A stretch of DNA of 64,000 nucleotides from Haplodiscus bocki (lineage: Eukaryota), in assembly GCA_965655095.1 (NCBI GenBank), contig OZ296659.1, positions 26,040,001 to 26,104,000 of the forward strand, read 5' to 3'. Under the pieces are notes generated by a model. It was not told the origin of the DNA. It searched no databases and saw only the letters and a program-made list of their open reading frames with translations. Of this stretch, positions 1-64,000 are shown in pieces. Both the position numbers and the translations under genes were made by a program. Within the stretch, counting starts at the first letter, position 1. Every line of letters starts with the position of its first letter.

Positions 1-3000
1 GATAAGAGAAAAATTTATTGACATACATGAGGAAAGTGAAAGTGATAAAGATGCCACAGGTTGTTCAAATGGAGATGGAAACCCTCAGAAATTATTGGGT
101 GACGATGAGCTGACTATGAATTCTCTTGTAGAGGATCAACTAACGAACAAAAATGGAAAAGGCAAGTGAGATTCATGTAGCGACGAACACGGCGAATTTA
201 TTCACAAAATCGAAAGAAAAATGACATCATCTAACCATGTCATATGATTTCCTCCTACATATAACAAACTGATGAATTGAATATTTCTGCTTAGCAGCGT
301 GATCTAATTCGTCTCAAGACCTCTTGAATGCACGACGTAATTTATTTTCCCTCGTCAAAATGCAATTTGATAGGCTACGATTGATCTGGAAGAACATTTT
401 AATCACTTCAAAATCAACCCGATGGAAAAAGTTTCCAGGTCAATGCAGCAAATCTACAATTTCTCGTTTTCCTGCTCCGAAGCCATCGAACTGAGCATCA
501 AAATTACATAAGTGTTTCAAGAAAGCAGTGAGCTAGAGCAATGATTACAGTGAATTCACAACATTATCACGGTGGCTAGTCTCAGCTCCGAATTTGTATT
601 TTAGTATCATAACTCCGAATTAAGAGTTGACACTCTAGTGAAGGCATGTTGATTCTATTTGTTTGAACTGAATGATTTTAATTGTTTCTGACAATTTTCC
701 CTTTAATTTAATATTTACTTCCCAAAATTTTCGCATTATGGCACCAATTTATTTCTTTTAAGTTAATCAATTTATTTTGAACTTGATTTCCGCATCAGAA
801 TTAGTTATTTTAAACGTTACGAAAATGATACCAAAGAAACTCCAGGTACGCTAATTTAATTCGGATTTATGCACTTCGTTTCCTCCTTTCGGAGCTATGA
901 AAATTCGGAGCTACGAGAAGTTACCAGGAACAGAGCCATCAGATAACGACTTTGTACGTTTTTAACATTATTGTAATTTTGTAAAAATTCAGTTTTTGGT
1001 TCACAAAATTCAATCCAACCTTTTCTATCTGATGTTTGATATTTCGGCTTCTTGGGTTGATCAAACAATCAATATGCTTAATATTACTGACCTTTGAATT
1101 ACGGAGACCATTCTGGTTCAAAAGAGAGGCCCGGAAACACACATACGCTGTGACAATAGCATTATTGACGCAGAAAATTCAGTTTCGATGGATTGCAGGC
1201 GACAAAGAAAAATGCCGGATACAACACCTAATTCGGACGAACTAAAAAACTTTTATGGGGCGTTAGTTCCAACGGGCTGCCGATTCTTCTTGGATGGGCA
1301 CAATCATAAAAAGGGATAACCATCGTTTCATTCCCAAAGTACATGATAAGAGAAAAATTTATTGACATACATGAGGAAAGTGAAAGTGATAAAGATGCCA
1401 CAGGTTGTTCAAATGGAGATGGAAACCCTCAGAAATTATTGGGTGACGATGAGCTGACTATGAATTCTCTTGTAGAGGATCAACTAAGGAACAAAAATAG
1501 AAAAGGCAAGTGAGATTCATGTAGCGACGAACACGGCGAATTTATTCACAAAATCGAAAGAAAAATGACATCATCTAACCATGTCATATGATTTCCTCCT
1601 ACATATAACAAACTGATGAATTGAATATTTCTGCTTAGCAGCGTGATCTAATTCGTCTCAAGACCTCTTGAATGCACGACGTAATTTATTTTCCCTCGTC
1701 AAAATGCAATTTGATAGGCTACGATTGATCTGGAAGAACATTTTAATCACTTCAAAATCAACCCGATGGAAAAAGTTTCCAGGTCAATGCAGCAAATCTA
1801 CAATTTCTCGTTTTCCTGCTCCGAAGCCATCGAAATGAGCATCAAAATTACATAAGTGTTTCAAGAAAGCAGTGAGCTAGAGCAATGATTACAGTGAATT
1901 CACAACATTATCACGGTGGCTAGTCTCAGCTCCGAATTTGTATTTTAGTATCATAACTCCGAATTAAGAGTTGACACTCTAGTGAAGGCATGTTGATTCT
2001 ATTTGTTTGAACTGAATGATTTTAATAGTTTCTGACTATTTTCCCTTTAATTTAATATTTACTTCCCAAAATTTTCGCATTATGGCACCAATTTATTTCT
2101 TTTAAGTTAATCAATTTATTTTGAACTTGATTTCCGCATCAGAATTAGTTATTTTAAACGTTACGAAAATGATACCAAAGAAACTCCAGGTACGCTAATT
2201 TAATTCGGATTTATGCACTTCGTTTCCTCCTTTCGGAGCTATGAAAATTCGGAGCTACGAGAGGTTACCAGGAACAGAGCCATCAGATAACGACTTTGTA
2301 CGTTTTTAACATTATTGTAATTTTGTAAAAATTCAGTTTTTGGTTCACAAAATTCAATCCAACCTTTTCTATCAGATGTTTGATATTTCGGCTTCTTGGG
2401 TTGATCAAACAATCGATATGCGTAATATTACTGACCTTTGAATTACGGAGACCATTCTGGTTCAAAAGAGAGGCCCGGAAACACACATACGCTGTGACAA
2501 TAGCATTATTGACGCAGAAAATTCAGTTTCGATGGATTGCAGGCGACAAAGAAAAATGCCGGATACAACACCTAATTCGGACGAACTAAAAAACTTTTAT
2601 GGGGCGTTAGTTCCAACGGGCTGCCGATTCTTCTTGGATGGGCACAATCATAAAAAGGGATAACCATCGTTTCATTCCCAAAGTACATGATAAGAGAAAA
2701 ATTTATTGACATACATGAGGAAAGTGAAAGTGATAAAGATGCCACAGGTTGTTCAAATGGAGATGGAAACCCTCAGAAATTATTGGGTGACGATGAGCTG
2801 ACTATGAATTCTCTTGTAGAGGATCAACTAAGGAACAAAAATAGAAAAGGCAAGTGAGATTCATGTAGCGACGAACACGGCGAATTTATTCACAAAATCG
2901 AAAGAAAAATGACATCATCTAACCATGTCATATGATTTCCTCCTACATATAACAAACTGATGAATTGAATATTTCTGCTTAGCAGCGTGATCTAATTCGT

Positions 3001-4267
3001 CTCAAGACCTCTTGAATGCACGACGTAATTTATTTTCCCTCGTCAAAATGCAATTTGATAGGCTACGATTGATCCGGAAGAACATTTTAAACACTTCAAA
3101 ATCAACCCGATGGAAAAAGTTTCCAGGTCAATGCAGCAAATATACAATTTCTCGTTTTCGTGCTCCGAAGCCATCGAACTGAGCATCAAAATTACATAAG
3201 TGTTTCAAGAAAGCAGTGAGCTAGAGCAATGATTACAGTGAATTCACAACATTATCACGGTGGCTAGTCTCAGCTCCGAATTTGTATTTTAGTATCATAA
3301 CTCCGAATTAAGAGTTGACACTCTAGTGAAGGCATGTTGATTCTATTTGTTTGAACTGAATGATTTTAATTGTTTCTGACAATTTTCCCTTTAATTTAAA
3401 ATTTACTTCCCAAAATTTTCGCATTATGGCACCAATTTATTTCTTTGAAGTTAATCAATTTATTTTGAACTTGATTTCCGCATCAGAATTAGTTATTTTA
3501 ATCGTTACGAAAATGATACCAAAGAAACTCCAGGTACGCTAATTTAATTCGGATTTATGCACTTCGTTTCCTCCTTTCGGAGCTATGAAAATTCGGAGCT
3601 ACGAGAGGTTACCAGGAACAGAGCCATCAGATAACGACTTTGTACGTTTTTAACATTATTGTAATTTTGTAAAAATTCAGTTTTTGGTTCACAAAATTCA
3701 ATCCAACCTTTTCCATCAGATGTTTGATATTTCGGCTTCTTGGGTTGATCAAACAATCAAAATGCGTAATATTACTGACCTTTGAATTACGGAGACCATT
3801 CTGGTTCAAAAGAGAGGCCCGGAAACACACATACGCTGTGACAATAGCATTATTGACGCAGAAAATTCAGTTTCGATGGATTGCAGGCGACAAAGAAAAA
3901 TGCCGGATACAACACCTAATTCGGACGAACTAAAAAACTTTTATGGGGCGTTAGTTTCAAAGGGCTGCCGATTCTTCTTGGATGGGCACAATCATAAGAA
4001 AGGATAACCATCGTTTCAGTCCCAAAGTACATCTTAAGAGAAAAATTTATTGACAAACATGAGGAGAGTGAAAGTGATAAAGATGCCACAGGTTGTTCAA
4101 ATGGAGATGAAAGCCCTCAGAAATTTTTGGGTGACGATGAGCTATGATTTCTCTTGTATGGGATCAACTAAGGAACAAAAATGGAAAAGGAATGTGAGAT
4201 TCATGTAGCGACCAACACGGCGAATTTACTCACAAAATCGAGAGAAAAATGACATCATCTAACCATG
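1..4267. repeat. Tandem array of a 1344-bp unit (>=3.2 copies, continues off the left edge)
   Basis: GATAAGAGAAAAATTTATTGAC recurs at 1, 1345, 2689 and (variant) 4033. Near-identical ORFs recur at 939/2283/3627 and 1036/2380/3724. Similarity ends after AACCATG at ~4267. Confidence 0.97.
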
Positions 4268-5345
4268 ACCCCATTACTTATTTCGATTACTTCCACGCTG
4301 AGTACGTGCAAATAATGTAAAATGTCAAAAAAATTATGCAGAAGAGGATGATATCAATTCAACATTCAATTTGACACTTGAAGGTTTCCGAATACTTTTG
4401 GGAACGGAAAAGTTGATTAATGACGGAACAAGGCGCCTCGCTGGAAGAAAGGCAGACTGTAACTGGTCACAGCTGCCACAACTAACTACCGACATCCAGT
4501 GCCGTTGTTTGAGAGCAGTCAGAAGTGGTACCCGATGGCAGTTGACTTTCGACAACTGGCTTTGCTCCCCTTTTTCATAGCACAAATTATTTTGCCGTGG
4601 TATACAAAGTAGCAACGTTTCAGCTGAATCGTTTCAAGTGATTGAAATTTCAAGACGATAAAGCCCACAAAACATCCGGGCGAGTTTAGCTCCACGAGAA
4701 ACGCGGATTCTTCTACACTACAAAGGTGAGCGCGGTAAAATGGTGGCAAGCGCCCTGTCTTCGTAGCCAGCACATATGAGTGTTTGGTATCTTCCACAAG
4801 GGAGATTGTACCACAAATATGGAAAAAAGACATAATTCACAGCTTCCATCCCGGAAAAAAACAACTTCATGGGGCAAACTGACAATATTGGGCGACTTGT
4901 CATGGTATCAAATGAATAAAGACAATCGCAAACGCTTTTCCCTTTGGACATTTTTTATTTCGATCTTGCAGTAATGAATAGCTGGCTTCTGTAGAGAAGA
5001 AATTCCGACGAAATTGCTCCAAATCAAAAAGCAATGAATTTCTGGGACTGGAAAGCTAATTTTGCATTTGCTTTATCCACAATAATTCAAGCAATGAAAC
5101 ACAAAGTGAGACGCCCGATTCTCAGATGTCAAATATGGTCATTGCTTGAAAAAAACGTAGGGGACCAAAACCTATTCCAGTGACGGAAAGAAGATGCGAT
5201 GAATTCGCTGACTGGCCCAAATTGGATGAAAAACGAGGGGGGATGCAAGTTTCCTGAGTGCAAAAGGCCTAATACAAACCCGATGCGCGCAAAACGTGAA
5301 GCTTTTTTATGTTTTACGAAGGAGAAGAACTTTCACAAAGCAAGC
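4033..5345 (+). pseudogene. Decayed piggyBac-family transposase
   Basis: Frameshifted motifs in piggyBac order: acidic N-terminus, NYAEE..F.LTLEGFRILLG, LTFDNWLCSP (DNWF motif), NNFMGQTD (YNxxMGGVD-like), FDLAVMNSWLL, and a C-terminal Cys-rich domain remnant WP..EKRG.CKFPECK...FLCFTKEKNFH. Confidence 0.8.
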
Positions 5346-5399
5346 CTAATTGTTGCGCTACGGAGACGCTCTCGTATAATTCACAGACTCTCCCGATGT

Positions 5400-8300
5400 C
5401 TCCTTCTGCAAAGACGAACACCACTTTGAACCAGCAACAAAATGCTCGCATTGCAAAAAAATCATACAAAATCACCAAGCCAAATTCCAACTCAAATGTC
5501 AATTCTTTACAAAATCGTTCTACCTCACTATTACAAGCCGTTAACACTGACTCGTTATCAGCGGCAGATATTTACATTACAAGCATACGCATGTCATCAA
5601 ACAAAAGCCACGGCCATGATTCCATCCCGCATACTGAGCAACAGCATGCAAAACAAAGAAAACAAACTGACAATGCTACATTACCAAACAAAGGCCAAAA
5701 AGGAGTCACTGCAAAATCTTCAGAATCAGTACGCAAAAAAAATCTGACGATACACAAAGCCAACTTAACAATTCAAATGGGAGAGAACGCCGTGAGAAAA
5801 TGAGTCAAGAAAGTGAACACCAAAACCCAACTATTCCAATGCTCTCACTGGTGAAACGCTACATCAGAACGTCACGTAGTTGTCAAAATGACTATAATTC
5901 CCACTATACCTAAAGAACACTTCGAGAAGGCAAATCTGCTGCAGCAGGACATAGAAGGAACAATAAGCGTCATTCTTCTGATCTTCAAACCGCAACCTAG
6001 AAAAATGGTCAGAGTTTCAAAAAGGAACGTGAGGAAAGCAAATCGGTACCCCCAAGTACTCATAGTTTCTGCCCCAGAAGAAGCACCTGAAGATGTAGAG
6101 CGTGCTGAAAATCCAGGCTCCCAATGATGTAACGAACCATATTTCCAACTGGAACTGAAGACTTGGTAGCTTTCAAACTCAGTTTACCCAAAGCGCACAT
6201 CGATTCGCATAACAAATCTTCTTGTATTAAGCTGCGACGATTCACTACTACTATTGCTAGAGATCCCGCTGCTCAGACACCCACACGGAAAGATTACCGG
6301 CGAGAGACGCGAAACAGAACTGCGGCCAAATTACACCGGACGGGCAATTATTCCTATACTAACTGATAATCAAGAACAACAAAAATTCAACATAAATCTC
6401 TAAAGAAGTCCTGGCACGAGGTGCCAGAGTTGTTGGGCGTACCAGTCTACGCAAGCATCCCATTCTTACACAGTTGTGATCTTTGTAAAGCAGAAGGCAG
6501 CAGAAAGTGGCGGGGCTATGCCCAATTGTGGTGCCGCATCAACGGGAAAAATCTTGTTCCAGCAACATCAGAGGAAAGAAGTGATGGTGGGAACGAAGTC
6601 GATGACGTTCAGCAACAAAATGAAGCTGAACAAAGCGAAAATAGCCATGATCCAACAACCGCAACAAAGCGAACACAAGGTGCTGCGTCAACAGCTCACG
6701 AGGATGTGATGAACGTCACAGAGCTCCTGGAGGACGGTAAACTACAAGATGAAACCGCGTCTGAAAATTGGTATGAAACTGCAACAAAGACCTTCACCCC
6801 CAAGAGAATCACCCACCATCGGAAAATTCTAACAGCCCGATGACAAAAACTAACCAGTAAATTTCAAGTTCTACAGGAAAACTACATAAACAAAAACGAT
6901 AACCATAATGACTGATTTATTCTGTCTCAACACGAGCAGCCTTCTTCAAGCAACAAGACTGCTCGAAGTATGCGACCAAATACCTAAAAAGATAAAAATC
7001 TGGTAAGTTCATTCATTAAGGACGTTACAAGAAACAAAATCTGAAAAAATGAAAGAGCAGCATCTAAAAATTCTAAAGATATTTCAAACTAAAATACCAG
7101 ATAGTACCTTCGCATAATTGTTCCTGAGGACTTTTATCGTTGCACCCGGACTCGATGCAAAGCGAAACTATCTTTATTATTATTTCGTGCTTGATCATCA
7201 AAACTAACGATACCTTCTACGTGAACTACTATCTCAACCCCAAAGATAACTTTGCAAAACACCCTCTCAGCTCTCTAGATAACGTAAGCACATCGCATCC
7301 TGACGAAAGTGTTATGGCTGGCGACTTTCACGCCGTTGACGCAGAAGACATGAAAGTCCCGTTTGCGGAAAAAAATACGGTCAAAAACAATGATATACGT
7401 GTTCTGCGACAGAGCTTTGGTAACGGCACTCAATCCTTACGAATTGCTTGACATAGCAGAATATCTAAAGACCTTACTTCCAGCTCGATATGATGAGCGT
7501 ACAAGAAGTTCAGTCGAGTTGACTAAATCTTCCATAATCGTAAACGAAAATTCAACGAAGTAAGAAGACGAAATACATCCTTTTCAGACCATAAAATGAT
7601 ACATGCTTTCCACCGACCTTATATGTTGAGCAAACCGGATGTTGGAAATTTAATGATGGAAATCTGAGATCTAAAGACAAAATTGAATCAATTTTAGAGG
7701 ACTGCATCCCAATACCTGACAGTCAAGACAAAGTACTAAAAACTTATATGTTGAAAAATCAAGCACGGGAAAAACTGAGACCGCTTTGCATTATACAAAG
7801 CCGACTCTGTCATAAACACCTGAAGTCTTTGCGAAAAAAACTCAATTTTTCGAACGACAACCCAGCGAACCAAATGCAGATAACAACGCAAAAACTAGTA
7901 TGACCAAAGATTTAGATCAAACCCAAAAACTATTTATTACAGGAACTCAACACAGAAAAAGCATATTTAATGAAAAACGGTTTTTTTAAAGCAAATGAAG
8001 GCGATCCAAAGATTGTGCGACAACTTGTAACCTTAATGAGGGTCCCAGATCGCATTTTTGAGATTGATATCGAAGGAGGAGAACTTCAGCGAATTTCAAT
8101 GATGTTTTTTTTTTTAAAAAAAGCCAGTTTTTATGCAATCAGTATCGAAAACCTACATATACTAATCATGAGAAACAAAAAAACTATATTGAGTTTTACA
8201 ATGAATTTTTAGCCAAAAACGAGTGGACGTGACACAATGCCAGAATTCACGGCAGCTGAAAATGAAACAGCATAAGAAAAAAGAACAAAGTGCGCCTGGT

Positions 8301-10280
8301 CTGGACGGACTAATTTCGTCCTTTAGGACGTTCAGACAGCTTTGTGTCGTTTCTCCCGGATTTTCTCAATGGAATGTTCGAAAAAGATGATGCTCCTCTT
8401 TCATAACACTAAGCTTACTTAAAATAATTACCTAAAAAAGTTGAAATAGTTATAAATGTGTCTGAATGAAGACCTTCAAGCCTCAATTACGCCGATGAAA
8501 AGATTTTCCCGCACATTTTGACCGGAAGAATTAAACATATTCTAGATAACATCATAGACCACACCAATATGCACACCTACCGAAACGAAATATTCATAGC
8601 TCTATTACTAAAATTCGAGTATTTTCTAGTGAAATGAAGAAAAACGATGCCCTGCTGGCCACTGATTTCACAAAAACAATTGACAATGTTAGGAGAGATT
8701 ATCTTTAGCCAATAGTAAAAAAACTGCCAGTTTCACAGAAAACGAAGTCTCCCATACACCTGATGCATCGTAATAATCGGTCGCATGTAGATATCTACTT
8801 AGAGTAGTCAAAACAAATAAAAATTGAAAAAGGAGTCGGAATGTCCTTCGTCCGCATTATTGTTCAATCTCTGTATAAACAGGTTATTGCGTAGAATTGA
8901 AGATATAAAAAATACATCGTTATAAAAACAAAATATTGTTGCATTTGCCAACATCACTTCATTTGTAGTTAATCAATCAGTTCCGAGAATCTTGCGAGGT
9001 TTTGAGGAATCCAAAGAGATTTCAGGCCTTGAAAGAAATTTTACAAAATCGGAGTTGATCACAAAAAATACAGCTTTGAAGAAAATCATACCACATCTGG
9101 AAGTGGTCAAAGAAACAAAAATCTCAGGTATAGGAAGCTCAAAAAATGCGTCAGTTTCCACAGAAATGAAAGCAAACTCATACAAACTCGTAAAGAGAGA
9201 TTCTAAGTTTGTGACACAAGCCACAAGTTTTGAGAGTAGGTGCACGCAACCTTGAAACTTCTGTCTTCTCCAAAACCATCTAACAATTGTAACATGCAAC
9301 AAAAAACTAAACATTTTAGAACAAACTGAATGGAAAGATAAATGATCTGTTTTGGAGGTAAAAGCAACACCGTGTACAAAAAGATAATGATACACTCAAA
9401 AATTCAGGATGGGCAATAGATTCAAACGTCTAAGACAAGCATTACCCACAGCAAAGATCGTAAAAGTCTCGTTAGAATGCTTGCACAAAAAAAACGAGGC
9501 TGAGCGAGCCGCTTTTCAAAAATCAAAAAGGTTCGAAAAGATATGCGATGATTTACGAAAAGACAGCATTTGCGTCACTTCTTCATCAAAAATCGAAATC
9601 ATGCATTTTTTCTCAACTTCGTAATTAAAAAAGAAACAAAATTTAAAGCTATCTATAAATTCTTAACAAACTATTTTTAATGTTTCATGCAATAGCAAGA
9701 TTGTAATGACTACAAGCAAAACTTGCCAATAAACGTCTTGCACCACTATCTCGAAAAATTACAGGAGAGGAAAAATTTACAAACTTTTGAGAGAAACTAG
9801 TTATATATTTTCATCATGAACTCATGAGTAGGACTTGAAAATGGGAAAAACAACTTGTGCCGGAAACCGTGCTTCCTATGTGAACACACCTTCGAAAATT
9901 GGAATCATCTATAGTAATGTGACGCAACAAAATGCTTCTGACTGGAACTCAAATTCAAGAAGAGAGAAAATATGGAAAGACAATACCGGCCAATGGCAAA
10001 AAACTAGTTATTGCATTCATGGTAGCGTCATGGTCCTGTGAGAGAGGTCTTTACCCAAGTTTTTCTATAACATAAAAAACGAAAAATCAAGTCGCATAAT
10101 TTTAAAATAAATAGGTTCTCCGTTTTATAATTGGTCCAGGTTCTTCGTTTCAATAACATTTCATTGTCATGTCAATTACTTTATTACATGCATATTACTT
10201 CTATACTGCTACGTGCTTTTTAGTAACATTTGTTGCATGGTATGCTATTTTACTGAGATTCTGCTGTAATTGTAATTAAA
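5400..10280 (+). mobile_element. Decayed L1/Tx1-clade non-LTR retrotransposon (ORF1 ~5420-6915, ORF2 6908-~10060)
   Basis: ORF2 remnants: MTDLFCLN, LQETK, VMAGDFHAVD, FSDHKMI, GCWKFN, APGLDGL, RPSSLNYADEKIF, DFTKTIDNV, SGLERNFTKSE, and a C-terminal CFLC..ENWNHL zinc knuckle. Many stops and frameshifts. Confidence 0.85.
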
Positions 10281-11829
10281 AAGATTTATGGATTTTCGGC
10301 TTTTGGGAAAGTCAATTTTCAAAAAAGCAGAAAAATCAATTGGTCTCAATACAAATTTTCCGACGAAAAGGAAGTCAAATAATCGAAAAACCAGGAATGA
10401 TTTCGAATTTCGCTGTCGACGAAGAAAGCAAGCATCGCTCTGAACAAATAAATCGACTTCTTTTCTGACCTTCTCCTTCATCAAGGTAGCTGGTTTGAGA
10501 TCAATATATGTGAAGAGCCGAAAATGAGATGGAGAGGAAAGATAAACCGAAAGTCCAGGTATTAGTGGGAGCAGTGTTTTGAGACGTGCAAGAAAAGATT
10601 TACCGGGACTTGTGAATGTGAAATTCGCTCCAAGAGAGACAAGATTTAAAATGCTGAACAAATGTGACGGGAACAGAAAGTGTCGCGCTTATCAAACATG
10701 GATGACCGAAAAAGTATTACAAAATTTCGCAGTTCAAAATAAGTTAGATCGAACGCCTTAAATAACTATACTTTCGCCAACGTTCAGGTTGAATGAATTC
10801 TCAACGGATAGCACGAGATGGATAAGACCACATGAACCTATGGCCGAAATGAACGCGCTTGGTAAATCTATAGGTAATAGGGTCAGTGGAATTGAGTTTT
10901 GCTGAACCAGCAGACACAAATGTGAAAACGCGGAGAAAAGAACTCATTTCACGAGCTTACAGACAAATTAAACTTTCAACAATACGAGCTCAAAAAGGCT
11001 ATCAAATTTCCAACTAAAACAGTTGAACTTTTGAGCGCCCGTCCCGTACGTTTCCCTGATTATTCTTCTCAAACTTTATCTCTAATATTTAACATCTTTT
11101 TATTATCATATCTAACTCTTCAATTTATTCAAGTTCATCTTAGCCCCTTTAGTCCTGATTGCACTTGATTGCCTTTCAAACGTTCATTCTTCTTCTTCAA
11201 CTTTAGATTGGATTTCACCGTTTCTATCTAGTTTGTTCAATTTTTCCCAAGGGTAATAAAGCTCCTGACTTTTTCCGTGGACATTCATTTGTTTTTTTTC
11301 TGCTGTCATCAGGGTGCAGGTTTCACAAAGAATGCTGAAACTCAAGTGTATCGATGAAGTCACGATGAAGAAGTATCCTGGTGAGCGCGAACAATGCGAT
11401 GAACAGTGCAAGCAACATCAAAGTTTTGTAATGCGGGGAACTAGAACAATCAATGCGAAGCCATAACTGATGAAATAAACGGAGACAACTTTGTGCCAAC
11501 TTGACCTACGTTTTCTGTGTAGTTTCATGCATACATAGCCTCACTTTCTCATTTTATGTTTGAAATTAGGGGCATCAGGTTTTTTTGCTGCTTCTTATTT
11601 CTTAAACTTTCTCTTATGAAAAGTTCGAACCCATATTTGTATGCATAAATCTTGCAAGGGACATCCTGACCTCATAAACGCGATTGGAAAAAGATAATTT
11701 CGTTTGAAGTATTTATTGAACGACACAAAAAAGGAAGCATATCGGTTCTAGATATCGAAATGTGAAGACTATGGAAAATTTCTCAGCTGCTGAGCCATCT
11801 TATTCAGCAAGGATCTGAACCCTTACAAA

Positions 11830-14620
11830 AGCAAGATGAAAACGTACCCAATTGCTGTCAAAAACAGAGACCAATTAAATCTCGAAGCAACCAATCGCAA
11901 GAAAGATGGAGGCAAATGCACTTGAAAAAACGGGAACCTGGTAAGCGGAAGCAGCATTATCCAACACATCAAACTGAATGACTTACCGGCCGATGTTCTC
12001 ATCCACTCCTTTTCGGGAAATATCATAGAAAAAATAATGACCACGGAATAATACGAGCATCATCCATTCAAGAGTTAACCCTGCAGGACAAACTACCGAA
12101 GCAATTGAGTAAATTCGCGGACAGCTTTTCAACCAACATATGAAGCTCGTCGGCATCCAAGAAAAACTTATGCTTCTGCAATTATTTCTTACGGAAGTTC
12201 CTCCGAAATGTGCGGATGATCCAGATAGTAAAAAACGAGTTGCTGATTTCAACGAGCTTCCGAATGGCTTTGTTTAGCATACATGCTTTCAACGAATACA
12301 TGCTATCTATATCCGAGCATTCAGAGTCCTTGGTTCAAGAGAAAACTGAAACACAGTCATTTTACATGGATGAAATACATCTTAACTCTCATGAAGGTCT
12401 GCTGCTAAACAAGAACATGATTATGAGTAAATTGGAAGCGCCTAGCAATGTGAATAGAGATGAAAAAAACTACTTCAGTGAAACTTTGGAAAATTCCATC
12501 CTTACAAGCACTCTATGAGACTCAAACCTTACGTATATAGATACCGAAACCCTCGCAACAACCACTTTAACAACTAGCAAGGTATTCATTAACATCATTA
12601 CAAAATGTTACAACTCAAATTCAAGTCGCATTTATCAAGCCCATCATGGTATTTCCCCAATGGCTATTTTGAGATTGGGCGGTCAATAACCCATGATTTG
12701 TTAATGATCTATTACTTATCTAAGTTTTCGATCACTCTGCTAGTACTCTTGTACACTATCCCAAACACATACAAATACGAGTGGTTTCTTTCAAGCAAAC
12801 TTTACGAGAAAGCCGATGCTTTTTAATCAGGAAGACACTAAGAATCAGGGGAGGTTGAGACGAATCCTGGGCCCAGAGAAACTATACTTTTTAGGAAATC
12901 TTGAAGTGGTCCAAAGACAAGAAGCAGTTCCTGAAATTTTGACTCCTCAGCTGTGATTAAAAAACTACACTGAGATAAAACTCGGAGTAAATAGTTTCGG
13001 TGAAAACACACAAAAGATCGATTAAAGACTCGCGTAAACGTTTGAGAGACGGCCGAAACAGCGATTGCAGTGAGCACGGCAAAAAAGGAGAGGTAGCAAT
13101 TCCTATTCCCATGAAAGTCGAATGCAAAATGAGGCAGCATCTGAACTTTTATGATCCGACTTGGTTCAAAACATAGTGGATTGGAATCAATATCAAATAA
13201 TCCACACTACTCAATGTATGCTACTATCCCATCCGAGCTCGCTTACCACACTTCATTAAAAATATAAGTGACGCACTGAACTTAGCTATTAGAGAAAAAT
13301 CTGAGACCAAATTGGGCGACTTCAACGTCAAGCTTCGGAACGAAAATAAATAGAAAATGGGGTCAGACCCTATGACTTACCATCATGTGTAACGAAAATC
13401 TCGACGAAACATTGTAAAGCGACAGCAACTTCAATTAAATACATCATTACTGAAGAAAATAGATCACGGAAACGTCTGTTAGCGGAATCATCATAGAAAC
13501 AGACCACCGATTGGTGACTGTTGTTACCCCGTTAAAGAAGACCCACAGAGCACATCGACAACAATTAGAACAAGTAGAGACGAGAAGACCTGAAAAGAAA
13601 ACCTATCACTCCACATCAGTATCGATCACACCTACTCACTTAATGGTAGCGAAAGAAAATTACATTGTTTCACGCAAAAATTCAATGAATGTTGTAACAA
13701 TGAATGTTACAGTTTTTACAAAGAACACAAAAGTGGAAGGCGGTAAATTGCTTCCCACAGGAAAAGAATACGAAACTAACGAAGAACAATAAAGTACTTT
13801 CGGAGATCTCAAACTACAAGAGCCTAACCCACTACAAAAGAACAAAAATAGTTCGAGAAATTTCCTTAAGAAATGACTATCTGATGATATCATTTGGTAG
13901 AAATATAACTGATTGTAAACAGATGGATGACATAATGGACTACAGGTTCCTATGTTGGCACGACTCTATCCATGGAATGAACCCATCAAAACAAAGCGAC
14001 ACAGTAAGTAGTAGGAATTGTTTTTTTCGTGTTATCGAATGTATCAACCAGTGAACATTCTTCGAATTCATGTGAAATAAACTATGTAACGGCGTCGGCA
14101 ATCAGAGACTGCTGTAATTATAAATCAATATCTCTAATAATCTCAACAAAGCGAAAAAAATATATAACTCTTTTTCGCGATTCTTCAAAATCAACAGCCA
14201 CTCCAAACTATGAAAAATTGTAATGATTTCAATCACGATACTATCGATCATAGGTAAAAAACGACCATCTCAATAATGTGTACGTTTTAGGAAATTCTGG
14301 AAAATTTACCTTGGTATACAGATAAAATCAATGGAAAACAACCTGTGCTCAGAAAAGGGTTCTTTACAACGGATGCTTCATTAAACACCAGCGAAACGAT
14401 CCAAAATGATGTTTGATAGTCGTTCATATACTTACCCAGAGCCATTGATTCTGTCACATATCCTAATTGAGTACTTTCAAAAATTGGGCGTTTACGATAC
14501 GCCTTCCTCTTTTAAAAAGCTTTTTTTCAGAACCGCGGACGTCGTTCTTCGAACAACATGATTTCAGGGACATCTAAAGAACAATTCTCGGCCCATTGTA
14601 ATTGAGCTGGCAAACTGACA
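11830..14620 (+). mobile_element. Decayed CR1/L2-group LINE with SGNH-type ORF1 and EN-RT remnants
   Basis: LVSGSSIIQHI..VLIHSFSG and FYMDEIHLNSHEG (SGNH blocks), SGEVETNPGP, LGDFNVK, ETDHRLV, and RT-like remnants ending in ILGPL at ~14600. Confidence 0.7.
12842..12874 (+). other. 2A-like (StopGo) peptide remnant ESGEVETNPGP at the ORF2 N-terminus
   Basis: GAA TCA GGG GAG GTT GAG ACG AAT CCT GGG CCC; one substitution from the D(V/I)ExNPGP consensus; lies just upstream of the endonuclease remnants. Confidence 0.75.
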
Positions 14621-14694
14621 GCTCATAACGCTCAACTTGCGTTTTTTTTGTCGTAGCGTTCAAAACTAGCACAAAATGAATCTGCCAATGTCAG

Positions 14695-14750
14695 GAGACA
14701 TTTGGGCAAGTGGTTTATACGACCATACAGGTTCGAATCACATCGCGGCG
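14695..14750 (+). repeat. Possible tRNA-derived SINE head (Pol III A/B boxes)
   Basis: TGGGCAAGTGG followed by GGTTCGAATC. The spacing is abnormally short and there is no cloverleaf. Confidence 0.3.
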
Positions 14751-16734
14751 TTCATGCTACTCGTCTCAATTTTGGTATTTGAGACTGAATACTCAATTGG
14801 GAGATCTGTTTTCTGGTCGGAGGATTTTTTCAAAGTTCTTTCAAAATTGAAAGTTTCTGAAGTTTTTTTTCCACAATTTTTAAAGAGATCTCATATTAGT
14901 ACCAAAAAATCTACCTTTCGAAAGTTGAGCTGGAAGTTCTCTCATTATGATTTTTTTTGCCATTTTCGCCCAACTTTTCGGTTTTCTCAACCTAATCACC
15001 TTTTTGGAGTTGAATTTGACAAAATTCAAACCAACGAACATTTATCGAAAAAGATTGCAAATTTTTGGGAAAAACGAAAACTTTCGCACTTTCAGTTTAC
15101 GAAAACTTCCAGAACTTTGCTCTTTCTTTCCACAACTTTCACTCTTCTGCCTTATGAATCATAGTTTTGACAACGAATCAGCGTAAATCAGTGCCAAACG
15201 TTATTCGTCGAATTTTTTTTTCAAAATGTGAAAAGCTTTTTTTCCCCAGAAAATTCCGTTTTTAGGCTTTTAAAACACGCCGGAAGTAGCTGATTTCCCG
15301 ATTTTCTCAGAACTTTAGTCCTATTGCCTTCCAAATCAATTTTCCAGCCACAAGGCCCATTCAATACGAAACAAGCACGAAGATAGCTCAACATACCGAG
15401 AAGCTCTGAAATTGGTTGTTTATGACGAGTTAATTCGGTTGCTTGAATTAAATGAGAAATACTTTCATTATGACCTTAGCGGAACTTTCTCTTTCATCGA
15501 CTAACTATATAATTTTGTGTCTACAAGTGCAATAGAAATCAAAATTAGACGTCATATTTCGCAGCTATCCCTGAATTTTTTTAATATTGCGGTGACAAAA
15601 CGGTCGTTTTATGGGTTTTTTCAAGTTGGTAAGAATAGATCATTTTACTGTTTCAGCTCTCTGCCTTCCAAAGCAAATGTGATTACGTATACAGTTGAAA
15701 TGAAGGCTTTGAATTTCTCAGTAAATTGAATTCTTCTCCAAAGTGATTCACTTTGTTTTCCAGAATTCGTCAATATTGCTAAAGTTAGCGATTTTCGTAG
15801 AGAAGCCGTTCGTTTATCCTCGTTCTGGCGAAAATTGCATCAGATAGGAAAACACACCCGTCACTGCTGTAAACAAGTTCCTCCAGCCTCATTCTACTAA
15901 AACAACTGTTTTTTTGGTCAAGAGCTGCCTTCATCTGCACCAAGCGCACCTATGTTTGGTATAGTTTTGGAAGATTGACTAAAAACCTCATATGTAACAA
16001 ATGTAGCATGTTTCTTAGAACTTTTGCATTTTCTCAAGAGGAATTTTGCAGTTTTTGGCAAAATCCAAATTGAATTTTTAGACACAGACTGGCAATTTTT
16101 GTTTTTGAATGGTTTACAGATCTCTTCGACAATTTCGGAAAGTTCACCTTCCTTTCAAGTTCTTTTAATCCGTTATTGATTGGTACTGTTATCTCGAACT
16201 TTTGGATAACTGAGGAGTTTATTTTGCCAGATTTGCGAAGCTCCACGTCGCCTCTGTGTTAATATTGTACATCAAGGATCTACCAGACATTCAACATGAA
16301 TTGCACATGCTACAATCCGTTATACATCAGATGCTTCTTTGTTGACATACAAAGCCTCTCTCTGGATAAAATATGGATTCGCGAAACAGCTTGATAACTG
16401 AAACTAAGTCGAAAAGTGTTTCTCAAGCTCCACGTAGAAGCTCATAATTCAATATCGTCCACGAAATCAAGACGAAGACAATCATGAAAGCTGATAGACC
16501 AAATCAGCGCATGGACTCAAGACTTCCACTAATTTCACCGTTTTGAAATCTCTTGATTTTATAAACTTATGAAATAGTGTGTTTTCAGATTGAAATTGCA
16601 AGGGCAGCCGTGGTGGCCCTTTTATTGTCTCACATATACTTCCAAAGATACCTTAAGGTTTCAACGGAAGTCCTGCTCGTCTTATCTGGCCATCAACGAG
16701 ATTTCCCGTCTACTACGAAGCTGACACTGAGCAT

Positions 16735-17322
16735 TTGTTGATATCTGACTCGCAGACACACAGCGAGAAGAACAAGACCTGCCTCAACAGTGGAGTTGTG
16801 AACGTGCTGTCTCTACCAGGTGGCAAGATTCGACGCGTCTACGACTTTCTTCCCCCTCAAGGGAAATACAAGTCTGCATCGCTGTTCATTGGTCGCAACG
16901 ACTGTTTCGTAAAGGGCGGAGCCTTCTCTGAACAGTCACCCCAACAGATAGCTGAAGACTTGAAGACACTCGCCGACACGAGAGTCCCCAGAACCGGGCT
17001 GGTCCACGTAATCGGCATCCCCGAGCGCCACAACAAAAAAGAACGGACAGCCAAAGTCAACGAGATACTCGAGCGATTCAGTACCAAGGCAGACTGGAAG
17101 TACAGAAGTGTGTCGAAGTACATCTGGTCCCGCTATATCTCTGAAGACTCTGTCCATCTCACTGACGAAGGCCTCAAAAACCTGAAAAAACTTCTGAAAG
17201 AGAAGATTCTGTACAAGCTGTACGATATTGAACAGGACAAGAAAGGACCTCGGAAAGTCACCGTTTGCGGAAACGCCAAGCAGCCAGATTGTCTCTGCGG
17301 ACACTTCAACCCCCCGAGTTAG
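16735..17322 (+). CDS. SGNH/GDSL-type esterase domain protein of the LINE (ORF0)
   Basis: SGNH blocks LISDS, SLPGG, FIGRND and EDSVHL. The frame is open from 16657 with no ATG; ACG at 16696 may be a mutated start. Confidence 0.8.
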   Translation: MLISDSQTHSEKNKTCLNSGVVNVLSLPGGKIRRVYDFLPPQGKYKSASLFIGRNDCFVKGGAFSEQSPQQIAEDLKTLADTRVPRTGLVHVIGIPERHNKKERTAKVNEILERFSTKADWKYRSVSKYIWSRYISEDSVHLTDEGLKNLKKLLKEKILYKLYDIEQDKKGPRKVTVCGNAKQPDCLCGHFNPPS

Positions 17323-17537
17323 GTAAGTCGACTCTACAAGTATCAAATCTACCTTAAGGTTTTGCAGATACTAGTAATAGTAGACGGCCTATCCCTCGTC
17401 CCACGCATCCCAACCTGAAACAGGTCCACCTAGATCTCCGCAGATACCTTAAGGTTTCAAGAGGAGACCACTCATCTGTTTCTTGACATCTCACATCAAT
17501 CCCCAACTGAATCGACAAATCACCTACTTCGAAAACC

Positions 17538-18417
17538 ATGACTAACTGCAAATCCTGTAATCTCAAAGTCGGGTCACCAAAGAATGCATTCGTATGCTAC
17601 TTTTGTGGCTATAGTATGCACATGAACCAAACGTGCACAGGATTCGAAGAAGACCAAATCAAGGTTCTGGTACAACTGAAGCAAAACCTGTTAAGGGTGT
17701 GCAACGATTGCAAAAGCAAAAAGTCACAAGCCCCCAGTAACAATGCTGCCGTTAAGAACAACAACGACGACTTGGCAGCAAATGTAAAATCCCTTGAGAA
17801 ACGAATGAGCGACTTCCTTCTATCTATGGAGAAGTCAGCAGCAGCAGTTGAAGACCTCAAGACAAGTGGCTAACATGAAGAAACCTGCAACCGAGACAAA
17901 CTGCGCAGGAAGTTACGCAAGTGTCGTCGGAAACAAAGCCCCAGGAAAAAGAGTCTATAAACCAGCAAATGATAGCCTGGGTATACGCATCAAAGGTCTT
18001 CCTGAACCAGAAGATGGCAAGGAGGACAAAATGAAGGACCGAGAAAAGGTCAAAAGGATCCTAGACCATCTGGACATTCGCTCATCGTTAACGAAGCTCA
18101 CCCGAGTTGGACAGCCAAATCCAGACAAAGGGCCCCGCACTGTCATTATCGACCTAGACAACGATCTTGACAAAGAGGTCATGATAAAGTCGGCACACAA
18201 ACACAAACTAAAGACATACACTGAACTCAACAGCACGATCTTCATCAGTCACGAACTGACAAAGGAAGATATGGCAAAAGAAAACGAGCCTCTTAAACTG
18301 AGGAGAGACCTCATCAAAAAGGGAGTAGTCTCTCAAACCTTGAGAATTTGAAATTTGAAGCTCCAACTAGTCGAAGGTGTCTGGACAACTGTCTCGACAG
18401 CTGAAGAGAACAAATGA
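17538..18417 (+). pseudogene. LINE ORF1: PHD finger, coiled coil, RRM-like domain (frameshift ~17850, premature TGA at 18349)
   Basis: CKSC..CYFC....H....C..CNDC, SYASVV, IRIKGLPE, TRVG...PRTVII, IFISHELT; joins track ORFs 17538..17873 and 17848..18351 and continues to TGA 18415-18417. Confidence 0.88.
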
Positions 18418-21278
18418 CTAGCTTCCGGAGAGTCAAGAACAGAAACTACAAAAACTCTGCACATTTTAACTTTCAACGTGAGAAGTATTCTCAAACCTGA
18501 AAGGCCCACTCTCTTTGCAAATGCCATTTGCACATCTGACTACGACATGCTGTGTGTCACCGAAACTTGGCTCACATCGGATGTCCCAAACACCGCGCTC
18601 TTTCTCAAGGAATACGCAATCTACAGATCCGATAGAACCAGCTCCTCTATGATAACAATTCACGGAGGAGTCCTAGTTGCAGTAAAAAGTATTCCACATG
18701 AAGTCATTCCAACCGACCAGTCGGACGAGATCATTGCAGTGATGGTTAAAACCGAACAACCGCTTCTAGTGTGCTGTCTGTACAACCCTCCCCACTACAG
18801 CCCCTTTCGATGGCCCCGAACTAAATTTGACAACCTCCTGACTTCGCTCAAGCGTCATCAAGAACAACTGAACTGCCAAACAACAATTATCACTGGTGAC
18901 AAAAATTTTAGCAAGACGTCTTGGGACTGCATGGAATCCAGGGATGATTACGAACAATCAATCCTGGATCTTTTGTGCGAACATGGATACAGTCAACATT
19001 TCAACCAAACGTCGAAACGTCAATTAGACGTTCTGCTTAGTAACAAAGATGACGACTTTTTTGATTGCAAACTAGACAGAAAAATCTCAACAAGGTACAA
19101 CGTGTCAGACCACCTCGCATACTCAAAAACAATGCACACAAAAATAGAAAGGAAATACCTAGATCCGAAACACAAGCAATATAGCCTGAAAAGGGCAGAC
19201 TGGGATGCTTTTGTGGACGCCACTGAGTGTCGCCCATTCCAGCCCTACTGCTACAGCAACGTCAATGTCCTCATACAAACATGGTACTCTTGGCCAAACA
19301 AAACCATGGATGAAAATCTCGAAAAAGTCACCGCGCACAGAGCATCACAGGCACCCTGGATATCGAAACACACATCACACCTGAAGAACATACTCCAGAC
19401 CAAGAAAAGAGCGAAGAAGAAATTCAGTGTCGCACACTCAATCAAGATTAAAAGACTGGAGAAAGAGATTGAGGCCTCCTGTCAAGAAGATCTTAGAATC
19501 TACGAAGAGACTCGATATTTTAGTCGAATCCAGAAATATCTGTCGTGCATACGCAAAAGCCCGCCCTGCCAAATGAGTTTCATTACAAGGGAAAGATCGG
19601 AAAAACAGAGTCGGAATGTGCAAACATGTTCAACAGCTTCTTTGTTAGTGTCTTTAACCAAAAAGACACCAACTTCCAGCCCAACTACCGCCGCAAAAAT
19701 CTAAACTGGTTCAGAATAAAACAAAGAAGGGTGGAAGCTCTGCTCGAAGACCTGAAAATTGGAATATCGTCAGGACCAGATAAAATTGGGAATATCCTAC
19801 TCCGAAACGCCGCCAAAGGCCTCAGCAAATCCCTGACCCTACTCTTCCAAACAATCATCAACAAAGGGACCTACCCAAATCAATGGAAGTTCGGACAGAT
19901 CTGCCCAGTTTTCAAAGATGGCGACAAGAAAGACGTTACGTGCTACAGGCCCTTAAGCCTACTGAGTTGCATCTCAAAAGTACTCGAGAGAATCATATTC
20001 GATGAAATTTATCCTCTAGTTCAAGAAAAACTGCACACGAAGCAGTTTGGTTTCCGAAAGAAGAGGTCAGCCACCCTCCAACTACTTTTGTTCCTGGACC
20101 GGATATACAAATACAATGACGACAATGAGGTAGAAAATCTAAGTGTCCTGTACCTAGACTTCTCCAAAGCATTTGACACCGTCCCGCACTCGAGACTCCT
20201 CGATAAGGTCCAGAACTTCGGTATTGGTGGAAAGCTCCTCAAACTGGTCCACAGCTACCTATCAGATCGCAAACAGTTTGTTAAAATTCGGAACACATTA
20301 TCAACGCCCCTAGCGGTAACAAGCGGAGTCCCCCAAGGCTCCATTCTCGGCCCCCTCCTTTTTCTAATGTTCATTAACGACCTCCCGGAAAGATTCGCAG
20401 AATGTTTTGGCTACGCAGACGATTATAAACTCATCTTCACGCAACAAGAAGAGTTGGAGAACGGTACCAAACAGCTTGAAGAATGGTGTGAGCTGAACGA
20501 AATGAAACTCAACGAGAAAAAGTGTAGCTTATTAGTTATAAAGGGCGACATGTCTGCCCAGTTGAATGATGTTAGCATCAATCAACCATCAGTTCAAAGG
20601 GACCTCGGTCTTTTTGTGGAGAACGGTCTGGGATGGAACGAAAACTGTTCAAGACGCTCGGCAAACGCCCTCAAGGCCCTTTTCAAAATCCGACGTAATG
20701 TTACAAAGAAATGCAATATTCAACATAAGATCCATGCCTACACAGGGTACGTAATGCCAATGCTAACGTATGCATCGCAAGCGTATCACCCCAGCATCGG
20801 GTCATTGAAAAAACTTGAAGAAGTTCAGAAACAAGCCACAGCCTGGTTCCATGGATACGACATCAGCTACAAATGCAGACTTATAAAAAGCAAACTGTTA
20901 CCGGTATCTCTGTACATAGAGCTTCACGACGTTCTCTTCCTACTCGACCTTCTGGAACAGAAGATGGACATCGAACACAGTGAATTATTGTCTGTGAGAC
21001 CCTGCTCGAACACCAGGCAGGGCGATCGGAATGAAATGGTCGTAACATCCACGAGGACGAAGAAAGCTGATGAAAACTTCGTAATCCGCGCCAGTCAACT
21101 GTACAACATCCTCTCTCGCCACATGAAGCAACTTAATGAACCTATGGACAAAGAACACCTACTTGAAGCTTACTGGAAGTTCTTTCTAGATCAGTACAAC
21201 GAGAAGGTATCCTGCACATGGCGTATACTTTGCCTCTGTGGCTACTGCAACCCCCAAGGCAAATTAAAATTACCTTGA
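18418..21278 (+). pseudogene. LINE ORF2: APE endonuclease + reverse transcriptase (one frameshift ~19565)
   Basis: TFNVRS, VTETWL, GGVL, LYNPP, SDH; GPDKI, YRPLSLLS, QFGFR, DFSKAFD, GVPQGSILGP, YADD, RDLG. Confidence 0.96.
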
Positions 21279-21353
21279 TGACTACCAGAGCCAAACGAAG
21301 AGCAAACAAATCAGGGATGGAAGATTTCTCATGGGAAGAAGGCCCAGAAGCCG

Positions 21354-21392
<39 letters not shown>
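21354..21392 (+). repeat. (ACT)13 3' tail of the LINE
   Basis: Perfect trinucleotide run about 75 nt after the ORF2 stop. Confidence 0.95.
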
Positions 21393-21393
<1 letters not shown>

Positions 21394-23559
21394 TTGCCGG
21401 TCTTTGGACATTGCAGTTGGAAGAAATATTCTCCTGAATTAATCGAAACAGACAACTAACCATAAGATTTCGAAGAGTGAAAGGCTTCCCGCTCACAGCT
21501 CCAGGTTGCTTCACCAAGAAATCACTCTCCTTATCGATGTATTGCAGATTTGACCAGTCTTCGTCATTGCGTTTGTCCCTGCAATTCCAAACATTATATA
21601 AATTTTACTACTCGACCCAAAAAACTTCCTGAGGCACTCAATCAGTAAGTATAATTTTTATCACTGTCCTGAATAATAAACTATGGACTAATATCATAAA
21701 CTCGGCGGTGCATTTTAGTCGGCACTTTTTAGAACAAAATGTGACCGATTAATACAGTTGCTTTTGCAGTTAATCTTGAAGCCTCTAAAATCGACGGACG
21801 TTCTACGAAAAATGCACACTCTATCGAAAGAGTCCTGGGCCTCCTGTATTCATGAGAAGGACGACTCAAAGCATTAAAGCGTAATGTAATACGTTTAAAA
21901 AATCCTAAATCTTTCAGAAACCAAGTAGTGAATTTTTTTCGACATATCATTCATATTCATACATATTTTGATCTACACGGTTAGCGCCATCTTGAGACTC
22001 CCTGGCTTGTTCAAAATGAAACTTTCCAGTTGCACGATTCTAGAAAATCTCAACTTTTGACTGAATTTTTACGACTGAAAATGTAAGAAATCTGACTATC
22101 GTAATCTGAATTCGATTAATATCGTAAAATTTTAAAACTACTTTTGTGACTGAGATTCGTTTTTAAAGGAAAAGGCTAGACTTCTGTGTAATACTTACGT
22201 TTTGAAATGATTTTTGGATAGATTACAAGCACATTTTATAAGTATTTGAGAATCAGATTTTGAAAAATTAAGTTTTGCGTGATATATGTAAAATTCCGAA
22301 ATACTGAAAACCGGTTCTTCTATTCATTTAGACAGAGTTCAAACAAGCACGTATTTGCATGGCAGAAAAATTTCTGCGTCAGCCGGACGTCTCATTAATG
22401 AATTCTCATGAAAACAACAGATTAACTGCGACATAAAATCGGTCTCAACACAACAGAAACTCACCAGCTGTAGACCTTTGCCTCCGCGGGAGAAGTGTCC
22501 GGCGGCACATCTGTTCCAGGAAAAAATTTGGAGAAGAGGAAGCCCATGCCACACAGTAAATGTACTTCCGGAAGAACAAACTAAGCAATCAAGCATTCAT
22601 TCATTCTTGATATCTGAAAGCATCATACAAAAAATGCAGAGGACCAATGAGAAAGATGCAATTGAATCCATCAGTTGAAAAGAACAAAAATTGAAGTCTT
22701 AACATGACTATAGACTTTTACTGGGGGGAAACAGAAAAATTTCTTTATTATTCACATCCATGTGATTTTAGCAGTATGCAGAAATTTGAAAAATATAGCG
22801 AAGACACTTTAATTGATACAAAAAGGTCAATAAACACGATATCAACTTTAGTAAGTTTCAGTTTTCCCTTCATTAATGTTGCAGGGGGACCTTGCATAAA
22901 GGTATATCAAGCAACTTACATATGATGACTTGCATAGACGTGCGGTAAGCTCAAAAGGTAAATGATTTGTGAAAAGAGGGCAGTCAGGGAGAATTCAAAA
23001 AAAACCACCTCGCCTTAGAGAAGTTTACGGTTCAGGTCGTTGTTATGCTGCATGTTGCATTCCTCCTAGACAATGTCATTGAACGGGTCCGCTTGTTGAT
23101 ATAAAACAATTTCAGGGTGAAAACTTTGCATCGTAAAAATTTTACAGACTTCGATTTGCATAAAGTTGCACTTGCATTTACAGCCTTCCCTCTTATGATC
23201 CAATCGAATTTTCTACTGGTTCGTTACTTTTCATCAAACTACAACTCCTTGAAAAAAGTATCGCGCTGCCAAGATTAAAGCTCACTTTGGTACGTATATA
23301 ATTCATGGTGTCGGTATGATTTTGTCATGCTAATAATCATTTTTTGAAGCCTAATTGTCATAAAATTATTAAATAGATTGTGAAATGACTGATAAGCAGA
23401 CGAATGCTTCTGTCGAACAAATCCAATGCCGAGGATGGCAGACTGCACCAGACCGAGTGCGATGGTACTGGCGATGACGGCGAGCCTTGCCCAGTGTGGA
23501 CCCAAGTATAGCTTCTAAAATTCACTAGATTCCCATCAAAGCCATTTCTGTGCGGTTTC

Positions 23560-26500
23560 TGTTGTCCTGCAGAAAAAAGAAAGGAGCTCGAAAGAGCGAT
23601 GTATCTCACAAAGATATCTCACAAGGGGACATTTCAAGCGGATGCTCTCTACAACATGGACGGTCAGACAACGAGAACTTCTGGTGTGATTGAAGAATCT
23701 GGAGAGGATGTCTATCGAAAGTGGTTGATGTTTTTCAAAACACAGGTGTTGCTATCGCGGAGGAAGGCTTCATCGTGTGGAAGACTATCGGTTCCGAAAC
23801 CGGGGCCGAAAACCAACATTGCGAAGTTTTTGAGACGCCACACTATTTATAACATACTGGCAAACAAAAAAGTATGAAAAGTAACCGAGAATTTACAATA
23901 TTGACGACCTTACACCACTCAGTGTTAGACCGTTGCAGGTACTCCGGCAAAAACAGAATTTGGAAAATGATAATTTTGTGAGAAAAAACTTTGTGTAATT
24001 GAATGATGAGAGTAAACAAGGTATTGAGGATTTTTTTGAACTCTAGGATTGGGACAAGTCGTCGTTTAAAGTTTCTGTGAATGACGTTTTTTGAAGTCGG
24101 ACACTGCAAAGTTAAACCCTCTCGAAAACAGAGAACCTCTTCAACAGAAGTTGTTGAAAAGGTATTACGAAGCATGTATTTTATCTGAATTTTCGTTCAC
24201 TCAGTAAACTTTTTGATGAACAAGTTTTTGTAAAACGTCGATATCAATCCAAACCAAGCATAAAATGTCTCTTCAACTTACCGCTCTATAGTGATCAACC
24301 TTTCGAGCAGTTCCATCTGAAAGACCACAAGCTATTCATCTCTGACAATTCTGATAATTTCACCGGAAATCCTCTCTTTATTCAACAAAGCTTTTCACTC
24401 GAGACATTTAAACAAACGTCTGACAGAATCAGTAATTTGATTTTTCCCTGTTTTTTTGAACAAAACTTTTCTGGAAGTGGAGTTTATATTTGTCCCCGAT
24501 TTCCAAACAAAGTATTTTTATTGCAGTTTGATGAATACCTCGAGCAATTACAAGAAAAGCATCGTCAAGGTATATTAGTTGGGTTTCTCAACAATGATCT
24601 TCTACAAAATTCAACTATAGTTGAATTTTATAATCATGTTTTCAGACAAAACGTTTGTTCAGAGATGTTAGAAACGCCAACTCGTGAAAAGTTTTTTTAA
24701 AAAAATTCTAATCGATCATGTATTATACATCGAAAGTTTGTCGAACTTGAGAGGTCAAATTGATACTGTTGGAATCACCGATCTTTTTGGTAGACATGAT
24801 TCATACTCCTCTTCATTGGAGAAACCCAGTAAGAAAACAAAAAAACTTCCTTTTTTTTCTCGACATCTTCGACGAAAATACAAAATTGATGAAAAGCCTC
24901 GAACAAAAAATACTAGCCTTCACGACTATGAGTGATTGTGTTAACCACGATGTCAAACAGTCAGTAATGTTGCTCAAACAAACAATTGACGAATATGTGA
25001 AGTACGCTGAAATAAAGAACTAAAGAAAAAAATGTTGTCACATTCCTAACTTTATTAAAAACTACTCAAAGGCGGAAGCATTTTTTCTCATGAGCTAATC
25101 CTTTCTCAAAACGAAAGCAAGTTGAAAAAAGTGAGAGATAAAGTTGTATATATTATTCGTTTTACAAAGAAGCTGCACCTTTCCAGCAAGTTGACAAAGT
25201 TCAGGAAAAACAAACGTGTGTTTTTGTAAACAATTATCAAAACTGATCGGCCGAGAACAATGAACTTCTAGTTCAAGTTTCAGAAAAGAATCCGGCGTTC
25301 CTAATACAGTTTCTACAGATTGTGCTGAAATTTCTGATGAAAATTTTTCTTTCAATTGTGTTCAAATATTGAAGTCCTCCAAATCGTTTTTTTCACGGAA
25401 CGTTTACTGCGAGGATAACATAAACCGGAAGATATTTCTTCTGCAATGATGGCACTACTCTCGATTAATAAAGTCTAAGAAATGATGACAGTGGAATCTC
25501 AATCTTCAAAGATGAAACTTCAATTAAAACTTTGGAAGCTTGCTCTTGTGTTCTAGCAATATCCTTGTCAGTCCTTTTGTCAAGGTTTTTTCTCACCTTG
25601 CTTTAAATTTGCAAAGAGAACAACTATGCATATATCTGGATCGGAACATTAGGTCCATTTTTAAACGCGTGTTTCTGTTCTTCCATCTTTGACTAAAATT
25701 TCTGTGGGAACCACCGCATGCAAGGTTTCCCAATTAGATCAAGAACTTTAAAAAAGTCAAACGGTGTTTCAACAAAATGTTAAAACGACCGAGTCTCTTG
25801 TTGATATAACCGAAAAACTAAGATGTGCTAAAAAGGGTGTGTTATTGCAGTCTTCTTCTTTTTAAAAAAGCAGTTGATACAAAAGACAACGAATGACTGC
25901 GGAAGAAAGTAAGGTAATACGGCATTAGAGGTGTGAGCCTTGACTGGTTCCGCTCATATTTCTCCAACCGGTATCACAAGGTGAAATCTGCAGATCTCTG
26001 ACTGGAAAACTGTTGCATGCGGAGTTTCACGAGAGGCAATACTTGTTTTTTTTGTTGTTTCTTTGCAATATTTATCAGCCAAACAATTCTCAACACATCA
26101 TAACTTACATTTTTGAAGATGCTGCTATTTTATGGTACTTCTCTTTGGTTTCTAAATGATGAAGCTACTGAAATTACCTGGTAGTGAGTTGAAACAAAGT
26201 TGCTTTTATTGACTTCCACGACGCGGTTAGTTTCATTAAAATCATGTAAAAATATTGCTAGGGTAGACAAAAAGTTCTTCCCGGAGTCGCAAAGGTCAGA
26301 TTTATAGGTGTGTTTTATGACCGATTTGAAATTTGATTTTCAAACTGGCGGAAATGTCAAAGTAAGTTTTTCGCCACAGTCGTATGTACTTTTCACAAAT
26401 TGTCAAAATGTAACACTTTTTTGATTAGCTTCTATGAAACTCATTTTGAACCTAATACATCTTACGGAATTTTCTTCATTGGAAGCCCTTACATTAAATA

Positions 26501-26940
26501 AAAGCATGCAATTTTCAGTCAACAGAAAAAAATGCGGAAAATTTGTTTTAAAAGAAGACCAATAATGCTAACTTCATGTCTGCAACAATTAATTTTTTCT
26601 TGATTTGAAAGTTCTGCTGGAGAACTTTTAAAATTTGTTCTGAAATCTGTCAGTAGGCTGTATTCAAATGGTTGTTTAATTTTTTTTTCGTGCAGGAAAC
26701 TTCAAGTCTCTTCTTTTCTTCTGTTAGTGAAAGTTTATGCAAATTACTAGCCCCTTTGATTGGAATAACTGCGATTATCGGTGCCATTGGTCAAAACTTT
26801 TTCGAGCCGATAACTATACAGCTGTTATTTTTTATCGCGCCCATAGACAAACCGCTAGGACTTTGAAGAGTTCATTTCGATGCTATGCCTTTGTATTTTA
26901 ATCATAAGGATCTTGTATTTGAATGCATTGCAGAAAAAAT
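23560..26940 (+). mobile_element. Decayed L2/Crack/CR1-group LINE (RRM-type ORF1 + EN-RT)
   Basis: GVIEESGEDVY, IAKF.RR, YLNFRSL, PTRE..IDHV, KAVDT and YGIRGVSLDWFRSYFSNR; heavily frameshifted. Confidence 0.8.
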
Positions 26941-26960
26941 AGAGTAAATGAATAATTAGG

Positions 26961-27533
26961 TGTGAAAAATGAGGCCTACTTTTTTTCATTCGTTTTCTGT
27001 TTTCTTCTTTTTTCCCCTGTTTTTTTGTGCGCTATCCTAAGTTTAACCAGTGTTTCTTTCGATTGACGTAACTCTGGTTACTGTCCCCACTATGACTTGT
27101 TTTTGCTCTGGAGTACAGGTCTTCCCTCTGTGAGTAGTTTCATTTTCTTCATCATGATAAATCTAAATTTCCAAGTCTTGCCCTCCAACAAAAGACAAGG
27201 AACAATTAGAACGCCCAGCCAATTGGAAGGAAGCAAGCACGTGATTTATTCATATCTTTGGCAGAAACGCAAGAACTCAACAGTCACAACCCTTCAGGAA
27301 GCAACGGTGAAGACCTGAGAAGGCCTCAACAGAGAAGGCGTCGTCAGTATATGTACCAGCAATCGTCAGTAAATGTATATCAAAACTTTATAATCTATCT
27401 CTCTCTATCTCTCTCTCTATTTATCTATCTCTTTCTCTTTCTCTGGCTCTCTCTCTATCTATCTGTCTCGTTCTCCGTGTAACTGAACCCATCTATAAAT
27501 AAAATATTTTGAAGTCTTGATCACTTGGTTACA
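26961..27533 (+). repeat. LTR-like repeat, copy 1 (TG...CA), with CT-rich microsatellite
   Basis: Colinear similarity to 42333-42812 (e.g. TGTGCGCTATC, TTCTTCATCATGATA, CCCAGCCAAT, ATCAAAACTT). Contains CCAAT and AATAAA. Confidence 0.7.
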
Positions 27534-27799
27534 AAATTTTGCTTCGACTGTTGCGGGCAAACTAGTGTGTTCTTCGTTGAGAAGTTAAATTGTCTCTTCC
27601 TTGATCACTATCGGTTCGCTTAAGGTGACAGTTCTGTGTGGTGATTGAGTAACCAAATATTCTTTTTCTAATGTAGGTTTTTCGTTAGGAGGCTGTTGCT
27701 GACGTCCTTCCGAAATCCTAATCTATTGTCTGAGTCCGCTGTTTGAACGAAATTTTCTCCTCATGACGATTCAGAAACAACAAACTTGGCAGACTTATC

Positions 27800-29580
27800 G
27801 ATATTTTGTGTATGTGGGCGTGGTTTATTCAGTTTGGAGATTCAGCTTGGTTTGATCGCTGGGCGGATGAGATATTTGTCTCTTCAGCTTCGTGCACTGC
27901 AATGGCAGCCTACTGGCGTTGTTGAATCCGGCTAAAAACCCTCCGAAACGTTCGGTTCTCTTTTGGGTTGTGCATATCGTAGAGAAAGCTTTGACTTGCA
28001 CACGCTGCCTTTTTTGTGTCCGCAGTCCCTTGCAGAGGCGGAAAGTCTGGTGCGTGCGCAATTGTTGGATAGTAAGTTTCGATTGTACATTGATTTTTCG
28101 GTTAAAACACCTTTTTTACCGATTGAGGTTGTGCTGAACCCTCACTTTTCTTTGTTCAGCGCTCTGAGGTTTTGTGTCTCTTCTTGTTACAATAGAAGCA
28201 CATTTCTGGTACTTTGGTCGACGTCAGCCGTCCAATGGTTTGTCTTTCTGTTTTCGTCTGCTCGGTATGTCTGTTTCAGAAGACATATGAGTCAACGGAT
28301 TTAGTTGATGAGTCAGTATCAACTGGAATTACTGAAATTCGCGCTGTATAAAGTCGTTCAATTTATATTTTCACGCATCGGTTTTTCCAGCCCTGCTGTG
28401 TTCCTGCTGTATTTGGATTGACAGTTTGCCGAAAAGGAATGCGGTGAGATACTAGTTTGCTTTTGTCCCAAATGCCTAGTTTCCGGTGTTTTCGAGTGTC
28501 TTCAAAGTTTCGCTGACTCTTTTTGTCCATGGTCAATACTTGAGTTGATCCCGTCTAAATCACAAGAATTCCGCGAACACCTCTTACGCGTACTTTTCTC
28601 AGAGTTTGGCATGGACATCCATGAATGTCGTTAAACAGTCGTTTTGCAGTGTTTGTTAAACTTCGATGGCGTCATCTCTGAGTAGACAAAGGAAAAAAAG
28701 TCGCCTCTTTTTTTCTGTAAGCTTGTTCTGGAATGGTCGGATGGGATTTAGAAGGAGATATCTAAGTTCGTTTTACTTGTCTACTTTGCTGTTGAAAACG
28801 ATACCTGGATCTGCAACACTTTCATTTGGGTCTGAGTTGTGTTAATTCGTCGTGAAACATCTGTGACGTCAGCCATGACTTGCCTCATCTGGTTGTCTGA
28901 TTCACTGGTGGATCCATCATCTGGAGCCATGCGTTGTAGTCGCCGGTATGGGTGTTGCCGGCAGAGGATGTTGTACTCTATCGATGCTGAGTACATGTTT
29001 CGTGGAATGAGTTTTTAAGAGTTCCTGTTGTCATGTCGCAGCGTGCATGTCTAATAGCTCCTATCACTATGACGGAATGTTGACCCAACGATCTCGGTCG
29101 TTCAAACTTTGCGTTTTTGATTGAGCGAGTCGATTTCTTTTTGCTAAGTTATCTCAATGATTGGAATAACGTTTCTAACTGTGTAGCTATTTGGAATGCA
29201 ATTGCGTCTATCTTTCTGTCGATTTCTTTTGAAAACCTTTCTTGCTCCATTAATTGTCAATTCAAATTGTCTTCTCTTTCACTAGCTGACTCACCCGAGT
29301 CATGGCGCCACCAATTTGGACGAAATGTCGGCGTTATGTTTTTTTCTCACATGTTTGTTTTGTAGTGGTTCGAAATCACAGAGAAGAGATTTAGTGTCCG
29401 AACTCGAATCAAACATTTTTTTATCCACGGCGATAAGAATTCTGGCAAGGCAATGTTGTTTGTACAACATGATTGACGTATTGGTACAGCAATCGGGTGA
29501 ACTGTAATCTCGATCATCGGTTGTTACGTTCTCTGTCGCTTTTTGATCTCTCATGAAGCTTAATTATAATTGGTTACATG
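27800..29580 (-). mobile_element. Gypsy-type LTR end, PBS-like site and gag remnant
   Basis: Minus strand: MEQERFSKEIDRK.., LTR-end/PBS-like CCGTCA|TAGTGATAGGAG at ~29070, RPFQNKLTE..LLRDDAIE, AFLFGKL. Similar to the gag at 51555-51740. Confidence 0.65.
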
Positions 29581-30499
29581 ACCACTTTATCACCTGCTGA
29601 TTGGCCTGGAGAAACTAAGTTTTTGACATCAAACATTAGCATTTTTTCCAAACGAATTAGTCAGTGAACCAGTGGTGTTTTCTTTAAAACTCTTTTTTTG
29701 GTGCAGTTGTTGGATTTTGAACAAACGACGAAAATTGTGTTTCACATCGTTTATTAAACGTTTCTGAACATCATCAGCACTGATTTACGAACTTGAGTTT
29801 TAGAGTTTTTTTGGTCTGTCCCAAATAGTTGACATCAAGATCGAGTTTTCATGTTCACGTTTGTCAATTTTTATGCGACGTAATTTCTACTGCCAAAGTT
29901 CATTGAGCTCCTTTCTTCCCGTTGCTTTTTTTACCTAAAAGTTTCGGACGGTTTAGTAAATTTTTTCATCTTGTCTACCTGAGTATAATGGTAAGCACAC
30001 TGTCGGGACGTTAAAATTGTGTTCACTTCAAGCTTTTTCTTCATCTCCTACTTACTGTACATTTGGCCTAGTCGGGAGGACTACAATGCATTTCTGGTTT
30101 TTGTTCCCAACTGCGAGCTTCATTCAACGGAATACTTGCTGCAATCGGTGCACGGGTTCTTTCGATGTTTGACTTGTCCATACTATCTTTTTGTTTTTGT
30201 TTGTACAGGCTTTGTAATCACTAGCAGGTGTTGTGTACGGTCTTTTCTCAAATAATAGTCCTGGTTAGGGGCATCTGCAGTCTTGTTGTTGCTCATTGGG
30301 GATGTAGACGTATCGACTCAACCAACTGGTGTTTTTTTGGTTCGAATGCCATCATTCATTTAATTTACTCTTGTTGTTAATGTGAGGGGGTTGGAGTTAG
30401 GGAACTTTTTGGCTTCTTTATCGGCTCATATAGTTTGCTACAATAAATATTGAACTTCTGGGTAATGCTAGATAAAATGAAGGGTTCAATACAGGACCT

Positions 30500-33400
30500 T
30501 GGCTAATTGCATATTGCCATTTACGTATTTTTCCCCTCACCCGAGCATGCCTTCTTCAACTCTTCAAGGGAACAGCCAAAGAAAAATTTAAATCAGGTTG
30601 TTCGTCAATTGACAAGCTATATTCATATTGGGGGATTTGGGGATTCTGATCGACATCAATATCTTCGATTCTGTTTTAACGGAGTTTATCTTTTGTTAGA
30701 CCTCAATTCTGAAGCTATAAGGAGTGACCACGATGTGACCCTTGCTGCACTCAGAGACACGAACTTTAATAAGCAACGGAAAAGAAGCCATCAGATGGAA
30801 CGGACAGATCGCAAACACTTGCACTTGCAGCATACACAGATGCTGCTGCCTGTTCTGTGGCGGCAAGACGGCCAGCAGTTGCTACAGAAGATCGATCGCT
30901 CGAGCACAATCGCCGAGGACGCCAATTTTTATAAATGTAATGCCCGTCAATTGAAGCGTCTTTTGCTAACCCGGCCCGATGATAGAATCATAGGAGACCT
31001 GTGTACTAAATTTGCCAGTCACAATATTGATGAAAGATTAGACTCAGAAGAGAGAACACTGAATTAAATGAAGTTAGTTCGTTTTCCAGTAAAGACCTCG
31101 TCTCCAGAATCCAAGGTTAATTGAAAGCTGATGTTTACCCAAAATGAAAACAAGCAGTCTGTCGAAGATTCTAAAGGTCTGACCAAGCACTTGCCACCAA
31201 CACTTAATCACATTGCTCATGGTACTCAGAATAGTAGGTGATCAGGAGAGCAATCAGAAAGTTAAAAGAAAGTAAACGTAGTCTGAATCGACGTTGAGAC
31301 ACCTTCCATCAAAAAAATTCAGATGAATCAGACGTACGACTCCAGTCAACAGATTTCTCAACCAGAGTTTCCATACCTCGACAAGAGAAAAGAGGTCCGG
31401 AACGCAGAGACTACATAAGCCTCAAAATAACCACTCAACCTCTCTTGTTTTCATCTCCCTAATTCTCTATTAAAACTCATGCTTCGCAGTCTCCCACTTA
31501 ATTGTTCTCTGTATTACTTCAATTTCTTTTCCAATATAGAAGCCATATCAAAACAGGAGCGCTTTTTAGTGCTACGCCTTTTTCGAGTTTTCAGAAGCCG
31601 CAACCTACTACTCCTAAATATATAATGCGTTACAACCGAGCTATAAACACCGTGAAAGTTGCAAATGTTCCTACTGTAACTACCATTGTATCTTTCGAAT
31701 TTCCACTTAAAGTGGCCAATGGAGTTGTTCTTGAAACTTCTATACCGCTCCAAACAAGGAATCAAACTTATTTAGGTTTGTCTTTCTTCGAAAAAAAGGT
31801 TTTTTTTTCAACTAAAATTAAGAGTATTAGACTTTCCTAATCATACTTTGCGATTGATTGAACGCATTCACAAAGATCGTAAGTTTGGTGCACTCACAGC
31901 CAAAGAAAACTCTCTTCCTTGGATTACCAAATCAATTGCTGTGCATTCTAACAGCACAAAAGTTGTTTCTTGCTTTCCAGTAAAGGGTTCGTAACCCAAA
32001 GATTTTGCTGCTTTTAATGAACCAGTTACAAGAAGTGAGAATGCAGCACTTCTGTGCGTCACTAGCGCAATAGTCACAATAAACGTTTCGGAACACAAAC
32101 TTTTAGCACTCTTGAATGTAATTTCAGATGAAGTTATCGTAATCAAAGGCACGTCTGTTGCCGGCCTTAGGAAACTCACAGCGGAAAAAGCTCAGTACTT
32201 TGAGCCATTGAGCCCAGAATTGTTTCTTTTGTTTTTTTTCAACTTGAAAGTTATGGGTATTTTCAGGATTCCAAACAAAAGGTCTACCCTTCTACAGATG
32301 AACTCGAGTTTCTCACACCCGAAAATTGTGCTATACCGGAGTCTTTGACAAAAGTCCGTCGTCGCACATACTAAAAAATCATGAAAGTGGAAGCTGAAGA
32401 AAACCTTGATCCAAGTCACAGGGGAAAGGATCGGCTCAGTTTTTGATGCCAACCAAAAATGTACTGTATAGTAGTTTTTTCTGAAATATCATTATGTTAT
32501 TGCGCGTCATCGACTTGATGTGGATACGATTGAAGAGTATGAAGTTAGAGTTTCGCTTACACAATGACGCACTCTATATTCACGGCCCTTTTACTTTTTT
32601 TCATTGCCATAATGGAGTTTTAGTTGAATCTGCCCTTTTAAGCATTGCAAACTAAAACCTACACACCTATTCCAAAAACTTTACGTCAATTTTCGCCGTT
32701 CAAAATCAATCAGATCAGCTGAGACCATTGGTGGATCTTTGAAAAAAAAGTCTTTCGAGCTGGCAAAGTTTTTGATAAACTCAACATTCCCATCACTAAG
32801 CCAGCAAATCTCATTGCACCTGTTGCCAGTAAAAAGTTTTTTTTTGCCAAAACTAGACTGTAGTGAAGCGTACTATGTGTTGCACATGACAGACTCTTTG
32901 TCTGGTCAGGTACAGTCCCCTGATTGCTTATTACGATCTGCCGTTTTTCGTTAAGCGGTACGACTGAGACACAATTGGAAAAACTTCAATTCTTTTTGCG
33001 TAAAAACCTCTCCCCATTTACTGTAGCATACCAATGCTTCCAATACATAGATGATCTTGGCACAGCCACTAAGTCTTTTGACGACTCTTTCAATAACCTC
33101 AAAACAAATTCTGTTTGTGTTGCTAGAGTTTGACTTAAGTTTACTCCTTTCAAATTAGATTTTGTTGTGACTAAAACGAAGTTCCTAGGAAGCACTCTCA
33201 TATATCAATAGCTATGGAGGTATGACATTGGACAGGAAATTTTGTTCGAACTCTCTGTCCACACTCAAAGACCTCAGAAGCCAAAACATTTCTGCAAATT
33301 TTTTATTTCTTTCAATTTTTTTGTGTTTTAACACCTAAACTAGGAGAAAAACTTTTGCACTGCTTCCAATTGCTCTGACAAAAAATGAATCCGTTTTGAC

Positions 33401-35250
33401 TGTTGAATCTCGCAGCTTTTTGATGAAGTACGAAAAGACTTGAAACAAGCTTGAAGTTTGTGGTTGAGCTTCCCAAATGCCACTGCGCAACGCGTAGATT
33501 TGACTCGCGCCAACTTTTTGGCTGCCAGCTACGTTCTAATACTCGAACATTACATTGTTGACCAATCACGTCAATCGTTCAAGACTTTTCAACTTGTTTC
33601 TTTTGGCACCCGGACTTTCATACCAACATATCCTAAACTTCCTATAAATTCCAATGTGTTTTCAGCTGTTCACTTCGTCTCTGATAAAATTGTCTACAAC
33701 TTTTAGAGCTGTACTTGACCAGTTTTATTCTTTCATTCGAAATCTCTTGTACGATATGTACAATCAAACATGGGCATGCAAGTCATTGAAAATTTGTGAA
33801 GGCCGTAAAATATGATTGTAACCTCTTTTCCATCGAAAGAAAATTTCAGGTTTTTTCCACGAAATAAACACTTTACCTGTTCCAATTTTTTTGATGAGAG
33901 TAAAATACCATTAAAATTGACTCCATTGAAAGTCCGTGAAGAACAACAGAAAAAATCAAACATCCGACTTGTGCTTCATTGCTTGAAAACGCAACCACCG
34001 TTACACGCTCCATCTTTGGACTCTGAATTTCAAAAAAAACTCAGACAATTTCAACGATTAGACGTTTCACAAGATGTCCTATCTCGTAATTTTTCTGACC
34101 ATACAGGTAAAAAAATTACTCGGAAATTTTTATTCCCAAAAATCTACATTCTGAGCTCCTACGCCAAATCCAATACGGTAACGTCGCGGGACACATTGGT
34201 ATCACAAGAAAGGCCCCAATTTTCGGAGAAATAGTGTTTTTTCTTTTTTTTTGAATTCCCAACTAACTACTTTGAAATCGGTCTTCATGCTTACAAGGCA
34301 AACCCGTAAAACACGCCAGATTGAAAGCACCCTTTTGTCGATCGCTGTCAATAAATTTCATACAGGAGGTTTGTTCCAGATTCTTTCAGCTGGTACAATC
34401 ATGGATTCGGGTCGCTCCACTCACATTTTGAATGCTGATTAAATTTTCACTTTTTTTGTGACACCCTTACCAAATGCAAGTGCTCTTGATGTCACCAAAG
34501 AAATTTTCCTAAATTTCGTTGGCACGTCCTCTAATCTCGAGACTATTCTTTATGTTTTGGAGTCAGCTTTCACTGCGAAATTAATGAGTGATTTTTTTAC
34601 AATGATCGAAATCACATTTGAATATGCTAGTTTTAAACATCCACAACTTGTTGGTGCCGTCGGGCCCACCCATGCGTCTTCCAAACAGTTTCTTTGCCTT
34701 TACTAAAAAAACTGACTATGATTGGCACTCCTATGTGGACCTAGCTATTTTTGTTCGAAATGATTCATAACAAACTTCAACAGGGTTTGTTTCCCCTACT
34801 TAAGAGTTTCTTGGTCGTGAAACTATCAAACTTTCTGAACTTTTTATACATTAAGACTTATCGACATTCTTGAAACCAAATGCGATTGCACCCGTTGTTT
34901 GCAATATCGAAATACTGGAGTATTTATTGCTTTGCTTGATTTTATAATCACTGCATAACTAAAACACCGTACTCTTTATGACCATAAAACAGAAGCAGCC
35001 TCTTTAACGAAATACAAGTTTATTTTTCAATAAACCCGAAATTGTCCAATGTGAATCCTCATATGCATAAATACCTCACCAAATGTTTTCCGTTTTACCG
35101 TGTTCAACAAGTGCTCACCAATTCTAACTACCTAAGTCCTAAGGTTGGCATTATATACACACAATGCGTTCAGCGCATTTGACTGCGTCCTATTACTGCA
35201 GAGGATCAAATTGACATTATTCCCAACTTCATCAACAAAAACGTTTCCCT
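30500..35250 (+). pseudogene. Decayed Gypsy/Ty3 gag-pol
   Basis: RT motifs KLDCSEAY and FQYIDDLG, RNase H AASYVLILE and FGTRTF, and integrase C-terminal KVGIIYTQCVQRI; RT-RH-IN order. Confidence 0.85.
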
Positions 35251-37899
35251 GATTCAAAAACACGTAATTTTCCTGAATTTTCTTTGTCTGATAAGACACT
35301 GCCTCTTTTTTTGAAGGACAACTCTGTTACCCCACTTGAGGATGTTTTTGATGTTTCTAGTGTGTTGTTTTACTATTTTCCGCGACGTGCGGTACCTTCA
35401 CCACCCCAGTTTCTCAGGTCGGTCCTAATGCTGAAGAACTTACACGACAACCACTTTTAATCCACCACCCTCAGCCACTAGTTCCTTCAACGGATTTTCC
35501 ATTTAGTAGCTCCTCTCAGCTTGATTGCATTATTTCAAATATGAACGACAGTACTCATCTGTCATCCTCAGGACCCGAAAAGCGCTCCTTGTCAGTTTTC
35601 TTGGTCCAACACCCTTATAACGAATTTTCACCCCTTTAAAATTTCCAAATTTTTCGCCTCTACCAGCAACGACGTTTTTTACCAAGTCCGATTGGATCAT
35701 CTCTGGTTTGTCCTCTTCAAGTTTTTCGAATTCTCTTTTGGCTTGAATGGACAAGTATTTGATAGTATAATGATCCTACTGCTGTACACTCTACTTTAAT
35801 CAATTAAAGCTACAAGTTTCAAAATGTCATCCATAGTGTACGTTTACCTTCGACATTCCATCCTCCCAGATTTCGCATACCGCAAATTCTCACTCCTATC
35901 TCTATTCCGCATTCTTCACCGAACTTCATAAAGTCCGATACCTTCCTCGGTTGTTTGTACCTCAACACCCCCTACCTATCCTCCCCAATCAATACCAAAC
36001 ACCAAACTGTCCGATACCCTCCTCGGTTGTGTGTACTTCACCACACTTCTTGGATACAGCTATTTTTGCGCATTTTGATGACAAGGCCTTTCTTAACCCC
36101 TCTATTTCTTCTTCGTGTAGAATCCGTCCTTTTCATGTTTTCTGGCTATAGCTACAACGATTTTTTCCCAAACCGTTAATCGCAACTCTTTTTAATTGCT
36201 CCTTTTCTCGAAATTTTGTTTTATTAACCCTCAACTTTAGAGTTAGAGTCGTTTTTTTGCGACGAAGTGCTGAAAATTTCCAATTCGTCTCCTTTTTCAA
36301 TTTGTTTATTTTAGACTTTGTAACCTGTTTTGCACCGAATTTAGCCAGTTTGCTTGTGTTGGCTTCCATGTTTCCTGAATTACCAAATTTATCATTAACA
36401 CTTTCTGTTGTTTTTACTTCAGGTGTTTCACACTTCTATCGCTTTCGTTTGTCCGACTTAACCCCAAATACGTGCCATTGTACATCTCGAAAAGTGCTCT
36501 CACCATCTTGGAATGGTGCTACCTTGACAATATTTGAGCTGACGAACCCTTTTATTCCAAGAAATTGACATATTCGAAGGTTAACTTAGAAGTACCGTTC
36601 TTTGGGTGAAAATTTAACCTTTCCTTCTGACCATGGAGTATTTCAATGCTTTTGCCCCATGCGGACCTCCATGACCCTGAAACTTCAACACTTCGCTTTT
36701 ATTTTAATTTGGTACCGTAAGATTCCATTCTTTTGGATTTTTACGCCATTTTTCATGTTTTTTCCTCCCGAACTTTGACCAGAAATTGCAAAGTTTCTGG
36801 ACATTGTTGGAACTAAACCAAGTTTTTTTGCTTCTAGCGGGATGTGGAGCAGCCTCCTACAACAACTTGCTCAACTTGTCTTTCGATTGGATCCACTTAT
36901 TTCCCACGATGCCACCTTGTATGTATCACCCTGTAAAATAACGGATGAGATTCGGAATAGTCATCTCTTTCCAGTTCAAATTTGATTTTCTGTACTGAAA
37001 TTTCTGTTTACCACCTTTCCAGAGAAACTGGGTTTGGCTCACAAAGGATGTGACTAAATTGACCGCGGACGTTTTGTTTGAGGAACACCCCACCTCGTCC
37101 GCTGCTCTCTTTTCTTTCGGATTGAATCCGGGCAGCCGGGTTCTAGTCTTTTGCAAGTTTGTGGCTTTGTTTCTTTGTAGCAACCATGCCATAGCTAAGA
37201 CTGGAACAGACACAGTTTGCTCGTTTTTTTCCTTCCTTATCAGTTGTTTTTTCACGTAATCTTTATTATAAGCGCTGCTTCATTGATTGACACAGTTGCT
37301 TTTGTTTATTATTGAGCTGGTAAGGTACATGATTGCTCGGTGAAGTCCCGAAAAGCTCTTCACATAGTTCCTTGAACGTTAAATCTTTCACAACTTTCTT
37401 TCAAACCACCCGCAATGCCTTGAATGTCTTCACGTGATTGCCACTATGGCATTGTTTGAAAATTTTATAACCCCTTCTTTTCGATTTTCAACTAATACCC
37501 TTTTCTCATATACTCTTCTTTTCTTGTCTTTTTCTTAATCTGACTTCCTTCCCACGAGTAGATAGTACATGGATGAGAAAAAACATTCTGCTCCGACCTC
37601 TGCTAGCTTTCCCACGGGTTCTTTCTTCATAGGATTGTCCAGCTCTTGACTACTTCCACCTGTTCTTCTGGACGTGGTTTCATCGCACTGACAAGTGTAC
37701 ACGAAATTTCAACTCAATTGTATCCGCTACGCAAATGAAACTTTCCAATATTTTTGACTCTGCTTGATCAATTTCTTCACAAAGCAGATTGAACAACTTC
37801 TGATGTGCTTGAAAACAAACCTTTTGATATTCGTTTTTTATTTGAGTCCCTGTTCAATTTTTTTACTTCTGTCAAAAATATTGCAGTGTTTACTCTTCT

Positions 37900-38300
37900 A
37901 CCATACCAGTGTATCCTCCCAGCGCTGTGGGAAAATCTCCTACTGCTAATGCGCCCTTTAGTAGTTCTATCCTTGTAAAGTTTCCCCTTTTCTCCTCCCA
38001 AAAGAACTTCTTTCAGGGAGTCATTCACTTGTTTATGTGTGGAGATAGCTCGCACTCCGATTCATTTTCTGTAAAACAGCCTCCCTTTCCACATCTCTAG
38101 ACTGCAACAAAGCTTCTTGAAGTGTTTGCAGTTGGCAAAAGTTTGAAGATTGTGTTGAAGTAATAATACATCATCTAGGATCTTCTCGATAGATTCTCTG
38201 GAAAAAATATGGATCTGTAAACTGAAATAAACGCATCCTTTTTGTTGACACGAAGCTACTTGCTAAGTTAGATCACCATCTTTGTCATCCATCAGTTGAA
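37900..38300 (+). pseudogene. Possible decayed P-loop kinase (deoxynucleoside-kinase-like) accessory gene
   Basis: SAVGKS (P-loop-like), FFQ, DSSHSD.F, VIIH.L and LLAKLDHH in dNK-like order; interrupted by stops. Confidence 0.3.
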
Positions 38301-39049
38301 AACTTTTTTGATTGAATTATACGAAATTCTTTCATTTTGGTTTTGCCTTTTTCTTGACATTTTCGCAATTCTCTTTCATTTATACTTACTTTTTTAGGAA
38401 ATCAATGAACAGAAATCTATACGATGCACAAATTGTTTTCAACACAATTTGAAAGGTTTCTATTTTCAATTTAGTTCCAGCTTCCTCAATGGTTTTAAAT
38501 GTACAATAGTGTTTCTTCTAACTGATGGGCAAAACTTCCAGACTACATATAGACAGTATATTTGGACTAATGTTAGGACTTCTATAGTCAGACCGAAGAC
38601 CACCCATTTTGAGTTTTTTTTGCCACCGCCCCACTCTTGTGTCGCAGGAAACGTTGGGTCTCTGTTCGCTTTAAAGGCGAGTAGTTGCCGATTCTCTGTC
38701 ACATATGTGCCCCTAACACAACATAACAGCATATGCTCCTTACTTTTCAGTGATCGGCAACTCTCTTTTCTTTTTCTTTTGATGTTTCCTTTTCTCTTTC
38801 AGCTTCTCTTTTTTTTCTTTTCTGATACATTTTTCAAATGCATGTTCCAATAGACTCAATTTGAAATTGTTTTGTGAAATTTGCTTTGTACTTCTGTTAG
38901 GTTCCTCGTAATTAGATAGATCAGCAGTATCAAAAGGCAAGCTGCGTCAGCAAACCAATCAAAGTCACAGCTTAAAATCACTGTTCAGAATGAAAATTTG
39001 AAATTAACATCCTTTGAGTATCCCTAGTTTGCATGTTTTCACTCACTTA

Positions 39050-41120
39050 CCTCTCAGGTGATTCTTTTCAAAAGAAAATGTTCCTTTTCTACCTTTCACT
39101 TGAAACTGCAAAATTACAGAGATATTCATGATCATACTTTCAATATAAAATATTGGAGTGTATTTTCCTATCCTTCTCTCACTAGCCTATATGCTTCGTA
39201 CAAAAACTATGTTTTTACGATTTGGCACTTAATATGGACTTATCAGAAGGAGAATCCTTTTTCACGGAGATGAAAATTTTTTTTGCTGAGAACTTTGTGA
39301 ACGTACAGTTTCTAGTTCCCTTCTCGACATTTGATGTTCAAACCCCACAAAACCTTCTTCGTTCGACTGACACTTCGGAGGAGCAGTAGAGTCTGACGAC
39401 ATACAGTTGCTAATTGAAGTTTAGCAGTCTTCGATAGAAAGGTTCAATGTTAACTGGCTCATTTATGAAATACAGATAAAAGCTGATGCTGCCTTATGAG
39501 ATTTGAGCTGACGTCAATGAAACTGTCCCCATTCTCCAACCCACACCAGGCTCTACTCGCCACGATCGTGTGAGACGTGGTACTGCTCTTGCTGTTTCTG
39601 CACATGGTGCTACTGGACTCCTCGACACTGGCCTTTCTATGCGTTCAGGAGACCGTGTCTTCAGTGGAGTTTTTGGCAATTGTCAAACTTCACAACGTTC
39701 TGCAACAATTTTCGGAGTGTTTGATTACGTTTCTACTCTTATGATAAATTTCATGCTCTGAATTGGGCAAGAAAGAACCAATTTTACTTTATAACTAATA
39801 AAATACGCACAATGCCTGAAATTCAGAACTGGATGATCAAAATCGAGACTGCTAATGGGTGAAACATTTCGGACCAAGTGGCTATCATTCAAGCGAATAT
39901 TCATAATATTCTTAACTGCTACCATTCTTTGTACTCTTGACAACTTATTTGCTACAAATTTGACACTGTTGCATCTTTGCTTTCTTTGTTTTACGCCTAA
40001 AATAAATCCTACTGCGGTGTTCTTTTTGCCAGCCAAACTAATATGTTGAAGAGTCTGACTGCGGTTCTGACTATATATGTTCCGATATCACTAGTAAGCC
40101 AAAACTCTGCTGAAATAGTTGTCAGCTGAGTTGTTTTCGGAGATTTGCGCGCAACCGATCGTTTAACTTTGGCCAGCATAACTGTTTCATGAAGTGATGC
40201 CTCTTCCGCGTGGATATTCAATGACAATGTCTTTATTTCTGACCTCTAACCAGACAGTCCTGATGACAGTCCAGACGATTTTTTCCCAATGCCACAATTG
40301 GACTGTCATTAAGCCCTACAAAAGGAAGTTGAAGCAGAGTATCTCGGTGTCTCAGAGGATGGTAGAGAAATTGCTTCAGTTTCGGAGACTCAGTAATAAG
40401 GCTGAATCAATTCCCCACAGTAAACTACTTGCCACGAAGGCTTCGTGACCAGGGGTCTTCTTTCACTGTGTCTCTCAGTTTTGGTTTCTGGTTATCTTGT
40501 CCAAGCTATGAAAGTTTGTGATATGAAACCTGTTATACTGCCTACCCAAGAACGAACAAGCAGTCTTCGCTTTGGAATGTGGCTCCTTCTCTCTGCTTCT
40601 GCAGAATAATCGTTCACGGAGTCCTTCAAGAGTCTTCGACCCCTGCTGGTACTGAGACCATCCCAGGTTGTCGTATCTGCTTAGTTAACCTTGCCATGGA
40701 AAACAAGTTACAGGACCCAAAATCAGAATTCTCTCGGATCTTCCATCGTGCAATCACTTGCCAGCCAACAGTTGCATGTAAATCTTCCAGTCCACTTGCT
40801 TCAAACCCTAATTCTTTGCCTTCCTTTGACTTTTTGCCGTCTTAGACTACGAAAACTCAAGCGTTTATTGCTCTTTAGAGATCTTGCAAAGATGAAAAGA
40901 AGTTTCTTCTACTTTCTTTTGCAAATGTTTTGGTCACTTTACACAAGATTGCACCACCCGCAGAGCTGGAAATGTCTGCAATGAAACTTTTTTTATTGGT
41001 TACATTTATTCGTATAATAATATTCGAAGAACCATGCATCTTTGTGTTCTTAGTTTTTTTTATTTCTATGCTCTTTCACGTTCTGTTTTCCCTCATATTC
41101 TTCAAATGGGCTCCGTAAAA
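39050..41120 (+). pseudogene. Decayed env-like class I fusion glycoprotein
   Basis: RVRR furin site (39567-39578) followed by G/A-rich GTALAVSAHGATGLL..FSGVFGNC, a Cys-rich GCRIC segment, and a hydrophobic C-terminal TM-like stretch at ~40980-41110. Confidence 0.7.
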
Positions 41121-42332
41121 AGTATTTCCAGATTCACCTAACAGGATCAACACGCAAAACGACCCATACGGATCAGTGACTGAAAATGTCGCCGACGAGG
41201 ATTTTACATAAAAGTTTGAGTCTGGCGCCGCTGAAATTGAAGATCTTACAAAACGTCTTGTTCCTTTTGCTCTTTTGAAAGGTTAACATAATACGAACAA
41301 CAATGATAACATATAGGTTTCAACCAAGGCCTTTTAACAACTCTCCCTATAAAAATTAACGCTATTTTTTCGGGATCACGAGTTTTTTCACTAATATCTG
41401 ACTTTTTTGAGAGTTTGTTCTCATATTTGAATCTTAGTTGTACTTTTCACCTCTGAAGATATTTTTTTTTCAGTTTTTCTTGTTCTAATTTTTAAACAAT
41501 GCTAAAGGGGAGAATACTCTCTTTAAAAGCAGTTGCGCTTTAGTACTCTGTCACTCTGCTACTAGTTGCTGCTTCGATTCACTCAATTTCATCATGCTTG
41601 TTGTTTGCTTTCAAGCTTCCCTTATGTGCTTTGATTGCTCCATCTACCTTCTTAGCGGACATCTTTTTTTTTGTGTCAGCCTACTTTCTGGACCAAAAAC
41701 GAATGTCGTACGTACCAGTTGCTTTACCAACTCTGGACAATTGATCGTTTCGATTGCGACTCTAGACAACGCCTCATCGAAGATGTAGGGCCCTGCTACT
41801 TTTGTGACTTCTTGATAAATCATTTTGTCTCATTTGTTTCTTCAAGCACAATAATATATCCAGTATTTGTCGTTTTTGTGGTACATCACAGGCCTAATTT
41901 ATCATATACCCCTTTTATTCTTCGTCCAGATACAGTTTTTATTTAACTACTTTTCTGATTGAGACCAACTTCTTGTTTTTGAGTTCCTTGCTCCGTTTTG
42001 GGCGTATATTATGTACATATACCCACATTTTGCTCTTCAACTTTGAGTTGTTTCTTTCAATTCATCTCTGTCAGGAATAAACAGAAGCCTATTTTGAAAA
42101 TATAGCCTATTTAACATCAACAAGGTATGTTCTTAATTCTCTACACATACTCAGTTCCCAAAAATATAAAGGCAAAGAAATATAAGCAATTGTTCCCTAT
42201 TTTGGTTTTAGTGTTATTTACTGAAATATTACAGACAATCAACAACCCACTTTTGCGCTTTTGATTCCTCATTTGAATTTCCTCTTCCCCCATTTTTTTC
42301 GTGCTCATATAACCCTTCCATCTTTTTTTCTT

Positions 42333-42692
42333 TGCTGAAAATTGAGGCCTAGTTTTTCTCATTTTTTTCTCTTTTCTTCTACTTTTTCTGGGTTTTTTGT
42401 GTGCGCTATCTTAACTTCGACTAGTTTTTCTTGGTGTTTCACGCTCCTCTTGTTTCTGTCACTGCTTTTTGCTCAGGACTACCCGTCATCCCTCTGTTGG
42501 TAGTGTCATGTTCTTCATCATGATATATCAAGAATTCGAAATCTTGCCCACCAAGAACAGACAAGGACCAAGTACGATACCCAGCCAATGAGACGCCAGC
42601 ACGTGAAGGGTGCACCTGAGAAAGCCCCAAAAAAGAAGACTCTCATTACCAGCTGTCGTCACTAGTTGTTAATCAAAACTTCATAATCTTTC

Positions 42693-42737
<45 letters not shown>

Positions 42738-42812
42738 CTCTCTCTCTCTCTCTCTCTGTATTGAGTCCTAATAGTAAAGAACTTATAATAGATTCTTTAT
42801 CTACCCTCTACA
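42333..42812 (+). repeat. LTR-like repeat, copy 2, with (CT)n at ~42690-42757
   Basis: Diverged direct copy of 26961-27533, downstream of env. No convincing TSD. Confidence 0.7.
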
Positions 42813-43019
42813 AATTTCCCGAGATAACTTAGGAGAGAACCCTCTGAAATATCTCCGCTGAAAATTTGTTAAGTCCTTCTTCAAGTCATCCACCCAAGTA
42901 AAAACACTTGCCGCTCGACCTCCGGTCATATGACAGATTCCTATCTTTTTTCATTCATATTCTCCGCGAGAAGTTACTCTTTTTTTTGTTGCACTAGACG
43001 TAGTGCCAGCAGTCCATAT

Positions 43020-43340
43020 AATTTGAAGGATGCTGCTTCGTTCGACATCCAGAATGCGTTCCTGGTAATGGTAATTCATTTTTCGCGCTTTCTGTGGGGA
43101 TCTGACAGTCTTTTCGACATTTTGATTAACGGATCAAAGATCTTCACATCAAAAAATTATCGTGTGAAATGGTGGCTCCAAGGACCATTTGCTTCAACTT
43201 CTAGGCAATCTACACCCTCTTTGGTGATTGATTCGTTGTGAAAGTTTTTGCCTTACAACGGTTGAAAAAAATTTTCAATTTGGAAATAGTTGCACACTTC
43301 ATGCATGAATTCGCAAAATTGTCCCGCATCTTTGGTTTTT
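43020..43340 (-). mobile_element. CRE-type (RLE) non-LTR retrotransposon 3' fragment
   Basis: Minus strand: RDNFA..EV, ANGPW, FDVKIF, YQERILDVE. Homologous to 47385-47680. Confidence 0.7.
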
Positions 43341-44254
43341 TGGGACTGTTATTTTGTTTTCCCCCAAGTATACCATTGTATTTTGTAGCAAACAGAACTA
43401 TTGTTTTCGTAATTGCGTGGATCCAAGGGCAGCGCTTGGTAATTGTAGAATATCAGTAACAGTTCGAAATGTAAAAGTCTCGAAATTCACCTCATTTGAA
43501 GCTCCGCCAAGAACCAGAAGTTCACGCACTTGCACTTACCTCACAAAACTTTCTTTAATTGAAAAAGAAGACAGTTGACATAATACTGCAGTTCAAAAGA
43601 ACCGAAGAAGCGTGGTCCCTCCGACCATCCATAGACGTTTCTCAGTAACTATTTACAACACGTGATTGGGCCAGCTTCTTGCAATCAATACTGGTTACAT
43701 TTGCGTGAATTCCTTTTCTGTTAGGACTTGTTTGCAAAATTTTGTTCCAAAATGAGGCTGTGATGCATTGATTTACACTCCCAAGAGGTGAATTTGGAGG
43801 CACAGGTGCTTACGCTAAGACAAACTTCTAGGCAATTGAAACAACTATTTCGATCTAACTAATTTTGTTTCGTCAGTAACAGACATTTTTTTGAAATCAT
43901 GCACTTCATTATGCAAGCAGGGACTTTATTATTTTCTCTGCAAGATTCATTCGACACACATCCGAATCTTAAACAAATATACGTCCTTTCTCTTGTAGAT
44001 TGTGGATTGTCATGAACATAAGTAATTAACTAACTCTTCTCCAACCCTGCCAATCTTTCGATCGTAGGTTTCTGAGAGAGTGCTTAAGAATTTTCCATGT
44101 ATTCATGAATTAATTGTTTTTGATTAATATAGACTTTTCCTTCAAATGACGGGCTTATATTTGTTTAGTTATGGTAGTACTAGATAACTGTCTTTATGAA
44201 AAGCGAGGGGTTTTTGGCAGTTCGTTTATTGGATAAATTGTCGTAATCTTCTTC

Positions 44255-45016
44255 CAACCCGGGTCAATTTTTTTGAGATTCGCCGTCATTTTTTTAATAT
44301 CGCCGGTAATTCCGCTGATAGCGCCATTAATGCGCTAAGAACCGCCGATTCGTCGCTATCGTAGCACATTTTTGGAGAAAATTGAAGATCAGCGGTTTTT
44401 TGCAAAGAAACGCCGCTAAAGTCGCCTATATTTTAGAGAAAGAACGACGCTAAATTATGATAACGCAGTCCGAATGTCAATTTTGAAGATTCTTTCTCAG
44501 AAGAATCCAATAGAGGTCCCCAAGTTTCTGAGATGAAGCAACAATTGACTTGATGTACTTATAAAAATCAAAAATCTTATAGTACAACTTTGCGGATGTT
44601 TTTTTTGTATCGAAAGAAGCAAAAACAATTCTTGCTTGAAAAACTGTTATCATTGTGTTCTGTACATCCCATCATTTTGTTCTATAGAAGATTCAATCGC
44701 GGAATTTTTTTCTAGATTCAACTTCTTCTTTAACCTCTGGAAAGAGTTTTAGTTTTTGGGCTCGGCCTAGAAACGTATTAAACATCACGGAAAAACTTTT
44801 CGTACAAATTTTAAATGAACATAAAAAACAGTACGCTAACGGCGTTATTTTGCTACGAAAGTCCGGTAAGTGCCGTTAATTTTCCAAGAAATGCCGGTAA
44901 CTGCCGTTATTTTTCCATGAAATACCAGCGTTTTCGCGTTTTTTCCGCCGCCGCCGCCGATCCGCCGTTATCGTTGAAAAAATTTTTGAAATTTTTGAAA
45001 TTCAACTCCCGGGTTG
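44255..45016. mobile_element. MITE-like element with CAACCCGGG...CCCGGGTTG ends and GCCG(T/C)TA-type subterminal repeats
   Basis: Inverted termini, clusters of GC-rich short repeats at both ends, non-coding interior. Confidence 0.55.
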
Positions 45017-45466
45017 AAACAGCCAAGATTTCAACCCGGGAGTTCTTGAAGTTTTCATATTTGCCTAAAAAGTTTCCGTTCCTTTGCTGCAGAAGTCGAA
45101 GCTGCTTACATGAATATTTAATGGGACCGTGTATGTCGGTATGTCAACTTGTAAACCATGACTTGCAGAGACGTAAGCTAAGCTCGAAAGATATCAGATC
45201 TGCGAGAGGGCAGAAGTCTTGGAAATGTGAGGAGGAATCCACTGTGTCAGAGAAGAATTCAAAGTTTGGGTTTTTGATGTGCTGCATGCTCTACACCTAC
45301 TCTACGGTGTCATCAAAAGGTCCCCTTGTTTATTTAGAACAAATAGAGGGCAAAAATTTACCTCATCGTACGACAAGTTTAAAGGCTTCGAAAGTTATAG
45401 ATTTGCTTTGGAAAAACAACATTCCGTCTTCAATGACGGCTCTAATTGAATTTTCAAGTGGCTCGT

Positions 45467-47186
45467 TGTCTTGCCGGGTACGTGCGCGGCTAGCAGACGC
45501 TTCACTGTTCCCAGCGGATTCCAACTCAGTCCGACCCGTTAATAGAGCACAAAAATCCTCTCTTCGTCCGAGGATTGAGTCAGTCGCTTGTTTGATTCCT
45601 TCGTCAACCGATCTAAGCGTCAATTCAACGGCGAATGTTTCAGTCCCTCACGGGTCAACTTCTGGTTCTTGCTTGAGTCTTAAGCCAATCGTAACAGAAG
45701 AACTACAGAGCGTCTGAGTGTCGGCTTCGGTTCCGCTGCTCATTAACTAAACAAAATGCTCGTTAATGTTGAAATAGTGAATTTTAGCCTAAATTGATGT
45801 GTATTTAAGGTCAGTGTGGTATTGAAGTGAGCAAAATTACAAGTGTACAAAATACTAGAGTCAGAATGAGGTTATTGTTAGACAAAGTTGAGGAGACTAT
45901 AGCTTCACGAACTTGCGAAACTTACATATAGTTTCGTATGTAGCAGAGTAAAACTGGTTTTGTCGTGGTCAGTGATCAATCAGGGTTCTGTCGAGGTTGG
46001 TTGCACGGAGGGGTGGTGGCTTCCTTGCGGACGCAATCAGGTCTTATGACTATTTGGGTGCTTCGCATTGAAACTCACATTCACACCCAAACTGCATAAT
46101 ATCTACTAGCACCGATTATCCTTCTAACTGACGCATTTCTAATAACGTACTTCCATTTATAATTAAACTGTGTGGTTTCGACCGCACTGATGATGTATTG
46201 ACAGTATTTTTGGTTGCATCAAAAAATATTCCAATTTTAAAAGCACCAATTTATAATGATGGTAATTGCCTGGAGAATTGAAATGAGGATAAGTACGGCT
46301 GACTGTAATTGATCGTGTTTTAGCACTGGCGAATAAACACTTGAAATAATGCAGGCAATACGTCTAGCACACTTTAGAGATTTGCCAGCGCTTGTTCAAT
46401 TAAATAGCAGTGGAGTGAAGTCTGCAAGAGCTCAATCTCAACATTGCACTACTGCTGCGGTGGAAAATGGACATTCGAGTGTGAGGTGTGATACGGTTCA
46501 CTCTCGATGATGAATTTTGTTGAAGTTCAATTGTGACTGCACTCTGAATGCTGTGTATAATGGCTCGGTTTAAACGATGGTTTCAATGAAAGTTGGTACG
46601 ACCTGCATTTATGGAGTCAGATGTTTGTCGGCTCACTCTAATCAATAATTTTCAATTTTGTTTCACTGAAGTGAAGCATATTGCAGCTCGCTTCCAATTG
46701 ATGAAAGTTACTGGAGAAAGACGGTTGAGTATCACGGTGATGATGTGTAGTAAAGCTCACTCGTATTAAAGGATTACGAATTACGTGAATCTGTTGCGTT
46801 TTAGAGTGATGTGTGTTGCGAACCACTCTCGTTTTCAAAATCAATGGTTGGCAATATAACTGCAGTGAAGTGAGGTGTGCTGCACTTCACATCCGAGTGA
46901 TTATCTAATTCATGGATTATGGTGCAGAGCATGGATAGCATCAAGTGAGGCATGATTTATCTGATTTTTCACATTCATGAATAAAACATATTCGGGTTCA
47001 TATCGTTGGGAGTTGGGAGAAGAAGTAGTATTACATAATGGCTTTTAAATCGAGTGTTTGTAATGCTGAATATGTTTGTTTGTACTAGGTGATACTAAAT
47101 AGATGTAAGTACTTTATATTAGGACATAGGCTAATTGCATAATAAGATTGTTTGGATCGTATTTCCTGCATGCGAGCATTATGACA
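45467..47186 (-). mobile_element. Solo LTR (1720 bp) with 5-bp TSD CTCGT
   Basis: CTCGT|TGTC...GACA|CTCGT. Carries a gag-like ORF from ATG 45743 that runs out of the LTR. Confidence 0.9.
46413..46892. repeat. Array of GAGTGA-N13-TCACTC palindromic units, period ~66 bp
   Basis: Units start at 46413, 46479, 46614, 46669, ~46738, 46804 and 46868. Confidence 0.8.
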
Positions 47187-47384
47187 CTCGTTCCATTTGA
47201 TTGATCTAAAGCCCTTCAACTAAAGTTTTGAGCTAAGGAGGAGAGCCAGGTTTTTTTGGTTGGGATATACGTCATGACGTCGCCATATGATTCCGGTCGT
47301 TTTTTCCCAAACTCTCCGCGAGGAGTTGCAATTTTTTCATTGCACCGGGCGCAGCGCCACCTGTGCATGAGATTAGTGGAATAA

Positions 47385-47770
47385 AACTGCCTTGCTCGAC
47401 ATCCAGAATGCGTTCCTGGTGTTTCAGTTTTTTTTGTTTTTTTGATGCTTGTAGGGATCTAATAAGGTTTTTGACGTTTTGGTTAACCGATTAAAGATTT
47501 TCATATCAAAGAAACTTGTGAAACGGTGTCCCATAGTCCATTCGCTTTAATGTCTAAGCGAGTTTTTTCTTCTCTTCATGTTGACTTGATGTCAAAGCTT
47601 TCGCCGAGCAACGGTTGAAGAAGAGGTTAGTTTTCGACTTTGTGGCACACATTATCAATGAACTTTGCAATGGCGTCTCTCATTTCGCTGTGGCGTAGTT
47701 TTGTATATCCACCTTTTGGACAACTCAGTGCATGGGCTAGCGTGAAATCGTTTCCGTAGTTGAATCCTTA
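47385..47770 (-). mobile_element. CRE-type (RLE) non-LTR retrotransposon 3' fragment
   Basis: HALSCPKGGYTKLRHSEMRD (CCHC / RHxxxRD motif) through QERILDVE. Confidence 0.78.
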
Positions 47771-47779
47771 TGTGCTGTT

Positions 47780-50700
47780 TACATAGTGGTCCCAGAATTT
47801 TTTCCCATGGTGTAGATGTTGAATTGTTTGCAGTATCTTTCATGAACTCTCCTGCTAATGTAATCCAATAGCTTTGAACGAGGGAAGTTTTCAGAAGTAT
47901 TGCCAACCATGAAAAAAGTATTATGGATGCCAAAGTAATTACTACCAAATAGTAATTGTGAGCTACTAGCTCACCTTCTCCAACAAATGAAGATAGCATT
48001 GTTCAAATTGGCTGTTTTTTCTGTGGCTTCAATGTTCACTTTTCACTTATGTACGTTATCAAATCGGCGTATATCAAATATACGTCATTTTGTCGCCGCA
48101 TACCAGGCCGGCGTGAAAATTCCCTGTTTTTATGGCGTACGGACCTGCGCATCCTGTAAATGAGAAACTTAGTGAAAATATTCTTTCTGTCGACATCTCT
48201 TAAGCTTTGTTAACATTTGTTTTTACTGATGGTGTCGTAATACTTGAGGGCGTCTGCTATATTCGTTGAATTGAATTTTGAATGTGGATTGAAGAGCGTT
48301 TTTATATAACGTCTCTCAGCGGTTTTAAAGAGGTCTCTTTATATAATTGACTTCACTGTTCAATCGTGCCTCATCTTCACGGCTGTGAAATTGTTATCAA
48401 AGCATTCACCCCGCCAAGAGCTGTCTCAATTGTAGCATCATGGCAGATTTCATGTTTAACTTTAGACGTTTCATTTCTGACTGCATATTGTAAGATGTGG
48501 CTATCGCCGCTCTCTAGAAAAAGCAGAGATTGTGCATTACTATACTTTTCGTGTAAGAATACTGTGCTGGTAAAAATTTTAGATCCAAGCCATACAGCAG
48601 CGCTATTTTATTCATACTCCGACAATTTGAAATATTAGCCATATCAGGAGAAATTCAAAAGCCAGCTCCAGGAGCCTTTTTGGGAACCAAAACCGAGGAA
48701 TATTTTCCAATCTCGTCCAGCTTGAGTGCTGGGTCATTTGTTTTGCGCTTCAAAACTTCATATTTTTCAATACGGAGAGGTTCGGCAATTACAGGCTGTC
48801 ATTCAAAAAATGTTGTTTAAATTTTGCTAAAGCGCTCGGCTCAATCTATAATATCGAGCATGAGATTTCTCGGGTTCGATCTCCGGGCGTCAGAATATTC
48901 AAGCTACGGTCTCTAATGCGGAACAAGCAAACGTTCAGCAACTTTTGACCCATGTCGATTTTTCCGGACACTTTTGGTTGTTGTTGATCCCTAATAGCAT
49001 TTCCAGTTTCAGATAGCAGGTTATCACATTGAGAGTGGTATTTTGCGAATATTGTTTTATGTTGAGCTCCCTAAGTGACAGCCTTTCAGTCATTTTGTGG
49101 AAAGATTTTTGATAGATCAACTACTTCCTCTCGAAGTTTGATTTTATCAATTGTCAATTACATATGTCATGTGTTAGCACTACCAATCACTGATCCAAGA
49201 ACTCCTGTGTTCAATAATTACATAAGTATCTCGTTTTCAGGAAGCACTCGGCACTTCTTCCATTTTATGACTTTCGATGTCTCCATTGAAATTTCGTAAA
49301 CGACAACCCAACTGGGGTTCATGTTTTTTTTTCAGATCAGCAACAATTTTTGTCAAAGAAACGAGTTTTACCGCTGCGGTAAATAGGTATGTATACAGGT
49401 TCTGGAGCGCTTTACGATTTGACATTTTCAATCGGTAAGTTGACATTACTAATGGGTCTCCGGTGTTGCCCCGCCTTTTTTGTTTTGTTGTTTTAAGGCT
49501 TCTGAAAGCGAGATCTCTGTTCAGGCTGCTGAAGGGATGTTTCGATTAAATCAGTAAAACAGCATGATCATCCTTCGTCGAAAAAGACACTCGATTGCAA
49601 TGCTTTGATTCTTCAATGCCGCTTCTTGGGCCGAAGCATCATACAGTGTGGCTGCTGATGATAACGAAATCCAATTTAGTACCGACTGTTACTGGTCCTC
49701 CAGCCAGTGTTCTCACAACCTTTTCAACCTATATAGATTCCACTCCAAGTATCTATCTGGTGCTATGATACGACAGGCTTCATAGCGCACCAGGCAATTT
49801 TCATCCATTTCAGAGGTTGAGAGTGTAGTGGCCATTGGTGGGATTGTTATACAGATCTCAACAGACGAGCTTTTGAAAACAGTGGAGATTCTATGTCAAT
49901 CATCATATTCAATCGTGAAACCCATTAGTTCTATGTGCTTCCCGTGCAGCTCATTCGATTTTCCCTTAGTCTTTTTTAATAGAAGGTTACAAGGCATCGC
50001 TATGTGAAACTTTCTGGGCGATTTTGGTATTGAATGTTTCGCGTAGAGAATTCCAAAGCTGTTTTGCCAGTAACCATTCAGTTGGGCAGCTTTTCTTTTC
50101 ACCAGTTAACCATCAGATGGTATCTGAATTCTGCCATTCGACATATAATTTTCGAGTACTTTGAGACTGTTTGATGTTGCTATTAGGAAATTTTCTTCTT
50201 TTGTTTCGGCAGTGAACTCAATTTATTGAAGAGTTCATTAGAATTTTGATTTTCAAACAAACCAAATCGTCTAGCCGGGACAACACTGAGTAAATTTTTG
50301 TCTGAAGTTTTCGTGGGAGCAAGCTTTTGATGAAGAAGTGTCATAGCTAAAGTAACGGCCTGTTTCGGTTTGTCCGGATCATTGGAAGAGCTGCTCACAG
50401 GCGGATGCTCAAAGTGTCGAGAAAACCTGTATCCGTTCTTCTTCTTTTCTGATAATCAAGACGGTTTTCTAGTGGACAAATTTCTGAAACAATTTAGTGA
50501 TAGTTACGCGGTGCTGCTGAGTTAAGCATTCCCATAGCGCAATGGGGTTCGATGTGGTAATTTTGGCTGTGAGTTACATATTGTTAACAGTTGGTGTCTC
50601 ACTGCGAAATCTTGTTCAAGCAAGCCCTGGAAATTGAGTGTTTTGACTTTGCTGAGCCACTGCATCCTACATATATGCATATTTCGTCTTGATTACAATA

Positions 50701-53229
50701 GACCCCGCCACATATGAAGTCATTCGAACAAATGGTGCAATTCGTATCATGTGCTATTAAAAGACCTGAGCTAAACTTTGAAAGTTATGAAACCTGCGAA
50801 TAAAAATTTTTCTAATCGACGAGAACATTACCAATTTTAGAATCGTCTTTTCGGTGGTTTCTAATTGGCTAGGATTTTGTGGCTTTCGTTTTGGTTCAAC
50901 AGCCGATTTCTGTTTCTACGGATGATAGTGACCTCAAAAAGAAAGTATTACCTTCAGCTCCAGGAAACACAGCTACGAGGGGTCTGTCAGCTCTGTTGCT
51001 GTTCTTTCTGCATCTGAAGCCGTTGCCCACCGCAACCTTTTACGACTCTCCAATCTAGGTGAGATCTTTGTTTTAGAAACGTCCCCTTCTAAAATCATCT
51101 TGGGGCACAGGGGTATTGCTGAGGTGACTTCCAAAGTATTTGACGAGTTTTGTTGTATCTGCTCCAATATATTTACCATGATGTCCTCCATTTTTCCCAG
51201 TGGTCTTTGAGGTGTTCAAGTTGAAAAAAACTCAGATTGTCGCCCACTCCTGTTAAGAGCTGACAGACCTACCCGGATTGAAATAATGGTCGAAATTTTT
51301 CCGGTATAAAGGCGTTAACGGCGTTTTGCTAGTAAATTAGCGGCATTAGCGGCGTTTACGCCACTATACCGGAAAAATAGCGGCGTTTTACCAAAAAGTT
51401 CGACCCAAGTATTGCTGTGGGCCCTCAATGGACTTTGGGTCAAGCCAATGGTCTCTTCGTTTTGGTTAAGGGACCTTTCGTATGTAGATGCAGATGCTCC
51501 CTTTCTATTGTTGCGGTGATCGCAGGCAGATGGTGGGCCATAGACGAGCTGATCTCATTTGAATTTGGAGATATCTTTAAAGTCAACTTTGGCAATTTCT
51601 CTGCGCTCCACTAGATCTTCCAGGGTCATTTCTGGAGAGATGCGCAGCGTTTGCCAAAAATCCATTGCTTCGTCACGCAAGAGACTCTGCAAATAACGGA
51701 GTTTGTGCTCGTCAGTGATGCGATTCTGATGCAGTCTCAAGTGATTGAGTAGAAGATTTTAAAACCTGTGGAACTTGTCTTTGGAACTGCTGAGTTTTGA
51801 AACCTGAGTGTAAAGCATTCGGGCTTGTGCTGTGTTTTATTGAAGGATATAACGCAACTTGTTGAGGGCTCTGACGACGTGATACATGGGTGAACTGGTG
51901 ATATGATCAGGCTCAAATTCAGCGTCTTCCAATATGAGAGGTCGTTGTTGTCTATTGGGTTGATGAATTGTGGAGGTCATCTGTTCGTGCTGTCTCGTCA
52001 TCGAATTCATTTTCCCTGTTATCTTGTCAGGACGCGAATTCATTGAGGGTCCTGTTATCATGACAGACCTACTGTTGTGGGCCCGCGATGGACTTTGGAT
52101 CAAGCCAGTGGTATCTTCGTTACCTCTCAGAGGGACTTGTCTGAGCTCGGTAGTCGCCTTGATTTCTCTAGCTACCTCTTCAGACGTATTGGGGTGCTTA
52201 AACTACTAGCACTGTTGAAGCCCCTGGTTCGTTACCAGTCAAACTGCGATTTTCATCACCAGTTTTAGTAGTATTCACTGCTTCATCGATTGGGGTGTTC
52301 ATTTCGGTACACAAAAAATTAGTACGAAGTTATTGTTTTGAAATAGTTTTAGTGAGGTTACAAATTTGGTGCCAAATTTTTGCAAGATGAATTGAGCTGT
52401 ATAATGATGTCTGGTCTTCCTGACAGATGGTAGTGTCGCGTAGTGTTTAGGTAAACTGAGTTGTGTCGTTGCTGATTGTATATTGATGTTATTGCGTGTC
52501 TAATGACTTGAAATTCCTGTGCTGAGCGATCAATTAACGATGTTTGGTCAAGTGACACTATGCGGAACTAACATTGGTTATTTGCTTTGGCACTTTCCTT
52601 AACACAACGCTAAACCAGCCTCAATTCCATTATATAGCCTCAGTTACAGTTTGGGCTTCGATTGGTTTCACTCTGATGTCTTCTGATTGTGGTGGCGATA
52701 ATTGTTTTATATGGCAATCATTCATGATCAAACGGCTCAAAATACCCTTCTAATATTGAAATGAAACTATGGCTGTATATCACGAACGACGCACTTCGCT
52801 AATCAACGCTCAACGATGATGCTTGGATCAGGAGTGAAATATTTAATTCCTAGTACGAAAATGGAAGCTCGCTAAACTAAATAAATTATAGTGCAATGAA
52901 TGGATGTTGTTTAACAATGTGCCTGTAACGTTTCACTAGTGTTATGACAAGCAACGTAGTGTTAGCGTATAGTAGTGCACTACGATGTCGATGTAGCTCA
53001 CTAGAATACATATAAAACAAAATCACGTTCATAACTGATTGGAAAGAAATACTAGTACATAGAGGCGTTCATATCGTGTTGTGCTTATAAAAATGCATAA
53101 ATTGCTCATATTTTGTGTGCTAATAAGTAGCAAAAGGGTTTCATTCATATAAAATAGGCTTTTTGCATAATCATATTATATTGTTCATATTTTCATCCTG
53201 CAAGGGCATGACAGCAGCACTTTATGACG
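47780..53229 (-). mobile_element. Decayed Gypsy element: 5' LTR (~52238-53229), PBS-like site (52221-52237), gag (~52302-51415), pol (~51200-48200)
   Basis: TGGTAACGAACCAGGGG follows the LTR end; gag HKLRYLQSLLRDEAMDFWQTL; KYAY RT remnant; integrase-like remnants. Confidence 0.7.
51268..51414. mobile_element. Short MITE-like palindromic insertion related to 44255-45016
   Basis: TTTTTCCGGTATA...TATACCGGAAAAA inverted repeat and TAGCGGC/TAACGGC repeats; interrupts the Gypsy element. Confidence 0.5.
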
Positions 53230-53955
53230 TTTTGCGCGTTATGTTTGATGAGTAAATCTCTGATATAGGGTGTTCAGGAGTTTTGATGAAGCGTTCTGAC
53301 CTTTGACCATTGGTCTGATCAGAAATTTCTGACATTCAATTTTTTTGGCATTCTTGCTTTTTGTATTTCTGTAATGTTGGTCCGCGCTGCTTTTCAGTAT
53401 CCGGTATGAGGGATGATGACTCGCATTCACAGTACAATTACATTTTTGACGGCAACTCCTCTTGCTTTGAACTTGTGTAGATGTGGGAGTTGTCGATATC
53501 ATTGTCAAGTCGATGGCGTCCTTGTGTTGATTCTAGCTAAACTTCTTTGGTAAGGATGGATCCAAAAATTAAACATCTTCTGATTCCTTAATCATGGATT
53601 TTTATAGCCGGTGTTCTTGTCTTTGTGAGTGGGGAGCTTCCCTGTTTAAAAGGACTCTATGTTTTTTTGAATTTGTCCGAATTTTATCTTCAAACCAGGC
53701 TGAGAGTGCTCCCGATTCCTTGGTGAGTTAATTCAACAGTTTTTTAGTTACAGGAGATTAAGAGTGCTGTGTAATAGGAGAACAGTAGCAGTTTGCGTCT
53801 GGTGACGTCTGGCTTTGTTACAAAAGTGGTTAACAGGAGATCTGGGAAAAAATGCTTTCCTGTGGGACTCACACTGTTGCTTGGAATGGTTTACAGTTGG
53901 CTCCGCTGACGTTAGTTCCCACTCTTTTGATTGTAGAGAACTCTGTGGGTTCAGC

Positions 53956-54570
53956 TCATTTGGCGTGGAGGTAGGTACAGTGGGATAATCTTGTGGAAAA
54001 GTCCCTGTGATGAGTGTGTTTTTGCCGGTCGAAACGTGTTTCTGGGACCGACAACTCACTTACCTCGTCCGGAATGTTATTTCGAGTCTCATCATTTACA
54101 TTTGATACATGTAGTACATTGTTGTTTTCAGATGCGTTTTCAATACAGGCACTAATCCCTACATGTTCCCCACGTTCTAAAAATGCAGTCACACTAGTCA
54201 CATCCCGTCCAGAAGATGCATTTATTGACCTGATTGCTGATTCAATTTTAGGAGCAACAATGTTATCAATGTCGGTCAAAATTGCATTCTGTATCCTGTC
54301 TTCAACTGTATCAACAATATTGCTCATTTCCCTGTCAATCCTTTCATTAAAACACCTTTCCAAGGTTTTGATAATCACTGTATTTTCATTAACCGCTATT
54401 TTATTGCTAGAGGCATCAATGGTCAGATCTCGGTCTTTAGTACCTTTATTGACCAGAGTGTTTTCTTGGCTTTCGCTAGCAGCATTGCCAATAATGATAT
54501 CTTGATCGAAGTCATCTAATTGGCTGAGAAGCCTCCTGTTTGACTGTCTTTTCTTGCGAGTAGAAACCAT
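53956..54570 (-). CDS. Uninterrupted LTR-encoded ORF (gag N-terminus-like, coiled coil); 188 codons inside the LTR, stop in flanking DNA
   Basis: ATG start, 204 aa without stops; crosses the LTR end at ...HTHH|RDF. Confidence 0.6.
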   Translation of the reverse strand: MVSTRKKRQSNRRLLSQLDDFDQDIIIGNAASESQENTLVNKGTKDRDLTIDASSNKIAVNENTVIIKTLERCFNERIDREMSNIVDTVEDRIQNAILTDIDNIVAPKIESAIRSINASSGRDVTSVTAFLERGEHVGISACIENASENNNVLHVSNVNDETRNNIPDEVSELSVPETRFDRQKHTHHRDFSTRLSHCTYLHAK

Positions 54571-55892
54571 GTTTGTTTTAATAACTCAATTGTACTTGAG
54601 ATTATAATACTGACAATAACATAAGAACGTGATGACAATTTACGATAAAAAACTTGTTGAGAGTTTTAATATTCCAAAGTAAATGATATCAGTTTAGAAT
54701 GAGTGCTTTATTGAACTGTTTTTCGGGATCGCGGTCTTCCTTCTGATGATGGCTTTTCAGTCAGTTGTGGGTCACCCTTTTCTTCTTTTGACCTGACAGC
54801 GTTGACCAATTGGGTTGCCCAATGCACTGACGTCATATTTGCAATTTTTTTTTAATCAAAACATCAAAAGGCTTATCCCGCATTTAACATAACATCATCA
54901 TGGCATCATTTTAAAAATAGTAACAAAATAAACATCAAAGGGGGAATGCCGAAAAATCATGACAATGAAAATATGGCTACGAAATCTGGATAAATGCTCA
55001 GGGTCAATAAACTCACGTTTACATGTATGGTTTATATCATGCAAATCCTGGTTCAAGGGTTTTAACTTTCCTTATTGGCTATGGTCTAAGTAACAGGGGT
55101 GTGGGTGGTCATACATGAAAGGGGAATTTTAAGTATTGCAATATTTTTTCAGGCTTCGTTATGTGGTCAATTTATCATTATAATATACTAAATATGACAA
55201 GAATGTTGATATTAGGCTTCATTCACAGGTTTGGCATCAAGTCAATGTATAGTGGTCAAAAGATGGTCATTATGGCCGTCTTTTGACCTAAAAATAATTT
55301 TCACTTGGGATTCACTAGTGATAAGTACTGGATGATTTAGCATCACATATTAGATAATTATATACTTTGTTGTTCAATTAAATATGGTCATGTTTTGGTA
55401 TTCGCGACTTCATTTTGCCGTAGTTCGCTTTTTGTTCAGAAGCGACCACTCGCTTTAAGCAAAGTGGTCAAAATTAGGTCTATGTGACCAGCTTTTGACT
55501 ACTCTCCAGCAGCGCTGTTGCTTGGTCAAGTTTTTGACGAGTATACCTTTTGCGACCAATCAAAATTGAGTATAAGACTGCAAGTTAATTGAGCACTATA
55601 AGCATTTGTTTATATCCGTTCTCGAATGATACTAACCTGTTTGCTATTGGTATGGATTTTGCACATAGATAGATAAATATGCGTAGGATTGTATATGTAT
55701 CCATGTTACTATATAAATATATATCATATTTTATAAAAATGAGGGGGGAGGAAATTTATCCAGCAAATTGTTTAATGAGAGTTTTGTCAGTTTGATCTTC
55801 AAATAAGGGCAATGCGTATCCCTGCATGCTCAAATTTTGTCCATTGTAGTTGACAGAATAGATCAGGCCGTCACAGGCGGCAGCCTGCGACA
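54006..55892 (-). mobile_element. Solo LTR (1887 bp) with 5-bp TSD GTCCC
   Basis: GTCCC|TGTG...GACA|GTCCC; interrupts an RT remnant. Confidence 0.92.
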
Positions 55893-56689
55893 GTCCCTTC
55901 TGTCAGATAATGTCGAAGAGGTTGTTTTTTGTGTTTCATTGGGTAGGTAAGCAAATTGACGGTCGTTGAGAACCTTTCTTGGACAAGAAACCATCTTGAG
56001 AAAGTTCTCTAATTTGGTCACGTGGAGTTTTGCAAGGCAGCTTGTCAAGATGATGGGTCTGTGTTCTGTCAATTTTTTCGATCCTTCTTTGCCTTCGAGA
56101 TGTTTTTGACTGTTGATCCTTCCAACAACGATTGGAAATGAACAATAAACCAGACAACAGGGAGAAGTAAGTAAACACGTTCCAACAGGTCGCGGAGTCG
56201 ATCAGCATCTCCAGCAAGTCAACTTCAAACTCTGTGCCTTTGTCTTCACTATCTTCCTCACTAGCATTAACTCTTCTCATTTTTTGAAAGAAGCTATCAA
56301 ATAGCCGAGTCCTTTTTCAACGGAAAATCGACCGTGACACTTTCTTTCAAGACATCAGGAAGAGCTCTTTTAGATCCTCCACCTCCTCTTCTAAAACTTG
56401 AAATCCACCTGGCTAGAAATCCTGACTTTCTTACTCAGAAAACTCCTATTTTTTTTCAAAAATGACTTCTCTCTTGTTCTTCATTTTAGCAGTTTAGTTT
56501 CGCATATCTTCTCAAGCAATCCATCTCAATCGATTTCTTAGAGACACTGACCATGACACACTATCACTAAATGCATGCTGGAAACTCAGAGAAAAAAGCC
56601 AAGAGTTGGAGCTAATTGAAAAAAAACCAAGGGAAATGACATTTTGAGGTTGGACGAAATTAACTGGAAAAGCTCAAAACTACTATAAC

Positions 56690-57750
56690 TGCGCTGGAAT
56701 TGTAAGAGTTCTGGGAATCAAACGAGCAACTGCAACAAGCATATTCGTAGGAGGCAAAATTCTCTTCAAAAGTGTTATAGGAGAAATTACAAAAGGAAGA
56801 GAAGTCTCAGAATTGGAGACCAATATTGGGACAATAACATGCTTCTATGTATTTGCAAATTGCTAAAAACAATTGAACTGGACAGTTAAGAAGAGAAGAA
56901 CCCCACTTAACAACAGCAGACTTCAACAGTCATAGAATACACTTGATAGACTCAAAATAGGCTGTTACAAAGACAGTGGAGCTAGAGAACGTTTTTGACA
57001 AAGCAAAAGATGCATGTAGAAACAACTGCGAACCAACACAAGAAAAAGGAGGTTTACTGGAACTGAAAACAGGGACACTAAACTAACCAATCAACTGATA
57101 AACTTTCAAATTGTACCAGATTTGGGATTGACCACTACAGCACAATTAAGTCATACAAAACTAAAAGGTTCCAACCAACGCTTAATTGGAAATCGAATCA
57201 GCTTGGATTGGAGATGATACGAAAGAAGCATCATAAAAGTAATAAAAAAACTGTGGCCTCCGACGAAAGAAACAAATCAAAAAGCAGAACAAATCGGAAA
57301 CTTCATAAATTGAGAAAAACAAGCAGCTACCAACAAAAGGAGAAACTAAAAGTTAACCAACGAACATCAAGCGCTTTTCCATTTCAAAAATTATCTCAAA
57401 AACAGTAAAATGAACTGAAAAGGCTCAGAATCACCAATACAAACGAAAACAAAAAACAACAAGCAATTGAAGTGCGTTTGCAAGAAAATTAAAATGCAAT
57501 TACAATCTCATAGATAGAAAAAGACGAACGGAATTTATTTAAAATGCAGCAAAGACCACAGGAAGTCCTAAAAAAAGAAAGAATAATGAAAAAATTAAAC
57601 AACCCTATTGCACCCTTCGAGAAAGTCGAGTTCTACCACAATGGAACAACCAAATCATAAGAAAAGAAACAAATAAAAGGAAGCGACTGCTTGGAGACGA
57701 TTGGAAACACCTTACAAAAAAGCGTTCTCGAATCTTTTTTCAAAAATTTG
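56690..57750 (+). pseudogene. Decayed APE endonuclease/linker of a non-LTR element
   Basis: LRWNCKS, GIDHY (SDH-like), K/R-rich linker, GDD-like start of RT. Confidence 0.4.
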
Positions 57751-57932
57751 GTTCTTGATTGTTTTGTCCAGGACGAAACATGAGATATTGGATATTTTTG
57801 AAGACATCGCCGTTTTACACCCTATATGATTCCCAATCGTGTTGTGCTCAGAACTTTTTCTCTAGTCATCCGATCACCTCTATAAGTTAATGAAAATTAC
57901 AGTTCGAGAATAGAAAACTAAAGCAAGATTAC

Positions 57933-59655
57933 TGTCGCAGCGTGTCTGCGAGGCATGCGGGAAAGTTCTTCCAATAGGAAAGGAAATTTCTACAAAATAA
58001 ACTGAGACTCAATAAAGATCAAACTTTATCATTATTGCTTCCATGTAAATAATACGTATATCTATGTATCACCTTTTCAACTCTCAAATTGTTCTCATGC
58101 AATTAATACGAACTGTTCACGGAGTATCTCTGTTGTATTTCATATAATTGATACGTAGCAGTTACGTAGTACATCCCTGTATAATTTCATGTACGCGATA
58201 CGTACCCTCTACGTATTAATTCCGGTGTACTGATCCAAATTGGCACGGAACCGTTACGGAACAAAAACGAACAATCACTTGATTTTACGTGTCAATCTAT
58301 GTTTCTTGAGAGGTGCTTTATTTCTAACTAATTTGTGTACTTATCAATGCAAATCCACTTTTTCAGAAAATTAGTGCTGTAATTGTTAGTGAAAATGACA
58401 ACTTCAAAAAGTTTGCATTAAAAACAACTGCAGTTATAGAGCGTAGCTTCAGAAGTGAGTACTTGTTTCGTACGTGTTCCATCGTTACCAATCTGGTGAC
58501 GTCACTTGAATTTCATTCCGATCTGTGCTATTATGCTGTGACATTTCTGGCCAACCACGGAACAGTTCCGTATTCATCCATTCTCACTCCGATAGCAGCG
58601 CTGCCATAAGCAGTGCTACAAGAGGTTACGGAACCGTTCCCGAACGTCTTGTAGAAAGGAGGAACAGATCAGTATAAAAGTCTCTGAGCGATGCGCATTG
58701 AGACCAGATGTACATTTTAGCATAAAAACATGAGTTCCTTGTATAATTTCATTTAATCGAGTGAATTTAGAAGTACCTTCTTATTATGGGAAAAACATTT
58801 GAGCACTTTTCTGTATTAATATTTACTGTGTCGGCGTGGAAATAATCACTTTGATGCCCTTTTCTGACGGATAAGTATCATATATTTTCCGTGAAAAGAT
58901 GGAAAAGACGCCGCCTATGAGGGAAAAAATGGATGGAAAGGTTTTTTTCCCACCAGAGTCGGCATTTTTTGTCTTTAAATTTATTATGATTGAAAGGCTT
59001 TTCCCTATTTGTACCTTAACTTGGCGGTTAAACAATTATGTTCCCCGTAAGGGAAAAGATACGAATTGAAGAAACGAAAGTACCGTTATCATTGTGGTCC
59101 TTATATACCACTATACAAACAACATTGAATAACTTTGTTCGACTCATTTGACTGTTAAGGACTGGAAACTATTTGTTCATAAAAAGGAGAGACTCTACAT
59201 TATCGATGTACTGAAAAATTGTCCTTAAAACACAAATAATTCAGTATTCACCTCTGTTGAGCTTTTTTCCCAAAGATAGTAACCTTGAGGAAAAATCGGA
59301 AATTAGCAGCTGTGTCAAGGAAAACACATGAGTATCGTAAGAACAGGCGGTGGCGAAACCCATCTGCTCCTGGCATCACTGAGGAATCTATAGCACAAAT
59401 TTTTGAAGAGATTGAGGGCAGAGTCACTAAAAAACTGTCCCAGGAATTCAGCAGGACAGAGTCCCGCCTCGTAGCTGCTCAGTCCAAACTGGCCGAAACT
59501 CTATCAAACCCACATGTACGGACAATCTCAGGAACCGTTCCGGGAATATCCCGAAACATTGACGTAGAAAAGCTGAGTATCCCATCCAGAAAAGGAATTC
59601 TTTGCCTGTTGTGCCAACAACCTAACTGATTCAGACCCGGAGGAGACCTCTCACA
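57933..59655 (+). mobile_element. Solo LTR (1723 bp), TSD ATTAC/ATTTC, with internal gag-like ORF 59285-59629
   Basis: TGTCGCAG start shared with the 54006-55892 LTR, ...TCACA end, 4/5 TSD match, TATAAAA at ~58673. Confidence 0.85.
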
Positions 59656-61222
59656 ATTTCCAAATCTGTCTTCTCTCGCTACTAGTTATTATTCTTGAAA
59701 TGCCATTTTTGACCGAATTTAGGTTTGAAACTTGATTAGAATGTAACCTCTTAAGCCCAACAGTTTTTTGATGGTGAAGGAAGGAAAAAAACACCGATCA
59801 CTCAACTGAGCGAATAAAAAGACTTTCCAACCTGTTGGCATCACCATAATTTTCCTTCCAACATAAACTTTCTCGAAAGGGGCATTTTTCAGCGAAATTT
59901 CAGGGATTATTTGTGTCTAATTTTAACGTCGGGGTTGTCAAATGAGCATATCACTATACGCCACCTTTGTTAGTTTGTTTGTGGTTGAAAAATAGGATTT
60001 ATAACAGCTGGCCAATTTTTTTCATCAGAAATGTCAAAATTTGGTTATCGTTAGGTCTTTATTGTCAACGTATGATTTGTTCCGAGGCGGTTTTTTCTTG
60101 TTAGTACCCATATGGTGTATTTTTTTAACGAGAAGATGAGTGCCGTAGCTGGTTTCAACAAGACCTGAGATTTTTCAAGTTAATTTAACTTTAAATTTTC
60201 CCCAGGTGCCTTACATCTTATCTCGAGTTAATGTAAAGCCTACGGGAGTATGAAGATTGTTCTGTGATCATTATAAACTAATCTGGGAGCATGTGATGAA
60301 TGTCCCTTAACTTCTCTTAACCATCACTACTAGAGGTCATGAATATACCGTTACCCGTAACTTTACACAATCTATCCAAACGGACACTGGCTTCCGCCAC
60401 TGCGTATACCCGCATTGTGTTAGTGATCAAGTGGTTAGTATGGTAAAATTAATAAAGACTCAATGGTGTGCATTTCCACAAACGGAAATCGGTAAAGGCG
60501 CTTCCTTCAAACTATTGAAAAACGGAGTTTTTTTTTCATGTGTTTCCACTCCATCTTCTGGTATACACGTCTTTGCCTGTTGCTGTCATTCCCCCGAAAG
60601 CTTTTCTTAACTAATCCAGCGCAGTCCACGTGAACGTGAGGCGCGTTGCTTACAGTTTACTGTTCCATGTCCGATCGACTTAATTTGTACTCCTCATCTT
60701 TTCGTCCACGCTGTTTTTTTACCAGTTCGTCACCAATTTTATCAAGGTGGGACCTGACTACTACAAATCAGCAGAAACTTATTCCTTTGTTGGACGAGTG
60801 CTTCTTAGGTGTGCCCCGTGGTAAGTGGCAGGGAATGTATTGTATACGATGTCAATCAGGAATATAGGAAGATGTGTTTTCTCAATCAACCGGCCCTCAA
60901 GAAAGATTAGAACAGCTTCGGAAAGACTGAGAATAGAACTGTCCCGATTGTTTATCAAAATCACCCGCTGAAGAGAAGGTTTCGTGCAAAATTAAAATAA
61001 TTGAGTCCCTCCTGCGCATTCATCCAAATTTGGCTACACGCAAAAAGTGGCTGTTTGTCTAGGGTCCTCTTAGTAAATAAAGGTATTCATTGTTTTCGTT
61101 TCAACTTTTCAATCGGTTCGATCAAGTATTTTTTTAATATCGAGCAACAAATTTTGTTCAGTGCTCTCAATAAAAGTTAAATAACAAAATTAAAATCAAG
61201 TTTCACAAACTTTTTTGACTAT

Positions 61223-62905
61223 GGTTGTTCTGGTTGTCCGCTGTGCTAGTCGACACGTCATCAGTTTCTGAATCGGAGCGTCGGTGTTTCATGCGGTGTT
61301 CAAATCAGTGCGTTCTGCCAATAAAGCGCAAAGCCTCGCAAATTGTGGGACGATTGGATCAGTTCCCAGTTTAATCTGTAAATTTGTCGATTGATGAGTG
61401 ACTTCACCAGCAGAGATTCCGTTTATTGTGAGTCCAGATTTCGTATTTGTCCGCGTCTCAATTCAATGGTGTCCGAGGAGCTATCAAGGGTTCGCTCGTT
61501 TTTTTCGGCTTCGCTAATTTTTGACTAGGAATAACTAGAATTACAATTCTAGGTGAATTTTTAAATCAAATGTTCAGTGAATGGATTTAGCGTAATCTTT
61601 GAAGAGAAATATTTCGTTTAAAAATATACAAAATTGATTGTCTAAGTGACTTAGTGCTCATAACTAAAGTAAAAGGAGGGTTTTTTGAAAATAGTAGCTT
61701 AAAGGGACTGTGGCTTAATTGCCGACGAAATTAAGTCACGTGACAATTTCAGCGCACATCATTGGAGCTCACTTTCACTCCTGTACATACTTCATCAAAT
61801 AGCATCATTTATATCTGCACTTATCGGCTCTCTAATACACCAATTTATTTTACAATTTAACTACCTGATGTGACCACACGGCTGATGTTAAAATGACCTC
61901 ATTGATCTCATCGTATATTCATTTCACTGTTCTTCGCTTCAGGTAGCGTTTGTTTTAATTTGCCTAATTGACTACAAACAGCTTGTGTAGGACTCGCTCT
62001 AATTGAACGTGTTTACTCGGCACCGAGTAGACGGTTGTTTAAAATATTGCTAATTATAAATTCAGCACACTTCAAAACAGTTCCCGAGCTGATTTAAGTG
62101 AATTGCCTTAGATTGAGGTCTGGTAGAGCTCACTCTCAAAATTAAAACCTCTGCTGTGGTGGACAAGGGATATTCGAGTGATAGATGTGGCACGACTCTG
62201 TCGATGATGAAATGTTTGTGATGGTAAAACATGACTTCACTTTTAGTGAGCTGTTCCATGGCTTACTCTAAACTATGAAATTTCGAGGTGATTACTTCTC
62301 ACAGCACCTTTGAGTGAGGTATGAGACGGCTCACTCTCAACAATGAACTTTCAATTTTGTGTCCGTTAACAGGTCTGATGTGATGCGTGGTATAGCTCAC
62401 TTCCAATTGATTGGATTTGTTGACTGTGAAATTAAATAGCAGTGGAGTGATTCGTGGTAAGACTCATTATTATTTACTGATTCTGGTTCATGTGAACATA
62501 CTGCGTTTAGAGTGAGGTGGGTCACGGCTCACTCTAATTAGTGAAGGTGATGGTGAATGATTTAGCTGCAGTGAAGTTAAAGTGATTTGTGTTTTACGTC
62601 ACTTTCAAATGATCTTCTAAATTATGTCTTATGGTGCGTAGCTGGAACGGCGTTAAGTGAGATGTGTTTAGCACCCTTTTCCACTTGTATATAGATCGCA
62701 TGATCGCGTTCATAAAATTGAGCAGGGAAGTTAATTCACATCGTGGTTTTCCTATCAAGTATATGTAATGCTGCATATATTTGTATGTTTAGTTTATACT
62801 AAATTGTTGTAAGGGCTTATAATAGGGCATAAGCAAAGTGCAAAATGCATTTATAGTATGTTAGTATTTCGTTCCTGCTATTCTACTGCTGGGGTTTTCA
62901 TGATG
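61223..62905 (-). mobile_element. Solo LTR related to 45467-47186 (ends eroded)
   Basis: Shared ORF remnant (LCALLAERTDL vs FCALLTGRTEL), shared repeat array and spacers. Confidence 0.75.
62111..62604. repeat. Array of eight GAGTGA-N13-TCACTC palindromic units, period 65-70 bp
   Basis: Units start at 62111, 62176, 62244, 62312, 62378, 62445, 62510 and 62580. Confidence 0.88.
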
Positions 62906-62949
62906 CTTTCAGACAGACGGCAGGAATTGCTCGATGTCAGGGCAGTAAA

Positions 62950-64000
62950 CGCTGAGGACCCACAAAAGCCGTGTTGTAATACATTTCTCAGCAAGTCAGT
63001 CACTCAAACATCTTGTAGGTGCTTCACTCAGAGAATATTTCCGTTGTCCATGGTCGCGCCAGTTAGCAATGCATCTAAATGCTCATCACTCATTGTTGAT
63101 TCGCGACTTTTGACTAAGTTTGCAAAATTAATCTTTCAAAGTAGGACAAGAAGAGAGACCTTGGATTTTTTGGCAATGATTCTGGGACGCTCTAGATCCT
63201 TCTGAGAAAAATGATTGAATTTTTTTTCATTCACACAGAAAATGCAAAGATCAAACTTACTAAATGAGAAGGGGAAATTGATTTGAAGATCCTAGAACTT
63301 AAATATTGCATCATTGCAATGAAGAGCTTGATTGCCTCTCAACCCTGATTCGTTCATGATTTCTATAAAGTGACTTTTAGCTTAAGAAACGAATTTGAAG
63401 GAGAAAACGGTTTGTTCTGACTTAGTGCAGCATTGTCAGTTTTCTTTCCTGCCTGATCATGTTTGTCACACAGATCATTCTGACTTCTTTGCAGTTGCCC
63501 CATAGCTCGATATCAGGAAACCTTCGATTCTGTTCCCCACAACCTATTAATTCAGAAGCTTGAAAAATTGAAATGTTGCGTTGTTCATTTCCTAATTTAT
63601 TCTTTCAAAAAGCGCCTTCAGTGCATCAACATCAATCAATCCATTTCTGTTACCATAGCGAATCAAGGAATCAAAGTTAGCTAAAGTCCGCCGAATGGTC
63701 CGCTTTTTACGTAGAATTGTGCAATTCAGAAATTCAGATGGTTTTCTCGAAATTCTTGTTATACCACTGCTTCATTTTCTCAGCTGTCTTCTATGGGTTA
63801 AAAATATGGTTTATTTCTGCTACTTAGATTACGACACATTACGACACTTGATAAAGCCCAATTACTGAACATGTTCCAACTCTGAACCATCATCAATGGT
63901 ATCATTTTATTATCAATTGATCAAAGATGATGTATCTCTCTTGAGGGTAATTCACAAGAGTTGTTTAGACTGCCACAACTGCCCTTTTCTCAATTCAACT
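62950..64000 (-). pseudogene. Possible decayed CRE-type RT fragment
   Basis: VLLKINFAN-like (kxDFxNAFN) and SGLR remnants only. Confidence 0.3.

Follow-up and report, generated by a model that had tools for sequence, protein, structure and literature searches.

A tandemly duplicated array of interrupted palindromes in the U3 of an animal Gypsy LTR: predicted protein-binding sites behind a CRISPR-like appearance

CRISPR arrays alternate a palindromic repeat with spacers of near-constant length, and a pattern of this appearance occurs inside an LTR of Haplodiscus bocki, within the 64,000-nucleotide stretch of contig OZ296659.1 analysed here (the window). What kind of array is this, how did it arise, and what could have kept its palindromes in place? 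An earlier note, made from the letters alone, described a CRISPR-like architecture with variable spacers unlike one another. It held that the array is not a CRISPR locus, and proposed either a selected array of dimeric protein-binding sites or RNA stem-loops that punctuate a transcript. The coordinates of all features are collected in Table 1.

The eight units of about 25 nt named in that note were recovered, with starts at 62111, 62176, 62244, 62312, 62378, 62445, 62510 and 62580, i.e. 65, 68, 68, 66, 67, 65 and 70 bp apart. The inverted arms that it ascribed to seven of the eight are present as well (5-7 of 7 arm pairs intact), unit 2 being the eroded one. Its unit count is incomplete, as the array has two further, degenerate units at ~61975 and ~62655; the first of these, unit 0, is well preserved in many other LTR copies, unlike its degenerate focal version. 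Unit-to-unit identity in the focal array averages 59% (range 32-84%). The dyad core of the unit profile is GTGA...TCAC, with a half-site that may resemble T-box or paired-domain sites; the core is not free, its left part being conserved across positions (cross-position identity up to 0.84). Unit-profile scores above 12 were obtained in the two LTR copies of the window and nowhere else in it, and a three-dyad pattern matched 75 places in the genome as against 0 for the reversed control. The array is therefore not a product of chance, and its reality, as claimed earlier, is confirmed. Tandem Repeats Finder reported no array at this position, which excludes a homogeneous minisatellite. The 20 loci obtained by pattern scans from metagenome contigs and the 4 from viral contigs are unrelated tandem repeats, mostly homogeneous and without similarity to the LTR.

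Table 1. Features of the window and of related element copies (positions are those of the window unless a locus is named)
Feature	Position	Strand	Remark
Tandem repeat	1-4267		~1344-bp period, about 3 copies, 98% identical
LINE	16657-21278	+	GDSL-esterase and zinc-finger-like ORF1 pieces, endonuclease, RT
Second solo LTR, same family, subfamily B1	45467..47186	-	perfect 5-bp TSD (CTCGT)
Array units 0-9 in second LTR copy	46281..46967	.	one period shortened to 55 bp
Dispersed repeats	52519-53151 and 59300-59571		match flanks of L026 and L015
Decayed solo LTR (~1.66 kb), Gypsy retrotransposon, subfamily A (focal copy)	61223..62888	-	U3 begins at high coordinate
TCACGTGA palindrome	61736..61743	.	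downstream of array in LTR sense
Outlying unit 0	61975..61999	.	136 bp from unit 1; degenerate in focal copy
Main array	62111..62604	.	8 interrupted-palindrome units of 25 nt and 7 position-specific spacers of 40-45 nt
Degenerate unit 9	62655..62679	.	75 bp from unit 8
Antisense gene pieces (probably exons)	L097:1-3569, L096:9121-9900, L105:781-4550, plus L048 and L102 equivalents	-	pol-3' LTR interval

The carrier of the array is a dispersed repeat of ~1.66 kb whose copies start with TG and end with CA. In 11 of the 22 distinct copies with both ends placed, 4-5 of the 5 flanking bases are duplicated (~2% expected by chance), and in the second window copy all five are; the TG...CA ends and the duplicated flanks identify the copies as solo LTRs. 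Purine tracts beside some repeat ends led to full-length copies. In L049 a PBS-like TGG, assigned as PBS by position, follows right after the LTR end, and in L048 a purine tract (PPT) abuts the start of the 3' LTR. Read across L049/L048 as one full-length copy, the LTR and PBS-like TGG are followed by a gag zinc knuckle, by remnants of protease, RT, RNase H and integrase, and then by ~6 kb of 3' region, the purine tract and the 3' LTR. A scan of 41 ORFs taken from loci with the element placed zf-CCHC (E 0.001) and rve (E 1e-5) in this order, both below Pfam's cut-off, and the protease, RT and RNase H motifs of the full-length copy were read by eye in broken frames. Database relatives bear RVT_1, RNase H and integrase, and the domain order of an intact sister-family pol matches. 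The carrier is thus a Ty3/Gypsy LTR retrotransposon with gag-PR-RT-RH-IN order. A non-autonomous DNA transposon, with a short terminal inverted repeat and a 5-bp TSD, was also considered and rejected, as the full-length copies have PBS, PPT and pol. From the PBS and PPT it follows that the LTR reads on the minus strand of the window. The main array lies ~285-780 nt from the LTR 5' end, i.e. within U3, in agreement with the U3-side location given in the earlier note.

The two LTRs of the window are ~62-65% identical. That they belong to one element was rejected, since their subfamilies differ and the second has its own TSD. Both termini of the focal LTR are eroded and no TSD is left; every copy of the family seen is old (pairwise identity 46-86%), and the focal solo LTR, likewise old and decayed, gives no indication that it still functions. 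The TCACGTGA word recurs together with CCAAT as short clusters in the sister families D and E, and the combination is presumed to be an E-box/proximal promoter. Among 35 sampled LTRs, seven (L057, L059, L062, L065, L069, L078, L079) have an identical 17-nt U3 start without the array and belong to other families; that of L079 has its own short repeats with CCAAT. At L054 (G000:C3:112995200-113004600), several rearranged or partial LTR copies form a cluster in which the array order is altered.

The nature of the spacers was resolved by aligning 69 LTR copies (35 of subfamily A, 10 of B1, 22 of B2 and 2 unassigned), after 5 duplicate loci, the expanded locus L030 and 15 loci with no or a partial array had been set aside. 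When each spacer was assigned by leave-one-out to the position it resembles most (67 copies, three subfamilies), 444 of 447 fell at their own position, and 400 of 447 still did so when only the other subfamilies were used. Identity is 0.65-0.73 between spacers of the same position, 0.46-0.61 across positions and 0.44-0.48 after shuffling (222/238 spacers, first 39 copies). Within the focal copy alone, spacer-spacer similarity is weak (mean z 0.85), with spacers 2 and 3 standing out at z 3.2. The family profiles reveal kinship more clearly: z exceeds 3 in 13 of 45 pairs in subfamily A (2-3 at 7.9, 3-5 at 6.3, 3-7 at 6.0 and 2-5 at 5.7) and in 7 of 45 pairs in B2, while spacer 1 has no detectable kinship to spacers 2-7 by profile comparison. 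The mutual dissimilarity of spacers asserted earlier is therefore not borne out. A limited comparison with other DNA matched 0 of 413 spacers to 611 kb of non-LTR sequence.

The number of units alters by duplication or loss of whole unit-plus-spacer monomers in the middle of the array, and ranges from 5 to ~18. The extreme case, L030 (G000:C2:3567218-3570534), has about 18-19 units, including 12 tandem copies of the unit-plus-spacer-3 monomer, and several other LTR copies have two copies of monomer 3. The L030 monomers are 65% identical to one another as compared to 67% among copies at different loci, which dates the expansion to roughly the time of the insertion; a search for another copy of it found none. 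Subfamily C (L116-L130) has shorter arrays of 5-7 units, and in several of its copies two units are just 30 bp apart. The array thus arose via repeated tandem duplication of a ~66-bp monomer.

Fixation by position, mutual homology and mid-array monomer duplication together lead to the rejection of spacer acquisition. A CRISPR-like memory, in which spacers are taken from other sequences and processed into guides, has in its favour the superficial architecture of palindromic repeats, near-constant period and spacers that look dissimilar within a single copy. Its repeats are, however, just 59% identical on average instead of near-identical, with position-specific variants fixed across copies, and the spacers are inherited and homologous instead of unique and acquired at one end; neither acquisition nor polarity is seen. 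Of the 30 ORFs in the window that reach 120 aa, 29 were scanned; neither these nor the 41 ORFs from element-containing loci include a cas family. Such a memory is barely conceivable here and already largely refuted; the statement that this is not a CRISPR locus holds, while the CRISPR-like framing by variable, unrelated spacers does not.

A tandem origin raises the simpler explanation of a neutral old minisatellite decaying within the LTR, with which the age of all copies is also in keeping. This explanation is opposed by the way in which the subfamilies diverged from one another. Net divergence between A and B2, with decay within subfamilies subtracted, is 0.056 [0.013-0.115] for the arms, 0.12 and 0.31 for the left and right core, 0.30, 0.54 [0.40-0.75] and 0.24 for the 5' part, middle and 3' part of the spacers, 0.09 for the U3 start and 0.33 for U3 downstream of the array; the A-B1 and B1-B2 comparisons rank the regions alike. 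The arms are about tenfold less diverged than the spacer middles, with non-overlapping intervals, a contrast to be read with the knowledge that recruitment of copies by array similarity raises arm identity and that poorer alignment of the spacer middles can inflate their divergence. Periods of 64-69 bp are held position by position, except in one B2 subgroup, where two are shortened by deletions of 11-13 bp, and in some C copies with an added 30-bp period; the main periods are not whole helical turns. Selection during element replication hence kept the dyad arms, nearby bases and the 64-69 bp period, while the spacer middles drifted. The partial conservation of the spacer ends suggests that more than the arms may matter. 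Neutral decay is very improbable, and the array is, as proposed earlier, unlike an ordinary decaying minisatellite.

Whether the conserved dyad acts as DNA or as RNA can be judged from its pairs. Across all 30 classes formed by subfamily and position, each of the arm pairs 4-6 keeps one pair type; 13 of the 30 have a fixed mismatch at pair 7, and 23 have at positions 8/18 a conserved G/G, a combination unable to pair. Of 3514 cells 31 are compensated, with 31.7 expected; this count is governed largely by neutral decay that followed insertion and carries little weight alone. The invariance of these letters, including the unpairable ones, favours a dyad bound on DNA over a structural RNA. According to the competing explanation the units form stem-loops in RNA, either near the 3' end of the element transcript, in its untranslated part, or in an antisense transcript, and serve processing, packaging or small-RNA production, as has been suggested for the palindromes of Sireviruses. 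The array does fold better than its shuffles, and the outermost pair 1 is G-C in 14 classes and A-T in 10. Such a switch is expected of an RNA stem, but a dyad site on DNA could show it too, and the classes are not independent of one another. Folding in 12 copies is, however, equally good on the two strands (mean z -2.6 vs -2.7), the window array giving z -1.8 on the element sense strand and -2.9 on the antisense, and an Rfam search gave a single chance row (E 0.52) and no match above chance. Sirevirus palindromes are siRNA hotspots and form hairpins according to the available text of PMC4728375, which lends the RNA explanation some plausibility. With inner arms that do not covary, it is nevertheless considered improbable, and neither arm covariation nor strand bias supports punctuation of a transcript by stem-loops. 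The other proposal of the earlier note, a selected array of dimeric protein-binding sites in U3, is supported for predicted sites by arms that are under purifying selection and invariant without covariation.

The array is therefore regarded as probably a cis-regulatory module of enhancer or insulator type in the U3 of a Gypsy LTR, with dyads predicted to be bound by protein. A sequence-specific protein in dimeric form would most likely occupy each dyad on double-stranded DNA, and the sites in their row may act cooperatively on LTR transcription or chromatin. The array of the 3' LTR is located ~0.7-1.2 kb upstream of the antisense gene of the element, where it could play a similar role.

The closest designs come from other retroelements, compared here as far as the available texts of the sources describe them. 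Sirevirus LTRs have at least 8 dyad motifs, beginning 200-400 bp into the LTR and running for 300-500 bp (PMC2829016), and the arms of these palindromes are more conserved than the centre, with hairpin and siRNA associations (PMC4728375). The present array is comparable in its interrupted palindromes, their number (8 main units, 285-780 nt from the U3 start) and their place in the upstream half of the LTR; family-specific sequence, arm conservation and a cis-regulatory interpretation are common to both. Sireviruses are, however, Ty1/Copia elements of plants, whereas the host element here is a Gypsy of an animal. The array also has a GTGA...TCAC dyad instead of CGG-CCG core symmetry, a longer 25-nt unit, a regular ~66-bp period and fixed positional spacers, and the array family lacks a second cluster in the element interior. 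In the Drosophila gypsy insulator, variable spacers separate 12 Su(Hw) sites (PMC2374998); that array is in the 5' UTR and its sites, bound by the host protein Su(Hw), are not dyads, in contrast to the dyads in U3 here. In its presumed mode of action the array is comparable to the motif arrays of Sireviruses or to an insulator array, yet it belongs to neither. Neither this array nor, for any animal Gypsy element, an antisense gene with a BED-like finger is described in the literature searched, with Repbase, Dfam and most subscription journals outside the scope of the search.

That finger gene bears on the identity of the binder. Full-length copies of the array family and of sister families have antisense reading frames between pol and the 3' LTR. 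Between the young L097 and L099, pS of the antisense gene is 0.72-0.80 and pN 0.18-0.24; its dN/dS is 0.40-0.49 among the broken copies of the array family and 0.20 against family E. These ratios indicate that the gene is under purifying selection in the array family and its sisters. It encodes a motif C-x2-C-x16-H-x5-H, intact in L097, L099, L101 and L112; the homologous finger segment of the array family is eroded in all three copies. The segment is modelled as two strands and a helix; a separate model of the finger alone has a pLDDT of just 46. Ligand spacing and secondary structure fit a BED or zf-C2H2_12 finger (C-x2-C...H-x3-5-H, two strands plus a helix). The nearest named atlas clusters are the hAT-transposase-type fingers zf-C2H2_12 and zf-BED, a lead only at scores of 0.85-0.88, and on this lead the finger may be BED/hAT-like. 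Pfam has no match to the antisense gene or its finger, hhalign of the finger against a host zf-C2H2_12 match gives a weak probability of 5.6, and fold searches with a 181-aa model returned no clear match. In the PDB sequence search nothing was significant, the sole zinc-finger row being a matrin-type finger at E 1.6; matrin-type fingers often bind RNA. A finger HMM was near-blank on host fingers and is uninformative, as the array family's own copies also score non-significantly. Longer fused forms were searched for and not found, which is weak evidence.

A young and abundant sister Gypsy family was also observed (L096:744-2551, L098:858-2735 and L100:1083-2865; LTR pairs 99.9, 99.9 and 97.4% identical). 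It has a 1653-aa open pol frame in L096, a gag frame that begins inside the LTR, and a PBS start identical to that of the array family. Its U3 bears a cluster of interrupted palindromes, GCACGT-N7-ACGTGC, with constant arms, variable loops and irregular spacing, numbering 6, 7 and 4 in three LTRs as against at most 2 in 40 shuffles. Both its finger and its U3 dyad are unlike those of the array family.

It is conceivable, then, that the zinc-finger protein encoded antisense in the element itself binds the dyads, and that protein and sites co-evolve within an activating or anti-silencing loop specific to each family. The position of the frames, the selection on the gene, the finger motif with its modelled fold and hAT-type leads, and the joint difference of finger and dyad in the young family point in this direction. 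So does the distribution of the array, which is present in 6 of 10 elements whose finger is 48-67% identical to that of the array family (the remaining four lack that part of the LTR or have it beyond the stretch retrieved) and in 0 of 10 with a finger 38-45% identical. That association may nevertheless be simple shared descent. The 802 database relatives are not independent, one matching the Haplodiscus bocki genome at 99%, and are probably drawn largely from this or a very close genome. The weak identification of the finger also speaks against a self-encoded binder, as do the finger-bearing families D and E, which have short TCACGTGA/CCAAT clusters and no periodic dyad array, and family F, in which k-mer counts revealed no enriched word or array. 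No third young family with another finger and dyad was obtained, the searches being saturated by one abundant family. On balance, such a self-regulating loop is possible but unlikely. If the array is a cis-regulatory module, a host factor is the better candidate binder, with the antisense protein not far behind it; overall, too, the host factor is rated somewhat higher.

A fuller version of the self-encoded binder, which is rather doubtful, would have an animal Gypsy lineage capture a hAT-transposase-type finger gene and express it in antisense, starting on the side of the 3' LTR. The protein would then be a dimeric activator or anti-silencer, specific to its family, of the palindrome arrays in the element's own U3, with finger and dyad co-diverging between families as in VANC systems. 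According to the available text of PMC5735166, the motifs bound by VANC proteins lie in the transposons that encode these proteins and have multiplied through tandem repeats. VANDAL elements and the present families resemble each other in an extra TE-encoded protein, conserved here as the antisense gene. They may also be alike in short, tandem-multiplied motifs that differ between related families: the array family has its tandem-duplicated array and the young family a different dyad cluster, with no array seen in D, E and F. VANDAL is, however, a plant DNA transposon in which binding was shown, whereas the present element is a retrotransposon with dyads whose binding is hypothetical. Retand/Grande Gypsy elements of plants have antisense ORFs proposed to encode DNA-binding regulators, their function being an open question in the available text of PMC11963269. 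The long region between pol and the 3' LTR (~6 kb in the array family) with conserved antisense ORFs is common to both; theirs encode a TRP28 domain and the tandem arrays lie inside the element, as compared to a C2H2 BED-like finger and an array in the LTR here. A preprint (10.64898/2026.08.24.746577), in its available text, argues that transposases are intrinsic sequence-specific regulators.

A retroelement that builds a regulatory array by tandem duplication and retains only the predicted binding sites is a design familiar from Sireviruses of plants and from the gypsy insulator, and the present array offers a clean, quantified animal case of it. It also illustrates that a CRISPR-looking pattern can arise without any spacer acquisition. 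More is at stake in the antisense zinc-finger gene, as the role of conserved antisense ORFs in Gypsy elements is open according to the available text of PMC11963269; a self-encoded regulator, if true, would be a transposase-derived protein with cognate LTR arrays in an animal retrotransposon. The young, intact and abundant sister family supplies a candidate DNA-binding protein together with candidate sites, which makes the question directly testable.

The remainder of the window holds a LINE that is presumably CR1/L2-like, a type in keeping with an animal and probably invertebrate host, together with the tandem repeat and the dispersed repeats entered in Table 1.
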